Sequence record: MK327929.1
Source: Escherichia phage D5505
Length of the DNA: 64,000 bases
Strand: one strand, 5' to 3'
In this document: positions 1 through 64,000 of the stretch, one piece after another
Numbering within the stretch: the first letter of the stretch is position 1
Layout of the letters: the number at the start of each line of letters is the position of its first letter
Program-made: the position numbers and the translations under genes
The notes under the pieces: generated by a model
What the model was told of the DNA's origin: nothing
Databases searched by the model: none
The model's input: the letters and a program-made list of their open reading frames with translations, nothing else

Positions 1-2178
1 TTAGGCCGCAAGGGCCTTCATAGTTTTAGCGATTTGGGAAACTTCATCATCACTCAAAGAGTTGCGATAACCGATGAAGTCGGAAACAATACGGAATTTC
101 TTGGTAAACTCAGCAACCATTTTATCACTGTTTTTTGAAGCATTATTTGATAATACATCAAAAAGATTAGTTACTGTCCAGATGTCATGACCGATGGTAT
201 CTTTTCCACCATTGAAATATACGCCCCGTAATGAACTAACTATATTAGCGAGTCGTGTATATTCTTCAGAAACATCATCTGTACTGAAATACTTCATCAT
301 AAAATCTAGTTCAGGATACTTGATAATTTTATCAATATATCGTTGAGCTGAACTTGAATAACCTACATACTTATCATAATCTACATCATCAAAAGCATCT
401 ACATATAAATCACGCAAAGCTTCAAAAATACATTGGCACTGACCGAGTTCTTTTACCTTTTTCTGTAAAAGCGGACGAATAACATAAAATTCATTAATGC
501 CAATAAGATTAGCCATACGAATCAAAATATTCATAGATGGATGACAAAGAGATGTAGTACCATCCATAGAGAAAATATCAGAACGATGCATATACGCTAC
601 ATAACCAGTAATTTCATCTGCTTCTGACGTAAGTGTAAATAGTTCCTCTTTTTCCCAGCGCCCGTCTTTAATTTCAAACTTAAATGCTGTAGCAGCTTTA
701 GGACGAGGAGCTTTACTTTTAACTACCTTTGGAATATAGCTTTTAACTAAAGCTTCAATTTCTGACAAATAATGAATGTTAACTTCATCACTTTCAAACA
801 TCGCCATAATATCAGGAAGTAAATCAATCTGCGATTCTACTTCTGGGTTAATAAACAGAAGGCGTTCGTTATGATGAATATTTAAAGTGTTATTAAATTC
901 ACTATCATCTAACGCGTGTGCTAATCCACGGACAATATTAACACGATTTTTAATATTATCAATAACGATATTAATTTTTGTTGTATTAATACCAAACAGA
1001 CGATAACTTGATGCAACGGCTGAAGTTTCATGACTTTGCTTAATGCGTTTCAGTCGAGGGTCAAGATTTACTTCATACACAACTCCTGCATTACATAACT
1101 TATTGTCAGGTTCAAACATGCTCTGCATCTTTTTATATGACAGATTTTTAGTCGTGAATTTGACTGAATTACTAATCATATAATCTCGAGCAGAATATCC
1201 CATCTTCATCAATTCACGATATGTGTGACGAGGAGATGTAGATTCTTTAAATCGTTTTACATCTTCATTAAATGCTTTCTCACTGAGTTCTTTAACTCGT
1301 TCAATAATATTTTTACGAGTACGATCATCTAGTGAAAGAGCTTCGCGTGATGGAGCAATATCAAGCGAACCCATTGGAAACTTAATGTAATTCACTTCAT
1401 TACGAATGCTTAGCCAGTTACGGTCTTTAATAACACCATCGATAGGATAAACAATACCGCCATAGATAGCATATAATCCACCACGATCAGGCCAGTATCT
1501 TTCTGGATTTATGCCGTAATAATCATCAAAATCCGGAAAATAATCAATTTCGCGGTCAAGACCATTAATGATAGCCAAATCTTTGAATGGTCGCATGATA
1601 TAAGAAACTTCATAAGCAAAGTTTCTAAAGTCTTTTTCTTCAACTGGAACTACGATTTCAATACCAGTTTTATCATCTGGACCCATTTCTTTTACGAATG
1701 TAGGTTTAATCTGTGGACCATCACCATCCATGTAAGCTACATAACCACGAATTTCACCTTTATGATACGAAGTAATACTAAACGTATCAGTATAACTAAA
1801 CGGAGATTTAGAACCTAAACCAAATCCGCCAATAAAGTCATTAGATTCAGCTTTAGATGAACTGAAGTATGAATTATACAACCCAGGAGAATTATCATCA
1901 CCTTGAATATCAAAATCACTCATACCCGGACCAAAATCTCGACAAACAAATCGTGGGTCTAAACGTCCAGGAACTTGTATGATAAATTTTTCAGGATTTC
2001 CATTGAGAGCATGGGCATCAATCATGTTAGTAATCAATTCACGAACTACTGCGCGAATCTTGTTTGTATACAAATCAGATGACAGAATTTTAAATACTTT
2101 AGGATTTGCTGCGATGCTAAATGCTTTTGATTTAGAACCATTGCCAAGAATTGTTTCTTTTTCAGTGGTGATAATCAT
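1..2178 (-). CDS. rIIA: rIIA protein (membrane-associated, rapid-lysis/Rex-sensitivity locus)
   Basis: 725-aa ORF, same length as T4 rIIA, sequence recognisable; ATG at 2176-2178, TAA at 1-3; directly downstream of gene 39 as in T4. Confidence 0.9.
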
Positions 2179-2188
2179 AATTTCCTCA

Positions 2189-2392
2189 TTAATTCATATT
2201 ACGTTTAATAACTTCAGCAACTTCTAGCAGTTCATCTTTAGTTGCGGTGTCGGATTGAATTTTATCTCTAATATCTTTAAAGCGGTTTTTAAATTCTTCG
2301 GCTTCTCCCATATCGAAAAAGCGTTGAATGATTCTATATTCTCGATGAACTGCTTTATCAAAAAGTTCTAAATTTACTTTATATGATTTCAT
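2189..2392 (-). CDS. hypothetical protein at T4 rIIA.1 position
   Basis: 67-aa ORF between 39 and rIIA; promoter and GAGGA SD immediately upstream. Confidence 0.6.
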
Positions 2393-2417
2393 TTCAATAT
2401 CCTCATTTGCCCAATTA

Positions 2418-2447
2418 ATTATACCACATCCTTGTGGTAAAGTAAAC
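2418..2447 (-). promoter_or_regulatory. T4-early-type sigma70 promoter (-35 GTTTAC, 18-nt spacer, -10 TATAAT)
   Basis: minus strand reads GTTTAC..18 nt..TATAAT; overlaps gene 39 stop; 32-bp identical copy at 47025-47056. Confidence 0.55.
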
Positions 2448-4267
2448 TACTGGCTCATCCATTCTTTACGAAGGTCAGCATTATCTCCCATGAGCATTTC
2501 AAAAAGCTCTTTCCAGTTCTCAGGAAGTTTAACAACATCATATACTGGGTTTTGAATCATCTCACGATATTCAGATTTTTCCAAAGAGCCAAGTCCTTTA
2601 ATATAACGGATGCTATGTTTAGGTAGAGCATCTTTGGCACTCTCATATTCAGCGACTGTATAAAACCATTCTTGTTTTTTACCAATCTGAGCGATGATTA
2701 CAGGAGTTTTGACAAAACGAATTCGTCCTTGCTCAAACAATTCTGGCCAATTACTAAAAAATCCAAGCAGAGAAGGATAAATGCTTCCTAGACCATCATG
2801 GTCAGCATCAGTCATAATAGCAATATTATGATAATTCAAGTTTTCAGCTTTTTCACCGAGAACTAATCCAGTGATTGCGCAAATATCAAACAGTTCTTTG
2901 TTTTTAAGCATGTCAGCATATGACATACCCCAACTGTTGAGAACTTTACCACGTAATGGATAACCACCGTGAAGTTCTTTATCACGAACATCAATAAGAT
3001 ATCCGATAGCCGAATCACCCTCAGTCAAGAAAAGAGTAGTATCAGCATCTTTACCACAAAGATTCGCTTTAATATGTTTATGAACCTTAGCTTTAGAAGC
3101 CTTTTTAGCTGCTTTAGTTTCTGCTGCTTTTTCTGCCGCTAATTTACGAGCCAAAGCAGCTTCAATAATCGGCATTAGAATTGCTTCATTATTTAGAATA
3201 GCACGTGAAATCTTTTTAGCATCAAGTTGAATATGACTACGGATTTCACCAAATGGAGAAGTCAAACGCTCTTTAGTTTGAGAATCAAATCGCATGTTTT
3301 TCATATCACGGACAAACATAACGATAGTCAAACATTCTTTAACGCGTGCTTTAGTCACATCAATTTTGAACTTACGTTTGATTTGTGGAATAAGGTCTTC
3401 ACAAATATCATCCATAACACAGTCAATGTGATGGCCACCATTCTTAGTGTGAATGTTATTCACATAAGTTAATTGACGAAAACCATCCGGTGAACGACCA
3501 ACCGCAATAGAGCAATTTTCTTGTTCTTGAACGATAGCATGCTCATCATATTGGCGTGCATATTTCTTAAAATTGCCCTGAACCTTTTTACCATTAAAGG
3601 TAAATTGAATATCAGGATAAACTACTGCAAGTGTCTGGAGACGATCTAGTGTAATGTCAAGATAAACTTGGGACAGCTCATTAGTTTCAAATGACATAAA
3701 ATCAGGAATGAAAGTAACGCGAGTTCCTTTCCATTTTCCTGGAATAGTTTCCCATGATTTATTTTCCATGCCATTTGAACAACGAACTACAATATTATTT
3801 TGACCATCACCAGTTTCACCGACAAACATCACAGAAAAAATGTTTGTCAAACTAGAACCAACACCATTCATACCACCGGTGACGCGTTCTTTATCATCAC
3901 CGAAGTTACCACCTGCTTTTGGAATAGTCCAGGCAGCAACAGGACCAGGAATTTCTTCACCAGTAGGTGTTTTGACCATCGCTTGTGGAATACCGCGACC
4001 GTTATCTTCAACTGTTACTTGATTGTTTTTAATAGTAACATTAATTTTATTTGCGAATTTAAACTTAGTACGAATACCTTCATCTACTGAGTTATCGATA
4101 ATTTCATCAATAAGCTTAACAAGACCAGGTACATACTGAACACTTTCCCATTTACCAAACAGAAAGCGCTCATGCATTTCATTAGCAGAAGAGCCAATAT
4201 ACATGCCGCTACGCTTTTTGATATGTTCAATATCGCTCAGAATTTTAATTTCATTCTTAATCATCAC
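2447..4267 (-). CDS. 39: DNA topoisomerase II large subunit, continuous gp39 (T4 gp39 plus gp60 equivalent in one ORF)
   Basis: 606-aa uninterrupted ORF, sequence recognisable as T-even gp39; T4 splits this into 39 and 60. Confidence 0.9.
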   Translation of the reverse strand: MMIKNEIKILSDIEHIKKRSGMYIGSSANEMHERFLFGKWESVQYVPGLVKLIDEIIDNSVDEGIRTKFKFANKINVTIKNNQVTVEDNGRGIPQAMVKTPTGEEIPGPVAAWTIPKAGGNFGDDKERVTGGMNGVGSSLTNIFSVMFVGETGDGQNNIVVRCSNGMENKSWETIPGKWKGTRVTFIPDFMSFETNELSQVYLDITLDRLQTLAVVYPDIQFTFNGKKVQGNFKKYARQYDEHAIVQEQENCSIAVGRSPDGFRQLTYVNNIHTKNGGHHIDCVMDDICEDLIPQIKRKFKIDVTKARVKECLTIVMFVRDMKNMRFDSQTKERLTSPFGEIRSHIQLDAKKISRAILNNEAILMPIIEAALARKLAAEKAAETKAAKKASKAKVHKHIKANLCGKDADTTLFLTEGDSAIGYLIDVRDKELHGGYPLRGKVLNSWGMSYADMLKNKELFDICAITGLVLGEKAENLNYHNIAIMTDADHDGLGSIYPSLLGFFSNWPELFEQGRIRFVKTPVIIAQIGKKQEWFYTVAEYESAKDALPKHSIRYIKGLGSLEKSEYREMIQNPVYDVVKLPENWKELFEMLMGDNADLRKEWMSQ

Positions 4268-4318
4268 TTATCCTCGTTTGGTTTCGGGAATATTATACTC
4301 CGGTAATCATAAAGCTAA

Positions 4319-4332
4319 AGGCCCGAAGGCCT
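4319..4332 (-). terminator. GC hairpin with CGAA/UUCG tetraloop (aggcc-cgaa-ggcct), terminator-like
   Basis: perfect palindrome just downstream of the 4334..4603 stop; T-rich on plus side, moderately T-rich on minus side. Confidence 0.4.
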
Positions 4333-4333
4333 T

Positions 4334-4603
4334 TTATTTAAAACGAATAGTCGAATCCTTGAAGAATAGTCCAGAACATACTGTTCCTTCTACTTTCTGC
4401 CCAGTAGGTCCAATAGCACGAAATCCAGTATGCTGGAAATCATTTTCAGAGCAACCGAACCAATTATATCCAGTGATTTCAATATTAGTAAAACCACTTG
4501 AAGACAAAACTTTGGTTGCATTATCAGCATCAGTACATCCTATTAAAGACACTGCTAATACTAATGCTGCGATAGAACGATTAATATATTTCATAATTTT
4601 CAC
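4334..4603 (-). CDS. putative lipoprotein (signal peptide with LIGC lipobox)
   Basis: 89-aa ORF, N-terminal hydrophobic segment ending in Cys (AVSLIGC). Confidence 0.6.
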   Translation of the reverse strand: MKIMKYINRSIAALVLAVSLIGCTDADNATKVLSSSGFTNIEITGYNWFGCSENDFQHTGFRAIGPTGQKVEGTVCSGLFFKDSTIRFK

Positions 4604-4971
4604 TTAAATTTAATGGCTTGAAGAAGACTAATAATTCTCAAGCGACTTCCTTCATCTTTAACTGTAAAAGAAAGAGGGTCACCAGATTTCATAGTGATAG
4701 TGCATTCAAAAGCAAAACCTTCGGGAACTTCTTCGAAGAAGTCAAATTCTTCATCATAAATTAGAACATTACTCTGAAAACTGTGAAGAATTTTTCCGTC
4801 ATTTCCAGATGCTGTACTAATCATTGTAACATTATTACCTTTCATATCTTCAACGATAAATTCGCTTGTAGATATTACAGCATTAATAGAACCATTCCTA
4901 TAAATAGCAGAAAATAGATATTTCTTTTCTTCACCTTCGCGAATGCGATATTTCTTACCGATTTTAAACAT
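4600..4971 (-). CDS. hypothetical protein
   Basis: 123-aa ORF tiling the 39-goF interval; 4-nt overlap with downstream gene. Confidence 0.55.
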   Translation of the reverse strand: MFKIGKKYRIREGEEKKYLFSAIYRNGSINAVISTSEFIVEDMKGNNVTMISTASGNDGKILHSFQSNVLIYDEEFDFFEEVPEGFAFECTITMKSGDPLSFTVKDEGSRLRIISLLQAIKFK

Positions 4972-4973
4972 AA

Positions 4974-5150
4974 TTACCCTTTAAGTAAGTCGTAAAATCC
5001 GCCATTCACATGCTTAGGGGCAGAGACTAACCGAATAGCAATCCGATGACAATCAGGACATACATCAGTATCTCTTTCAGAAATTTTCTTGATTTTTTCG
5101 TATTCTTTTGCGCAGTCTTTTGATTGACATTTATAATCATAAAGCGGCAT
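4974..5150 (-). CDS. small zinc-ribbon protein (FmdB-like CxxC...CPxC), about 58 aa, absent from ORF track
   Basis: hand translation MPLYDYKCQSKDCAKEYEKIKKISERDTDVCPDCHRIAIRLVSAPKHVNGGFYDLLKG; AAGGA SD 6 nt upstream; fills an otherwise empty gap; coordinates approximate. Confidence 0.45.
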   Translation of the reverse strand: MPLYDYKCQSKDCAKEYEKIKKISERDTDVCPDCHRIAIRLVSAPKHVNGGFYDLLKG

Positions 5151-5152
5151 AA

Positions 5153-5566
5153 TTATTCCTTAAAGTGAGCTTTCAACATCTGATACAAGGACCATGCCTG
5201 TTCATCATTTTCAATAGTAACTTTCATTACAGGGAATTTAGATTGATCAGTTATCGGTGCAGATTCTTCCTGCTCTTCAGCTGCCTGGTATGGATTTTCA
5301 ACTTCATTAAAGAATTCAGCTTCATTCGATGAAAGCCAAATAAAATCTTCATCCAAAATATCTTTACCAGAAGATAGTACTAAATTTCCAGCAAATGACA
5401 TAATTTTAATAGGACGCCCAAGAGCATCCACATCTAAAATTTTAAAAGGATGCATACCTAAACGGCGTGCATAGATTCCGTTATCAGTATGGTCTTTAAT
5501 AAAATTTTCTTGAGCTTGTTTATTTTTAAATTGATACCATTTATTAACTTCAAATTTAATAGCCAT
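5153..5566 (-). CDS. hypothetical protein at T4 goF position
   Basis: 137-aa ORF; position matches goF by synteny (T4 goF about 141 aa); identity not confirmed. Confidence 0.5.
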
Positions 5567-5781
5567 TAATAAATTTCCTTCCAGTAAGTTGTACCATCTT
5601 CAGTGATTTCACGAAATACACCGTAAATTGGTTGTTTATCCCCAACCTTTTCATACACATAAACCGAAGTCAAGTGAGTAAACTTAGCAGTGTGTTCCTT
5701 TTGAACTACTACCAAATCTGGATCGAATAACACATCTTCAAATTCGTCATTAGTGCAGTTCTGAACAATTTTACGTTTCAT
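5566..5781 (-). CDS. hypothetical protein at T4 cef position
   Basis: 71-aa ORF, same length as T4 Cef, syntenic; identity not confirmed. Confidence 0.5.
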
Positions 5782-5880
5782 TACAATTTCCTCGTTAATT
5801 GAACATTGGAGCGGTGCGTTTCAGAAGAGTAGCAGCACCTTTGGCAAATTTTCCATTTTATTCTCCAAATTATTTTCTAT

Positions 5881-5923
5881 ATCAGTAGTTGATATTGATA
5901 TAGTACCATAATCAACTACTGAT
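5881..5923. repeat. perfect 13-bp inverted repeat (atcagtagttgat / atcaactactgat) with 17-nt loop
   Basis: read directly; loop carries the GGTACTATA promoter-core motif seen at 24781, 49997, 51919, 55506; lies between motB and the cef-position ORF. Confidence 0.7.
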
Positions 5924-5953
5924 GTATATAGTTTTATGAAAAAATTTTAAACT

Positions 5954-6445
5954 TTATGCATAGCGAGCTTTGCTGTAGTGTTTAATCCAACTTTCAGGAA
6001 TGACTTTGTATGTTCCTAAAAATACCGCGTTGTATAACTTAACGCCATCTTCTACCCATTGATCAGTAATGTATGCACACATAGCGCGAGTACGCCGAGG
6101 AAGTGGTTGTCCACCTTCGATAAATTCAAACTCATAAGGAGCAATGAACTTAATAGCTTGACCGAGTTTCCACTTAAAGTCTACACCTACATGCGAAGTA
6201 TCAATCGTTTCAATTCCTTTAGCGGGAACAGCTTTCAAAAACGCAGATTCAAGAAATTTCGCGCGAACATAACCAAACTGAGGTTTAGACTTTCCATCTT
6301 TAGGAATGATACGCACTTTTACTTCAGAATCTTCATCTTTAACGCCATGTTTAAGCTGAATGCTTACAATTTCGACCAATTTTCCTGCTGCTTTAGAACG
6401 GGATTTATCAGATACACGAGCAATTTCACCAATATTAATAATCAT
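5954..6445 (-). CDS. motB: MotB-like DNA-binding protein
   Basis: 163-aa ORF at T4 motB position (T4 MotB about 162 aa); assignment by synteny and length. Confidence 0.55.
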   Translation of the reverse strand: MIINIGEIARVSDKSRSKAAGKLVEIVSIQLKHGVKDEDSEVKVRIIPKDGKSKPQFGYVRAKFLESAFLKAVPAKGIETIDTSHVGVDFKWKLGQAIKFIAPYEFEFIEGGQPLPRRTRAMCAYITDQWVEDGVKLYNAVFLGTYKVIPESWIKHYSKARYA

Positions 6446-6521
6446 AGTTATCTCTCACTTGTTAAAAAGATTTTATACTCCACAGGACCATTATACTCTG
6501 GTCCCAAGAGTTTGTAAACTA

Positions 6522-7067
6522 TTAATTCAAAATAGCTACCACCGCACTACGAGGTACTACACTAAAATCTCCTGCATGGACAACGTTCAGAAGCTCAACA
6601 CCATCTTCAATCCACTGGTCTGTTACCCAACCACAGATAGGATTATCAAAAGGACGACGGATAGACACAGCAGCACACAATAGGTCTGTAGGGTCTTGTT
6701 CTTCAACTTCTTGGAACAGGATGAACTCATCTTCATAAACCAGGTTTTTCTTTATTTTGTTATTATCTAACCGGCGACCGTGGATGACGTAAGATTTGTC
6801 AAACCACTCACTTTTGGCAAATTCTTCAACAATAAATTCGCCTTCGCCAAAAACATCAGTCAGAGTTTTATGACCAGAAATCAAGGCATTAGTTTTAATT
6901 TTAGGTTCAACCAGTTTGTAGGTTTTGCCGATTTCAATAGCGGTAGTCATAGTAGGTTCCTTAATTTCCAGTGGTTTAACAGGGCATACATAAGTGCTTA
7001 CAACATCAAAATCAATCAGTTTAGCTACCGGATTTGGTATGTATTCAGGATTATAATTAAATTTCAT
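6522..7067 (-). CDS. MotB paralog (shares C-terminal module with 5954..6445)
   Basis: 181-aa ORF; C-terminal WVTDQWIEDGVELLNVV aligns with YITDQWVEDGVKLYNAV of the neighbour. Confidence 0.55.
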   Translation of the reverse strand: MKFNYNPEYIPNPVAKLIDFDVVSTYVCPVKPLEIKEPTMTTAIEIGKTYKLVEPKIKTNALISGHKTLTDVFGEGEFIVEEFAKSEWFDKSYVIHGRRLDNNKIKKNLVYEDEFILFQEVEEQDPTDLLCAAVSIRRPFDNPICGWVTDQWIEDGVELLNVVHAGDFSVVPRSAVVAILN

Positions 7068-7069
7068 AA

Positions 7070-7570
7070 TTATCTCATTTCAATAAAATCTACGAGTTCA
7101 GCATGCGATTTGCGGAACATTACTTGGTGCCCACCAATGATAACTTCATCTTCAGGAACTTCGTATACAGCGAGATAAAATCCTTTAGAAGATAATTCTT
7201 CCCGCTCTTCTCGTGTGAACCATCTCATCATATCATACTCACTAGCGAAAGCAAAATGATAAAGAGCTATAAACCATCCTGGAATATGATATTCTACTCC
7301 AACATAATCTTTCTTGAACTTAGTATTAATTACTATATTAGCGTTTTTAACTAATAGTTTATCTTCGTGTGGTAAAGGAATTCTTTTATTATTATCGCTA
7401 TGATGCATAAAATTAGGTCTGTCATAACCTACGTGTAATAGCCACTCTTCGCTCCATGGATCTATTATACTCCTGTACGGCGTTATTTGAACACAAAGAT
7501 TTCGACGTATTGTTATAGCATCTTCATAATCAAGAATACTAAACGATGATTCAACACGATAAATTTTCAT
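7070..7570 (-). CDS. hypothetical protein (start reassigned to internal ATG)
   Basis: ORF-track start 7609 lies inside the upstream promoter spacer; ATG at 7568-7570 has GAGGA SD; about 166 aa. Confidence 0.5.
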   Translation of the reverse strand: MKIYRVESSFSILDYEDAITIRRNLCVQITPYRSIIDPWSEEWLLHVGYDRPNFMHHSDNNKRIPLPHEDKLLVKNANIVINTKFKKDYVGVEYHIPGWFIALYHFAFASEYDMMRWFTREEREELSSKGFYLAVYEVPEDEVIIGGHQVMFRKSHAELVDFIEMR

Positions 7571-7597
7571 TTTATTATCCTCAGTAGCTATGGTGTT

Positions 7598-7627
7598 ATA
7601 ATACCACAACTAACCGAGGAAGTAAAC
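7598..7627 (-). promoter_or_regulatory. T4-early-type promoter (GTTTAC..18..TATTAT)
   Basis: minus-strand motif read directly upstream of 7070..7570. Confidence 0.45.
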
Positions 7628-7633
7628 AACTTT

Positions 7634-8317
7634 TTATCGTTTTGTTGGAAGAGATAGAGGATCGCAATCTTCCTCTGATGGAGCATCTTCAAGACCCATA
7701 GCATATCGCAAAGCGTACTTCATCATCAGGATGTCTTTCGCACAGTCATGAATAGAATCATGCGCAACGAATCCATCTAAAGTTCCTTTTGGAAGAGGAC
7801 ACGTGGTCATATCACGAACAAGCAGAAGTGCTTCAATTCTGGTACGAATATCACGCTGATTCCAGAATTTACATGGTTCTAACTTAAATGTGTCAAGTTC
7901 ATTCTCAGAAACACCATTAAGACGTTGAATATCACGAATGAGATCGACTAAAATTGGAAAATCAAACGACATTCCACGGCACCAGCCTTGAGATTTCCAA
8001 GGATCGATATTATGTGCATTGATGTAATCATTAAATTTCGCAATACCGTCGATAGTGCTTACATCTTCATCGGACGGTGCAATATTTTTTCGAGCTTCAG
8101 GAGACTGATTTTTCCACCATTCGATAGTGCTTTTAGTAAAAAGACGATGTCCTTTTTGGCTTTTTAAATCAAATTTGATTTTAATGCCGCGTGAAACTAA
8201 TTCATCAAATGTTTCAACTACTTCTGGGTTAGGGTCAAAAGCAATTACAGCTAAATCAATAACAGCTGCTTTTTCACCACTTCCCATTGTTTCAAAATCT
8301 ATAATAAAATCAAACAT
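7634..8317 (-). CDS. dexA: exonuclease A (DnaQ-like 3'-5' exonuclease)
   Basis: 227-aa ORF, same length as T4 DexA; N-terminal IIDFETMG exonuclease motif. Confidence 0.85.
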   Translation of the reverse strand: MFDFIIDFETMGSGEKAAVIDLAVIAFDPNPEVVETFDELVSRGIKIKFDLKSQKGHRLFTKSTIEWWKNQSPEARKNIAPSDEDVSTIDGIAKFNDYINAHNIDPWKSQGWCRGMSFDFPILVDLIRDIQRLNGVSENELDTFKLEPCKFWNQRDIRTRIEALLLVRDMTTCPLPKGTLDGFVAHDSIHDCAKDILMMKYALRYAMGLEDAPSEEDCDPLSLPTKR

Positions 8318-8592
8318 TAAATTTTCCTCGCTAAATCGCGAATTTGGCCTACAGTATAGTCTTGAATATAAACTTTATTAATAGGTTCATCAATAAATTT
8401 TGCCATAGATTCAATATCTTTTTGCATCTCTTCAAGACTGTATATTATCTTTAAAGCTTTTTCGCGAATAGTAATATTTTCAGGACCAGAATTTTTCTCA
8501 ATGACAGCTTTAACATTTGTCATAAGAGATTTAAACTGACACCAACTTAATTCAATCATTAATAATCGCCTTATAAAGATAGCTAATTTCAC
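8317..8592 (-). CDS. hypothetical small protein (dexA.x position)
   Basis: 91-aa ORF; start may be an internal Met; paralogous to 8552..8812. Confidence 0.45.
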   Translation of the reverse strand: MKLAIFIRRLLMIELSWCQFKSLMTNVKAVIEKNSGPENITIREKALKIIYSLEEMQKDIESMAKFIDEPINKVYIQDYTVGQIRDLARKI

Positions 8593-8812
8593 CTAAAACA
8601 TAATCACTGATTGTGACAGTTTTCACTTCACCACAAAAGAATTCTAACGCAATTAAATCTCGTTCAATTTCTTCTAATTGAAGCATCAACTTACTAGATT
8701 CAATTTTTACAGTTTCACGATTTTTACTATAAGCTATTTCATAAATTTCGCTCACTTTATCTTGAAGCAGATAAAACTGGTCTTTAGTTATTTCCACGAA
8801 TAGCTTCCTCAA
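8552..8812 (-). CDS. hypothetical small protein (dexA.x position)
   Basis: 86-aa ORF; shares LxEExxxD...V.I.DY.VG.I pattern with neighbour. Confidence 0.45.
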   Translation of the reverse strand: MRKLFVEITKDQFYLLQDKVSEIYEIAYSKNRETVKIESSKLMLQLEEIERDLIALEFFCGEVKTVTISDYVLGEISYLYKAIIND

Positions 8813-9044
8813 ATTTAATTAGTAATTTACAGACACTTTCATCTAGTGTAATTACCGTATCTGTATTACTGTGATATGATTGTTTTTCAATTCGTTTAAT
8901 TGCTAATATAGTATCACTTATAAGATAAAGCTTATGAAGGAGCTCAGCTCCTGTTACCATAACATCGAGATTATCTTGCTTATTAGTATGCTTCCTTATA
9001 CCATCTATTAGACGATTTAAATATTTTGAATTGATGTTAATCAT
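8784..9044 (-). CDS. hypothetical small protein
   Basis: 86-aa ORF between dda and the dexA.x ORFs. Confidence 0.4.
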   Translation of the reverse strand: MININSKYLNRLIDGIRKHTNKQDNLDVMVTGAELLHKLYLISDTILAIKRIEKQSYHSNTDTVITLDESVCKLLIKFEEAIRGNN

Positions 9045-9050
9045 ATATCC

Positions 9051-10370
9051 TCACACATAAAATACATCATAGCGACCACGGGTGACACCAACATAAAGAA
9101 GTTGTTGAGCCAATTCAGCATCTGCATAATGAATACAAGGCGTATAAATGAAAGCACGGTCTACAGACATACCTTGAGCTTTATGGAATGTTGATGCAGG
9201 AAGTGCTTTCACTTTACTAAACTGTGATTTAGCATCCCAAAAATCACTCCATGGAGCTTTTCCGCCTTTGTTCCAATTTTTATAAGTTTCTGCCGTTTTA
9301 CCTAAAAATAGGTTAAACTTATATAACTCTTCATCAGATGAAATTATTTTAATCTTTTCACGATAATATTCATCATCGCCGTAAGTTTCTACTGTTAAAT
9401 CCCAATGACGAATTAAGTATTCTCCAGGAACACCACGAGCTTTAACAAAGGTTGATGTATACTCTGCTTCTATAATACGAACTAATTGTCCGTTATTAAA
9501 AATAATTTCTGACACAGGCTTTCCATCAATTTTATATGTTTTAATTAATGGTTCCTGCATTACAATAATTTCACCGACAATAAAATCTTTATCAGTTTCA
9601 AAAATCTTTTTACGAATAATGCTATTTAACTTGTCAACAGATTTATTCGTAAATGCCATTACGCGATTTTCAAACAAATCATCTAGAGATTTGACGATTG
9701 AAAAATAATTTACCATAAAATCGCGTAAAGCGGTATCACCAGTAAATCCACGTACTCCATGCCCGTCAACAACTTTATCATAAATCCACTTACCGTTACG
9801 AACGTCAGTAGCTACATCAATAATAGGAGCATTACTGCGTTTAACTTCAGTGAGTTCACACTGATAAAAATCTTTATGTGTAAAGAATGGACTGATATAA
9901 GCAGTATTTTCTCCTGGATCAACAGGTCTAATTTGCTTATTATCACCTATTCCAATTATAGTACACCAAGGTGGAATAGTTGAAAGCAGAATTTTAAATA
10001 GCTTTCTATCATACATTGACACTTCGTCGCAGATTAATACCCTGCATTTAGCTAAATCTGGTACTTCCTTCTGTTCAAAAAGAACGTTTTCTTCATACGT
10101 AACTGGGTTAATTTTAAGAATACTGTGAATAGTACTCGCTTCTTTCCCCGACAGTTTTGAAAGAATCTTTTTAGCTGCATGAGTAGGAGCTGCTAAAATA
10201 ATACCAGTTTCACCCGTAGATATTAAAGCTTCAATGATGAATTTTGTAAGAGTAGTCTTACCAGTACCAGCAGGTCCATTAATAGTTACATGATGTTTCT
10301 TTTCTTTAATAGCCCTCATAACGATGTTAAAGGCATTTTTCTGGCCTTCTGTCAAATCATCAAATGTCAT
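9051..10370 (-). CDS. dda: Dda DNA helicase (SF1B)
   Basis: 439-aa ORF, same length as T4 Dda; Walker A GPAGTGKT. Confidence 0.9.
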   Translation of the reverse strand: MTFDDLTEGQKNAFNIVMRAIKEKKHHVTINGPAGTGKTTLTKFIIEALISTGETGIILAAPTHAAKKILSKLSGKEASTIHSILKINPVTYEENVLFEQKEVPDLAKCRVLICDEVSMYDRKLFKILLSTIPPWCTIIGIGDNKQIRPVDPGENTAYISPFFTHKDFYQCELTEVKRSNAPIIDVATDVRNGKWIYDKVVDGHGVRGFTGDTALRDFMVNYFSIVKSLDDLFENRVMAFTNKSVDKLNSIIRKKIFETDKDFIVGEIIVMQEPLIKTYKIDGKPVSEIIFNNGQLVRIIEAEYTSTFVKARGVPGEYLIRHWDLTVETYGDDEYYREKIKIISSDEELYKFNLFLGKTAETYKNWNKGGKAPWSDFWDAKSQFSKVKALPASTFHKAQGMSVDRAFIYTPCIHYADAELAQQLLYVGVTRGRYDVFYV

Positions 10371-10678
10371 CGGAAAGTCCCTGCAATTGGAATACTAACA
10401 ATACGCCCAGTATCTAGAATTCGTTGATATAATCTTTGTGTATCTACATCAGGCTTAACATGTTTAACTTCTATTTTATTAAACCAAAACTTGCGTGGAG
10501 TCTCAACTAGTCTTGGAATTCCCATACCTAAAGCTAGTTTATATTGGTCTTTGAGAGTAGTAAAAACTCTATCAGCAATCTCTCTTTCAAAAAACACAGC
10601 AGGACGATGTTCATCAAGTGGAACTGGCGCCGTAAATCCGTCTTTGTCTCGGTAAACTATCGCATATACATAAACCAT
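10367..10678 (-). CDS. hypothetical protein at T4 dda.1 position
   Basis: 103-aa ORF, 4-nt overlap with dda. Confidence 0.55.
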   Translation of the reverse strand: MVYVYAIVYRDKDGFTAPVPLDEHRPAVFFEREIADRVFTTLKDQYKLALGMGIPRLVETPRKFWFNKIEVKHVKPDVDTQRLYQRILDTGRIVSIPIAGTFR

Positions 10679-10679
10679 A

Positions 10680-11426
10680 TTATCCTCGGATAAGTTTAAA
10701 AATTGAACAATTTAGCGGGTATCCTCTTTTCAGTTTAAGTTTATCAATAAAAGACAAATTTTGATACCGCTCTACACCTTGAATAATTTTATCACACATA
10801 TCATATTGCATTTCTGCTTCTGACAGCTTTTTCACAATTTTCCAATCCGAGCCTTTAAGAAGAACGTTCAATTTAACAACTTCAGCGCCTTCTGCTATGC
10901 GAGAACCATCAATACGTGCTTTAAGTGCTATAATCCTTAGCTTAATGTCAGAGGTCTGTTTTGATTTAGAAAGCTGAGAAATGTGTTCAATTCGGTTTTC
11001 ACGTTTTTTCTGTATAGCTTTAATTTGATTATAAGTCTTTTTGATTTTAGCCCATTTCTTTTCATCTAAATTTAGTTTATGAACTTTTTTCGCAGATGAA
11101 CGACCAATTCGCAAAGCAAATAAATCACGCTTTTCAATCAACTCTTCTAAAGTATAATCAGAACGAAATGTATTATACTTTTTCTTTACTGCAATAACAT
11201 TCCCTTTAATGTATCCAACGTTATTATCAAAACGTTCTAATGATAATTTCTCTCCTTCAATACGATTATCAAAAGGTTCTCCCGAGTAAGCACAAACTTT
11301 TTGATCTAAAATGTTCTTAATGTAATTGAAGTCTAAGTTAAAATCTTTAGAACGTCTTTTTGCAGATGCCTGAGTATGCTCTAGACGACGTTTAATTTTA
11401 CGAATTTGGTTATTAGACAGCTTCAT
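10680..11426 (-). CDS. Srd-like protein by synteny
   Basis: 248-aa basic ORF between dda.1 and modA positions; T4 Srd about 250 aa; identity not confirmed. Confidence 0.5.
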   Translation of the reverse strand: MKLSNNQIRKIKRRLEHTQASAKRRSKDFNLDFNYIKNILDQKVCAYSGEPFDNRIEGEKLSLERFDNNVGYIKGNVIAVKKKYNTFRSDYTLEELIEKRDLFALRIGRSSAKKVHKLNLDEKKWAKIKKTYNQIKAIQKKRENRIEHISQLSKSKQTSDIKLRIIALKARIDGSRIAEGAEVVKLNVLLKGSDWKIVKKLSEAEMQYDMCDKIIQGVERYQNLSFIDKLKLKRGYPLNCSIFKLIRG

Positions 11427-11462
11427 ATTTTTCTCACATCTTACGGACGGTTAACTACTTAT

Positions 11463-11492
11463 ACTATAACATTTTTACCTTAACTTGTAAAC
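11463..11492 (-). promoter_or_regulatory. T4-early-type promoter (GTTTAC..18..TATAGT)
   Basis: minus-strand motif upstream of the srd-position ORF. Confidence 0.45.
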
Positions 11493-11548
11493 AACTTTAT
11501 GAAAAATGCTTTAAAACTTTCATGGTATAATGAATCTAAGTCCTTCCA

Positions 11549-12151
11549 TTATAGATTAAATCCTTCAAAATCAAGAGTATAGATAGTGTATGTTGAATAC
11601 TTTTTATACTCGTATCTATCCGCAATTCTAAATACACTTCCAGCTGGTATCATTACTTCTTGTTCATCTGAAACTAATTCCATATTACGATAGCGATGGC
11701 TATCCGGAAACTTAAAACTCGGACTATATTCTTTACAACGTAAAGCTTTTATAGCATACTCCTGGAAATTAAACACCATAGGAGCTTTGAATTCAAAAAT
11801 AACTTGTGTGTTGTATTCTAATCCAGAAGCAAAATGTAGAGCTATATTTTTATCATATGAAGCTGATACTACTTTATCAAATGTAATAATATCAATTCCT
11901 TGATTTAACACCTGTTTAGTCTCAACTGGAACACCTCTCCAAAGAGGTTTATCGTTTGGAACCAAACGAGATTTGACTATTTCATTTAACCAAGAATGAT
12001 CGTCTGGTTTATTAGTAATACAATGAATTAAAAGTTCAATTTCAGATAAATTAAATCCTTCGGAAAGTAATTCTTCACGAATAGAAGCACGCACAGATGC
12101 ATCCATTGATTTGATTTTAAAATCTTTTAATTGCATTGCTGAATATTTCAT
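11549..12151 (-). CDS. modA: ADP-ribosyltransferase ModA
   Basis: 200-aa ORF, same length as T4 ModA, syntenic with modB. Confidence 0.8.
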   Translation of the reverse strand: MKYSAMQLKDFKIKSMDASVRASIREELLSEGFNLSEIELLIHCITNKPDDHSWLNEIVKSRLVPNDKPLWRGVPVETKQVLNQGIDIITFDKVVSASYDKNIALHFASGLEYNTQVIFEFKAPMVFNFQEYAIKALRCKEYSPSFKFPDSHRYRNMELVSDEQEVMIPAGSVFRIADRYEYKKYSTYTIYTLDFEGFNL

Positions 12152-12771
12152 TCAACTACCTCAATATCATACACTTTAAATGTTCCAAATGAATCGTGTA
12201 ATTTTTCTTTTGAAATAGAAGTTATTTTATACTTTCCAATTGGAATCATCCATTCTTGTTCACGTACAATCATCATTAAGTTATCAGTACGTTCTGAATC
12301 TAATCCATCAGTATCTTCATATGTATACTTAAATTCAGTATTAGGAGAAGAAAGTATAATATCGCTGATATGGTCAGAATAATTAAAAGCTTTATCAGTT
12401 TTTAAGCGAAATATTATTTCAGTGAAATACTCAACATAAGAAAAACCACATGCTGTGTGCAAACTAGTAGTAAATGAATCTACTCTGTTCGTTGAAAACA
12501 CTTCTCCAACTTGTAAATCTTTAATGAGTTCTTTTGTCGATTTTGATATACCACGATATAGCTGATAAGGCGATTTAGTTAAATGCTTTTTAACGATTTT
12601 ATTCAACTGCCGATGAAGAGCTTCATTCTTTTTGGCTTCCATACACTGCCAAAGAACTGACTGTTCAAAGTCAGTAAATTTTTCACAGACCTTTTTGTAC
12701 ATATCATATTGAAAATCGACACTTTCAGCTTTTATAGATAACTGTTCAACATCTGCGAGATTAATAATCAT
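12148..12771 (-). CDS. modB: ADP-ribosyltransferase ModB (start reassigned to second ATG, 207 aa)
   Basis: ATGGAGGCTATCATG: GGAGG SD serves the second ATG, giving 207 aa as in T4 ModB; first ATG sits at the transcript start. Confidence 0.75.
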   Translation of the reverse strand: MIINLADVEQLSIKAESVDFQYDMYKKVCEKFTDFEQSVLWQCMEAKKNEALHRQLNKIVKKHLTKSPYQLYRGISKSTKELIKDLQVGEVFSTNRVDSFTTSLHTACGFSYVEYFTEIIFRLKTDKAFNYSDHISDIILSSPNTEFKYTYEDTDGLDSERTDNLMMIVREQEWMIPIGKYKITSISKEKLHDSFGTFKVYDIEVVE

Positions 12772-12797
12772 GATAGCCTCCATATACTTCAGAAGCT

Positions 12798-12827
12798 ATC
12801 ATATCATTGTTAGGAAGGAAAGTAAAC
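12798..12827 (-). promoter_or_regulatory. T4-early-type promoter (GTTTAC..18..TATGAT)
   Basis: minus-strand motif immediately upstream of modB. Confidence 0.45.
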
Positions 12828-12838
12828 AACTTTTTGAA

Positions 12839-13021
12839 TTATTTTGCCCAGGGAGCCCAAGGCGGAGGGTCAAGATGGTATGAAGCTAGTTCTTCTAGAA
12901 GAGCATCTGGGGCTTCAATTCCATAATTCTGTAATACTATACGGTACTCTTTCTTATAATCACTAGAATCATTCTGGATATTCGTAGAATGATTATCTTC
13001 TAACATCTCAAATAAATCCAT
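12839..13021 (-). CDS. hypothetical small protein
   Basis: 60-aa ORF. Confidence 0.4.
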   Translation of the reverse strand: MDLFEMLEDNHSTNIQNDSSDYKKEYRIVLQNYGIEAPDALLEELASYHLDPPPWAPWAK

Positions 13022-13029
13022 ATTAATTC

Positions 13030-13512
13030 CTAGCGATAAAAACCAAAATAACGATTAGCTTCAATAATCTTTCTTTCTTCTTCAGACATTCTCCAGCGTA
13101 GTCCAACATCAAAATGAGCCCAGACCATCTTAACAAATGCATTTATATCTTTAATATCTTCAATAATGAATGTTTTACTTTTAGAAGGTTGACCTGCTAA
13201 ATTAAGTGCTAATTTAACTTTATCGTCTTCAAACAGGGCAAAAAGACCATATTCATGAGCTCTTTTATAGCCTTTAATAGTTAAAGCTTCAGAAGAAGAA
13301 AACGGTGAATCAGTATTCTGTAAAATATCTTCAGTATGCTTTATAATTAGAATAACATTTTCTGGATATTTTCTTTCTTTTATATCTTTAATTAAAAGAT
13401 CCGGATTTTCTGCTAAAGGAATAATTAATGAGCATTTTTTATCAAGTGCATTTACTGATTTACCTTCTTTAGACATAAATTCTATTGAATAATGTTTTGC
13501 TACTTCAATCAT
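13030..13512 (-). CDS. hypothetical protein
   Basis: 160-aa ORF in the modB-soc interval. Confidence 0.5.
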
Positions 13513-13665
13513 GCGATTTCCTCTTGCCTACTAATGGACCGTCAGGAATTTTGTTTTCCTGGATATATTTCTCATTTTCTTCCATCATTTTACTGCCAAT
13601 TTTAAGAAGCAAATCCATTGCTTCATTTGCTTTAGCTTTAGCCTCTTCTAATATCATATCTCTGT

Positions 13666-13869
13666 TCACGATTTATCCCCATAGATGTCTCTCATTAATT
13701 TAAGCGCTGAGCGTTCTAATTTCTTTTCTTTCTCAGCACTAATCATTGATTTCATCCATTCTTCCGATTCGTTCTGCATTTCTTTATTTGCTTGTTCAAC
13801 CCAACCATCATCAATATACATCGAGTTTGGTCTATTGAACCATTCAAGCATCTTCTTCAGAGCTTTCAT
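13666..13869 (-). CDS. hypothetical small protein
   Basis: 67-aa ORF. Confidence 0.4.
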
Positions 13870-14341
13870 TTGTTTTACCTAAAACAACAGTAGGAGCATC
13901 ATCAAATTCATGAATTTTTAGCAAATTTGGATGTAAACTATTCCATACAGAAGAAATAAAGTATGATAACGCATCTTCACTTGCAATTATAAATTTATTT
14001 CCTTTATCTATTTTCCAACTATATAGTGAATCGTACGAATAAAAAGATAAAGGCTTATCATTATATTGTTCTGCGCTAACATTAATGTATTCGGATTTAG
14101 TAAATGCTTCAATTGCTCTAAATGGAATATTTGGTACAGTTTCAATAATACCAATCTTTTTAAGTTTTATTTCAGCATCTTCTGGAACTGGCATTGAAAC
14201 GAAATTTTCTACGAGATACATTGGGTCACAATAACCCTTATCAATCATTACTGCTACGGTAATTGGAACGTCTTTAGCAAACGACATACTATTACTGCTA
14301 ATATACATTTCAAACAAAATCGCTTCCATAATTTTCCTCAA
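13844..14341 (-). CDS. hypothetical protein
   Basis: 165-aa ORF. Confidence 0.5.
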
Positions 14342-14676
14342 TCACAAGATGTAGATGAACAACTAGAATCACAAGAACTTCCACATGAATCGCCCGTCCA
14401 TACATGAACAGGAACATTAGTGTCATATGAATCAGAACTAGACTGTGTATTCTGCGTATTAGATGATGTAGGTGTTGACCAACGCCAAGGATTTTTATAA
14501 TATTCCTGGGCTTCTTCATAAGTCATAGTAACCGCTTCTACTGTTCCATCTCCCATATAAACATATTCAACTACAGTTAAAGGAAGGTAGTCATTTGAAA
14601 TAGGAACTACACCTTCTCCGGGAGTTGTAGAGAAAAAATCCGTAAAGAAACTTTTAAACCAATTAAAGATAAACAT
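14338..14676 (-). CDS. hypothetical protein with Cys/Ser-rich C-terminal tail
   Basis: 112-aa ORF ending [17 protein letters not shown]. Confidence 0.5.
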
Positions 14677-14882
14677 TACAAAAAGCCTCTTTTGAATTCA
14701 ACTTGCTTCTCGCCATAATCATATCGAATCTCTGCATTAAATTCAACAGAACCATCTGCGTACATCATAAATGAATGCACAACAACTTCTGTAGACCATG
14801 GCTGTAGTTCATATTTCTTCATTACATGCCGTGAAATGATAATATCTAAATCTTCATTTGGTTTAATCCAGCGATTTAACAT
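14676..14882 (-). CDS. hypothetical small protein
   Basis: 68-aa ORF with AGGAG SD, directly downstream of promoter 14909-14938. Confidence 0.5.
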   Translation of the reverse strand: MLNRWIKPNEDLDIIISRHVMKKYELQPWSTEVVVHSFMMYADGSVEFNAEIRYDYGEKQVEFKRGFL

Positions 14883-14908
14883 AGTGCTCTCCTCTATAAG
14901 ATAATTCT

Positions 14909-14938
14909 ATTATACCATACTCATTTTGGAAAGTAAAC
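14909..14938 (-). promoter_or_regulatory. T4-early-type promoter (GTTTAC..18..TATAAT)
   Basis: minus-strand motif immediately after the soc terminator. Confidence 0.55.
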
Positions 14939-14948
14939 CGGTAAAATG

Positions 14949-14972
14949 AAAAAAGGACTCCCGAAGGAGTCC
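14949..14972 (-). terminator. rho-independent terminator downstream of soc (ggactcc-UUCG-ggagtcc plus T-run)
   Basis: 9-bp GC stem, UUCG tetraloop on minus strand, followed by TTTTTTC. Confidence 0.75.
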
Positions 14973-14980
14973 TTGAATTA

Positions 14981-15217
14981 TTAACCACCTATTTCTGTAG
15001 GCGTAAACATTGCAGCATTCTTAGTTTTCCAAGTTGTTGCATCGGAAACTACATCAGAATAAGCTGCTTTTTCTGACGGAAAGATTTGATAATGAGAATC
15101 TGCAATACGGTGTTCATTTGAATATACATCAAATGCTACAGAAACTTCCATACCTTTAACTTCTTTGCCTTCACCTGCTGGATGAGTAAAGGTCTTGATG
15201 TTAACGAAACCACCCAT
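14981..15217 (-). CDS. soc: small outer capsid protein Soc
   Basis: 78-aa ORF recognisable as Soc (VNIKTF...AHYQxFPSEKAAYS); late promoter upstream. Confidence 0.85.
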   Translation of the reverse strand: MGGFVNIKTFTHPAGEGKEVKGMEVSVAFDVYSNEHRIADSHYQIFPSEKAAYSDVVSDATTWKTKNAAMFTPTEIGG

Positions 15218-15248
15218 AATAAACTCCTTTATTGTTTAATTACAGGTG

Positions 15249-15256
15249 TATTTATA
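15249..15256 (-). promoter_or_regulatory. T4 late promoter TATAAATA (gp55-dependent) for soc
   Basis: exact TATAAATA on minus strand about 32 nt upstream of soc ATG, AAGGAG SD in between. Confidence 0.6.
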
Positions 15257-15426
15257 TCAGTCTTCAATGAAAACTTGTGCCAGGAATTCGTGTTCATCTT
15301 GAATTTGTTTATATAAAGCCATTACAGCATTTATATTAGAGCTATCTACTTTAAGTTGATAGGCATACCACTCGTATAAATTAATTAAAGCTTTTTGTCG
15401 TCTAATAAATTCTTCTTTGGATATTT

Positions 15427-15627
15427 TCATTTTGAATGCTCTATAATTAATTTTAAGGCTTCTTTACTGACAAAAATTTCATCAAGACCTTCTTCTACAC
15501 CCCAATCAACTACACGAAGCTGATTAGATAAGAGCTCGTATGTGAGCTCCTTGTCATAATTTTTAAATAGCTGGTCAATACGTTTCTTGTGGGCTTTCTT
15601 AAGCTGGCGTTTATTTAAACGAGCCAT
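15427..15627 (-). CDS. hypothetical small protein
   Basis: 66-aa basic ORF between 56 and soc; this is where T4 carries segF. Confidence 0.45.
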   Translation of the reverse strand: MARLNKRQLKKAHKKRIDQLFKNYDKELTYELLSNQLRVVDWGVEEGLDEIFVSKEALKLIIEHSK

Positions 15628-16145
15628 TAATAACCTCGGTCTTGACGAGCGAAGTTTTCAGCATTTTTCAGATAATAAAGTTTAAAGATTTCTTCAGCCG
15701 TAAGACCGAGGCCTTGGAACATGTTCAGAACGAAATGAAGAATATCAATCATTTCGAATTTAATTTCCAACTGGTCTTGTGGAGACAAATCAGTAATCAG
15801 AGTTTCACGTCGTTCACCATGTTGAGCTTTCCAAGGCTTCCATACAGCAGATGCATCTTTTTCACCATTGCTCATACCACCAAGAGAAGTCAATAGTTCG
15901 CGGAATTCATCATCAATATAATCTTTCTGATTACGCAGCCAATCAACAACTTCACCCGCAGTAGCCAAATCATCAGGATGACGGTTATATTCAGGTTTAT
16001 CTTTAGCTAAACGAACCTGCAGAGATTTCTGCATATCAAGCATAACTTGCAACGGGTCTTTTTCATCACCGAGAATATCCCAGTATTCATTTTGAGCTTT
16101 ATCAGCGCCTTCAATCAGTTGTGAACATTCATTAAAGTATGCCAT
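15627..16145 (-). CDS. 56: dCTPase/dUTPase gp56 (start at internal ATG, 171 aa)
   Basis: sequence from MAYFNECSQLIEG recognisable as T4 gp56; ORF-track N-terminal extension rejected; AGGAAA SD before ATG 16143-16145. Confidence 0.85.
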   Translation of the reverse strand: MAYFNECSQLIEGADKAQNEYWDILGDEKDPLQVMLDMQKSLQVRLAKDKPEYNRHPDDLATAGEVVDWLRNQKDYIDDEFRELLTSLGGMSNGEKDASAVWKPWKAQHGERRETLITDLSPQDQLEIKFEMIDILHFVLNMFQGLGLTAEEIFKLYYLKNAENFARQDRGY

Positions 16146-16179
16146 TATTTTTCCTTTCAATTCATGGGTTAGTAGATTA

Positions 16180-16203
16180 ATTATACAATAAATATATAAA
16201 GCA
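16180..16203 (-). promoter_or_regulatory. candidate MotA-dependent middle promoter for gene 56
   Basis: minus strand reads ttaTTGCTTTA, 11 nt, TATAAT; about 35 nt upstream of the 56 ATG. Confidence 0.45.
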
Positions 16204-16216
16204 ATAAGGAGGACAT

Positions 16217-16417
16217 ATGGTACAAAAATTAATGGCACTTGTTAATGCCATCAAAGGTAATAAAAAGCGTATAGCTTTTACTATTTCTGCTATGGTAGGA
16301 ATTTTACTCTGGAACTTTATTTTATCACCTGTTGCAATTGCACATGGTATTAATATTCCAGTAGTTACTCTTGATACATTCGTAGATTTAGCATTCGCTT
16401 TAGTTGGGTTAATTTAA
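16217..16417 (+). CDS. candidate plus-strand small hydrophobic protein (66 aa, two predicted TM segments)
   Basis: ATG preceded by AAGGAGG; sits in the 61-56 intergenic region, not antisense to a CDS except its last codons. Confidence 0.4.
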   Translation: MVQKLMALVNAIKGNKKRIAFTISAMVGILLWNFILSPVAIAHGINIPVVTLDTFVDLAFALVGLI

Positions 16418-17442
16418 ATCTTAGCATATTTAGATAACCGCATTTTAGCCATCAACCCCTGAGCAATATTATTTTTCATATATTCCATAATTTGTTCAGT
16501 GGTTGCACCTTCCTTTCTAATCATATCATTAACATCTTTTGATTTCCAGGGAGATTTATCCCAAAACATAACCCTTTCTCCTGCATCAACTAATTTAGTC
16601 ATTCGCTTAATAGTGTCAGGATGACGAGGTTCATTATCTAAAACCCACACACGTCTATCTTTAAATGGAACAACTTCTAGGTCTAATTGACCACCTGTAA
16701 TAGCTATACCATTTTCAATAAAAAGCGAATCTATAGGTCCTTCTAGAACATATACATCACCATCTTTGACTCGTTCGACTCCATAGATTTTTGTTGCCTC
16801 AGGATAAGCTTTGATGGTGATATATTTTTGAGGAGCATCTTTCTTTAATGCACGTCCTTGAAAAGACTCAGCTTTTCCGTTAGCATTATAAATTGGAATA
16901 ACAAGACGAGGCTCAGGTGTTTCCTTTTTATATGTTCCTGGAGCTATACTATTAACTAATTTAGGCCATTCAGTTGTAAACCAAAGATATTTCCATTTAT
17001 CCTTTGGAATACAACGAGCTTTTACATATTTTATAATTGGATGGTCTTCCGCCAATTTATCTAATCTGATGCATGACGGAAGAGATTTAATTATTTTCTT
17101 CTCAGGTTGTTTAGGAAGTTCTTTAGGTTTTTCTACTGGACGACTTTTACCTTTTTCTTTTCTTATTTCAAAGATATACTCACGATATAAATCAGGTTCA
17201 AACTCCTTTAAATATATTCCGATTGGTGCATGATAGTTACAGTTATAACAATGAATATTTCCTTCATTATTATCACCATAATACCATCCACGGGCTTTAT
17301 TTTGATCGGTTTTTGAATCTCCACAAACGGGACATCTAAACCGTAATTTAAAAGTTGAACTATTATTTACTTGTGCGAATTTAGGTAAATGAGCCAATGC
17401 ACGGTATGCAAACTCATTATCAATCCAAGGTATTGATGACAT
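16414..17442 (-). CDS. 61: DNA primase gp61
   Basis: 342-aa ORF, same length as T4 gp61; N-terminal zinc ribbon CPVCGDS...CYNC. Confidence 0.9.
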   Translation of the reverse strand: MSSIPWIDNEFAYRALAHLPKFAQVNNSSTFKLRFRCPVCGDSKTDQNKARGWYYGDNNEGNIHCYNCNYHAPIGIYLKEFEPDLYREYIFEIRKEKGKSRPVEKPKELPKQPEKKIIKSLPSCIRLDKLAEDHPIIKYVKARCIPKDKWKYLWFTTEWPKLVNSIAPGTYKKETPEPRLVIPIYNANGKAESFQGRALKKDAPQKYITIKAYPEATKIYGVERVKDGDVYVLEGPIDSLFIENGIAITGGQLDLEVVPFKDRRVWVLDNEPRHPDTIKRMTKLVDAGERVMFWDKSPWKSKDVNDMIRKEGATTEQIMEYMKNNIAQGLMAKMRLSKYAKI

Positions 17443-17444
17443 TT

Positions 17445-17610
17445 TTACTCTTCTTTTTCTTTAGATTCCTCTTTTTTCTTTTTAGGAATCTGTTCAGGAC
17501 CTTTATTTACTACAGCACCTGACGTTGTTCCAGTGGAGATATTTTCAGGATTACCACCTGAATCTCCAGCTACCATATCTTCTTTAATAAATTCTTTATA
17601 TGTTTTCATA
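17445..17610 (-). CDS. candidate small Lys/Glu-rich ORF (about 55 aa), absent from ORF track
   Basis: hand translation MKTYKEFIKEDMVAGDSGGNPENISTGTTSGAVVNKGPEQIPKKKKEESKEKEE; abuts primase start; coordinates approximate. Confidence 0.3.
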
Positions 17611-18237
17611 TTAACCTCTATTCATAAAAGCATTAAAAATTTGGTCATCAATAGAAACATCTACTTTAGACTGTTTTTCTGATGGTAATTCATATCCACA
17701 TATTACAATTTTGTGATCAATATCAAAATACACAGAAGCAATATGATTAATGATGTTTTCAGTAAAGTCTAAATCAACATCAATATCTTTTTGACCACAG
17801 CCCAAAGGATAAATAATGCGAGTAATTCGATTATCTTTAACAAAGATTCCACCGACATACTCTGTGCTTCGTTTAAAGTCTACACGCCAACGAAATGAAA
17901 AATATTCAGGCTCTTTATGAGCTCTGCTCATAGGACACAACGAGTAACTAGAATAAGAGATGTCAAATCCTACGCCTTCAATATGAGCCAAAGTATCATG
18001 ATTAAACCAATTATAATCGTACGCCAAATCCATTAGATTATAATATGTAAAAGGCACCGGATTAACGTCATTAATCACAAGCATGTAATTAGCAACTGCT
18101 ATAATTTCATTGTTTTTAACGAATACAAACCGTGATTGATGCGAATGACCTGGACCCGCGTTTTCACGATTAATGATATAACACTGGGCACCTTTATATT
18201 TGTATGTATCTTTGCACTTGTGCATTTGATAGAGCAT
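17611..18237 (-). CDS. hypothetical protein at T4 61.2 position
   Basis: 208-aa ORF; syntenic with the 61.x block between 41 and 61. Confidence 0.55.
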   Translation of the reverse strand: MLYQMHKCKDTYKYKGAQCYIINRENAGPGHSHQSRFVFVKNNEIIAVANYMLVINDVNPVPFTYYNLMDLAYDYNWFNHDTLAHIEGVGFDISYSSYSLCPMSRAHKEPEYFSFRWRVDFKRSTEYVGGIFVKDNRITRIIYPLGCGQKDIDVDLDFTENIINHIASVYFDIDHKIVICGYELPSEKQSKVDVSIDDQIFNAFMNRG

Positions 18238-18530
18238 TATTCACCTACCACTTCAGCGATGATATTTTTATTATTAAAGTTTTTATCGCAATACAGAACA
18301 TAATTATACTGCATTACACCACCAGATTTAAGTTGTTTTTGCACTTCAGCTTTCATTTCAGGACGATCACGTTCAACGATATTCATAATATCCGCTTCAA
18401 TTTGAATTTCAACTTCAGTCTGATCTGCAGTCATAGACCATTCGCACAAATCTTTGTCATAACCCGCCATAGCAGGCTGAGCAGCGCAAGAAGATAAAGC
18501 AAAAATTGCAGCAAAGATAAATTTTTTCAT
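18237..18530 (-). CDS. sp: Spackle-like periplasmic superinfection-exclusion protein
   Basis: 97-aa ORF with signal peptide MKKFIFAAIFALSSCAAQPAMA; length and position match T4 sp (61.3). Confidence 0.65.
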   Translation of the reverse strand: MKKFIFAAIFALSSCAAQPAMAGYDKDLCEWSMTADQTEVEIQIEADIMNIVERDRPEMKAEVQKQLKSGGVMQYNYVLYCDKNFNNKNIIAEVVGE

Positions 18531-18558
18531 GATAATCTCCTCAGTAGTTTATGTTTAT

Positions 18559-18588
18559 ATAGTATCTCAATTTCCAATAAAAGTAAAC
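18559..18588 (-). promoter_or_regulatory. T4-early-type promoter (GTTTAC..18..TACTAT)
   Basis: minus-strand motif upstream of sp; GAGGAG SD follows. Confidence 0.45.
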
Positions 18589-18590
18589 AG

Positions 18591-18890
18591 TTATTTTAAA
18601 ACTTCTGCATAATCACATGTTACAAACTGTTTCTCTAACTTGGCGATTTTACGAAAGTATCTTTTGCATTGACGAATCTGTCGCTTTGTAGGGCGCACAG
18701 CAAACTTAATAAATTCCACTCGACCAAATGGAGGGCTTTCTTCTGCCGGAATATCTAATACTAATTCCCACGTATCTGCAATAAGTGCTTTGAATTGAGT
18801 ATTTTTCCTGACATTATACGGAGTAGGTTTAAATAAAACGATATGCATATTATCCTCGGCAATCCACTTCACATACCTTCTTGTCATCAA
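18591..18890 (-). CDS. hypothetical protein at T4 61.4 position
   Basis: 99-aa ORF. Confidence 0.5.
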   Translation of the reverse strand: MMTRRYVKWIAEDNMHIVLFKPTPYNVRKNTQFKALIADTWELVLDIPAEESPPFGRVEFIKFAVRPTKRQIRQCKRYFRKIAKLEKQFVTCDYAEVLK

Positions 18891-19032
18891 TGAAAGCTTT
18901 AACTAGTGCTTTATTAACTTCAGCATATTGAGTAGTAGCCCATTGAACGTCATCTTTCATCATTGTGATCTCTTTAGTAAACATGCTTTCATTCTTAAAC
19001 CACCCCATAAAAACTACCTTTACCAATTCCAT
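18850..19032 (-). CDS. dmd: Dmd-like antitoxin (discriminator of mRNA degradation)
   Basis: 60-aa ORF immediately downstream of gene 41, matching T4 dmd (61.5) in length and position. Confidence 0.6.
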   Translation of the reverse strand: MELVKVVFMGWFKNESMFTKEITMMKDDVQWATTQYAEVNKALVKAFIDDKKVCEVDCRG

Positions 19033-19051
19033 AACAATCTCCTCATTTAAC

Positions 19052-19081
19052 CAACAAGACTACTATACCATAGTCTTGTCA
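19052..19081 (-). promoter_or_regulatory. T4-early-type promoter (GTTTAC..18..TATAGT) overlapping a 9-bp inverted repeat
   Basis: minus strand GTTTACaagctgacaagactatggTATAGTagtcttgt; acaagacta/tagtcttgt arms flank the -10. Confidence 0.45.
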
Positions 19082-19090
19082 GCTTGTAAA

Positions 19091-20518
19091 CTAAAATTTT
19101 AATTCATTTGCCAAAGCATCTAACTGAGCTCGAGTCGATTCGTTTCTTTGATAGCGATTCTGCTCAGCTTGTATCTGTTGTGAACCTGCTACCTCACTCA
19201 CTTCAGTTGGAGTAGAATCTTGTTCAATTTCTACCCATTTCTGATTTCCTTTTTGAACACCCATCAAAAACTTATTCCATTTATTCTTATCACCATATCG
19301 TGATTTGATTTGCTTAATAAGTTGTTGTTCAGCAGCTGCTAACTCCTCGGTTTCAATGACCGCAAGCATAAAATCAGCTGTTGCTGGAAGACCGGCAGAT
19401 TCTGCAATATCGCTCATGTTAACATCAGAAGAATCCCAAGCTTGTTTACCAACCTGTGCTGCAGTCCAAAGAACAGTTTCGGTTTCAACAGCAAGAGCAC
19501 GTAATTCCTCTGCAATGGCTTTAACAGTTGTGTAACTATTTTCTGAGTAAACTCTAATGCGGCAAGATTTACAAATACCCAGATAGTCGACAATAATGAT
19601 TGTTGGAACAAAATTCTTCTTGAGCTTTAATTCGTTTAAAAGCGATCGAAATGTATTAGCATCTGCTCCACCAGTAGGATACTGTTTAACTATTAAACGA
19701 CCGAGAGTAGATTTCTCGCGCCATTTTTCCATTTTTCCTTTATACTCAGCGTAAGAAATATGCCCGTCATCAATGTCATCAAGAGAAACATCAAGCATAT
19801 TAGCATCAATACGCTTAGCACAGACTTCTTCTGCCATTTCCATGGAAATGTAAAGAACATTATGTCCGAGCTGCAAATAATCTGCTGCCAATGAACACAG
19901 ACCTAATGACTTACCGACGTTAACACCAGCCATTAAAACGTTCAGTGTTCCAGTTTCAGCTCCACCTTTAGTAATTTTATTTAGAATTTTGAGTCTAAAT
20001 GGAACCTTACGAGCTTTATTCATATAAGATAGCCAACGTGCTTCGTAGTCATCCATCCAATCATGACCAACGTAACTATCAAATGAAATTGATAATGCTT
20101 GGCGCATGATGTCAGGAATAGCACCTACATCTGGCATTTTCTTATTTCGTTTTTCCGGAGGAAGCTCAGCATTAGTTTGAATTTCAATTATTTTAGACGT
20201 AGCATTAAACATCGCCCTTTGCTGAACATATTTTTCTGTTTCTTTTACTAACCAGCTATGGTCTTCTGGAGAATCGGCTAGTTTCGAAATAAGTGTTTTT
20301 ACACCAGAATATTCTGTTTCAGTAAATGAACTATTTTCTAATGCAACATTTAACGCATTAATAGATGGAACGCTATGGTACTCATTAACATGAGATTTAA
20401 TTAATTTGAATGTATTTTTAGCTGGACCACTTTCAAAATATTCTGAATCCATATATGGCCAAACTTTTGAAAAATAAGCTTGATCAAATATGAGATGGGA
20501 AAGAATAATTTCTACCAC
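19091..20518 (-). CDS. 41: replicative DNA helicase gp41 (DnaB-like)
   Basis: 475-aa ORF, same length as T4 gp41; Walker A GVNVGKS. Confidence 0.9.
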   Translation of the reverse strand: MVEIILSHLIFDQAYFSKVWPYMDSEYFESGPAKNTFKLIKSHVNEYHSVPSINALNVALENSSFTETEYSGVKTLISKLADSPEDHSWLVKETEKYVQQRAMFNATSKIIEIQTNAELPPEKRNKKMPDVGAIPDIMRQALSISFDSYVGHDWMDDYEARWLSYMNKARKVPFRLKILNKITKGGAETGTLNVLMAGVNVGKSLGLCSLAADYLQLGHNVLYISMEMAEEVCAKRIDANMLDVSLDDIDDGHISYAEYKGKMEKWREKSTLGRLIVKQYPTGGADANTFRSLLNELKLKKNFVPTIIIVDYLGICKSCRIRVYSENSYTTVKAIAEELRALAVETETVLWTAAQVGKQAWDSSDVNMSDIAESAGLPATADFMLAVIETEELAAAEQQLIKQIKSRYGDKNKWNKFLMGVQKGNQKWVEIEQDSTPTEVSEVAGSQQIQAEQNRYQRNESTRAQLDALANELKF

Positions 20519-20527
20519 ACTTACTCC

Positions 20528-20872
20528 TTAAAAGAATTTAAATTTTTTCTTTGACCTTTTATTAAATGCATCTTGTAGTTGCATTGTAATACATTTTTCT
20601 ACATGAGGAGCTAACTCAGCTTTTCTTTCTTGGTCAAGAACAGCAAAGTCCATTACGACTTTTCCATCAACCCAATCTAATTTTGTCACATACACAATGT
20701 GTGTAGAACCGTCTTCTAGTTTAATGACAATCTCCTGGATAACATTTTCCATGGCAGATTTAATTATCTTAAGAGATTCATTAAAAAGACGTTCTTTTCT
20801 TTCTTCTTCCCCCTCCGAAGAGGGGGATTCATCGATAATTTCTAGATCTAAATCTAAATCATCTTTATTCAT
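20528..20872 (-). CDS. 40: gp40-like head assembly protein (start at ATG 20870-20872, 114 aa)
   Basis: ORF-track start is a GTG; ATG overlaps uvsX stop (ATGAATAA); T4 gp40 is about 114 aa by my recollection. Confidence 0.65.
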   Translation of the reverse strand: MNKDDLDLDLEIIDESPSSEGEEERKERLFNESLKIIKSAMENVIQEIVIKLEDGSTHIVYVTKLDWVDGKVVMDFAVLDQERKAELAPHVEKCITMQLQDAFNKRSKKKFKFF

Positions 20873-22046
20873 TAAATTCTTCCATATCACTTAACTGTTC
20901 GAGGTCAGTTTCTAAATCAGCAGCTGATTTACTTTTACTTTCTGGAGATTTAAATTTTTCAACCTTTGAGTTAATCAATTCATCAACTTCAGCTTCAACA
21001 ATTTCATTACTATCAATAGCACCTAACTGATAAGCACGTTTAATAGCATCTCGGAATGGTTGATGCTTAAATAAAGGGCCCCAGAATGTAGTGCAGTTAG
21101 TATCTTTTGCACGCCAAGATTTTTCTTCGCGAATCATCTCGCCGGTTTCTTCATCAAGAAATTCACGAGCATACCAGCCATTTTTAGGTTTTACTACAAA
21201 TCCTAATTCTAGAGCCATATCTAACAATCCAGAATAAGGATCGATACCACCGTCAAATTTAACATCAATAAAGAATTTACTTTTTTCTTTAACGGTACGA
21301 GATTTTTCTACATTTAGAACAAATTGATATCCCTGAAGATCAGAACCATCTTTAATCTGACGCTTACCGATAATGAATACAGTATCAGCTGAATACATTA
21401 CGCCTGTACCACCTGTCATCACGGTTTTACTAAACATTTCAATGGTTTCAATTGTATGGTTAACCGCAACACATGGAATATTTTTAATGCTAAAATAAGG
21501 AGTAACAATACGGAATAATGACTTCAGTGATTTAGCACGAGTCATATCTGCCACAGATTTTTCATTCAAGGCATCTTCCGTTTCTTTCTTAGAAGCCATA
21601 TTACCAATTGAGTCGATGAATACAATAACCTTTTCACCACGCTCAATAGCTTCAAGCTGATTCACCATATCAATTTTCAGCTGTTCAACTGACTGGATTG
21701 GTGTATGAATTACTCGTTCCGGGTCAACTCCCATGGATCGCAAATAAGCTGGAGTAATACCAAATTCGCTATCATAGAATAGACAAACTGCATCAGGATA
21801 TTTGTTCAAATACGCTGCAACCATAGTCAAAGACATATTTGATTTAAAGTGTTTAGAAGGCCCTGCGAAAATAGTTAAACCAGACTGCATACCGCCATCA
21901 ATCGCACCAGAAATAGCAATATTAAGCATTGGGATTTTTGTACGGATTACATCCTTTTCATTAAAGAATTTAGATGTAGTCAGTTCAGCAGTCATTTTAG
22001 AAGTGGAAGCTTTAATCAAACGGGATTTTAAATCTGCAATAGACAT
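20865..22046 (-). CDS. uvsX: UvsX recombinase (RecA homolog)
   Basis: 393-aa ORF recognisable as UvsX. Confidence 0.9.
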   Translation of the reverse strand: MSIADLKSRLIKASTSKMTAELTTSKFFNEKDVIRTKIPMLNIAISGAIDGGMQSGLTIFAGPSKHFKSNMSLTMVAAYLNKYPDAVCLFYDSEFGITPAYLRSMGVDPERVIHTPIQSVEQLKIDMVNQLEAIERGEKVIVFIDSIGNMASKKETEDALNEKSVADMTRAKSLKSLFRIVTPYFSIKNIPCVAVNHTIETIEMFSKTVMTGGTGVMYSADTVFIIGKRQIKDGSDLQGYQFVLNVEKSRTVKEKSKFFIDVKFDGGIDPYSGLLDMALELGFVVKPKNGWYAREFLDEETGEMIREEKSWRAKDTNCTTFWGPLFKHQPFRDAIKRAYQLGAIDSNEIVEAEVDELINSKVEKFKSPESKSKSAADLETDLEQLSDMEEFNE

Positions 22047-22123
22047 TCATTTTTTCCATAGGCATCATTATATTTTCCTCACTGGTTAAAGATAGAGTAA
22101 TTATAACACAATAAATTTAGGCA

Positions 22124-22972
22124 TTAATCAACTGCTATTGGATGAATAGCATTAAACTTATGAAATGCTTCTGATTTTTCTTTACGTGAAACGCACATGC
22201 GAAGAACCTTTAATGGCTCGTCTTCTTCACCCAACGATTTTCGTTTTTCGATATTAGAAGTTTTCCAACGAGCTTGCTCTGGAAACTCTCTATTGATTTG
22301 CTCAAGCGCTCTATTATGTTTAGAATTACTACGAATTGAACTGCACCCGCCAGGAGCTTGTGCTTTTCCAGATACAACCAGATATTTGAACAAGGCCAAA
22401 TGCGGATAACCTTGATTAATTAAATTGAGAAATGCATACATATCTTCGCATAAATCAATTTTTCCATACCCAATTTGTTCTGTCGTAAGTTTTCCGAGGT
22501 CATACCATGTATTCGTGAATCCATATGAATTTTCACGATAATTACCCCAAGATGAAGTAATTTTAAAAATAGGTAGACGAGCATGGCCATGATAATACCC
22601 GCAATCCATGGCATCTTCGACGTATTGAATCAATTCATAGAACTGTTCACGGGTTAATTGATTGACTTTATCTACACAACGACGGTCATCTCTTTTTCGC
22701 ATTGAACTCATACGAATAGTAGTATCATCGTCAATCATCCAGATTCGTTGACCTGCATACATATCAGTAATTGCTTTACGAGTACCAGCAATTCCATTTA
22801 CATCGTCAGGAATAGTTATAATTTTAGCTCTAGACCCATAGGCATCATAATAAGCTTTTTCTTCATGTTCACGCACTACAATATGGGGTTCATAATTAGT
22901 CGGAAACATATCAAGGGCAGAAACTGCCCCGACACGCTGATAACTTGGAATTACGAATTGAATCATTTCCAC
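22124..22972 (-). CDS. putative DNA glycosyltransferase at the T4 beta-gt position (not T4 beta-gt-like)
   Basis: 282-aa ORF between uvsX and 42; does not resemble my recollection of T4 beta-glucosyltransferase; T2/T6 carry a different transferase here. Confidence 0.45.
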   Translation of the reverse strand: MEMIQFVIPSYQRVGAVSALDMFPTNYEPHIVVREHEEKAYYDAYGSRAKIITIPDDVNGIAGTRKAITDMYAGQRIWMIDDDTTIRMSSMRKRDDRRCVDKVNQLTREQFYELIQYVEDAMDCGYYHGHARLPIFKITSSWGNYRENSYGFTNTWYDLGKLTTEQIGYGKIDLCEDMYAFLNLINQGYPHLALFKYLVVSGKAQAPGGCSSIRSNSKHNRALEQINREFPEQARWKTSNIEKRKSLGEEDEPLKVLRMCVSRKEKSEAFHKFNAIHPIAVD

Positions 22973-23703
22973 TCACCTTTATAGTCTTTTTTCACAATAT
23001 GAGTTTCGCCAGTATTCCACCAATGATCAACCAAGTAAAAATGACGAGAATATACATGAAGACTTCCAACATTCCATATAATAGAACCTGCTTTATACTG
23101 ACGAGTTGAATCGCCTGCATTCAAATCAGATACTAATTTATCTAATACGTATTTTTGCCATGCATAATCATTACGGAATCCGAAGACCACGTCATTTGAG
23201 CGCATGCTTACTACTGCATTGACTTTCTTATCACGAATCAGGTACTGTACTGTATTAGTACACATGAAATCTGACATACCATCTTTATTGTAGTCAAATT
23301 GCATGGATGGACGAGTATAAATCATGATACCACGCCGAGAATCAGGATTTTGACCAAGTTCAGCTAAACACATATCATACTGGGCATAGTTATCTTCTGA
23401 CCAAATAGCCCAACCATAATTCGAGTTAATTTCGCCTTTAGAAGATGCTACCTGCTGCCAAATCTTTGGTGTTTCACCTGGAATATCTTTAACAAACAAG
23501 CTCTTAGATTTATACCATTCAAGTTCGCGCTGAATGTATTCATCATTAAGAGCACCAAAAATAAACGGTTCATCTGCTACAAATGATGCGCCAATAATTT
23601 CAATAGTTTTAACACCAGTTTTATCAACTACGAAATCTTTTTCTTTTAATGCAAGCCCCAAATGAAGACGGATTTCTTCAACTGTCATAGAGTCACTAAT
23701 CAT
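22963..23703 (-). CDS. 42: dCMP hydroxymethylase gp42
   Basis: 246-aa ORF, same length as T4 gp42; thymidylate-synthase-like fold. Confidence 0.9.
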   Translation of the reverse strand: MISDSMTVEEIRLHLGLALKEKDFVVDKTGVKTIEIIGASFVADEPFIFGALNDEYIQRELEWYKSKSLFVKDIPGETPKIWQQVASSKGEINSNYGWAIWSEDNYAQYDMCLAELGQNPDSRRGIMIYTRPSMQFDYNKDGMSDFMCTNTVQYLIRDKKVNAVVSMRSNDVVFGFRNDYAWQKYVLDKLVSDLNAGDSTRQYKAGSIIWNVGSLHVYSRHFYLVDHWWNTGETHIVKKDYKGEWK

Positions 23704-23710
23704 TTAAACC

Positions 23711-23860
23711 TCAATTGATACATTCATATTTAACTTGTAACAGTAATAAACCCCAACCTAAAATAATAGTTGGAATCATAAGAGGAACCGTTACACTATA
23801 GTATATACTTATTATAATCATCAAGATTAAAAGCAACACTGTTATAATTTTGCTTTTCAT
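23711..23860 (-). CDS. candidate small membrane protein (about 49 aa), absent from ORF track
   Basis: hand translation MKSKIITVLLLILMIIISIYYSVTVPLMIPTIILGWGLLLLQVKYECIN; ATG overlaps imm stop (ATGA); coordinates approximate. Confidence 0.35.
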   Translation of the reverse strand: MKSKIITVLLLILMIIISIYYSVTVPLMIPTIILGWGLLLLQVKYECIN

Positions 23861-24108
23861 TCCTTCTCTCTGATGATAATTACCTGATTTGGTTGTGCAG
23901 ACTTTTTAGTTTCACCCGCAATTGACCAAATAAATGTAATAAACCAACCAATAATTGACCAGTTAAACAGTAAAGATGTGAAAAAGATTCCTACTGTCGA
24001 TTTTGACCCACGCATCAAAGCAATAAACCATGGAAGCATGTATATAATAATAGCCAACACACCTGAAACTAAAACCATAAAAATTGAACCTGCTACTAAA
24101 GTTTCCAT
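23857..24108 (-). CDS. imm: Imm superinfection immunity membrane protein
   Basis: 83-aa ORF, same length and position as T4 Imm, two hydrophobic segments. Confidence 0.8.
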   Translation of the reverse strand: METLVAGSIFMVLVSGVLAIIIYMLPWFIALMRGSKSTVGIFFTSLLFNWSIIGWFITFIWSIAGETKKSAQPNQVIIIREKE

Positions 24109-24115
24109 ATTTTCC

Positions 24116-24496
24116 TCACTTAGTCAAATTTTTTACGCATGAATTATAAGAATTCACTACATACTCCATCGGAGCATTTTTACCAGTACGCCATTGGTAA
24201 TTATTGGCCCAATTAGCCCAAAGCTCGGCGCAGTAGTTTTCAATTTTTTCTTCGCGTGTAATTACATCTGAATTACGATATGCTTGAGCAGATTCATCTG
24301 GACGAATAGCTTCGTCAAAATTCGCCTGCATTTGTTCGACTGTTTGCTTTGGAGCTTCTTTATAACACTTGACATTAGGATTATAAAATTTGCTTGAACA
24401 GTTTACAATTTTTCCTGCATCAGACTGATTTACTACCGGTCCTTGAGCTACACAACCAGTAAGACCTAATGCAATAACCAAAATAGCGATTTTCAT
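24116..24496 (-). CDS. putative lipoprotein
   Basis: 126-aa ORF; signal peptide ending LTGC lipobox. Confidence 0.55.
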   Translation of the reverse strand: MKIAILVIALGLTGCVAQGPVVNQSDAGKIVNCSSKFYNPNVKCYKEAPKQTVEQMQANFDEAIRPDESAQAYRNSDVITREEKIENYCAELWANWANNYQWRTGKNAPMEYVVNSYNSCVKNLTK

Positions 24497-24506
24497 AATA
24501 ATTTCC

Positions 24507-24743
24507 TCAAATGCAAGTAGTAATTACTCCAGTAGTGCTTATGCAGGTATTACCCATTTGCACACCTAAAGATCCATTTGTATTCACATGAAGATTATCA
24601 TCAATTTTAACTGATATTTTACCATTAGTGTGAATAACAGTGCTAGATTCAATCACAGGTTGAGTATCATTTTCAACACTAACAAATGGAACTGCTGCTA
24701 ATGCAACTAAACAAACTGCTAAGCATCCCATAACAATTTTCAT
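24507..24743 (-). CDS. small secreted/membrane protein (start reassigned to internal ATG, about 78 aa)
   Basis: ORF-track start 24800 lies within promoter 24781-24810; MKIVMGCLAVCLVALAAVPFV signal-like N-terminus with GGAGA SD. Confidence 0.45.
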   Translation of the reverse strand: MKIVMGCLAVCLVALAAVPFVSVENDTQPVIESSTVIHTNGKISVKIDDNLHVNTNGSLGVQMGNTCISTTGVITTCI

Positions 24744-24780
24744 TTTATTCTCCAAATCCGTATCAGTAGTTGATAGTTGT

Positions 24781-24810
24781 ATAGTACCATGGAAGAACAT
24801 TCTTGTAAAC
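24781..24810 (-). promoter_or_regulatory. T4-early-type promoter (GTTTAC..18..TACTAT) with conserved downstream ACAACTATCAACTAC
   Basis: minus-strand motif; A/T-rich upstream tract; 24-mer shared with 49982-50005. Confidence 0.5.
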
Positions 24811-24892
24811 AGTTTTGTGAAAATTTTTTAGGGAATTCTAAAGGTCCAGAATCATCTGTTTTTCATAAGTATAGATTTATATTACTTGTATG

Positions 24893-24913
24893 AAAAAGGG
24901 ACCCGGAGGTCCC
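24893..24913 (-). terminator. rho-independent terminator downstream of gene 43
   Basis: gggacc-tccg-ggtccc hairpin on minus strand followed by TTTTTTC. Confidence 0.7.
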
Positions 24914-24926
24914 TAGATTTATTCTA

Positions 24927-27623
24927 TCAGCCAAACAGGAAGTCTAACGAAGCTTTTTCTTCATAGTCCATACCTGCCGATTCACACATACCAGCAAGCG
25001 GTTTAACAAACGATTTTTGGAACAAAGTTGAGTAGTCAATCCAAGACAGTACATCAGAACGAATTTCTTTTGGAAGTTCTGTACCCGACGGCCAAGCAAT
25101 GCACTTATCACCAAATGGATTTCCTTCACGCAATGGAAGAACCATTACCTTATTTCCATCCAAAATTGGAGCTACACCTAAACCGCTAACAGCTCGACGA
25201 TAAGTTAGCACACCACGAATATGGAACGGACATTTAAATCCTGGCCAACCTTTATCATCATATTTCGCTATATCGTTCGCAGTTTTTACTTCAGCAATAA
25301 CTTTATAGTCAAGTTGACGATATTCTTTCTCGAAGTTCTTGTAATATTCTTGGACAGACTCTTCACCTTCCTGAAGAATACGACGAATACTTTCTTCGAG
25401 AGCTTCTTGGACCGCTTTAGGCGTTGAACTCTGCTGAGTTTCCATACCCATGATTTTTAGATGTGGTTCAGCAAAACGCTTATCTTCCATATCATAAACG
25501 TTCAGAGCATAACGCTTTTTCGCTTTCCAAAATCCACCAACGCCCTTTGAACCAAGTGGAGGGCAAGAAATAGCTTCACGGTCCATATGCATCAGATGCT
25601 CGCGGTTATTCATATAATCACATAACTCACGATATGCAACATCAATCATAGGTTCCATCTTTTTCTTACCGAACTGATTCATGAATTCAACTAAATCGTT
25701 CTGCTCTTTGAATCGGTCAAGACCAACTTTTTCAATAACTTTATCTACACAAACATATACCGAATCAGTATCACCTGCTGCAATGAAATCTTCGCCATTA
25801 GTTCCGCATACTTTATTCAGATATTCATTAATTTTACGAGCAATCCACTGAATACCAACTTGGCCGAAAATTGTGATAGCAGTAGCATTTCGCAAATCAT
25901 AGTAACGGAAATGAATATTACCAAGAGCACCATAAAGACTGTTAATAAGAATTTTACGGTTCAGCTGATTTGTATTAGCAAGTGTAGCTGCTTTTTCACA
26001 TTCTTCAATCAAACTATTGAGAACAGATTCAGTATAATTCGATAGTTCATTTAAGAAATCATCACTGAACTTAACATATCGTTCAACTTCAGGTTTAGTT
26101 GAACAAGACCCTGCGCCTTTCATAATAATCTTTTTAATAGCTTCGGCATTCATTTCTTCAGCGAACATTTTCTTTTTCCAGTCTTTACGCTGGAAAAATA
26201 CTTTAGCGATTTCCTTTGGAATGATACCTTCTTGATGCTTATCATACATCCATCCATTCGGAGAACAAGAATATTCATCACTCGGTTTAGGAGCTGTTCC
26301 TGCGATATATTCATGAATTGGATGAACTTTAAACTGACCACGAATAGTCTCAGGACTAATGTTAACCTGACGAATAATGCTCGGATACAGAGACGTCAAG
26401 TCAAAACTCATAATATATCGACGAGCAATTGGTTTAGGTTCAAATACAAATGCACCTGGAAAACTTTGTTTAACGTGCGAACCTTGTTGAGGAATAACCT
26501 TATGTTCACCTTTCAATGAGTTAAAAATAATAGCATCCCAGGTTTTAATAGGACTCATTACACCAGAAAAAGGCATTTTAGCGTAATAAGACATACTTAA
26601 AACTAGATCGATAAACCCGCGAATTTTATCAATTGCTTGAACTGATTCTACGTCAATGATGTTATAACTAATGTATCGTTGATGATTAGTCTCACGAAGT
26701 TTATTAATAGGACCATCATACGGTAATTTACCTTTTTTGGTTTCATGCTGAGCAACTGATTCCAAAGAGAATGACGGCAAATTAGTAAAAGCGAATTTCT
26801 TGTACAAATCTAAATAATCAAGAATAGATACGCCATCAATAGAATAAATTTCTTTGCTACCGTACATATTTTGGATAAGTTTAGATTTTACTCGACTGAT
26901 TGGAGAGAAACGTTTCATACTGCGTTCACCGAGAACCATTTTAACGCGATTCATGATATACGGAACGTCAAATCCCTCAATATTCCAACCGGTAAAAATA
27001 GCAGGTCGTTTCTGTTCCCAGAGATTAATATATTCCATGAGCATATCACGCTCATTATCAAATGGCATATAAATTACTCGGTCAAGAATTTCTTGAGGAA
27101 CTTCATCACCGCCTTCACAGTCAAGCTTAGCAGCTAACTTTGCATCCCATTTTGATACTGAACCGTACATTGAATTCAAAAGGTCGAAAACATAAAAACG
27201 ATCATCAATTGAATCGTAATGAGTGATAGCATCAATTTCATATTCAGCTTTCATTGGGTCAGGAAATTTATCACCAGTAACCTCAATGTCACAGTTAGCT
27301 ACACGAACAAATTTTCGGTCATAAACAATTTCTGAACCATACGTATCACTGATATAAGCGAGTTTAAAATCGTTCATACCGAGAGCTTCGAGACCGATGT
27401 CTTCCATTCGCTTCATCCAATCTCGAGCATCTTTCATTGATGGAAATTTTTGAGGAGCGCAATTTTTACCATAGATGTCTTTGTACTTTGACTCTTCCTT
27501 ACAATGTCTAAACATAGTTGGAAGATATTCTACTTCGCGAGTACGTTCCTTTCCATTTTCATCAATATAACGTTCAACAATGTTATTTCCGACTGTTTCG
27601 ATAGAGATATAAAATTCTTTCAT
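24927..27623 (-). CDS. 43: DNA polymerase gp43 (family B)
   Basis: 898-aa ORF, same length as T4 gp43, recognisable exo and pol motifs. Confidence 0.95.
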   Translation of the reverse strand: MKEFYISIETVGNNIVERYIDENGKERTREVEYLPTMFRHCKEESKYKDIYGKNCAPQKFPSMKDARDWMKRMEDIGLEALGMNDFKLAYISDTYGSEIVYDRKFVRVANCDIEVTGDKFPDPMKAEYEIDAITHYDSIDDRFYVFDLLNSMYGSVSKWDAKLAAKLDCEGGDEVPQEILDRVIYMPFDNERDMLMEYINLWEQKRPAIFTGWNIEGFDVPYIMNRVKMVLGERSMKRFSPISRVKSKLIQNMYGSKEIYSIDGVSILDYLDLYKKFAFTNLPSFSLESVAQHETKKGKLPYDGPINKLRETNHQRYISYNIIDVESVQAIDKIRGFIDLVLSMSYYAKMPFSGVMSPIKTWDAIIFNSLKGEHKVIPQQGSHVKQSFPGAFVFEPKPIARRYIMSFDLTSLYPSIIRQVNISPETIRGQFKVHPIHEYIAGTAPKPSDEYSCSPNGWMYDKHQEGIIPKEIAKVFFQRKDWKKKMFAEEMNAEAIKKIIMKGAGSCSTKPEVERYVKFSDDFLNELSNYTESVLNSLIEECEKAATLANTNQLNRKILINSLYGALGNIHFRYYDLRNATAITIFGQVGIQWIARKINEYLNKVCGTNGEDFIAAGDTDSVYVCVDKVIEKVGLDRFKEQNDLVEFMNQFGKKKMEPMIDVAYRELCDYMNNREHLMHMDREAISCPPLGSKGVGGFWKAKKRYALNVYDMEDKRFAEPHLKIMGMETQQSSTPKAVQEALEESIRRILQEGEESVQEYYKNFEKEYRQLDYKVIAEVKTANDIAKYDDKGWPGFKCPFHIRGVLTYRRAVSGLGVAPILDGNKVMVLPLREGNPFGDKCIAWPSGTELPKEIRSDVLSWIDYSTLFQKSFVKPLAGMCESAGMDYEEKASLDFLFG

Positions 27624-27641
27624 AGATATTCCTTAGTTTAT

Positions 27642-27659
27642 AGCCCGAGTTATTAGGCT
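27642..27659 (-). promoter_or_regulatory. gp43 autogenous translational operator hairpin
   Basis: minus strand AGCCU-AAUAACUC-GGGCU, 5-bp stem with 8-nt loop AAUAACUC, just upstream of the 43 SD/ATG, as in T4. Confidence 0.6.
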
Positions 27660-27683
27660 CTTGATATATTATACTCCAAATAA

Positions 27684-27697
27684 GGGGCCGAAGCCCC
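27684..27697 (-). terminator. GC hairpin with UUCG tetraloop (ggggc-uucg-gcccc)
   Basis: perfect palindrome 5 nt after the 27702..27923 stop; followed by TTATTT on minus strand. Confidence 0.4.
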
Positions 27698-27701
27698 TTG
27701 C

Positions 27702-27923
27702 TTAAATTAATACCAGTTGTCGGTGAAAAATTGTCAATCCATCTGCATTAATTGACTTAACGACTGCTGTAAAATGTTTTTGTTCTGGATGAACTAGTTT
27801 TTGAAATTCTACTTGAAATTTTAGTTGGAGGTTTTCTGGTAAATCAAAAAGCGTTTCTGTCGCAGAAAGATTATATTTTTCTTTAAGAGACGTCATGTAT
27901 TCTTGTGGAGTTATAGCAGTCAT
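27702..27923 (-). CDS. hypothetical small protein (start at ATG one nt after regA stop)
   Basis: about 73 aa from the internal ATG; TAAtATG junction with regA. Confidence 0.4.
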   Translation of the reverse strand: MTAITPQEYMTSLKEKYNLSATETLFDLPENLQLKFQVEFQKLVHPEQKHFTAVVKSINADGLTIFHRQLVLI

Positions 27924-27924
27924 A

Positions 27925-28293
27925 TTAATTACCAATCGTATATTTAGGAACGAGTTTCCATTCATGTTTTTGTTTAAAAGAAATAACTCGGAAGTTATTA
28001 GTTAAATCTTTCATAAAAGTTCTTTGACCAGGGACGATTTCAATCAGTCCCCAATCTTCTAACAGCCATGCAATCGAATCACGACGAACTTCATCTTCTT
28101 CTGTCATTTCAACTTGACGGCCATCCATACGAAGCATTTCTTTAAAATGAACGATATAGTATAGTCCTTTTTTCTGAAGAATATGACAGGACTGATACAG
28201 AACTTTATCTTTATTATTAGCAATTCCCATACGAGTCAAAGTTTCTTTTACTTTCAGAAAATCTTCAGGTTTTTTAAGAGTAATTTCAATCAT
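27925..28293 (-). CDS. regA: RegA translational repressor
   Basis: 122-aa ORF recognisable as T4 RegA. Confidence 0.85.
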   Translation of the reverse strand: MIEITLKKPEDFLKVKETLTRMGIANNKDKVLYQSCHILQKKGLYYIVHFKEMLRMDGRQVEMTEEDEVRRDSIAWLLEDWGLIEIVPGQRTFMKDLTNNFRVISFKQKHEWKLVPKYTIGN

Positions 28294-28294
28294 T

Positions 28295-28858
28295 TTACCA
28301 TTCCAATGCTAGTTTTTTGAGTTGTTTCTGTTCTTTTACGTTCTTAGTCACTTCTTTCAAAAAATCATCCGTGACTAAACCTTTTAGTTCTTTTAATACT
28401 AAAGGAAGTTTTCCATTTTTAGTAAGAATTGATTTATAGTTAATTGCATCATTTGTATTAACTTGATACCGCTTAGCAAGTAACTTAATAATCAATACTT
28501 CGGTAGAATCTTCAACCAGTTTTGCCCATTTACCATATCTTTTACCCCGAGGAACAGCAGCCATCAGATAATTAAAATGGGCTTCATCACTTAAACCTGA
28601 TCCAATTAAATTCATAGCATATACAGCTGGCATGCATTCAGGAAATTGTGATAATGCATTCTCAACCATGTATTTTGAATAATCTTTTTGAGCAATAGAG
28701 CATTTAGTTTTATTATTAATAGCTCCAATTATTTCAAAAAATTCATTTTCAGCTTTTTCTTTAAAAGAATCAGCAGCGGATTGGACAGTTGTCCAATCTT
28801 TTGAATACCAAGCAACTTGATGCTCGTTTAATTGAATATCATCTTCAAATAAGCTCAT
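28295..28858 (-). CDS. 62: clamp loader small subunit gp62 (187 aa from ATG overlapping the 44 stop)
   Basis: [15 protein letters not shown]-terminus; ATGA-type overlap with 44; T4 gp62 is 187 aa. Confidence 0.85.
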
Positions 28859-28859
28859 A

Positions 28860-29819
28860 TCACTTCCACTGCATTTCACATGCCAATTGAATGAAAAGAT
28901 ATGCTAAATGTAATTCAGTATTAGCCGCAATTCCATGATACTGGTTATTTTCACCAACAATTTCATACATACGAATAATACTTTGCGGAGTTACGCGTGT
29001 ATAGATTTCTTCGGCAAGTTTACCTACGAACCACGAATAATCAGCTGCATATTTTGGTGCTAAAGCTCTGAGCTGTTTAACATCTTTATTTTTGAGAGAC
29101 TCAAGAACATCATCAATAGCACCACGATCGTTAGTAACCAGTGATAAAATACCAGCATCCAAAACACCTTTAGATGAATAACTATCGAGCTCGCCAATAG
29201 TTTTACGAAAATCAGGAAAATTCTTTTTAACCAAAGCTGCTACAACTTTCATATCAGCTATAGCAATTCCTTCACGCTTGCAGATTTCAGTCAATCGACG
29301 AATCATCTGCTTCATCATTTCTATTTTATCTTCATCGGTCGGTTGACCGAACGTAATAACTCGGCAGCGTGACTGAAGTGGTTTAATAATACCATCAATA
29401 TTATTAGCAGTAATAATAATACTACAGTTTGAACTATAAGCTTCCATAAAGGAACGAAGATGTCGCTGAGACTCTGCTAATCCTGAGCGGTCAAATTCAT
29501 CAATAACGATTACTTTTTGACGACCATCAAATGAAGCGGCGCTGGCAAAATTAGTCAAAGGACCGCGAACGAAATCAATTTTACAATCTGATCCATTCAC
29601 AAACATCATATCAGCATTTACATCATGACACAATGCTTTTGCTACAGTTGTTTTACCTGTTCCTGGAGAAGGAGAATGAAGAATAATATGTGGAATCTTA
29701 CCTTTACTTGTAATAGATTTAAAGGTTTCTTTATCAAAGGCGGGAAGAATACATTCATCGATAGTAGATGGACGATATTTCTGTTCAAGAATGTGTTCTT
29801 TTTCATTTACAGTAATCAT
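28860..29819 (-). CDS. 44: clamp loader large subunit gp44 (AAA+; start at MITVNEKEH, 319 aa)
   Basis: Walker [10 protein letters not shown]; length from the internal ATG equals T4 gp44. Confidence 0.88.
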
Positions 29820-29854
29820 AATTTCCTCATTCAAGTTTTAGTGTAAATTATAAA

Positions 29855-29868
29855 GGGCCGAAGCCCTT
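29855..29868 (-). terminator. intercistronic GC hairpin with UUCG tetraloop between 45 and 44
   Basis: agggc-uucg-gccct palindrome; may be a stabiliser rather than a full terminator. Confidence 0.35.
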
Positions 29869-29870
29869 TA

Positions 29871-30557
29871 TTAAAAATCGTGGGTAGAATCAGCTTCAAG
29901 AGCTACCACATAATTCGCGTGTTCACCTTCAAATTTAGCAGCACCTTGTTTACCTTTTGCCCAGAGCAGAAGTTTATAATTTCCTGGTTGCATTTTCATA
30001 TTTGCCATATTGATAATGAAATTAAATGTATTTTCACCATCATAATCACCAAGAGTCAAAGAATATTTAACACGGGTCAGAGCAGAATCTTCTACTTTAT
30101 TAAAACCGTTAATTACGATTTTACCTTCTTTTACCGTGATAGCAATTGTATCAATTTGCAGACCACGAGATACACGCAACAGTTGTTGAAGGTCTTCAGC
30201 TTTAATTTCAGTAACAACAGATGCTACCGGAAATGGAATTGGTTTATTAGGAGCAACTACTGTACTCGGATCGGCTGCTGGCCAAAAAATTGTTGAACGA
30301 GCATCAGCAATTTTAATATTTCCATCTTCTGACTGGGAAATTTCTGCATCATCATTAACTAGCGACAGAATACCGAGAAAACCGTTCAAATCGTAAATTG
30401 CTACATCAAAATCAATAACGTCAGAAATATTTGCTTCCGCGTAAGTTGTACCATTAACTGCGCGAGTCATAATAAATTGACCGGATTTAAGCATAATGCC
30501 AGAGTTAATAGTAGCGAAATTTTTCAAAATATTCAGTGTATCTTTAGACAGTTTCAT
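29871..30557 (-). CDS. 45: sliding clamp gp45
   Basis: 228-aa ORF, same length as T4 gp45. Confidence 0.9.
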   Translation of the reverse strand: MKLSKDTLNILKNFATINSGIMLKSGQFIMTRAVNGTTYAEANISDVIDFDVAIYDLNGFLGILSLVNDDAEISQSEDGNIKIADARSTIFWPAADPSTVVAPNKPIPFPVASVVTEIKAEDLQQLLRVSRGLQIDTIAITVKEGKIVINGFNKVEDSALTRVKYSLTLGDYDGENTFNFIINMANMKMQPGNYKLLLWAKGKQGAAKFEGEHANYVVALEADSTHDF

Positions 30558-30612
30558 GTAATTTCCTTCAATTCAAATGAGATTTAATTTTATAACTAAT
30601 TTAATAAAGCAA

Positions 30613-31002
30613 TTAACGATTAAAATCAGTTGCGATTGTTTCGGCAACAATTTGAGCAGCAACAATCAGACGTTCATCTGCATTGCCGCAATATTCATCT
30701 TCAAGGCGTTCACCACATGAAGTCATAATAAATTTAGCACCGGCGTTTAGAGATTCTGTAGTATGTTTGCGCATTAGTTCAATCCATTTATTACTTACTT
30801 CACGATCGATAGCTTCATAATACGCATGACGAGCAGGTGCAGATTTAATTTTGCTCTGAATAACTTCCATTGCGTTATCAGAAAGAGACAAAACCCATGC
30901 TCGACGAATTTTATTTTGGTTTTGTGGATTTGATTCAGAACGCACGTGTTTTGGCTGAATATCTTTTACATCAACAGTATAATTCACAGTAATTTTAGTC
31001 AT
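30613..31002 (-). CDS. rpbA: RNA polymerase-binding protein RpbA
   Basis: 129-aa ORF at T4 rpbA position between 46 and 45. Confidence 0.65.
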
Positions 31003-31011
31003 AATACACCT

Positions 31012-31200
31012 TTAGTCATAATAATCAGTAACAGTCCAAGCTTCATTTCTATTGGACATTATTTTTGTATATTCTGCTTTAAATGCATTCCTAAGCATAG
31101 ATTCAGTAACTATATGCTCTTCATTAGAAAAATTATTTCTCAGAATATATCGTTTTATTTCAGGAAAAGTTAATAAATGCTGTCCAGTTGAATATTCCAT
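31012..31200 (-). CDS. hypothetical small protein
   Basis: 62-aa ORF. Confidence 0.4.
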   Translation of the reverse strand: MEYSTGQHLLTFPEIKRYILRNNFSNEEHIVTESMLRNAFKAEYTKIMSNRNEAWTVTDYYD

Positions 31201-31255
31201 GTTTTTCCTCCATAGAGATTATACTCTAATAAATTAAAGCATAATCTCTTATAAA

Positions 31256-32938
31256 TTAAACCATTACAGTAAATCGACCAACTTTCTTCATTTGAAGATG
31301 CTGACCATATTCTTGCGGGTCATGGTCTTTATGCGAAATTATAAAAACATTAGTGTTTTTCATTGAATTTATAATATTAGCTACACCTTTAATACCTTCG
31401 GCATCAAATGACCCATCAAACACTTCATCAAGAATTAATGTACTAATACTAACACCAGATACGATAGAAGCAATATCACGCCAAGTAAATAAAAGAGCAA
31501 TATCAATTCGTGCCTTTTCACCTTCACTAAATGAAGCATAACTAAAATCTTCACGACCACGGGATTTAATTGTCTCATTAAATTCTTCATCTAATGTAAA
31601 CACATAATCCGCTTCCATTATTTTAAGATAATGGTTAATCTGCTTATTAAATAATGGAATGTACTTTTTAATAATAGCACCTTTAATACCAGAATCTTTG
31701 AGCATATCAGTCAAAATTCCTCGGTGGTATTTTTCCATTACTAAATTAGTTTTTGTCTTAACAATTTTATCAAGTTCTTCTTGAAGCAGTGCTATTTCAT
31801 CAGCATGGTCAATAAACTCGGATGATGCTTTTTCTATAGCTGCTTTAACTTTTTTAGCTTTATCTACTGTCGTGATTAGAGATTGCTTTTTATTGCGAAT
31901 ATCATTTGCCAACGACTGCTGGGTTTTAATATTATCTCGGTATTCATCAACAAGAACTTTTAAATTATCACGGTGCGTTGAAAGCTGTTCAAACGAATGC
32001 GTACATTCAGAAACTTTATCTTTAATTTTAGAAACAACTTTATCACCGGAACTTAATTGTGACAAGCAGGTTGGACATAATCCACCTTCGTGATACATAT
32101 TAATGACTTTATTATACGAGTCAATTTTTGATTTAATTAAAACTGCTTCTTGACCGATTTTATTAAATGCATCAGTCGGGTCTTCATCCAAAACAATATT
32201 AACTAATCTTTCATTAGCTTCTTCTATTTCCGATTTTAACGTTCTAGCTTCTTTTGCCAAATCATCATACATATTTTGAAGACGAGTAAGGTTGTCACCA
32301 GACAATTTTTTCTGACGTTCAACATTATCATTATATATTTTAATTTGTTGGATAATACTATCTTTTTTAACATCAAGCACTTGGTTTTGTGAATTTAATT
32401 CACGTATTAGTGCTTTATTAAGCTTATCCATTTCAGCTAATGTTCCTACCTCAAGCAGGTCTTCCACAAGCTTTCTTCGTGCAGGGGTCGACAAACCCAT
32501 GAAAGGGGTATACCCTGCTGTACCAAGGACAACAATCTGCTTGAAACTGGCATATGACATTCCGATAAGCTGTTCAAATTCTGCTTGGAAATCTTTACTG
32601 CTGGCAGATTCATTAAGACGTGTACCGTTAACGGTGATTTCGAAAACGTTTGGTTTTTGTCCTCTTTTGATATAGTACTTTTTCTCATCATATTCCATCC
32701 ACAGTTCAACTAAAAGTTCTTTCTTATTTGTACTGTTTATTAATTGACCTTTCTTTACATCACGAAATGGCTTGCCAAAAAGCCCAAATGTGATGGCTTC
32801 TAACATAGTAGACTTACCACCGCCATTTCGTCCAGTAATAAGAGTTTTTTGAACCTTATCTAATTGAATGTCAATAGGATTTCCACCTACTGACATTATA
32901 TTTTGATACCTAACTCGGTTTAGTTTAAAATTCTTCAC
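31256..32938 (-). CDS. 46: recombination nuclease subunit gp46 (Rad50/SbcC-like ATPase)
   Basis: 560-aa ORF; Walker A GRNGGGKST, central coiled coil with CPTC zinc hook, C-terminal ABC signature. Confidence 0.9.
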   Translation of the reverse strand: MKNFKLNRVRYQNIMSVGGNPIDIQLDKVQKTLITGRNGGGKSTMLEAITFGLFGKPFRDVKKGQLINSTNKKELLVELWMEYDEKKYYIKRGQKPNVFEITVNGTRLNESASSKDFQAEFEQLIGMSYASFKQIVVLGTAGYTPFMGLSTPARRKLVEDLLEVGTLAEMDKLNKALIRELNSQNQVLDVKKDSIIQQIKIYNDNVERQKKLSGDNLTRLQNMYDDLAKEARTLKSEIEEANERLVNIVLDEDPTDAFNKIGQEAVLIKSKIDSYNKVINMYHEGGLCPTCLSQLSSGDKVVSKIKDKVSECTHSFEQLSTHRDNLKVLVDEYRDNIKTQQSLANDIRNKKQSLITTVDKAKKVKAAIEKASSEFIDHADEIALLQEELDKIVKTKTNLVMEKYHRGILTDMLKDSGIKGAIIKKYIPLFNKQINHYLKIMEADYVFTLDEEFNETIKSRGREDFSYASFSEGEKARIDIALLFTWRDIASIVSGVSISTLILDEVFDGSFDAEGIKGVANIINSMKNTNVFIISHKDHDPQEYGQHLQMKKVGRFTVMV

Positions 32939-33198
32939 AAAAGATTCCTTTTAATGTATCTTTTAGACCATTCTATCATATCATCATAATCTAAAAAGTA
33001 TTCATCAAATTCAGCCATGCAAACAACGCCTTGTGCTGTTTTTGATGTAATATAAATTATTCCAACATATCTAGAATCTTCTTCGGTATAATCAATGTTT
33101 GCTATGAATTCATCATTAATGTCAAATGTCGAAAACTTCACAGTATGCATCCTTAATACAAGATACGGCCATATCTCGCAATGATTTAGGTGTGTCAT
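32935..33198 (-). CDS. hypothetical small protein
   Basis: 87-aa ORF between 47 and 46; overlaps next ORF, one start probably internal. Confidence 0.4.
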   Translation of the reverse strand: MTHLNHCEIWPYLVLRMHTVKFSTFDINDEFIANIDYTEEDSRYVGIIYITSKTAQGVVCMAEFDEYFLDYDDMIEWSKRYIKRNLL

Positions 33199-33385
33199 TA
33201 TCTAAAATGTTGAAGTTAAAAGATACAGCCCAGTCAGTGCAGACCGTGACCTTTTTAATACAATTATCTTCAACCTCTAGCGGTTCAAACCAATATTCAA
33301 TAATTTCTTTATGCCCAATATCATCTTTTACTTCGCATTCAAAATGCTGACTCATCATAACATTTTTAAATTCATCAAAAGTCAT
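33122..33385 (-). CDS. hypothetical small protein
   Basis: 87-aa ORF between 47 and 46. Confidence 0.4.
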   Translation of the reverse strand: MTFDEFKNVMMSQHFECEVKDDIGHKEIIEYWFEPLEVEDNCIKKVTVCTDWAVSFNFNILDNDTPKSLRDMAVSCIKDAYCEVFDI

Positions 33386-34401
33386 TGTGTTGCCTCTACA
33401 TATAACTGATTTGCATATTGAATAAGTGCTTCACGGTCAGAATCAGTGATGTCTGGAATTGCATTAATGTATTCTTCCATCAACGTCTGAAGAGATTGAA
33501 CTTCAACTTCTTCACTGTCATCTGACTCGACAGAGTTATCAATCTTTGACACAACTCGTAATGAATGCACAACTTTTTCTAGTTCAGATTCGAACTTCGT
33601 TAGATTTTTGTCTACTTCAGTTACTATAACACGTACTGATAGATTTGTAAAATCTTTATAGTCAATTTTTCCTTTAAATGGATAATGAATTCTACGATGC
33701 CAGGTAGTGTTGTTTGGAATAAATTCCATTCGTTCTGTTTCTGTATCAAACATCCAGAACCCACGAGGGTCATTCTCGTCACCTGCAGTTAGTGTCCATG
33801 GTGTCCCAATATATCTGACGTTAGCAGCCTCAGAGATAGTATGGAAGTGACCAGACCACACCTCTTTATAAGTCTTAAGGAAATCAGGTTCAAGACCGTG
33901 AGATTTCATTCCTTTATAAAAATAAAATCCATTCAGTTCCCAGTGACCGACGCAAAAAGAAGCAGATGAAGTTTTGATGTGCTCAAGAATTTCACCAGTA
34001 TTTTCTTCACACATCCAAGGAATTAAATCAATTAAACATCCGTCAAAATCTACTGTAGTAGGCTTATCATATACTTTAACATTAGGATATTTAGCCAAAA
34101 GCTCAGTAGAGGCATTTGGAGTTAAAGTATTTTTAAAGTGCATATCATGGTTTCCTACAACAGTATGTAGGGTAATACCAGCATCATCAAGCATTTGAAC
34201 TATTTCACGAGCGAACTCCATAGTTTTATGCGTGATTGCTTTTCGCACATCAAAAATATCGCCGTATTGAATCCATGTAGTAATTCCATTTTTCTTAGAA
34301 TATTCTATTGCTTGTTTAATTCCATCCAACTGAATGGATTGAACCCACTCATCATCGGCTTTAACGCCTAAATGCCAATCACCTAAATTTAAAATTTTCA
34401 T
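33382..34401 (-). CDS. 47: recombination nuclease subunit gp47 (Mre11/SbcD-like phosphoesterase)
   Basis: 339-aa ORF; calcineurin-like motifs GDWH, GDIFD, GNHD. Confidence 0.9.
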   Translation of the reverse strand: MKILNLGDWHLGVKADDEWVQSIQLDGIKQAIEYSKKNGITTWIQYGDIFDVRKAITHKTMEFAREIVQMLDDAGITLHTVVGNHDMHFKNTLTPNASTELLAKYPNVKVYDKPTTVDFDGCLIDLIPWMCEENTGEILEHIKTSSASFCVGHWELNGFYFYKGMKSHGLEPDFLKTYKEVWSGHFHTISEAANVRYIGTPWTLTAGDENDPRGFWMFDTETERMEFIPNNTTWHRRIHYPFKGKIDYKDFTNLSVRVIVTEVDKNLTKFESELEKVVHSLRVVSKIDNSVESDDSEEVEVQSLQTLMEEYINAIPDITDSDREALIQYANQLYVEATQ

Positions 34402-34561
34402 ATATCAAGAACCGTCATTGAAATGCAAAATAAAATTATTGAAATAAACCCATCTGGTGTGCTAAAGAAACCAATCCAGCATGCTCTAGTGAATAGATAA
34501 AATGCAAGAAAAAGTATCACATATCCAAGAAATATCATTATATCAAACTCCGTATAAAGCT

Positions 34562-34579
34562 AAAGGGCCGAAGCCCTTT
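34562..34579 (-). terminator. GC hairpin with UUCG tetraloop at the a-gt stop
   Basis: aaagggc-uucg-gcccttt palindrome overlapping the a-gt stop codon. Confidence 0.4.
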
Positions 34580-35780
34580 ATTTTGTAATAATGTCAAACT
34601 GTTCTTTAAAGCAGAAGCTTGAATCTTGATGCTGATACAAAAATTCATATGCTTTTTCTCGCTCACGGTCATAAAGAGCTCGGTCAGATGACAGTTCTTT
34701 AATACGTTCAAACGTTGATTCCATATCATTTTCATCAAACCAAATGATACCGCTATCATGCGAGGTCAAAGGAGTATTATCAACACGGAATTTTAAATTT
34801 TCGCCAGTAGATTTCCAAAATACCGGAATTGTTCCACATGCACCAAGCTCGAGATGAGTATATTCTAAAGAACGTTGTAGATATTTTTTGTCCAACTTAC
34901 TCAGCTGATAACCAAATCCGGATTTACTCATGCGTTCAAGCATTTCGCTATTTACATAACGGTCAAGAATTTGCGTTGGCAAATTAGGAGCAATTTTAAT
35001 TTGGTCTACTTGATGAAGACGATAATACTCGTATGGAATTCCTTTTTCTTTAATAGGAATGAACGCTGGAGAACGCTCCAGACCTTCCATAATAGTACTT
35101 AGTCCTGCAGGTTTAAGATGTTTTTCATGAAAATCAAACATCTGATAAAAACCTTTCCATGTAGTCGTACGACCAATCCAACGGTTGATATTCATGTTAA
35201 TTTCAGAAACATCTTTCCAGTAGGTTGATCTAACCTTCGCAATATCCATAGGAGGCTGAAAGTTATATACTGTCGGCGCTTCTTCAATATCATCAAACAA
35301 AGAAACTGTTTCAGGATACCATTCTTTCATCAGAACTTTATTAAAATCGCCATTATCAGAATGACTAAAAATAACATCAGCTCGACGAACAGTTTCTTCT
35401 AATCCCAAATTTCGACGCAAAGAAAGAGAAGAATGGTCATGTTGATAAACTACAACACGAACAGAAGGTTTAATGTTATCAATAATTTTTTTATAGTTAT
35501 TAATAGTGTCTTCTTCAACCGAAGTAGCAGGAACTGAATTAATAATTAGAATATCACAATCATTTACCAGCTTAAGTGTTTTATCATATTCTTTTGCCAA
35601 TAAAACCGGAATTGAAAATGATTTATAATCATGCGCGCAATTACGAGTAAATGATTTATCTTTAGCATAAACCAAAGTTACTTCATGACCATTTTTAATA
35701 AACCAATCACGCTGCTCAAGAGAAAATTTAGTTACACCGCAACCTTCAAGACCCCGAGCCAGAAAAATGCATACTTTCAT
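34578..35780 (-). CDS. agt: DNA alpha-glucosyltransferase
   Basis: 400-aa ORF, same length and position as T4 a-gt. Confidence 0.8.
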   Translation of the reverse strand: MKVCIFLARGLEGCGVTKFSLEQRDWFIKNGHEVTLVYAKDKSFTRNCAHDYKSFSIPVLLAKEYDKTLKLVNDCDILIINSVPATSVEEDTINNYKKIIDNIKPSVRVVVYQHDHSSLSLRRNLGLEETVRRADVIFSHSDNGDFNKVLMKEWYPETVSLFDDIEEAPTVYNFQPPMDIAKVRSTYWKDVSEINMNINRWIGRTTTWKGFYQMFDFHEKHLKPAGLSTIMEGLERSPAFIPIKEKGIPYEYYRLHQVDQIKIAPNLPTQILDRYVNSEMLERMSKSGFGYQLSKLDKKYLQRSLEYTHLELGACGTIPVFWKSTGENLKFRVDNTPLTSHDSGIIWFDENDMESTFERIKELSSDRALYDREREKAYEFLYQHQDSSFCFKEQFDIITK

Positions 35781-35833
35781 TTAATATCCTCATTGTTTTG
35801 GTTTATTTTACCAAAAATTTATAAAGCAATATA

Positions 35834-35849
35834 GGAGCCGAAGCTCCTA
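35834..35849 (-). terminator. GC hairpin with UUCG tetraloop (aggagc-uucg-gctcct)
   Basis: palindrome upstream of a-gt. Confidence 0.35.
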
Positions 35850-36023
35850 TCCGCATAATACGCCATACAAAGGCTCATTAGAACTTCTAAATTTTATGCG
35901 CTTATATGTTATAGTTCCTTCTGCTTTAGCTTTATCATGAGACTCTTTAAAGCGTCTCATCATTTCCTCTTTAGAGGAACGAATTTTATTATAATCTATT
36001 TCAGAAGTCTGGGTGTTCATCTT

Positions 36024-36230
36024 TCACAGTTGCCACCATTTTTTGACTTGATAAGAATCAACCCACACTTTCATATTAGGGTCTGCTCTTACAATAGGAG
36101 GATTAACTTCTTTAATTGAACTATCATGGTATTCTTTTTCAGAAATTTTCACACAAAGATGACCATTCAAAGATTCAGTAAATCCTGCATTAATTTTAAG
36201 ACGCTTGAATTTTACGTGTGTAAGCATCAA
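36024..36230 (-). CDS. hypothetical small protein
   Basis: 68-aa ORF. Confidence 0.4.
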   Translation of the reverse strand: MMLTHVKFKRLKINAGFTESLNGHLCVKISEKEYHDSSIKEVNPPIVRADPNMKVWVDSYQVKKWWQL

Positions 36231-36513
36231 TCATATCCTCAATCTGCGATCTAGTAGTCTTCCAAAGAATACTAATGAGTTCATCGTTATATGGCTGTTT
36301 TAGAATATCCCGACTTTTCTTGATAGCATATTCGTATTGAGCAAAATTATTATTTTCAGCCGCAATCTGAGCATGCTTATAAAGACGATTCAGTTCGCGT
36401 TTGTTTTTAGACAATAACTTATTTGCTTTTCTTTCTGCTTCAAGACGGTTCTTTTCTTCAATAGAAGAAATAAGCTTTTCCACTTCATCATTAATTTCGG
36501 GTTTATCAGTCAT
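36196..36513 (-). CDS. hypothetical protein
   Basis: 105-aa ORF. Confidence 0.45.
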   Translation of the reverse strand: MTDKPEINDEVEKLISSIEEKNRLEAERKANKLLSKNKRELNRLYKHAQIAAENNNFAQYEYAIKKSRDILKQPYNDELISILWKTTRSQIEDMIDAYTRKIQAS

Positions 36514-36514
36514 A

Positions 36515-36733
36515 TTATTTCTCTAATATAAAATAAAAATCATCATCTGTTAAATGATACCGATAGTTTAATTCTACACCATTAGATTTAAAAGCGGTAT
36601 CATACGGATTTTCTGGATCAATATCAATGTCAAGAGCTAAAACTTCCCTGAGATACATTTTAAGTAAATAGGGAATAGCTTCAACTTCAGGTATTTCTTC
36701 CAAGAATCCGGAGAGGTTAATCGTTAGCCTCAT
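36515..36733 (-). CDS. hypothetical small protein
   Basis: 72-aa ORF. Confidence 0.4.
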
Positions 36734-37274
36734 ATAAAAAATCCAAACTAGGAGAATCGTCTACAACACTTTTCTTTTCAGCCCCCGGTGTTCTATAGGT
36801 TGATTCTTCGTAATGCGTCATTTTATCGTAGATGTCTTGAATAAAAGTTTCATCTACTAACGCAACCATATCGTCGTCACGACTGTCATAGACATTGTGA
36901 ACGAAGTAACTGTATTTCTTTGCAACTTCCTTACGTTCTTTTTTAATACGTTGGACGAATGCATTAAAACAAGCTTGAGTTATATATGCATGCGGGTTTT
37001 TATATTTCGTTTCATCAAAATTGTGAAGCCCCTTAATAGAAGCTTCTATACCATCTGCAATCATTTCTTGTTTCCAAGACTGGGTGTATCCTGAAAAGTT
37101 GAAACGTTTAGATAAGCCTTCTGCAATAAGCATAATGGCTAATCCGATAGTATCATTCTGACGAACTACTTTATTTGGGTCTTTATTATTTGCTAATTCT
37201 GTTTTCCAATCAATAATAGCTTGTAAAAGCTCTTTATTGTTTACGTAATTATATTTAGGCTTAGTTTCTGACAT
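36717..37274 (-). CDS. 55: late sigma factor gp55 (start at MSETKPKY, 185 aa)
   Basis: sequence recognisable as T4 gp55; ORF track adds two residues upstream. Confidence 0.85.
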
Positions 37275-37352
37275 TTTCACCTCTTAGCTCAATTCATAGA
37301 TCTATTATATCATAATATTTGAAGATCTATCTTAAAGCATAGAGGATATCAG

Positions 37353-37622
37353 TTATCTAAGTAAACAGTATGCTTGGAACACTTTTTCCATCATCTTTTT
37401 AAATTCATGAATATCTATGTAATGACTAGTTAAATCAGCATGATATAAAAAGTCTAAAAACTTTTCATGTGTGCTAACATATTCACTTTCATTTAATTCA
37501 GAAACATGACTTTCCCAATATCCAACACCAGTCTTATTTGGGAAAAATGAAATTTTCATGTATTGGTCAACATAGAAAATGCCATAATTTTCAATAGTAA
37601 TAGAAATATTAATAAATTTCAT
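37353..37622 (-). CDS. hypothetical protein
   Basis: 89-aa ORF in the 55-nrdH interval. Confidence 0.4.
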   Translation of the reverse strand: MKFINISITIENYGIFYVDQYMKISFFPNKTGVGYWESHVSELNESEYVSTHEKFLDFLYHADLTSHYIDIHEFKKMMEKVFQAYCLLR

Positions 37623-37834
37623 ACATTCATCAACTTAGCCGCTTCAAGAGCTGCATCTAGTGAATCAAATTGGTCAACATATTCAATCAATTCGCCGTAA
37701 TTGGCATATAACCACCATTGGCTAAATTCATACTCAAGGATGAATCCGTTTCCTTCAATTTGAGTTAAACCAATGCCATTTGTATTTACTTCATATCCAG
37801 CAAGACGCAAATCGTTAATAAGAGCTTCGTTCAT
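37619..37834 (-). CDS. hypothetical small protein
   Basis: 71-aa ORF. Confidence 0.4.
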   Translation of the reverse strand: MNEALINDLRLAGYEVNTNGIGLTQIEGNGFILEYEFSQWWLYANYGELIEYVDQFDSLDAALEAAKLMNV

Positions 37835-37836
37835 AA

Positions 37837-38163
37837 TTATACCTTAGTAATTTTCAGGTCTGCAAATTTTTTCTTGCGTTGATTTTTCATGCGACGAATA
37901 GTTTTATCGGAAATTTCATGCTTTTGATAAGCTTTAGATTCTACACCAAAAGCTTTAACATCAAATTCTGACAAGATATATTGAACCAACAATTCACGGA
38001 CAGTATTGCGTCCAATCTTCTGATCATTCTGTTTCATCATCTGATGAAGCTCTTTTTCCCATTTATCCAAAATTTGAGGAGTTACAATATCGCCTTTTTC
38101 TAGCAAAGAAACTACTTTATCATATGCGTAAGAATTGATGGCGTTTTTAATTTGAATAGTCAT
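37837..38163 (-). CDS. hypothetical protein
   Basis: 108-aa ORF. Confidence 0.45.
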   Translation of the reverse strand: MTIQIKNAINSYAYDKVVSLLEKGDIVTPQILDKWEKELHQMMKQNDQKIGRNTVRELLVQYILSEFDVKAFGVESKAYQKHEISDKTIRRMKNQRKKKFADLKITKV

Positions 38164-38202
38164 ACATTATCCTCAATTACGTTAAAATTTTATTATCCAA
38201 AA

Positions 38203-38216
38203 AGGGCCGAAGCCCT
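38203..38216 (-). terminator. GC hairpin with UUCG tetraloop
   Basis: agggc-uucg-gccct palindrome at the stop of 38216..38416. Confidence 0.35.
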
Positions 38217-38416
38217 TAGCTAAACTTTTTGGCACCCTTCCAGCCTTCGTACATCATTGCGACTGACAATGACAAAGCTCCTTCACATGCTGCATACTTA
38301 TTATTCCAGAACCAATTTAGAAAAACTTCATCCTCAATACCATTATGTTTCATGTTCTGGAAAAATTTGGCACGTTCTTCAGCAATTCGTTGCGATAATT
38401 TAGATTCAGGATTCAT
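38216..38416 (-). CDS. hypothetical small protein
   Basis: 66-aa ORF. Confidence 0.4.
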   Translation of the reverse strand: MNPESKLSQRIAEERAKFFQNMKHNGIEDEVFLNWFWNNKYAACEGALSLSVAMMYEGWKGAKKFS

Positions 38417-38632
38417 TTAAATTTTCCAGTTACCATTTTCATCAATAAATTTAATCCAGTCATTTACTGACCACTTAGTTGTATCGCCTTTTGGAGTAAC
38501 ATTTAAAGTATATAACCCCTGCTTAAAAAGCATTCGTTTGATATTCATATTTTCCTCAGCTATAACGATAACACTCGTTTGATTTACGTTTAGCAACTCG
38601 TTGAGAAGTATTATAATCAAAATCATCGTCAA
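38417..38632 (-). CDS. hypothetical small protein
   Basis: 71-aa ORF. Confidence 0.4.
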   Translation of the reverse strand: MTMILIIILLNELLNVNQTSVIVIAEENMNIKRMLFKQGLYTLNVTPKGDTTKWSVNDWIKFIDENGNWKI

Positions 38633-38888
38633 TGTAAACTGATTTTTTCAACTTTCTTACTTCACCGCGTAATTGACGATTTAACTCATCTTTAACTTCT
38701 GAATCAATACCTTTCATTCTACGCCATTTATCTGAGCGAAAAATGTTTTCAACCATATCTTTATGACTTACACCATCAGGAGCTTTACGCTTTCCGAAAT
38801 AGTCATAATCACGAACTTTCAAGTCTTTACGACGATACGTTTTACCCATGGAGTTTAATTTCCTTAGCAACTGAACTAAATGCAGCAC
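38556..38888 (-). CDS. hypothetical basic protein
   Basis: 110-aa ORF; overlaps 38417..38632, so one start is probably internal. Confidence 0.4.
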   Translation of the reverse strand: MLHLVQLLRKLNSMGKTYRRKDLKVRDYDYFGKRKAPDGVSHKDMVENIFRSDKWRRMKGIDSEVKDELNRQLRGEVRKLKKSVYIDDDFDYNTSQRVAKRKSNECYRYS

Positions 38889-39024
38889 GATCGCAAATCA
38901 TGTGTTTATGTAACTTAAGTATAAGATAATAAACATCATAACCATTTACGTAAGTAACACGAACAGCATTACCATTAATGAGATAATACTGTCCCTTTTT
39001 AATTTCTTTATCAACCATAACCAT
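38842..39024 (-). CDS. hypothetical small protein
   Basis: 60-aa ORF downstream of promoter 39055-39084, GAGGA SD. Confidence 0.45.
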   Translation of the reverse strand: MVMVDKEIKKGQYYLINGNAVRVTYVNGYDVYYLILKLHKHMICDRAAFSSVAKEIKLHG

Positions 39025-39054
39025 ATCAATTCCTCAAAGGCAATTCATATGTTA

Positions 39055-39084
39055 ATAATACCACAGTTTGAGCTCGTTGTAAAC
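39055..39084 (-). promoter_or_regulatory. T4-early-type promoter (GTTTAC..18..TATTAT)
   Basis: minus-strand motif with A/T-rich upstream tract. Confidence 0.5.
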
Positions 39085-39172
39085 AACTTTGTGAAAATTA
39101 TTTTAGGGAATGATAATAAGGGAACGATAGCTTAATACAGAATGTGAGAAAGAAGGACCCAGAGGGCCCGTC

Positions 39173-39496
39173 TTAGTCTTCTATGATATCTCTATCATAT
39201 CCAAGTGAAATGAGAGTTTCTTTGAAGTGTTTAATGTTCTTTTGTCTAGAATCATTAATGAAAATGACTGGATAACGAATGTTAAGAGATGTGAATCCAG
39301 CGCGTTTAGCAAGAGATACAATCAGCGGACGATCATACTCAATCTTACCGTTATTTGTAAGAACTTTATAGAAAGTAAAAGGAGCATTGAGCTCCTTTAG
39401 AAGTTTTGTAACTGATTGACATCCAGGACAACGACCTACTTCTTCGGGGATGCCATAGATTTCAATCTTATTCTTTAAGTTCGAGTTTTGTTCCAC
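39173..39496 (-). CDS. nrdH: NrdH-like glutaredoxin (candidate GTG start, about 107 aa)
   Basis: CPGC redox motif after KIEIYG; no ATG near the conserved N-terminus, but a GTG with AAGGA SD 10 nt upstream is in frame; the ORF-track start 39625 overlaps the upstream gene; local coordinates uncertain. Confidence 0.5.
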   Translation of the reverse strand: MEQNSNLKNKIEIYGIPEEVGRCPGCQSVTKLLKELNAPFTFYKVLTNNGKIEYDRPLIVSLAKRAGFTSLNIRYPVIFINDSRQKNIKHFKETLISLGYDRDIIED

Positions 39497-39779
39497 GAGA
39501 AATAATTCCTTGATAAGCCCAGTATGGCGGGTTAACAGAATCCTCACCAGAGTTTTCTTCAGGAAAATAAACCTGGATAACAAATCCAGATGCATCAAAG
39601 GTAAAATAAACCGTAGGCAGTTCACCTAACAATTCGGCACGAGCATTAATTTCTTCGAGATCTCGTTCACGTCCAGCCCAAAAACTAGGATTTAGACTAC
39701 ATTCGTAAAAATAATAGTCATTACCGAACATGTCAAAACCCTTCCAACTCTCTACCACATACCGCTCAAAACTAATCAT
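39468..39779 (-). CDS. hypothetical protein
   Basis: 103-aa ORF with ATG start. Confidence 0.45.
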   Translation of the reverse strand: MISFERYVVESWKGFDMFGNDYYFYECSLNPSFWAGRERDLEEINARAELLGELPTVYFTFDASGFVIQVYFPEENSGEDSVNPPYWAYQGIISRGTKLELKE

Positions 39780-39781
39780 AA

Positions 39782-40021
39782 TTAAGCCTTTTTATCAAGA
39801 ACAGAATTCAGCTTGTTAGTAATTTTATCCAGACGCTCGTTAAACTCACTAGAAGATAGTCCTTTTTCTGGAGAAATCAAACTAATCACGAAAAATATAG
39901 CAATAAAAGGAATAAGGAAAATAGCTCCAACTGCCATAAACAAAAAGAATGTTACGGTTGTAAGAAAATCAGCTAAACCTTTACGAAATTTATACATATT
40001 TACCCTTAATTGATTAACCAA
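39782..40021 (-). CDS. small membrane protein
   Basis: 79-aa ORF with central hydrophobic stretch. Confidence 0.45.
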   Translation of the reverse strand: MVNQLRVNMYKFRKGLADFLTTVTFFLFMAVGAIFLIPFIAIFFVISLISPEKGLSSSEFNERLDKITNKLNSVLDKKA

Positions 40022-40111
40022 GCATTGATAAGCACTAAACTATACTGTGAATAAAATTCTGGACCAAAATGAAAAATCATATCATTTATAGTATCCATAA
40101 TATAATTCAAT

Positions 40112-40582
40112 TTAATCATGTTTCCACACCCCATCGGTATTTGACCAAAGTCGCTGATTATCTGATCCTCGCCACAGCTTTTTGGTCGGAAGATTTTTCT
40201 CATACTTCCCATCAATAATAACATCAACATATTTAAGCATTTCTAGTTGTTTAATATCTTCAAACTTATATCCTGTCCACAACCAAATGCTTTTATTTGG
40301 ATAAAGATTTTTTACTGTTTGAACAATGCAATGAATAACATCTCGATTATCAGGATAGAGAGGGTCTCCTCCAGTTATAGTTAATCCTTCTATATAATCA
40401 TTATTCAAACATTCAATTAATTGTTCTAGTGTTTCACCAGTGAATGGAATACCATTTCTAGCATTCCATGTTGATTTATTATAACACCCTTCGCATTTAT
40501 GCAAACAACCTGTAACGAAAAGAACGACCCTGCAACCAGGGCCATTCACAAAATCGCAAGGATAAAATCTATCATAATTCAT
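40112..40582 (-). CDS. nrdG: anaerobic ribonucleotide reductase activase NrdG (radical SAM)
   Basis: 156-aa ORF, same length as T4 NrdG; CxxxCxxC cluster. Confidence 0.85.
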   Translation of the reverse strand: MNYDRFYPCDFVNGPGCRVVLFVTGCLHKCEGCYNKSTWNARNGIPFTGETLEQLIECLNNDYIEGLTITGGDPLYPDNRDVIHCIVQTVKNLYPNKSIWLWTGYKFEDIKQLEMLKYVDVIIDGKYEKNLPTKKLWRGSDNQRLWSNTDGVWKHD

Positions 40583-42396
40583 TGATGCTTAACCCTATGC
40601 ATGATTTCTTTATTTTTGCCGAGATTAAATCCGCGTTCGTTCGGATTTCCCAAATAACCACATGTTCTTCTTATTGTATTCATCTTTTTAGGATCAGTTT
40701 CTCCACAAATAGAACAAACAAATCCGTTTTCAGTAGGAGTCATTTCATGGGTACTTCCACATGTAAAACATTTATCCACTGGCATATTAACACCAAAATA
40801 ATCTAAATGTTGTGCAGCATAATCCCATACGGCCTCAAGACCTTTCAAGTTATTTTTCATATCAGGAAGTTCAACATAAGAAATGTGACCACCTGTCGCA
40901 ATGAAATGATATGGCGCTTCACGAGAAATCTTTTCAAACGGAGTAATATTTTCTTCTACTGAGACATGGAAACTGTTAGTGTACCAGCCTTTATCGGTAA
41001 CATCTTTTACACTTCCATATTTTTCTGTATCGAGTTTACAGAAGCGATAACAAAGGTTTTCAGCAGGAGTCGAATATAAACTAAAAGCAAATCCGGTTCT
41101 TTCAGTCCACTGTTTAAGATGAGCATTCATTTTAGTTAAAATTTCTCGTCCAATATCACGACCGACAAGAATATTCAATTCGTGAATACCAATGTATCCT
41201 AGGGACACTGAACTTCTACCATTTTTAAATAACTCAATTATATCGTCATCAGGTTTAAGACGAACCCCGAATGCACCTTCTTGGTAAAGAATAGGAGCAA
41301 CAGTCGCTTTAACTCCTTTTAAGGAACTAATTCTACACATCAAAGCTTCAAAACATAAATCCATTCGTTCATTGAATAATTCAACAAATTTCTGTTCATT
41401 GAACTGTGTTCCAATATAAGAATCTAACGCGATGCGAGGAAGATTCAGTGTTACAACACCAAGATTATTACGTCCATCAAGAATTTCATTACCAGTCGAA
41501 TCTTTCCATACGCTCAAGAAACTACGGCAACCCATTGGAGAAACAGGAATAGATGAACCAGTGATAGCTTTATTGTTCTTAGCTGAAATAATATCAGGAT
41601 ACATTCTTTTGCTTGCACACTCTAGAGCAAGCTGCTTAATATCATAGTTCGGATCGTCTTTGTAAAGATTAACGCCTTCTTCGACGAACATAACAAGCTT
41701 AGGGAAAATAGGAGTTATCCCATCACGACCAAGACCTTTAATACGATTTTTCAGAATTGCTTTCTGAATCATTCGTTCAGTCCAGTCAGTTCCCGTACCA
41801 AATGTAATTGTTACAAAAGGTGTTTGCCCGTTTGAACTAAAGAGAGTATTTACTTCATATTCATAAGCTTGGAATGCATCGTATACGTCTTTTTCTGTTT
41901 TAGATTGAGCATAATTCAACGCATCAGCGATTTGCCATTTTTCTGCATCCTCAATATGTTTTGCATAGGTGCGTTTAACATAAGGAGAAAGTACTTTATC
42001 TACATTCGCAAAAGTCGTTCCGCCGTATTGGTGAGAAGCAACCTGTGCAGTAATTTGTGCCATAATTGCAGTAGCAACACCGATTGATTTAGGAGTTTCA
42101 ATCTGTGCATTACCGAGCTTAAATCCGTTCTCAAGCATTCCTTTTAAATCTACTAAACAGCAATTAGTAAATGGAAGAGCAGGGGAATAATCAATATCAT
42201 GAAAATGGATAATTCCGCTTTCATGCGCTTTCATAATAAAAGACGGGACCATATTTTTGGCAATGTGTTTAGACACAATACCAGCCATAAGGTCCCGTTG
42301 AGTTGGAAAAACACGAGAATCTTTATTAGCATTCTCGTTTAAAAGGTCTTTATTAGTTTTATGAATCAATCCTTCAATTTCTTTTTCAATTGTCAT
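40579..42396 (-). CDS. nrdD: anaerobic ribonucleotide reductase NrdD, uninterrupted
   Basis: 605-aa continuous ORF with C-terminal glycyl-radical region; no intron-sized interruption. Confidence 0.9.
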   Translation of the reverse strand: MTIEKEIEGLIHKTNKDLLNENANKDSRVFPTQRDLMAGIVSKHIAKNMVPSFIMKAHESGIIHFHDIDYSPALPFTNCCLVDLKGMLENGFKLGNAQIETPKSIGVATAIMAQITAQVASHQYGGTTFANVDKVLSPYVKRTYAKHIEDAEKWQIADALNYAQSKTEKDVYDAFQAYEYEVNTLFSSNGQTPFVTITFGTGTDWTERMIQKAILKNRIKGLGRDGITPIFPKLVMFVEEGVNLYKDDPNYDIKQLALECASKRMYPDIISAKNNKAITGSSIPVSPMGCRSFLSVWKDSTGNEILDGRNNLGVVTLNLPRIALDSYIGTQFNEQKFVELFNERMDLCFEALMCRISSLKGVKATVAPILYQEGAFGVRLKPDDDIIELFKNGRSSVSLGYIGIHELNILVGRDIGREILTKMNAHLKQWTERTGFAFSLYSTPAENLCYRFCKLDTEKYGSVKDVTDKGWYTNSFHVSVEENITPFEKISREAPYHFIATGGHISYVELPDMKNNLKGLEAVWDYAAQHLDYFGVNMPVDKCFTCGSTHEMTPTENGFVCSICGETDPKKMNTIRRTCGYLGNPNERGFNLGKNKEIMHRVKHQ

Positions 42397-42866
42397 TTTA
42401 AACTCTTTCTAAGCTGCTTCTTAAATGAAGCTATTAACTGTGTTTTGGTGTCAGATTCATTATATTCAAATCCTCTTTGAAGCATCTCGGCCATCATTTC
42501 CTCTTTTCCTAAACGAGAAAATTCCTTTGATTTATCTCCAACAAAGTTAGGGTGAATATTATTTTGGGTGTAATCGGATTTTAAATAAGTAAGTAAATTT
42601 TCTAACCATTCAAGATAATCAACACCCTGTCCCTTTAAGCCAGAACGATTAAATTTATGCTTCATTTGACCTTCTGCAGCATTGCAGAGATTACAAAGCA
42701 ATCCACGTATCTTTCCTGCTTTTGGTCCATTTAATTCATGGTCATGGTCGAGGTGATTAGCTTGAACATCAGGATTTAGTTCTCGTTGGCAAATTAAGCA
42801 TTTACCGTTTTGTGCATTATAAAATTTTTGTTTTTCTTCTTTGTATAATTTGCCAGTCAATAACAT
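42393..42866 (-). CDS. 49: endonuclease VII gp49 (Holliday junction resolvase)
   Basis: 157-aa ORF, same length as T4 gp49; CxxC...HxH zinc/HNH-like motifs. Confidence 0.85.
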   Translation of the reverse strand: MLLTGKLYKEEKQKFYNAQNGKCLICQRELNPDVQANHLDHDHELNGPKAGKIRGLLCNLCNAAEGQMKHKFNRSGLKGQGVDYLEWLENLLTYLKSDYTQNNIHPNFVGDKSKEFSRLGKEEMMAEMLQRGFEYNESDTKTQLIASFKKQLRKSLK

Positions 42867-42908
42867 AATAAAACCCTTACCTTAAATAGATAAGGGTATT
42901 TATTATTT

Positions 42909-42955
42909 TTAAGTATTGTAAAACATTCGATGCAATCGTTTATACTGTCGAATCA
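42909..42955. repeat. direct repeat copy 1 (about 47 bp, about 88 percent identical to 43122-43168)
   Basis: read directly: ttaagtattgtaaaacattcgatgcaatcgtttatactgtcgaatc versus tcaagtattgtaaaacatttgatgcaatcgcttatattgccgaatc. Confidence 0.7.
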
Positions 42956-43085
42956 TCTTTTTAGTAGGACGAGAATAGGTTCCTACGCAAGTGGTCATAT
43001 GAGGGTCCGTAGAATGTCCTTTAATAAAAAGTTTCCAAACCTTACCGCCATTTAACTTTTCAGTATAAACCAATTCGGTTTTCAT
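42909..43085 (-). CDS. candidate small ORF (about 58 aa) whose C-terminus duplicates that of 43122..43625
   Basis: hand translation MKTELVYTEKLNGGKVWKLFIKGHSTDPHMTTCVGTYSRPTKKMIRQYKRLHRMFYNT; below ORF-track cutoff; coordinates approximate. Confidence 0.3.
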   Translation of the reverse strand: MKTELVYTEKLNGGKVWKLFIKGHSTDPHMTTCVGTYSRPTKKMIRQYKRLHRMFYNT

Positions 43086-43121
43086 TAAAATGCCTTGTCA
43101 GAAAAAGAATTTTGAGTTTTT

Positions 43122-43168
43122 TCAAGTATTGTAAAACATTTGATGCAATCGCTTATATTGCCGAATCT
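43122..43168. repeat. direct repeat copy 2 (3-prime end of the 167-aa ORF)
   Basis: see copy 1. Confidence 0.7.
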
Positions 43169-43625
43169 TTTGGTCAGAAAAAGAAATTTGATTTTCAAGC
43201 CATTCAATGTATTCTGCGGCAGCTTGCATCAGGTTACCTTCATAGCCATCGTTATTTTCTTGTGCAGCTAATTTAGCTAATGCGTATGAAATACGTTCAC
43301 CTTGAAAATCGGCTTTAGGCTTCTGAACAACTTGATTAGTTCGCTCTACAACTTCTTCAATTTCGCCATTTTCTACTGATTCAGTATTCCACAAACACCA
43401 ATACGTAATTGGCTTATCGTAGATGTTAATAATCTTTCCATCAGAAAGTTCAATTTCAATAATTCCAGTATCAGGTTCTATATCATCTTCACATTCTTTT
43501 GCAAGTTCACGAACTTTAAAGACAGTACCTGCACTAAGTTCCGGCCAGTAATTACATAGCCCTGTATCAGCACGATTAATTCTAAACCACTTATCTACTG
43601 TAATCATGTCCCATCTCCATATCAA
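43122..43625 (-). CDS. hypothetical protein at T4 pin position
   Basis: 167-aa ORF between 49 and nrdC; assignment to Pin is by position only. Confidence 0.4.
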   Translation of the reverse strand: MIWRWDMITVDKWFRINRADTGLCNYWPELSAGTVFKVRELAKECEDDIEPDTGIIEIELSDGKIINIYDKPITYWCLWNTESVENGEIEEVVERTNQVVQKPKADFQGERISYALAKLAAQENNDGYEGNLMQAAAEYIEWLENQISFSDQKIRQYKRLHQMFYNT

Positions 43626-43729
43626 TTAAGTCATTTATCGTTGGTTCATTATATACTGTTTCTTCATCAGTGTAAACCGGTTCTTCCGGCTCTGGCTCTA
43701 CAGTTTCCCATCTAGCCGCCCACCAAGGT

Positions 43730-43924
43730 TTAACCCCGAAGCTTATTAAGTTCTTCATAATCAACCCAGGATTCTAATCCTGATGGCAGGTCACATTCAA
43801 TTTCCCAAAGAAGTTCTTCAATTTTATGAAGACGATCTAATTCTTCAACAGGAATAGTAACCATTGATGGAGCTCTTGCTGCACTAATATCGTATATCAT
43901 ATTTACCCCAGTTTGACCATGCAA
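43730..43924 (-). CDS. hypothetical small protein
   Basis: 64-aa ORF. Confidence 0.4.
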   Translation of the reverse strand: MHGQTGVNMIYDISAARAPSMVTIPVEELDRLHKIEELLWEIECDLPSGLESWVDYEELNKLRG

Positions 43925-44118
43925 TCACCGTATTTCCACTTAGAAATAGACTTTTCACCATTAGAATAATAAACTTCGAGTTTAGCACGATTATTTTTAA
44001 TTTGAATAACCTTGGCTGTCATCAAAGTTCCATACCCATAATAAACTGCAACTTCATCACCTACATATACCGCGCTTCCGCGGTAATCATGAATATAGCC
44101 AGTTCCTTCGAGCATCAT
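43903..44118 (-). CDS. hypothetical small protein
   Basis: 71-aa ORF, 4-nt overlap with nrdC. Confidence 0.45.
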   Translation of the reverse strand: MMLEGTGYIHDYRGSAVYVGDEVAVYYGYGTLMTAKVIQIKNNRAKLEVYYSNGEKSISKWKYGDCMVKLG

Positions 44119-44378
44119 TTAAAGTATTCCCGCAATTGATCAAATCCACCAATATGACTTCCACCAGGAGCAAATACCTGAGGCATTGTCAAGCCTATTT
44201 GAGTATCACGACCTAGTTTAGTCAGAAGCTCAGCGATTTTCTCATCATCAAAAACACCTTTTTCCGGCATAATGTTGATAAATTCAAACGGCTGTTTCTT
44301 CACAGTCAAAAGACGTTTTGCATTATCGCAATACACGCATTTATGAATGTTGCTATCATAACCATATACTTTAAACAT
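44115..44378 (-). CDS. nrdC: thioredoxin NrdC
   Basis: 87-aa ORF recognisable as T4 NrdC; CVYC active site. Confidence 0.85.
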   Translation of the reverse strand: MFKVYGYDSNIHKCVYCDNAKRLLTVKKQPFEFINIMPEKGVFDDEKIAELLTKLGRDTQIGLTMPQVFAPGGSHIGGFDQLREYFK

Positions 44379-44379
44379 A

Positions 44380-44622
44380 TTATTCCTTAATTCCTAGTAC
44401 TTGTTTAAAAGTCTCGTCGTAATCAAGACTTTGGCCCGTTTGTTCTTTATGTTTGTATATAATATCACTTACTTCTGATAGCATATTTTTATATGAACGA
44501 GTTAAAGCAGATTTAAGCACGCTGTATCTATCAGGAAATTTACCGTGTTCATTATAATAAGCTATTGCTAATTCACGGACTGCCTTTTCAGCAGCCTCCA
44601 TATATTCTTTACGCTTGGTCAT
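44380..44622 (-). CDS. hypothetical protein
   Basis: 80-aa ORF (nrdC.x block). Confidence 0.45.
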
Positions 44623-44624
44623 TT

Positions 44625-45014
44625 TTAATCCAAAATATTATTAGGCATTGGTTGAACACTCACAAGTTCTTTAAAGAACTCAGTAGAGTCAGGCAATTTA
44701 ACCATTTCCGGAGCATGCTTACTGAATTTATGTTTACATTGACGGCATTTATATTCAAGCTCTGGTTTACGCCAGTTAATCAACTGAACTTGTTCAGTAC
44801 CGCATTCAGGGCAATTAGGAACGTTTTTAGAAGCTCTTTCACGTCGTTCAACCATAGCCATAATAGCATCCCATGCTGGAGGTTTAAAATCTAAATCGTC
44901 GCAGCCGTGAATCTTTCCACGCATTTCCATATCATCTTCCTCACCAGCCATAATAATTTTAATTAGACTAGAATTACTTGAAGCTGCAATGTCTTCTAAT
45001 AAACGCTTTTTCAT
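44625..45014 (-). CDS. hypothetical zinc-ribbon protein
   Basis: 129-aa ORF with CPECG...CRQCKH. Confidence 0.5.
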
Positions 45015-45940
45015 TTCAATACCTCAATAGCATTACGTAAACCATTTGCTTTTGCATTAAGAGCTTTTAACAATTTGGTGTGTTCTGCAATTTGGGCTTC
45101 AACTTCAATCAAACGGGCATTGAGATATTCACGTTCTTCACTCAGATTATCAACCTTTTCTACTTTAGGCTCTTTTACAACTGTCTTATATGTATTAGGG
45201 TTCTTCAGTTTAATTAGAATGCGTGAACTGTATAACATTGAACCATTATCTTCGGTTTCGTCATACATTTCCACTACGTCCATAATTTTTAACATCATGC
45301 GGAGTTTATAAGACAACGAACGAATAGTTTTGTTGTGCTTATTAATTTCTTTAGCTGTCATGGTGCCAAGATTACGTGAGTAATAATAAGGAACCTGGAT
45401 ATTAATTAATACTGATGAACCACCTGGCTTGTGTGTTACTTCATCAGCAATAACCCAATCCTTAACATGAACTGTATTTGTACGGTCATCGCCCGCGGTA
45501 AATAGTTTACGAGCATGCTTAAAAAGCATATTCACTTGGTCATTGAATTGACAAGCGAATTTATCAGCAAATTTAGTTTCGGGAATGGTAGATAACCAAT
45601 CAGCCAAATGGGTCTTTTTAACATCGTTAACAATAGTAAATTCAACCAAATCGGTTATAGATGTCGCAGTTTTAATGAATCTCGGCTTCATAAAGTTTTT
45701 AATGTTATCGCGAGCTACAGTAGAAGATAACATACGAGAACGTTTAAACCATTCAAGTAAATTGCCTAACGAATGAGAATAAGCGTTCTGAGTATCTTTA
45801 CAGATATGATTTTCCTGGCCAACATACTGAAGGAAATCACGAAGAATATTATTGATTACTGCTCTGTGTCCTATCTGATAATCACGATGTTTAGTAATAA
45901 GACTGTCAAAATAATCAATATAATGTTTACGAGTTTTCAT
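45011..45940 (-). CDS. hypothetical protein with C-terminal coiled coil (tandem family member)
   Basis: 309-aa ORF; heptad-like C-terminus. Confidence 0.5.
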   Translation of the reverse strand: MKTRKHYIDYFDSLITKHRDYQIGHRAVINNILRDFLQYVGQENHICKDTQNAYSHSLGNLLEWFKRSRMLSSTVARDNIKNFMKPRFIKTATSITDLVEFTIVNDVKKTHLADWLSTIPETKFADKFACQFNDQVNMLFKHARKLFTAGDDRTNTVHVKDWVIADEVTHKPGGSSVLINIQVPYYYSRNLGTMTAKEINKHNKTIRSLSYKLRMMLKIMDVVEMYDETEDNGSMLYSSRILIKLKNPNTYKTVVKEPKVEKVDNLSEEREYLNARLIEVEAQIAEHTKLLKALNAKANGLRNAIEVLK

Positions 45941-45994
45941 GTTCTTCTCACTTGGTTAATGGTTTATACTCCGAGCCATCCTTGGCTTTAAATT

Positions 45995-46996
45995 TTACTT
46001 AATTAACTGTAAAGCTTGTTCAAGACGATCCAGGCGATTAACAGATTCTTCCCAAATCCTTTTAGCCTGCTCATATTCTTTCTGTGCTTTATTAGAAATT
46101 TCTAGAACTTCTTTATAAGCTTTTTCTAATGCAATAACTTCTGGACGAATTTCTACCGATTCAGGTGAATCATCAAGATTATCCATTAGTTCCTCAAGGG
46201 TAGTTTCTTCTTTAGGGGTATTCACAATTTCTTCACATTTTTGTTGATAAATTTCTTTATTAGTAGGTGAGTACGCGCACTTTACTTCACGAAGACTAAC
46301 TACAATTTTATATCCTTCCCAACCGCATATATTCTTAAAAGGATAAGTATGAATATTTTCTACCGTTTCCATACAAAGTAATGCAGTCTCTAACTGACGA
46401 GTTGTATCACTAGCAATTGAGAAAAATTTATTAATGTTCTTTTGATTAGCTTCTGGTGTAAAAAATTCATAATTCACAAAAATAGCTGCTTTATTTTTAT
46501 CAAGTTCATATTCTTTTATGATAATCATATCAGAAGCCAAAGGATGAATTTGACGATAATCGCCATAACATAATTTAGAAGCTGATTTTAGAATTTGCTT
46601 CTTGAAAAGTCTAAAATTACTAATCCAACGACGAGTAAAAATATTCTCAGGGTCTTCTTTATTATTAAGATGATAAGAATTAACATCACCGAACCAACTG
46701 TATCCTACTACATCTTTGGTTCGTTTAATTTCTTTCCCAAAATTACTAAGAATATCTTGATTAACTAAATATGAAAGAAGACGAGACCCTTTAAAGGTTT
46801 CCTTAATATCATCTTTATCTACACGACTAGAAATTTTATGAACTTCATGAATAAATTTGCTGGAAGAAACAATACTTGCATCAGTATTGTTGAGCCACTG
46901 ATTGATAATAGAAAGAACACTATTCTGACTAGACATAGGTTTAACTTTATCATCAATAACGCTATTGAATGATTTGATATATTCGTTACGAGTCAT
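45995..46996 (-). CDS. hypothetical protein with C-terminal coiled coil (start reassigned, about 333 aa)
   Basis: ORF-track start 47026 overlaps promoter -10; ATG 46994-46996 has GAGGAG SD; internal motif aligns with 47054..48073. Confidence 0.5.
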   Translation of the reverse strand: MTRNEYIKSFNSVIDDKVKPMSSQNSVLSIINQWLNNTDASIVSSSKFIHEVHKISSRVDKDDIKETFKGSRLLSYLVNQDILSNFGKEIKRTKDVVGYSWFGDVNSYHLNNKEDPENIFTRRWISNFRLFKKQILKSASKLCYGDYRQIHPLASDMIIIKEYELDKNKAAIFVNYEFFTPEANQKNINKFFSIASDTTRQLETALLCMETVENIHTYPFKNICGWEGYKIVVSLREVKCAYSPTNKEIYQQKCEEIVNTPKEETTLEELMDNLDDSPESVEIRPEVIALEKAYKEVLEISNKAQKEYEQAKRIWEESVNRLDRLEQALQLIK

Positions 46997-47024
46997 ATTA
47001 ATCTCCTCAGTAGAAAGTAAGAAC

Positions 47025-47054
47025 ATTATACCACATCCTTGTGGTAAAGTAAAC
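47025..47054 (-). promoter_or_regulatory. T4-early-type promoter, sequence-identical to 2418-2447
   Basis: 32-bp exact repeat attataccacatccttgtggtaaagtaaacta. Confidence 0.55.
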
Positions 47055-48073
47055 TAGTTCAGCGCATTTAGTGCATTGTTCAATTTAGAACGTTGCTTCG
47101 TGAGATTTTTGACTTTTTCTTGAGCTTTTTCTAGCATCTTTTCAGCTTCTAGCACTTCATTAGTTGCTTTAACGAGTTCATCATCTACTGCCTTGATAGA
47201 CTTCTCAATCGCATCCGCGTGCCATTTTTCAACAGGTTTAAGACTCGGATTTTCAATAGGAAGAAAATTCACTTTATTGAATTTCCATGCATCTTTATTA
47301 CCTGAGCTATACATCCAAAATTTAGGATCGTTTGATGAGCAATTAGATAAATTTAAGTTATCTTGCACTTCCTGCTTTTTCTCTTGCGGGACTTCATCCT
47401 TTCTCAAAAAATCGTATTTAAATGAAACGATCATATCAAGTTCATACGTTGTTGTATGTTCCCAATTTCGCTCAAAATGAGGTAAAATCTTAGACTGAAC
47501 AGCGGCAACAACATCCATATACTTAAATGCTTCTGTCAACTGTGATTTAAGGCATTCACAAATTGAAAGAGAATTTTTTGTATTAGGTTTAAAGCTAATT
47601 CGTGCAGTTCTATTATTTTCTTTTAATGGTCTTACTTCCATCTGAAGAGTATAACCATCAAATTTCAGGTTCTTTAAGTTAATGTCAGAACCTTTTAATC
47701 GACTAGCCGTCGACAAAATTTGCTTTAATTGTTTACGGAATAGAGCAATAAATCTCCATTCAAGACGGTAATGATTTGGATTAAAAAATCCTGTTGATAA
47801 ATCAACCTTACTCTGACCAACGCCTTGAACAAATAGAGGATTTTTATAATCAATAGTTTTACAGAAATCGGTGAGCTGTTCGCGAGCAGTCATTTGCGTA
47901 ATATATCCAGCTTTATCAAAATGTCGCAGCCATTCACTGCTATTCATATACTTAAAGTGAATGGAACTATTAACTCTATCAGGGTCTAAATTATTTTGGC
48001 ACAAAAATGTCATAACATCACGAGTATAACTGGCATTACGAACCATATCTTCAATTTGAGAACGAGTTTTCAT
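47054..48073 (-). CDS. hypothetical protein with C-terminal coiled coil (paralog of 45995..46996)
   Basis: 339-aa ORF; YRLEWRFIALFRKQLKQILSTASRL aligns with FTRRWISNFRLFKKQILKSASKL. Confidence 0.5.
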   Translation of the reverse strand: MKTRSQIEDMVRNASYTRDVMTFLCQNNLDPDRVNSSIHFKYMNSSEWLRHFDKAGYITQMTAREQLTDFCKTIDYKNPLFVQGVGQSKVDLSTGFFNPNHYRLEWRFIALFRKQLKQILSTASRLKGSDINLKNLKFDGYTLQMEVRPLKENNRTARISFKPNTKNSLSICECLKSQLTEAFKYMDVVAAVQSKILPHFERNWEHTTTYELDMIVSFKYDFLRKDEVPQEKKQEVQDNLNLSNCSSNDPKFWMYSSGNKDAWKFNKVNFLPIENPSLKPVEKWHADAIEKSIKAVDDELVKATNEVLEAEKMLEKAQEKVKNLTKQRSKLNNALNALN

Positions 48074-48081
48074 GGTGTTCC

Positions 48082-48984
48082 TTAAAATTTAAGTAAATCA
48101 ACGATTTTAATTAATTTTTCACGCTCAGATTTAGCTTTACTACTCAATCCAGATAGTCTGAAAATTTCATCATCATATTGCTGAATAGAAATATTTAGCT
48201 CTTCAATCTGCTTATTAAAATAAGCAATTTGTTCAGAATGTTTTTCATTACTGCGAACTGGTACAGGTTTTGTAGGTAATTTAGATGAACTGGATTCATC
48301 CGGGCGATAAATTAAAATACAACTTGAACCAATCGGACATTTAGCACCAGATGAATATTCTAATGTTCCAGCTTCTTTTAAAACTTCAAAAGCTAAACAG
48401 AGATGATGCCCCATATTGACATAATCTGTAGAGTGAGCTCTGATGTAATAATCATCTCCACGAGTACTAAATTTAAAGCATTTAAGGTCTTCTGTATTAT
48501 TGGTCTTAAAAATCATTTGTTTATCTAGACCTTTAGCTAATCGAGCGCCTAATGCTAATAATCGTCGTTGATTTTCCCACAAATCCGCAATCATTTGGTC
48601 AAATGATAATTTCGGCATTAGTCGACCATAAAGGTCATATCCTTTATTATAATTGCGAAGGATTTCACTCGCATTAATACGAGACAACGCTCCAATTTTA
48701 TTAAGGGCTTTCATGATGCGATTAGATAAACCCATTCCAGATCCGTTTGTTCGTTGCAAATGTTTATCTAATCCAAACCCAATATCAACTTTAAATTTAT
48801 CTAAAATTTCAGCATGAACATCTCTGTCAATAACATTCAAATCCAAAGTTGGGTTAAATCTATGAAAAAATTTATCTGGCTCTCCACGACGAAGTACAGT
48901 CCATTCATTTAATTTTTTATTAACTAAAGATTTAATTACTGCATTGACATTATTAATTACTACTGACATATTTTTCTCACTCAA
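48082..48984 (-). CDS. hypothetical protein with C-terminal coiled coil
   Basis: 300-aa ORF. Confidence 0.5.
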   Translation of the reverse strand: MSEKNMSVVINNVNAVIKSLVNKKLNEWTVLRRGEPDKFFHRFNPTLDLNVIDRDVHAEILDKFKVDIGFGLDKHLQRTNGSGMGLSNRIMKALNKIGALSRINASEILRNYNKGYDLYGRLMPKLSFDQMIADLWENQRRLLALGARLAKGLDKQMIFKTNNTEDLKCFKFSTRGDDYYIRAHSTDYVNMGHHLCLAFEVLKEAGTLEYSSGAKCPIGSSCILIYRPDESSSSKLPTKPVPVRSNEKHSEQIAYFNKQIEELNISIQQYDDEIFRLSGLSSKAKSEREKLIKIVDLLKF

Positions 48985-49385
48985 TTTTCAATTTTACTAA
49001 ATACACAGAATATGATGGAAAAGACTATATAAGCACCGCATACAGATTGAACTAATACCATTCCAAAGAACCAAACAATATTATCAAACAATGTCTGTTT
49101 TACGTCGAAAGGACGTAAACTTACAGTAATATTATCGCCTTTTTCTATTGATGAATACATCTCTGGTGAAATATATTCACTAAATCTATAACCGTCTTTG
49201 AGTTCATATACGGCAATAAACGATAAACTAGACCCCTTTCCTTGAGTTCCTGTAAGGGTATTAACTACAGTAACATCATAATCTTTATAATGCATATAAT
49301 CATTAATTGCATAATAACCATATGCAACTACTACACATAAACAACATATCAATAAATTCAATCTTTTAATTATCAACTGTTTCAT
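48981..49385 (-). CDS. membrane protein
   Basis: 134-aa ORF with N- and C-terminal hydrophobic segments. Confidence 0.5.
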   Translation of the reverse strand: MKQLIIKRLNLLICCLCVVVAYGYYAINDYMHYKDYDVTVVNTLTGTQGKGSSLSFIAVYELKDGYRFSEYISPEMYSSIEKGDNITVSLRPFDVKQTLFDNIVWFFGMVLVQSVCGAYIVFSIIFCVFSKIEN

Positions 49386-49440
49386 AATAATCTCAATTAA
49401 AAGGGCTTAGAACCATTATACCATCCTTGGTATAAAGCGG

Positions 49441-49968
49441 TTATGCGAGTACCGTCTTTAACCGTTCTTCAAACTTCCGAAGAGTATTTTGGCGTTCAGC
49501 TCTTTGCTTTTTGTAAGTTTCAATACGCTCTGAAATGAGAGTGTATCGTTCATTTACTGATTCTTTCATAAAATCAGGAATTTCACGAGAAGCTTTAATC
49601 TCATCAAATTTATCAATAACAGCTTGCTCTTCAGCAATTAAGTTATCATACATCAAAATATCTTTCTTGATGAACTCAATATCTTCTTGAGTTACACGAG
49701 ATAATTTAGATGCTTTATCCTTTTTGTACTGTTCGTTAGTATCACGAGACCAGTGTAATGTACGATTTTTATTCGTATTCTTGTAAATTTCTACAATACC
49801 AATCTCATCGATAATAACGATCCAATTCCAACGAGATTTGTAAATTTGTCCTCCGTCAACCGTGATTTCACCTCCGATTGAGATGTCATTAAAGAACTTG
49901 CTTTGTGCTTCAGATTTAAATTTACCATCGTTGTAATTTACCAGGTTGAAAATATCTTTAGCGTTCAT
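49441..49968 (-). CDS. hypothetical protein with helical C-terminus
   Basis: 175-aa ORF with GGAGG SD downstream of promoter 49997-50026. Confidence 0.5.
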   Translation of the reverse strand: MNAKDIFNLVNYNDGKFKSEAQSKFFNDISIGGEITVDGGQIYKSRWNWIVIIDEIGIVEIYKNTNKNRTLHWSRDTNEQYKKDKASKLSRVTQEDIEFIKKDILMYDNLIAEEQAVIDKFDEIKASREIPDFMKESVNERYTLISERIETYKKQRAERQNTLRKFEERLKTVLA

Positions 49969-49996
49969 TTTGTGTTCCTCCGTAGTTGATAGTTGT

Positions 49997-50026
49997 ATAG
50001 TACCACAGAGGAACAGTCTTGTAAAC
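49997..50026 (-). promoter_or_regulatory. T4-early-type promoter (GTTTAC..18..TACTAT) with conserved downstream ACAACTATCAACTAC
   Basis: shares a 24-mer with 24773-24796. Confidence 0.5.
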
Positions 50027-50028
50027 CA

Positions 50029-50343
50029 CTAAAAGAAACTTCTTTCACAATTTTTTCCACTGAACCATGCGCTTACCGCTTTCTTAGTCTCAGGAGCAGT
50101 GTTATCCATAAACCATTCAAAGGCAGCCTTTTTATGATTCTGGAGGGCTTCTCGGGCTTTAATCTGCTCACGGTCTATTAACACTAACATATGAGCCTTT
50201 CTTGTCACCATGGGCTTCTTATGATTTTTTGAATACTCCCAGTCATTTGTCCATCGCATTGTCGTTGCGAACTTAAATACTGCTTCTTTAATTTTAGTTT
50301 CGTAAATTTCACGAGCCTTTGAGTATAACATCATTACCTCCAT
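50029..50343 (-). CDS. hypothetical protein
   Basis: 104-aa ORF. Confidence 0.45.
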   Translation of the reverse strand: MEVMMLYSKAREIYETKIKEAVFKFATTMRWTNDWEYSKNHKKPMVTRKAHMLVLIDREQIKAREALQNHKKAAFEWFMDNTAPETKKAVSAWFSGKNCERSFF

Positions 50344-50433
50344 TCACCAGTTTAATTCTAGTCATCTTTTTAATGGCAGTCCATATAATCTATTTCTGAA
50401 CTGCCTTTTTGTCATAGAAGTCCTCTTATGAAT

Positions 50434-51420
50434 TTATTTCAGAAGAGTAACCTCAGCGATTTCTTGCCAACCGTTTTTGTCGGTCATAATAAAGTCAGCA
50501 AGATAAAGTGCAGTACGCAGTGAAACATTGCGTAAACGGTTAACATTGACTTTCATCCATGATAATGCTTTATAAGTTTCTTCATCAGAAAGACCGCGCT
50601 TTTGCATCATGTCAGTTGAAAGAATAACATCTTCAACCCTGACCATAATTTCTTCATTAGTGTGAACACCCAAATCCAAATAAACCGAGCGGGACACTAA
50701 TGCTTGTAAATGTGGAGCAAGTTTAGTACCACGGTCTAATTCGCGGTCAATGTCAACGTTTGTGATAAAAACAATCGTTCCTTTAAATTCAAACTCACGC
50801 TCAATGCCTTTTTCTTCTAAGTAAGAAGATGCGGTGCTCCAGCAGACTTTACGGGTCTCTCCAGTGTCCAGAGCAGCTTTCAGAAGATTAAGAATGTCCA
50901 TATCAGAGAAAACATCCACATCATCAATCAAAAGGACAGAATTCTCTTCACGATTATTCCAAAGTTGTTCATAAAGACCGATACCGGAGATTTTACCGTT
51001 AATGCTTTTATATTCAATGTATCCATTATCATTTGCTTTATTCAAAGCTTTATCTAAAGAATACGTTTTACCAATACCCGCCGCACCAGAGATAATTAAT
51101 GAACGAATGTTTCCGTTAATAATACCATTCGTCATCATTCCCATAACATTAAATCTTTTATTAATGCGGGTTTTCATATCTTCATATGATTCTTTAACTT
51201 CTTCAACTTTTACACCATCATATGAAATGTCTGATTTGTAAACCCAAACACCGCGACGCTTACCGTCAATTTCAACAAAAACTTTACCATCTCCTTGTGC
51301 ATCTACCGGAGCATTATCTGGGAACCATTCACCTAAGAGCTCAAAAGTTCCAGAGATTTCTTTACCGAAGTAGATACCCTTATTGATAGTTACAGTTTTC
51401 ATTTTATTCTCCAATCTCAC
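50434..51420 (-). CDS. P-loop ATPase (AAA+-like) of unknown function
   Basis: 328-aa ORF; Walker A GAAGIGKT, Walker B LLIDDVD. Confidence 0.6.
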   Translation of the reverse strand: MRLENKMKTVTINKGIYFGKEISGTFELLGEWFPDNAPVDAQGDGKVFVEIDGKRRGVWVYKSDISYDGVKVEEVKESYEDMKTRINKRFNVMGMMTNGIINGNIRSLIISGAAGIGKTYSLDKALNKANDNGYIEYKSINGKISGIGLYEQLWNNREENSVLLIDDVDVFSDMDILNLLKAALDTGETRKVCWSTASSYLEEKGIEREFEFKGTIVFITNVDIDRELDRGTKLAPHLQALVSRSVYLDLGVHTNEEIMVRVEDVILSTDMMQKRGLSDEETYKALSWMKVNVNRLRNVSLRTALYLADFIMTDKNGWQEIAEVTLLK

Positions 51421-51471
51421 ATTCGTTTTGATAGGGTAATAGTATCACACTACTACCCTTCTGTAAACAAT

Positions 51472-51735
51472 TTATTTTAACGTTCGCCAAATTTTTACTG
51501 CTTCACGGCGAGATACTTCTACAGCTCCAAGTTCTACAGCTTTTTGGCGTCGGCGAGCGTGTAAGTCATAATGTTTAATGCGTTTATCTTGAAACCAAGA
51601 ACGTTTCATTCCTATTGCTTCTGCCATTTCATGAAGCTCTTCAATATCTCCATCAGTGAACATATGACAATTTTTAGTTGGATGACCGCGAAGTTTCCAT
51701 CCATGATTCATTAAAACATCTACGTAAACTGTCAT
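51472..51735 (-). CDS. hypothetical protein
   Basis: 87-aa ORF. Confidence 0.45.
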   Translation of the reverse strand: MTVYVDVLMNHGWKLRGHPTKNCHMFTDGDIEELHEMAEAIGMKRSWFQDKRIKHYDLHARRRQKAVELGAVEVSRREAVKIWRTLK

Positions 51736-51881
51736 TGATTCTTCTCCAAATAAGTTTCGATAATTTTCTGAGCGAGATAAACTGCATTATCTTCAGTTGC
51801 ATCTTCTAAGAAACTTTCAAAACACTCTGAAATTTCTTCTGTGTCAATCAACTTTTTTACTTCAATTGGTGTAATTTTCAT
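51732..51881 (-). CDS. hypothetical small protein (start reassigned to ATG 51879-51881, about 49 aa)
   Basis: ORF-track start 51950 lies inside promoter 51919-51948. Confidence 0.35.
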   Translation of the reverse strand: MKITPIEVKKLIDTEEISECFESFLEDATEDNAVYLAQKIIETYLEKNQ

Positions 51882-51918
51882 TTTGTTTTTCCGTTTAAGT
51901 GTTTGTTTTGATAGTTGT

Positions 51919-51948
51919 ATAGTACCATAAAGCTTTATGCTTGTAAAC
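51919..51948 (-). promoter_or_regulatory. T4-early-type promoter (GTTTAC..18..TACTAT)
   Basis: minus-strand motif just downstream of terminator 51973-51996. Confidence 0.5.
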
Positions 51949-51972
51949 AATTTTGTGAAAAATTTTTGAAAT

Positions 51973-51996
51973 AAAAAAGGGAGCCCGAAGGCTCCC
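51973..51996 (-). terminator. rho-independent terminator after the 337-aa nucleotidyltransferase gene
   Basis: gggagcc-uucg-ggctccc hairpin followed by TTTTTT on minus strand. Confidence 0.7.
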
Positions 51997-51998
51997 TA

Positions 51999-53012
51999 TC
52001 ATTTATAATAACTTCGGTGGTTTTCAAGATAAACCCTCTCAAGGAAGTCATCCCAAAAACCCATGTCTACTTTTTGCTGCATACCGTTCTTAGAAGCTTC
52101 AGTAGATGCTGCTTCTACTTGATCGACCACATCTTCCAAAAACTCTTGAACCGTTTTAAATGGATGTTTACCCAACTTCACGTCGAGAATAAATGGAGCA
52201 TCTTGGAGTGGATAAACCAAGTCACCAGTTTTGTAAATTTCCAATAGTTGGAGTCCACCACGGCAAGCATGACTCAGAGCTTTCCAGTCAATACCTTCAT
52301 TGGCTTCGGCCTTACGAGCACGTTCACCGTATTCAGCATCTAATTTGTTCAGTGACTGCTTAAGCTCAATAAGAGAAAGCGTTGTCTGATATTTACGACC
52401 CAACACTGTGTAGAACGTCTGTGGGCCTGTTTTCTCATGATTATGGAACACCCATTCACAGAATTCGTTTTCTGGAAGACGATGCTTAATATCTTCAACT
52501 TTAGTACGACGCTGCTTAATAGAACCATCTTCTTGGTAATCAACCCACTGCTCAGGGATTTGATTAACTACTTTCAATACATCACGTAATGCAGCCAAAC
52601 GAGAACCCTTAACGCCGTATTTAGAAGCTTGCTTACGGACATATCCTAAATAGGATTTCATGTTAGTCGTATAAAAACGAGAACGGTTGTCTTGAATAAA
52701 CTTCCACACATCAGGCAAATCAGATTTAACCACTAGTTCAGGTGGAGTGTGAAGCATATCTAACGCTACAGTTTCACCATCTGCTGCTAATTTAAAGAAA
52801 TATTTAAGACTGTATAGTTCATGGTCAATATCATCTTTAGTGTTTTTAGATGATGTGTTGTTAGTGTTTTTACTCATGTGCTCTTTAACATTTCCGATAA
52901 GAATATCACGAGCAGGAGGAACAAAGATTTCTTTAAAATCTACATCAGATTCTGGGGTAGAAGTTCCATAAAGATGACTACCAAAATAGCTTTTCATTAC
53001 TGTTTTCATCAT
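51999..53012 (-). CDS. nucleotidyltransferase-fold protein (Pol-beta superfamily), function unknown
   Basis: 337-aa ORF; N-terminal GSHLYGTSTPESDVDF fits the minimal nucleotidyltransferase signature GS-x9-13-DxD. Confidence 0.6.
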   Translation of the reverse strand: MMKTVMKSYFGSHLYGTSTPESDVDFKEIFVPPARDILIGNVKEHMSKNTNNTSSKNTKDDIDHELYSLKYFFKLAADGETVALDMLHTPPELVVKSDLPDVWKFIQDNRSRFYTTNMKSYLGYVRKQASKYGVKGSRLAALRDVLKVVNQIPEQWVDYQEDGSIKQRRTKVEDIKHRLPENEFCEWVFHNHEKTGPQTFYTVLGRKYQTTLSLIELKQSLNKLDAEYGERARKAEANEGIDWKALSHACRGGLQLLEIYKTGDLVYPLQDAPFILDVKLGKHPFKTVQEFLEDVVDQVEAASTEASKNGMQQKVDMGFWDDFLERVYLENHRSYYK

Positions 53013-53470
53013 TCAGCCTTATATTCAATAACAGGACATACTTTAGCTTTACGAGCTTTTAAAAATTCAACGATAATCGATTTCTTGGGTTGAATAGGAG
53101 GTAAACCTTTATACGCCCTATCAATATTTTCTACGTGTAAAGCATAATCCTTTTTCCATTTATAATCTTTATATTTTTCACGCAGTTGTGCAGGAATAAC
53201 AAATGAACCGATAATAAGTAAAACAAGCAAAATGGCAAGTATAAATGCCGATGGAAGAAGAGTCCATAAACTACCAAAAATAAGCCATTTCTGTATGATT
53301 TCTGCACAGATAATAGTTAGACCTGCGAGTATAGTACATCCGAAAAAAGAAACGAAAAATGTAGGGATAACAATAGACCAAAAGTATGCACACAGTGTCT
53401 TAGGTCGTTTCCATTCGTCGTTAAACAGTTTGAATAATTTATAGTGCCAAGAGTTTTCATTAATAATCAT
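53009..53470 (-). CDS. integral membrane protein (about 3 TM segments)
   Basis: 153-aa ORF; 4-nt overlap with the nucleotidyltransferase gene. Confidence 0.5.
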   Translation of the reverse strand: MIINENSWHYKLFKLFNDEWKRPKTLCAYFWSIVIPTFFVSFFGCTILAGLTIICAEIIQKWLIFGSLWTLLPSAFILAILLVLLIIGSFVIPAQLREKYKDYKWKKDYALHVENIDRAYKGLPPIQPKKSIIVEFLKARKAKVCPVIEYKAE

Positions 53471-53472
53471 AA

Positions 53473-53994
53473 TTATCCTTTCATTGAAGGTGTAACAGTT
53501 GTTAAATACTTAATCATAGCTTCAGCTTCTGATTTTGATAATGAAATTTCTTCATTGTTTTGACGAATAGAAATAAAATCCGGATGACGGTCACCACCAG
53601 CTTTTAAAACACACATATAAGTATCAGTTTCATCTTCAATATCTGAAATGATTGAAGCAGTTCCACATGAATGTGGTTTTTGATAAATCAATACAGCTTT
53701 TCTTCCACCGTTTGACTGTTCATAAACTTTTAACACATCAAACAAATCGCTTCTTTTATCAATAGCTAAGATGTTGTTTTCATCTTCAATATTAAATCCT
53801 TCGGATACTTCATAAAGTGTCACCCATAAATCACCAATATCAATAACAGCGTTCACTTTTCCATGACTTTCAAGAGCATTACAAATTTTCTTAATTTCAT
53901 CATAACTCATTTTAATAATATCATCTCCTTGAATAAGGAAGATGTCATTTTTAAATTCAATACGAATTAAACCACTTCCACTTGAAATAAACAT
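53473..53994 (-). CDS. hypothetical protein (paralog of 54001..54558)
   Basis: 173-aa ORF; C-terminal KSEAEAMIKYLTTVTPSM resembles TKDEAIALKTYLDSVIPTM. Confidence 0.5.
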   Translation of the reverse strand: MFISSGSGLIRIEFKNDIFLIQGDDIIKMSYDEIKKICNALESHGKVNAVIDIGDLWVTLYEVSEGFNIEDENNILAIDKRSDLFDVLKVYEQSNGGRKAVLIYQKPHSCGTASIISDIEDETDTYMCVLKAGGDRHPDFISIRQNNEEISLSKSEAEAMIKYLTTVTPSMKG

Positions 53995-54000
53995 ATTTCC

Positions 54001-54558
54001 TCACTTTGAAATCATAGTTGGAATGACAGAATCGAGATAAGTCTTTAGCGCAATAGCTTCGTCTTTGGTAAATGTGACAATATGTGATCGAAAATCGTCG
54101 ATTTGGCGAATAGTTAAGACATCTCCCTCTTCATAACATTTTGATACGTTTAAAACAGTTTCATCATTCTGATTGCAAGCGTTAGTAATAATAGCATTGC
54201 AATTTTTGAGCCATTTTAAACTATGTTTTCTTTCATTAGAATAATAAAAATATTTAATCTTATCTATAAAACTATCCCAATGGATAACTGATAAACACAT
54301 TGACTCACTTTTAATATTAAATCCTGGGCATGAAGAATAAAAATGAATTTTGTGCTCATCATTGATGCTTACTATTTTATCAGTATAAGGATATTCAATT
54401 TGGGTTAAATGAATGATTTCACTAGGCGTAAAATATAGCATATCGTCTTCTTGTGTCAAACGATACATATTATTTACTTTTTCTATAGCTAATTCACCAA
54501 AAAGCGGACTAACTTCTAATACTAATCGTTTCATATTGATTCTCTTCGACTCACTCAC
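54001..54558 (-). CDS. hypothetical protein (paralog of 53473..53994)
   Basis: 185-aa ORF. Confidence 0.5.
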   Translation of the reverse strand: MSESKRINMKRLVLEVSPLFGELAIEKVNNMYRLTQEDDMLYFTPSEIIHLTQIEYPYTDKIVSINDEHKIHFYSSCPGFNIKSESMCLSVIHWDSFIDKIKYFYYSNERKHSLKWLKNCNAIITNACNQNDETVLNVSKCYEEGDVLTIRQIDDFRSHIVTFTKDEAIALKTYLDSVIPTMISK

Positions 54559-54693
54559 AATTACATACTCCTTTGAATAATATCAATAATGTTGTTCACC
54601 AGATTATAAGTAAACATTGGGTAATTATATTGAATCATTACATACACAACAAACAAAACTTTCATTCTCTTCTCCTTGACAGTTGACAAGATT

Positions 54694-54723
54694 ACTATAC
54701 CATAACCTTGCCAACTTGTAAAC
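54694..54723 (-). promoter_or_regulatory. T4-early-type promoter (GTTTAC..18..TATAGT)
   Basis: minus-strand motif in the 330-bp intergenic region upstream of 54001..54558. Confidence 0.45.
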
Positions 54724-54888
54724 CGTTAAATGTTGTTTTCAATAAAATTCTGAAGCTTTGTGTGAGCATCAACCATGATTTTCATTTCTTCTTTGGCGAA
54801 AGCTGTACCTCTTTCCCGAGAAGAACACTCATAGTCAGAAACTGCATTAGCATATTCTTCAATTAGTTTCATTAAAAACATCTGCTTT

Positions 54889-55083
54889 TCAGTTTTCATT
54901 GTTCCACCTAATCATTTCAAGATATTGAACTAACTTAGCTTTAGATTTATCCAAATCCTTTTTAGCTGCTTCTATACCATCGTATGAATATCCTTCACAA
55001 TGCTCAACTGCTAATTGATATGAATCTATTTCAATATCACGTGCTAATTTAATGATTTTTTCAAACTGTTCGCGTGTTAGCAT
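54889..55083 (-). CDS. hypothetical small protein
   Basis: 64-aa ORF. Confidence 0.4.
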   Translation of the reverse strand: MLTREQFEKIIKLARDIEIDSYQLAVEHCEGYSYDGIEAAKKDLDKSKAKLVQYLEMIRWNNEN

Positions 55084-55085
55084 AC

Positions 55086-55325
55086 TTACACTCTCGTATT
55101 ATGATCGATAATTTCATCAAGAAACATATCTAACGCTTCTATAGCATTATCCACTTTAGTTTCAAAGTCTTTAATGCCTTTATTCGAAATACCCGATGAA
55201 TACCAAGCAAAGTCAATCAGCTCTTCATCTGCTTTGCGAATTGAAGCCACTAATTCCTTAATTTTATCTGCTTGTTCAATGCTAGTCATTATTCCACCAC
55301 ATATGAAAGAGAGAATATTGCACAC
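55086..55325 (-). CDS. hypothetical small protein
   Basis: 79-aa ORF. Confidence 0.4.
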
Positions 55326-55477
55326 GCCATATGAGTTGCAGCTTCATCACACATATCATAACGTTTCTTAAGAAGTTCTACAAGTTCTTCACTAGTAACT
55401 TCATCCATGTCGACGAAAAAATCACCATTAATGATGACGTAGATATTTCCTTCTTGATTAAGTGCTTCAATTTTCAT
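55289..55477 (-). CDS. hypothetical small protein (start reassigned to ATG 55475-55477, about 62 aa)
   Basis: ORF-track start 55522 lies in the promoter spacer; GAGGAG SD before the internal ATG. Confidence 0.4.
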
Positions 55478-55505
55478 GATGTTCTCCTCTTTATCCGATA
55501 GTTGT

Positions 55506-55535
55506 ATAGTATCACAGCTCAAATGGAAAGTAAAC
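55506..55535 (-). promoter_or_regulatory. T4-early-type promoter (GTTTAC..18..TACTAT)
   Basis: immediately downstream of terminator 55546-55568. Confidence 0.5.
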
Positions 55536-55545
55536 CGGTAAAATG

Positions 55546-55568
55546 AAAAAAGTCTCCCGAAGGAGACT
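55546..55568 (-). terminator. rho-independent terminator (agtctcc-UUCG-ggagact plus T-run)
   Basis: perfect stem, UUCG tetraloop, TTTTTTC on minus strand; follows the rI.-1-position ORF. Confidence 0.75.
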
Positions 55569-55572
55569 AATG

Positions 55573-55959
55573 TTATTCGAGGGAAAGAAGATATTTACTC
55601 TGGTAAAACACCCCAGTAATATCATCTATCGTGCTTTGAATGGCTGGAGGCATTTCTTTATAAATGCTGTTAGATTGGTCTAGTATGCGATCAATCATTT
55701 TAATTGTGTCGGTAGGAAGTTTACTGGCATCTGGAATAGAAGGCGTGTATTTTCTACCAGAATACCCCAAATATTGCTCACCAAATTTATCAATCAAATC
55801 TGGCAACTCAGAGAAAATAAAATCGTATGCTTTGTGTCTAGCATAACTTTTAGTTTCAAAATGCGCAGAATGAAAATAAGCTTGTGCAGCCATTAATAAA
55901 CCTAAGTATTCATCTGCCTTTGAAGGTTTTCCACTTTGTGAAAAGTCGCTGAATTTCAT
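55573..55959 (-). CDS. hypothetical protein at T4 rI.-1 position
   Basis: 128-aa ORF, 4-nt overlap with rI. Confidence 0.5.
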
Positions 55960-56249
55960 TCAGTCTCCAATTTAATGTTCATAATTCTAGCGTATGATTG
56001 TGCCATCTCCGCGCCTCGCTCTATACATTCAAAATCGGAAGAGCACGGGTCATTTTTATAAGTCGTTCGCATAAAACTATAGAACTGTTCAGATGATTCT
56101 ACGCTTTTGTTTTCAAAAAGCATATAAACGTGTCTAATACCAGATTCCATAAATTTATCAAAATGAGGATCGACATTCGCTTCAATTGGTGGAGATAAAG
56201 CAAACGCTAATCCTAGCATGGCAAATAGTGCCGTTGCTTTTAAGGCCAT
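55956..56249 (-). CDS. rI: lysis inhibition regulator RI
   Basis: 97-aa ORF recognisable as T4 RI; N-terminal signal-anchor then periplasmic domain. Confidence 0.85.
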   Translation of the reverse strand: MALKATALFAMLGLAFALSPPIEANVDPHFDKFMESGIRHVYMLFENKSVESSEQFYSFMRTTYKNDPCSSDFECIERGAEMAQSYARIMNIKLETE

Positions 56250-56261
56250 AAAGGCCTCCTA

Positions 56262-56474
56262 TCATTTTTGTCCTGTATTTACTTTATGCCGATGCACGGC
56301 CTTAACTTTATCAAGGTATTTTTCAAAATTTCGCAATCTAGTATAGTCTGCCGGAGATTGGTTGAGTGATACTTCTCGACGCAAAGCTGAAATGATATTT
56401 CCAACTTCCCTACGAATTTCATCTAATTGAAGAACAGTAAGATTGCGAAGTTGCTTTTCAGTTAATTGTAGCAT
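56262..56474 (-). CDS. hypothetical small protein (rI.1 position)
   Basis: 70-aa ORF. Confidence 0.45.
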
Positions 56475-56516
56475 ATATACCCCTTTAGTTAGATAAACCT
56501 ATTTATAACTTTTGCA

Positions 56517-57098
56517 CTAACCGAGCTTTTTAGTTAATTCATTCCAATGTTTTCTACACAAAGAAACATAAATTTCATCACCAATACAGATTTGATTACC
56601 TTCTTTAACTGGTGTTCCATCTTCCATTAATCGAGCTGTCATAATAGCTTTTTTACCACAATGACAAACTGCCTTTAGTTCAATAAGTTTATCTGCAATC
56701 GCCAAAAGTTCTTTAGAACCTTCAAATAATTTTCCAGCGAAATCAGTCCTTAGCCCATAAGCCATAACAGGAACATTATATGTATCAACAATTCGACTTA
56801 ATTGATGCACCTGTTCAGTTTTTAAAAACTGAGCTTCATCTACAAATACACAATGAATATCTTTTTGTGCTTCAGCCCATTTATAGAACTCAAAAATATC
56901 CATATCATCCGTAATAATATTCGCTTCCTGCTTAATTCCAATGCGAGAAACGACTTCACAGACAGAATCGCGAGTATCAATAGCAGGCTTAAGAACTAAT
57001 ACACCCATTCCGCGTTCTTTATAATTATGTGCAGCAGTCAAAAGAGAAGCAGATTTTCCAGCATTCATTGCTGCGTAAGTAAAAATTAAACTCGCCAT
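56517..57098 (-). CDS. tk: thymidine kinase
   Basis: 193-aa ORF, same length as T4 Tk; P-loop AAMNAGKS and C-terminal zinc ligands. Confidence 0.88.
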   Translation of the reverse strand: MASLIFTYAAMNAGKSASLLTAAHNYKERGMGVLVLKPAIDTRDSVCEVVSRIGIKQEANIITDDMDIFEFYKWAEAQKDIHCVFVDEAQFLKTEQVHQLSRIVDTYNVPVMAYGLRTDFAGKLFEGSKELLAIADKLIELKAVCHCGKKAIMTARLMEDGTPVKEGNQICIGDEIYVSLCRKHWNELTKKLG

Positions 57099-57107
57099 AT
57101 CACCTTC

Positions 57108-57293
57108 TTAAAGCATATTCACATAAGCTATTAATTCGTTTTCTTTCTTATCAAACCGATCAGCAAATTCTTCTTGCTGATCGGGAGATAGCGGGCCGTA
57201 TTCATCATAAAAGGTGTTTGCTTCTGTATGCTCATCTAGAAGTTCATGGATAAGCTCAAACAATTTATCTTTTTGTTCTTTACTCAGACTCAT
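57108..57293 (-). CDS. hypothetical small acidic protein (tk.1 position)
   Basis: 61-aa ORF. Confidence 0.45.
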   Translation of the reverse strand: MSLSKEQKDKLFELIHELLDEHTEANTFYDEYGPLSPDQQEEFADRFDKKENELIAYVNML

Positions 57294-57459
57294 ATATTAA
57301 TTTCCAGGAGTTTTAAAATAATTCGCTTTTGCTTAAATATTTCCATAGTTAAATGACCAGTATCTTTTTGACCGATTCCAATGGCAAAACCTTTATTGAC
57401 AGCGAGTTCAATTAAATTATCAAGCTCACGTAACACTTCATACTGTAACTCAAAACTAT

Positions 57460-57672
57460 TCATTTCGGTTTACCTTCTTTAACGAAATCTGGATAAGGAT
57501 AAAATCCCGAATAAAATCCTTCACCTTTATGATTGATGCATCCTTTATTAGAACAATAGCACCAATAATCGAAATCACAAGCCATTTCATCGTTGCATAA
57601 AGCAAAAACAACTGGCCATTTACACTTTTCACAATGGGCATTTTTAAGAATACTAGTTTGGCTCATAACCAT
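57460..57672 (-). CDS. hypothetical Cys-rich small protein (tk.2 position)
   Basis: 70-aa ORF with multiple Cys pairs; preferred over overlapping 57456..57641. Confidence 0.4.
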   Translation of the reverse strand: MVMSQTSILKNAHCEKCKWPVVFALCNDEMACDFDYWCYCSNKGCINHKGEGFYSGFYPYPDFVKEGKPK

Positions 57673-57890
57673 GTAACCTTTAAGCAGTATTCTTCTACAT
57701 GCTGTTTACGACCTTTCTTATCAATAAAGGTATATTCAACGAATGTTCCAATGTAGTCTTTATCTACATCATGCGGACTATTAATTGGACATTTAGTACG
57801 GCAAATGCGTTCCCATTGACGAATAATTTCCACTTTGTTTTTAGGATCAAACGGATGCGGGTAATGTACTTTCATAATAATGGTTCCCAA
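57663..57890 (-). CDS. hypothetical small protein (tk.3 position)
   Basis: 75-aa ORF. Confidence 0.45.
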   Translation of the reverse strand: MGTIIMKVHYPHPFDPKNKVEIIRQWERICRTKCPINSPHDVDKDYIGTFVEYTFIDKKGRKQHVEEYCLKVTWL

Positions 57891-58339
57891 TCAACAATCA
57901 CAATTTCTAATTTAGAGGAATATGTATCTAAAATCCCCTCAATAATATCCCAGTTCCCTTTACCTATGCCTGCACCAATCCTAGGCATATAGATTGTAGG
58001 TTTAATCAGTTTATTTTCACCAAACTCATTTAATTCTAACATACAATTCATTAAAGCAGAGTACTCAAAATTCGGTCCAGGTTCGAACTGTGTGTAAAGA
58101 TTAAAGCAATAAGCTTTATGAGTTCTGAAATATTTTTCGTAAACCGAATAAGAACCGAGTTTAGTTTCATCTCCCCATTCAGTTTGCAATTTGTCGGCTT
58201 CCAAAATCTTAGGAAAAGCTTTAGCTAATTGACCAGCTACTCCTGATCCCATCGTGTGGAAACAGTTACAACCATGAGCGATATTTTTACCTTCAGCGAA
58301 AAGGGCGACAATATCGCCCTTGATATATTTTACAATCAT
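57872..58339 (-). CDS. macro-domain protein (ADP-ribose binding/processing fold), tk.4 position
   Basis: 155-aa ORF; IKGDIV...NIAHGCNC...MGSGVAGQL and IGAGIGKGNWDIIEGIL match macro-domain signature regions. Confidence 0.55.
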   Translation of the reverse strand: MIVKYIKGDIVALFAEGKNIAHGCNCFHTMGSGVAGQLAKAFPKILEADKLQTEWGDETKLGSYSVYEKYFRTHKAYCFNLYTQFEPGPNFEYSALMNCMLELNEFGENKLIKPTIYMPRIGAGIGKGNWDIIEGILDTYSSKLEIVIVDWEPLL

Positions 58340-58677
58340 CTAGTACTCAATCCTCGATTATAAGAATCTACTAAACGGTCAACCATTGAATGACAAGCGG
58401 CTTTATCTTTCTCCTCCGCAACTGAACATTCTAAAGTATTCCACTTTTTAGCATATCGTTTTAACAATGTATCATTTTTATATCTGCTTGATTTATCTCT
58501 TTCTCCGTCTTTGTATGCATATATTAATTTCTGCGCAAATTCAGCTTGGCATGCTTTATTTTTCCCACAATAATCCGCGGCAGTACGGTTTACATACTCT
58601 CTAATTTCAGTATATGATGTATCTGCTAACACAGAAAATGAAATTAATCCTATACATAAAACCAAAATTTTAGTCAT
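58336..58677 (-). CDS. hypothetical protein with signal-peptide-like N-terminus (T4 vs position)
   Basis: 113-aa ORF; a hydrophobic N-terminus is unexpected for a valyl-tRNA-synthetase modifier, so identity is open. Confidence 0.45.
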   Translation of the reverse strand: MTKILVLCIGLISFSVLADTSYTEIREYVNRTAADYCGKNKACQAEFAQKLIYAYKDGERDKSSRYKNDTLLKRYAKKWNTLECSVAEEKDKAACHSMVDRLVDSYNRGLSTR

Positions 58678-59215
58678 TTACTATTTCCAAAAGTTTATTA
58701 TTTTTAAGGTAATTAGCCTTTTCTAGGACTTCAGAAGCATATTTAGAACCTGCTTTAACATTCCATCCCGAATTATAAGAGGATATCGCCTTTCTTATAT
58801 CGCCCTTATGTATATTTAACCAATAAGAAAGTTCAATGTACGCCCAGGAAGCTGAATTGGACCGTTTATTCAACATTCTTTTTATTTCAGCATCGGTCAT
58901 ATTATAACCAAGTTCCTTAACTCTTGCTCGCATAGTAGGCAAATAATTTTGGAACATTCCATAGGCATGATGCTTTGGTTTAGATTTTAAATTAACTCCG
59001 GCAGAGCTTTCTTGCCACAAAATAGCAGCCATTATATGACCCAATCCGCTCTTATGGATGTTTTTGTGTGTTTTATATTTTCCATCCTTAGAAAATTGTT
59101 CCCCGAATTGATACGCGTAACGCATGTTATCGAGTTGGACATTACTGAAAGTGTGCTCGGAGCTATGTGCCATCATTGAAATGGCCAATAGACCAGCGAG
59201 TAGTGCTTTTCTCAT
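58670..59215 (-). CDS. secreted lytic transglycosylase-like protein (SLT domain)
   Basis: 181-aa ORF; signal peptide; WQESS, YGMFQ and SYNSG motifs in SLT order. Confidence 0.6.
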   Translation of the reverse strand: MRKALLAGLLAISMMAHSSEHTFSNVQLDNMRYAYQFGEQFSKDGKYKTHKNIHKSGLGHIMAAILWQESSAGVNLKSKPKHHAYGMFQNYLPTMRARVKELGYNMTDAEIKRMLNKRSNSASWAYIELSYWLNIHKGDIRKAISSYNSGWNVKAGSKYASEVLEKANYLKNNKLLEIVND

Positions 59216-59222
59216 GCTTACC

Positions 59223-59684
59223 TCATTGAGTTTTAATTACTGCTTTAGAAGCCTTTCCTGGTAAACGACGACTGTTAATAATTGCCATCCTACATTGAAG
59301 TGACGGGTCTTTGAACTTTGCATTAGGTTTACAAACTGTAAATCCAAGCCAAAGATTTCCATCTGTGATTTCTAAACGTCCAGGACGGTATTCAACCCCA
59401 TCAATAAAATCCTCATCAATGTCAGGACGCGGAGGCATACTCAGGAATTCATTAACTTCTAAAACATGGTCTTTTATTTTATGGAATAATTCAAAAACAT
59501 ATGTCTCATCAATCTCCCGTTGAATTGCACGATCAAGAAGATGTTGAGAATATTTTAGATGAAACGATGAGACTCCTGCTGCTTTTGATGCCTCACGAAT
59601 CTCATTGTTAATTTGACGAAACTCCGACTCAAAGTGACGACGAAGCTTATTTCGACGGATAAAAACTTCTGTATTGATAGTCAT
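59223..59684 (-). CDS. regB: RegB site-specific endoribonuclease
   Basis: 153-aa ORF recognisable as T4 RegB. Confidence 0.85.
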   Translation of the reverse strand: MTINTEVFIRRNKLRRHFESEFRQINNEIREASKAAGVSSFHLKYSQHLLDRAIQREIDETYVFELFHKIKDHVLEVNEFLSMPPRPDIDEDFIDGVEYRPGRLEITDGNLWLGFTVCKPNAKFKDPSLQCRMAIINSRRLPGKASKAVIKTQ

Positions 59685-59743
59685 GTTATTCTCCTCTTAA
59701 CTGATAGAAAAATTATACCACAGTCAAGAGGAAAAGTAAACAG

Positions 59744-60064
59744 TTATTCTTTAAATCTAATCAATTTATTCATAGACTTTGAAACTTCTGCACGAACCTC
59801 ATGTAAGTTTTTAAGCTGTTCAAGACGTTGCTCATAGTAAGCAATTTCATCTTCTTCGAGGCAGTCCTGTGAATCTTCTTTAAGATAACGTGCATAGTCC
59901 TGGAAAGCTTTACGGACTACTTCCTGGAAATCATCAAGACTTTGAATTTTCTTAGAAGCAATAGATACACGACGAGGGGCAGTATAATACTCATAACCAA
60001 ACCCTGCGCTTAATTGAGCCATTAATATTTTTCCTCTGGTTGGAACACAGCACGACAAGCCCAC
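59744..60064 (-). CDS. hypothetical protein
   Basis: 106-aa ORF. Confidence 0.45.
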
Positions 60065-60324
60065 ATACTAGCTTCTTTGAGTTTCGTTTTAGCAATAGTT
60101 AACTGATCTAGGCTTTCAGCATAATTCTTTGCGAATTCGTAGTCTTCACAATTATCTAGTGCTTCCCAGAATTCATCATATAAAGCATCAAAGATAAGTC
60201 CTAAACGAACTTCAGCGTCTTTGATAGCATTCACTTTATCGATTTTCTCTTCAGTGTGCGGCTTATAACCTTTAATATCTTCAATCATATTTGACTTCCT
60301 CGCCCGTTCCCAAATCATATTCAA
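60022..60324 (-). CDS. hypothetical protein
   Basis: 100-aa ORF. Confidence 0.45.
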
Positions 60325-60502
60325 CTAAACGAATAGGTTCATGAATGCCATATCCCTGAACAGAAATTTCTGTCGTAGGATAAATTCCACTAATATCACC
60401 CATATTCCACGCTTCATTAAATTGCTGTTCGCCTGAATTACTAAACCATTCTGCGAAAGCATTTAACACATCTTTAGAACCTTCAATAATTATCTTTGCC
60501 AT
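60281..60502 (-). CDS. hypothetical small protein
   Basis: 73-aa ORF. Confidence 0.4.
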   Translation of the reverse strand: MAKIIIEGSKDVLNAFAEWFSNSGEQQFNEAWNMGDISGIYPTTEISVQGYGIHEPIRLVEYDLGTGEEVKYD

Positions 60503-60864
60503 TACAAGCTCTCAGTAAAGGTACGAGCGATAACGTCGCGCTGCTGTTCCGGAGTCAGAGAGTTAAAGCGAACTGCATAACCGGATACACGGATGGTCAG
60601 CTGCGGATATTTTTCCGGATGCTTAACTGCATCTTCCAGAGTTTCACGACGCAGAACGTTAACGTTCAGGTGTTGACCACCTTCAATTTTAACTGTAGGC
60701 TGTGGTTCAATTTCAATTTCACGGGTGTGCAAACCGTAGAAAATTTCTGGGTCTACAAAAGAGTCCTCTTTAAAGGTTTTAGAAACAATAATTCGTGCTT
60801 GAATACCATCTTCAAAATAAATAGTACCTTTATGCGTGCCTTCAAGAATTTGATATGCTTTCAT
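60502..60864 (-). CDS. autonomous glycyl radical cofactor (GrcA/YfiD-like)
   Basis: 120-aa ORF; C-terminal about 60 residues (EGGQHLNVN...RVSGYAVRF...TESL) match E. coli GrcA as I recall it; visibly GC-richer DNA than surroundings. Confidence 0.8.
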
Positions 60865-60870
60865 ATAACC

Positions 60871-61251
60871 TCAATTAGAAAATAAATTTATCCAAGACTG
60901 TTCTTTAATTAAAAATGGCTCAGAATCATATGCCATTAAACTTTGAGTAATTAATCCTTTAAATGGTCCATCAATAAATTCCATGGTAAAATATGGAATT
61001 TTATTCATTAATCTTGCATTAGGAGCAGTGCACAAAACTCTGCATCCTTTGAATACACCTTTTTGTAATTTGTATTGCTTGGGATAAAATTCGCTCAAGA
61101 CGTTGTTATTTGCCAAAATTTCAAAATGATTCACCAATTTATTTTTAATAGTTTTTGGCGAAAAATAAAGATATTCGAAAAGTTGCGTATCTGTCATCAT
61201 TGCATTCCAATTACGAAAAACTGCGGACGAGTAATACCGCCAATGCAGCAT
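60871..61251 (-). CDS. hypothetical protein
   Basis: 126-aa ORF. Confidence 0.45.
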   Translation of the reverse strand: MLHWRYYSSAVFRNWNAMMTDTQLFEYLYFSPKTIKNKLVNHFEILANNNVLSEFYPKQYKLQKGVFKGCRVLCTAPNARLMNKIPYFTMEFIDGPFKGLITQSLMAYDSEPFLIKEQSWINLFSN

Positions 61252-61784
61252 TTACTATTACAGCAGTGTTGCACAGTTTCAATATGAATATCGTAAATTT
61301 TATCCATATCAGGAGATTTGACAGGCTCATCAATTATATACAAAATTCGCGAAAGCGATAAACCTCTGAACTTGCTTCCTTTATTACCAATAAAACTGCG
61401 CACAGAATCAGTAAATAAACGAAAACGTATATCATCATTAGAATAACGAGAAAATTCTTTTTTAATGTGGCCTGCAGAAATTTTAGCGTAAGCTGAAGTA
61501 TTAGAAAGAACAATAACTGTTCCACCGTCATACAGCCAATTAGCAGCAAAGTTAGTCACAGCAGTTGATTTACCGGATTGACGTCCACCGTCTAGTCGAA
61601 GTGTGCAATACTGCTTAAGTAAGTCTTCAAATGGCGGGATATATTCGTTTTTACAAATTTCTTCTACTCTAGCATCAGAATGGTGTGTAAAAGCATTCAT
61701 CAGGGATAGATAAGGACCAGTTAAAAATGTTCTCATTTTGTTATCTCTAGGTTTGGGCCATTCCATGGCGCATGAATTGTCCAT
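61197..61784 (-). CDS. P-loop protein of unknown function
   Basis: 195-aa ORF with GGRQSGKST Walker A-like motif. Confidence 0.5.
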   Translation of the reverse strand: MDNSCAMEWPKPRDNKMRTFLTGPYLSLMNAFTHHSDARVEEICKNEYIPPFEDLLKQYCTLRLDGGRQSGKSTAVTNFAANWLYDGGTVIVLSNTSAYAKISAGHIKKEFSRYSNDDIRFRLFTDSVRSFIGNKGSKFRGLSLSRILYIIDEPVKSPDMDKIYDIHIETVQHCCNSKCCIGGITRPQFFVIGMQ

Positions 61785-61881
61785 TTCTGTATTTACCCAT
61801 TACCGCACTTGGGCTCGACCTTATTACAGGTTGGCGGGAATCCCTCACAGAATCATGAGGTCCAGGTTATTCCCATGTTAT

Positions 61882-62298
61882 TTAAATGTAAATATTTTTG
61901 CCGTAATACTTATACCAGTGTGGCTTCATTAAAATTTTTTCATCGAGTCGTTGTTGACTCAACTTAATAGCTGATTTGCATGGATTATAATCATTTTTCC
62001 ATTCTACTGGAATATCGCTGATGTCAGGAACTTCAGTATCTTTTATACTGAACCCGCGTTTTAAGCATTCCGTTATAATGTCCGATTGACGCTTTCGCAA
62101 AAATTCTAACTTATCGTAAAAGAAAGTAACATGACCAGAACCTAAAATAAATTTAGAAGATATTTTAAAATCTTTAGCGCGCTTACCGTTTGCCACATGC
62201 TTACGAACTATACCAAAAACACGCGGCAATTCACGGTATTCTGCGATTAAATGTTGATCAGCAAGTTCAGATACTAAAGTCAAATTAATACGAGTCAT
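61882..62298 (-). CDS. denV: endonuclease V (pyrimidine dimer DNA glycosylase)
   Basis: 138-aa ORF recognisable as T4 DenV. Confidence 0.88.
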
Positions 62299-62357
62299 TT
62301 TATCCCTCCAAGTAACTGTGAATATACTATCACAATTCTAGGAGAAAGTAAATAGCT

Positions 62358-62888
<531 letters not shown>

Positions 62889-63344
62889 TTAAAAGAGGCT
62901 GTTCATTATTCGGTAAAGTGAAGGACCCATCACATATTGCCACTGAGTACGAGGAATAAGAGCAAAAGCATCCATCTCTGGAATCATAACGCCATCTTTA
63001 TTTTCAAAATAAGACTCGCAATGGCAATTTCTAAACATCTCATGCTCTACTGGAATCGTATAATAAAATAACTGTAAGTCTTTATTACTAGAATATTTAA
63101 ATACACCTAAGTCTTCTAGAAGGTCTGGATTATAATCGATAAAACCAGTCTCTTCTGAGCATTCTCTTTTTGCAGCTTCCAGTGCATTCAAATCAGAACT
63201 TTCTACACGCCCCTTTGGAATATCCCAGCGATGTGCAATCATTCCAGGTTTACGAGAACCGGTAACTCGTCCCATAAATAAATCTTTATCTTCTGTCATA
63301 AAGATAATACCAGCTGATAATGTTTTCATTTTAATTTCCTGCAT
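62889..63344 (-). CDS. nudE: Nudix hydrolase NudE
   Basis: 151-aa ORF; Nudix box around GRVESSDLNALEAAKRECSEETG. Confidence 0.8.
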   Translation of the reverse strand: MQEIKMKTLSAGIIFMTEDKDLFMGRVTGSRKPGMIAHRWDIPKGRVESSDLNALEAAKRECSEETGFIDYNPDLLEDLGVFKYSSNKDLQLFYYTIPVEHEMFRNCHCESYFENKDGVMIPEMDAFALIPRTQWQYVMGPSLYRIMNSLF

Positions 63345-63814
63345 TCAGTGATAAAGTTATTTAAATTTTGAGCATATTTCTTTTCATCAAAAATCTTTTG
63401 TTGTCTGCGTAACCGCCATGGCATTTCAATGAACACACACCATATTCCGGATAATATTGCTGCAGTAAAAATATTAACAAATATAGTACAAAGAGCCCAA
63501 TCTCCTATTCTGTCCATTGGATTTTTTCCAAAGAAGTAAAATACGAATGATGACGCAGGAAGACTAATGATATACCACAGAAGCATATTCTTATCCGTAA
63601 ACCATTCAGCGTTCGTTAACTTAGCACGACCGTTTTGAATACAAACGAATTTATCGTCTGTTACAGTAGATGGCTTAACTGCTTGATATCCCATTCTAAA
63701 CTCCCTAATCAACAAATTTTTCATATCTTCGGAACAGCCATTCCAATCAACTCTATCAACTGGAATGCCATCATCTCCATCATCTAAATCATACCAGCGA
63801 GTTTTTAAAATCAT
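63326..63814 (-). CDS. membrane protein
   Basis: 162-aa ORF with two hydrophobic segments. Confidence 0.5.
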   Translation of the reverse strand: MILKTRWYDLDDGDDGIPVDRVDWNGCSEDMKNLLIREFRMGYQAVKPSTVTDDKFVCIQNGRAKLTNAEWFTDKNMLLWYIISLPASSFVFYFFGKNPMDRIGDWALCTIFVNIFTAAILSGIWCVFIEMPWRLRRQQKIFDEKKYAQNLNNFITECRKLK

Positions 63815-64000
63815 TTAATTTTCCTGCAATCACTCACAAACTCTTCCATTGATTCTTTTTCAATATAAGACATGTAGTTATTATATTCTTTTAATTGTAT
63901 TTTGTAATCCTTTTTTCTTTGCCAATTTATTTTAAAATTATCATAATGAAAATATAAAATGATACCAAAGAATGAAAACAATGAAATAATTTTAGTATAA

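Follow-up and report, generated by a model that had tools for sequence, protein, structure and literature searches.

Escherichia coli YfiD (GrcA) and the T4 protein Y06I, the product of vs.6, are described as spare parts that are activated by PFL-AE and restore pyruvate formate-lyase (PFL) after its cleavage by O2, according to the summary of Wagner 2001 given in PMC8683613. In that account, O2 cuts PFL at G734, YfiD or Y06I binds the cleaved enzyme, and the radical is installed on the small protein. Residues 61–127 of YfiD have the fold of PFL residues 693–759, and residues 1–60 are disordered, aid both the binding to cleaved PFL and activation, and are dispensable for catalysis (PMC8683613). 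T4 vs.6 carries the GenBank annotation 'autonomous glycyl radical cofactor GrcA', and the Gly_radical Pfam domain was matched in the vs.6 orthologues of all six T4-like genomes compared by Nolan et al. 2006 (PMC1524935). Both the gene and its biochemical role are already known for T4; the first-pass annotation of the DNA analysed here had likewise pointed to Y06I as a described cofactor and to the gene as not new, which agrees with Wagner et al. 2001 as far as that work is summarised in PMC8683613.

Cyanophages carry host-like photosystem genes, psbA and psbD, with patchy %G+C and host–phage intragenic recombination (Zeidner 2005; Sullivan et al. 2006, PMC1484495). Host-to-phage intragenic recombination is a known kind of process, for which cyanophage psbA is the precedent. 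A literature search on host-derived DNA in vs.6 returned biochemical papers and the 2006 comparative note only; Miller 2003 lay outside this coverage and an earlier mention is possible. Here, the vs.6 orthologue of Escherichia phage D5505 is compared with these systems. It is very probably a Tequatrovirus gene of GrcA type in which the 3′ 185 nt were overwritten from E. coli grcA, with an independent repeat of the process in Klebsiella phages.

Material and methods

The window is the whole stretch of DNA that was analysed, 64 000 nt of phage D5505 (MK327929.1), and all coordinates refer to it. The host grcA sample comprised 80 species together with Klebsiella pneumoniae and K. aerogenes chromosomes filed among plasmid records, namely K. 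pneumoniae CP125156.1 (5.37 Mb) and a chromosome fragment of K. aerogenes NCTC10006. In the NCTC10006 grcA (extracted locus 200–583), annotated as a truncated CDS, an A-run contains a 1-nt insertion (alignment column 306), probably a homopolymer sequencing error. Identity and synonymous-site comparisons (pS) were made over a core of 171 nt, gene nt 181–351. For profile–profile alignment with hhalign, the N-terminal 58 residues from T-even-type phages were set against the N-terminal 65 residues of host GrcA.

Results

The vs.6 gene and its setting

The window is a T4-like (Tequatrovirus) segment, and the 8 kb around vs.6 are 97% identical to phages such as YUEEL01. The vs.6 coding sequence, the orthologue of T4 vs.6/Y06I, occupies 60502..60864 on the minus strand and consists of 120 codons and a TAA stop (60502..60504). 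It lies between the vs.7 and vs.5 orthologues on the same strand, in a region collinear with T4 and with a Mosigvirus, and the gene order of the window (vs, vs.1, regB, vs.3 to vs.8, denV, e) is that of the T4 annotation. T4 vs.6 was 96.1% identical in nucleotides to the 5′ half of the window gene and 99.4% identical to its 3′ core, and at least 80% of the window gene was covered in 925 phage records.

A GAGG Shine-Dalgarno sequence (60869..60872, minus strand) stands 4 nt before the vs.6 ATG and overlaps the TGA of the vs.7 orthologue (60871..60873). At the other end, a TAATG overlap (60500..60504, minus strand) leaves one base common to the vs.6 stop and the ATG of the vs.5 orthologue (60281..60502), and the vs.6 and vs.5 orthologues are probably translationally coupled. 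These overlaps at both ends place vs.6 within a tightly coupled phage operon. In a consensus scan, no promoter of its own was found for vs.6 above chance (11 promoter-like sites versus 9.4 expected); an own promoter or terminator was dropped as a candidate, the scan having given no informative signal for either.

Several features of the neighbouring genes were recorded in passing. The vs.5 orthologue (minus strand) encodes 73 aa versus 58 aa in the T4 reference (extracted T4 locus 3382–3558), in which a 1-nt gap about 35 nt into the gene, relative to the window and a Mosigvirus, changes the frame from that point onward. The product of the vs.4 orthologue (60022..60324, minus strand, 100 aa) matched the Pfam Acb2/Tad1 hairpin domain (E = 5.3e-20), a fold found in phage sponges for cyclic-nucleotide immune signals (anti-CBASS/Thoeris). 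At 61882..62852, the lysozyme gene e (62358..62852) comes immediately after denV (61882..62298), without the internal protein genes ipII and ipIII that separate the two in T4.

Vs.6 is a small stand-alone protein (120 aa, 14 kDa) without the PFL catalytic barrel, and its gene stands between phage genes in an overlapping arrangement. The Pfam Gly_radical domain (PF01228) was matched at aa 61–101 (E = 2.6e-18; score 66.9 bits, cut-off 22.2), and the RVSGY glycyl radical motif was read from the sequence at aa 92–96 (60577..60591, minus strand), where the GGT codon of the radical glycine G95 (60580..60582, minus strand) is the counterpart of GrcA G102 and PFL G734. The protein aligned to PDB 6owr (GrcA) and, in PFL, only to the last 63 residues (697–759). 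With the NCBIfam GrcA equivalog model TIGR04365 (InterPro IPR011140), Vs.6 covered profile positions 25–126 of 126 and scored 153.4 bits, under the curated cut-off of 170, whereas E. coli GrcA scored 233.9; the shortfall arises because the N-terminal half has diverged. By this model, Vs.6 classes as a divergent member of the GrcA family and not as a strict equivalog.

A host-identical tract with sharp borders

A match of about 60 C-terminal residues to E. coli GrcA, RVSGY included, had been proposed from the letters of the sequence, and it proved complete, with Vs.6 aa 61–120 identical to GrcA 68–127 at 60/60 positions (BLASTP). The corresponding DNA (60502..60686, minus strand; gene nt 179–363, aa 61–120), which encodes the structured glycyl radical domain, matched grcA at 183/185 positions (98.9%) in all 5426 of the 5426 complete E. 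coli genomes, with a perfect run of 175 nt at 60512..60686. The nucleotide identity to host grcA by which the first-pass annotation had wanted its proposal judged is thus high. The only two differences are synonymous and both fall within the final three codons, and in the pairwise alignment the similarity to host grcA stops exactly at the vs.6 stop codon.

The phage-type 5′ half (60687..60864, minus strand; gene nt 1–178, aa 1–59/60) is AT-rich and encodes a diverged equivalent of the N-terminal region of GrcA. Upstream of the breakpoint, 76/178 positions (43%) matched E. coli grcA, versus 183/185 downstream of it (Fisher 5e-38), and the breakpoint itself, after gene nt 178 (60687|60686), gave a maximum chi-square of 140, a value reached in 0 of 2000 permutations. 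The left junction lies within the conserved sequence that encodes GGQH, and on the right the tract ends at the stop codon; these two points delimit the usable phage–host homology. By comparison with the residue ranges described for YfiD, the host-identical tract (GrcA 68–127) corresponds essentially to the structured radical domain and the phage-specific half to the recognition region, so that the border of the tract is also a protein domain boundary.

Base composition changes at the same place. The tract is the most GC-rich 185-nt stretch in the 64 kb: GC of 60505..60685 was 49.7% against a window mean of 34.4% (s.d. 3.8%, 185-nt windows), and no other stretch reached this value. Within the gene, GC was 0.34 in the 5′ half versus 0.49 in the 3′ tract, and GC3 rose from 0.220 in the 5′ half to 0.443 in the 3′ half, the average for the open reading frames of the window being 0.247. 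Codon choice in the 3′ half is host-like, with CTG used for 5/6 Leu codons and CCG for 3/3 Pro codons versus 9% and 14%, respectively, in the other genes of the phage. The compositional contrast noticed in the first-pass annotation is therefore real and the most extreme in the window, but its borders are 60502..60686 and not, as had been estimated, 60520..60720.

The same junction in other phages

In Klebsiella phages of the genus Jiaodavirus (e.g. phiA85, KP17 and Shinkou), the 5′ half of vs.6 is 72–74% identical to the window and has a GC of 0.35, and the core (GC 0.55–0.57) is 94–97.6% identical to K. pneumoniae grcA and 87% identical to E. coli grcA, the peptide having the Klebsiella LLDAVE signature. 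When K. pneumoniae grcA was compared with phages, 106 records matched at 95–99% identity, all of them starting at the junction, grcA nt 202. The sequences mark the Jiaodavirus patch as a separate event with K. pneumoniae grcA as donor. Between phiA85 and PKO111, both Jiaodavirus, pS was 0.154 in the 5′ half and 0.415 in the core. A K. oxytoca-type donor was considered for PKO111 and not retained; K. pneumoniae, at 89.6% identity to the PKO111 tract, was the closest donor that the collections searched contained.

Between the Tequatrovirus of the window and Mosigvirus, the tract is 97–100% identical, the 5′ half 88% and the flanking genes 61–71%, and pS was 0.33 in the 5′ half versus 0.046 in the core (Fisher 0.001). 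No allele equal to either of two Mosigvirus core variants was present in the 5426 E. coli genomes. Separate donor alleles for these variants were rejected on this count, and their substitutions would instead have arisen after transfer.

Two Krischvirus phages of E. coli, JSE and vB_Eco_SAP (extracted loci 292–708), are 99.6% identical to each other over the first 234 nt of vs.6 and 74% in the core, for which the best host identity was about 80%. The difference between them reads as another swap at the GGQH junction. In Krischvirus and T5-like phages of E. coli, identity of the tracts to E. coli grcA is only 70–76%. The phage collection contained no Salmonella-type tract; all 61 of 61 matches to Salmonella grcA lay at 80–90% identity and belonged mostly to T-even phages of E. 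coli type. A Salmonella-matched tract in Salmonella phages was thereby ruled out among these matches, and matching to the host is not universal.

These comparisons raise the possibility that vs.6 is a standing hot spot for gene conversion from host to phage, where the radical domain is repeatedly re-synchronised with the grcA of the current host; we put this forward tentatively, its chances being a little short of even. At each infection, a host-identical tract of 170–185 nt would find a perfect homologous partner in the fragments of the degraded host chromosome, and the N-terminal half would stay phage-specific. Were this so, a virulent phage gene and a host gene would be undergoing concerted evolution, and recent host use would be recorded in the tract, which is of E. 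coli type in Tequatrovirus and Mosigvirus and of K. pneumoniae type in Jiaodavirus.

Alternatively, conversion from E. coli could have happened once, in one T-even lineage, and been followed by spread among Tequatrovirus and Mosigvirus through recombination between co-infecting phages, with no ongoing re-conversion. T-even phages recombine freely. All of the approximately 640 E. coli T-even phages have the one left junction, at grcA nt 200, their tracts are 0.5–6% off E. coli, as would be expected of divergence after one event, and the lack of E. coli alleles for the Mosigvirus variants fits as well. However, the island of Tequatrovirus–Mosigvirus identity ends where host homology ends (60686 and 60502), between flanks at 61–88%; phage–phage exchange would have no reason to stop at these limits, which favours the host as common donor. 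The separate Klebsiella-donor event, moreover, shows recurrence, and the Jiaodavirus core is more diverged than the 5′ half, as given above. We consider a single conversion with subsequent spread unlikely.

The N-terminal half and the age of the phage gene

The window gene could also be a new chimera, produced by illegitimate capture of the grcA 3′ half and its joining to an unrelated phage open reading frame. Upstream of the junction, nucleotide similarity does not rise above background, and the N-terminal 59 aa of Vs.6, when searched alone against NCBIfam, matched no model; both observations would fit such a capture. Against it, profiles of nine phage and 14 host N-terminal halves aligned with E = 3e-6 and a probability of 88% over 45 collinear columns and shared their end point, with seven residues invariant in the two families (phage/host R24/R30, K29/K35, D34/D41, R48/R55, E49/E56, P56/P63 and V58/V65). 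The BLASTP alignment of Vs.6 with GrcA likewise reaches back to aa 22. The N-terminal half is, on this profile and alignment evidence, a distant GrcA homologue, and fusion to an unrelated N-terminus was ruled out by the profile–profile homology.

Orthologues with a phage-like 3′ half also speak against a capture. The Karamvirus orthologue was 77% identical to the window over the 5′ half and 78% over the core, the core GC being 0.42, and vs.6 of the Enterobacter Karamvirus vB_VIPECLOM01 (extracted locus 401–763) was at most 81% identical to any sampled host grcA; this gene probably represents the unconverted ancestral state in Tevenvirinae. Phage-like 3′ halves are found in orthologues from Aeromonas and Vibrio phages too, and Jiaodavirus uses the same junction with a different donor. 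Capture of a host segment by an unrelated frame is therefore very improbable.

GrcA-like genes of vs.6 type were present in approximately 1590 phage records, including T5-like, Aeromonas and Vibrio phages. This distribution, the N-terminal homology and the orthologues above indicate that vs.6 is an old resident of T4-like phages in which only the 3′ half is recent host DNA. In T5-like phages and Aeromonas phage 31 (extracted loci 221–688, 48–688 and 126–685), the GrcA-like gene adjoins phage tRNA genes, with tRNA-Met and tRNA-Ile directly upstream, unlike the T-even context. The vs.6 homologue of Morganella phage vB_Mm5 (extracted locus 37–690) is annotated as an open reading frame of 217 aa, which implies either that the protein is extended by about 90 residues at its N terminus or that the start was mis-called.

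Donor, selection and direction of transfer

Over the core, the window matched E. coli at 171/171 positions; the corresponding identities were 98.8% for another Escherichia species, 92.4% for Citrobacter amalonaticus and approximately 84% for Salmonella. These values indicate the E. coli lineage as the donor. The enterobacterial acquisition put forward in the first-pass annotation is thus upheld and narrowed, to the E. coli lineage and to the 3′ half of the gene only. The paralogues pflB and tdcE were rejected as donors, grcA being the best match in every E. coli genome; pflB and tdcE were only 76–81% identical to the related Klebsiella-phage tract.

A different view of the same identity would be one ancient acquisition of the whole of grcA by an ancestor of T4-like phages, the C-terminal domain having since been frozen by purifying selection and codon preference. 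The radical domain forms the functional core, its protein sequence is highly conserved in all hosts and phages, and vs.6 is widespread in T4-like phages. Yet phage and E. coli differ at 0 of about 43 synonymous sites in the core (pS = 0), whereas core pS was 0.30 versus C. amalonaticus, which encodes the identical peptide, and 0.58 versus Salmonella (a range given as 30–58% for identical-peptide hosts). Selection at the protein level cannot explain identity of this kind, and purifying selection was ruled out as its source. The rise in identity from 43% to 99% within a few bases, the step in GC3 from 0.22 to 0.44 at the same point, and the Klebsiella-type tract that stands in its place in Klebsiella phages also count against an ancient acquisition, which is extremely improbable.

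The divergence of E. coli grcA from other enterobacterial grcA genes is similar in both halves. Transfer from host to phage is indicated because the tract has host composition and E. coli grcA is evenly diverged, as a vertically inherited gene would be. That host reads were merged into a phage contig by faulty assembly or contamination, as a short host-identical stretch in an AT-rich phage genome might suggest, has a negligible probability, since hundreds of phage genomes from independent sequencing, among them the T4 reference, T2, RB32 and RB69, have the same tract and junction, and the tract is in frame, completes a conserved open reading frame and ends at the phage-specific overlap with the next gene.

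Discussion

The simplest history starts from a phage homologue of long standing, the 3′ half of which was exchanged for host DNA through homologous recombination with grcA. Of the crossovers, one would have taken place within the conserved GGQH-coding sequence and the second close to where the reading frame ends, and judging by its near identity to grcA the host tract is almost unchanged since transfer. The event is best described as gene conversion of an existing phage gene rather than as capture of a new module.

By analogy with its T4 orthologue Y06I, the window Vs.6 is assigned the function of a glycyl radical cofactor for cleaved PFL. The host radical-SAM activase PflA would abstract hydrogen from G95 in the RVSGY loop, and Vs.6 would dock onto host PFL that had been cut by oxygen at G734 and stand in for the lost C-terminal radical domain, so that flux from pyruvate to acetyl-CoA and formate would continue in the infected cell. 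A reason for the phage to supply the protein may lie in the shut-off of host expression by T4, after which no new GrcA or PFL would be made, and in a continued dependence of the phage on fermentative energy in low-oxygen habitats.

What is added here is the overwriting of part of a virulent phage gene by host DNA, repeated with a different donor in Klebsiella phages; vs.6 is a very clean and probably recurrent case of host-to-phage gene conversion in a model phage. If conversion is recurrent, T4 and E. coli with a short, synonymously marked tract would make up a tractable system in which to measure exchange between a lytic phage and its host, it could be asked if the spare part must match the PFL and PflA of the host, and recent host history would be readable from phage genomes. 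The idea of phage replacement of a damage-prone host part, taken from cyanophage psbA, would be extended to anaerobic gut metabolism.

Of the known systems, T4 Vs.6 (Y06I) is the closest, with the same position in the order vs.8-vs.7-vs.6-vs.5, the same length of 120 aa, and the same mosaic and left junction. It differs at aa 73 (H in T4, R in the window), in the final three codons (GAA AGT TTG in T4, GAG AGC TTG in the window, a synonymous change) and in the core, which matches E. coli at 170/171 positions in T4 and at 171/171 in the window. Jiaodavirus vs.6 is the same gene with the same length and junction, and again has a phage-type 5′ half and a host-like, GC-rich core, but its donor is K. 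pneumoniae, LLDAVE replaces LEDAVK, and it has a phage-specific tail, TEAL.

With E. coli GrcA (YfiD), the phage protein shares the C-terminal 60 residues, near-identical DNA in that part, its small stand-alone form and a homologous N-terminal region, and the presumed partners, PflA and cleaved PflB, are the same. It departs from GrcA in the N-terminal region, where aligned residues are approximately 31% identical and the phage protein is seven residues shorter, and in its setting, vs.6 being coupled to phage genes in a phage operon and host grcA standing at the ung-grcA locus.

Cyanophage psbA and psbD resemble vs.6 as phage copies of a damage-prone host component, with segments of host-like composition and supported intragenic recombination. 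In vs.6, by contrast, the host-like DNA is one tract with sharp borders, in which 175 nt match a named donor species perfectly; the tract coincides with a domain boundary, the direction of transfer is clear, from host to phage, and the process concerned is anaerobic fermentation in enterobacteria and not photosynthesis.
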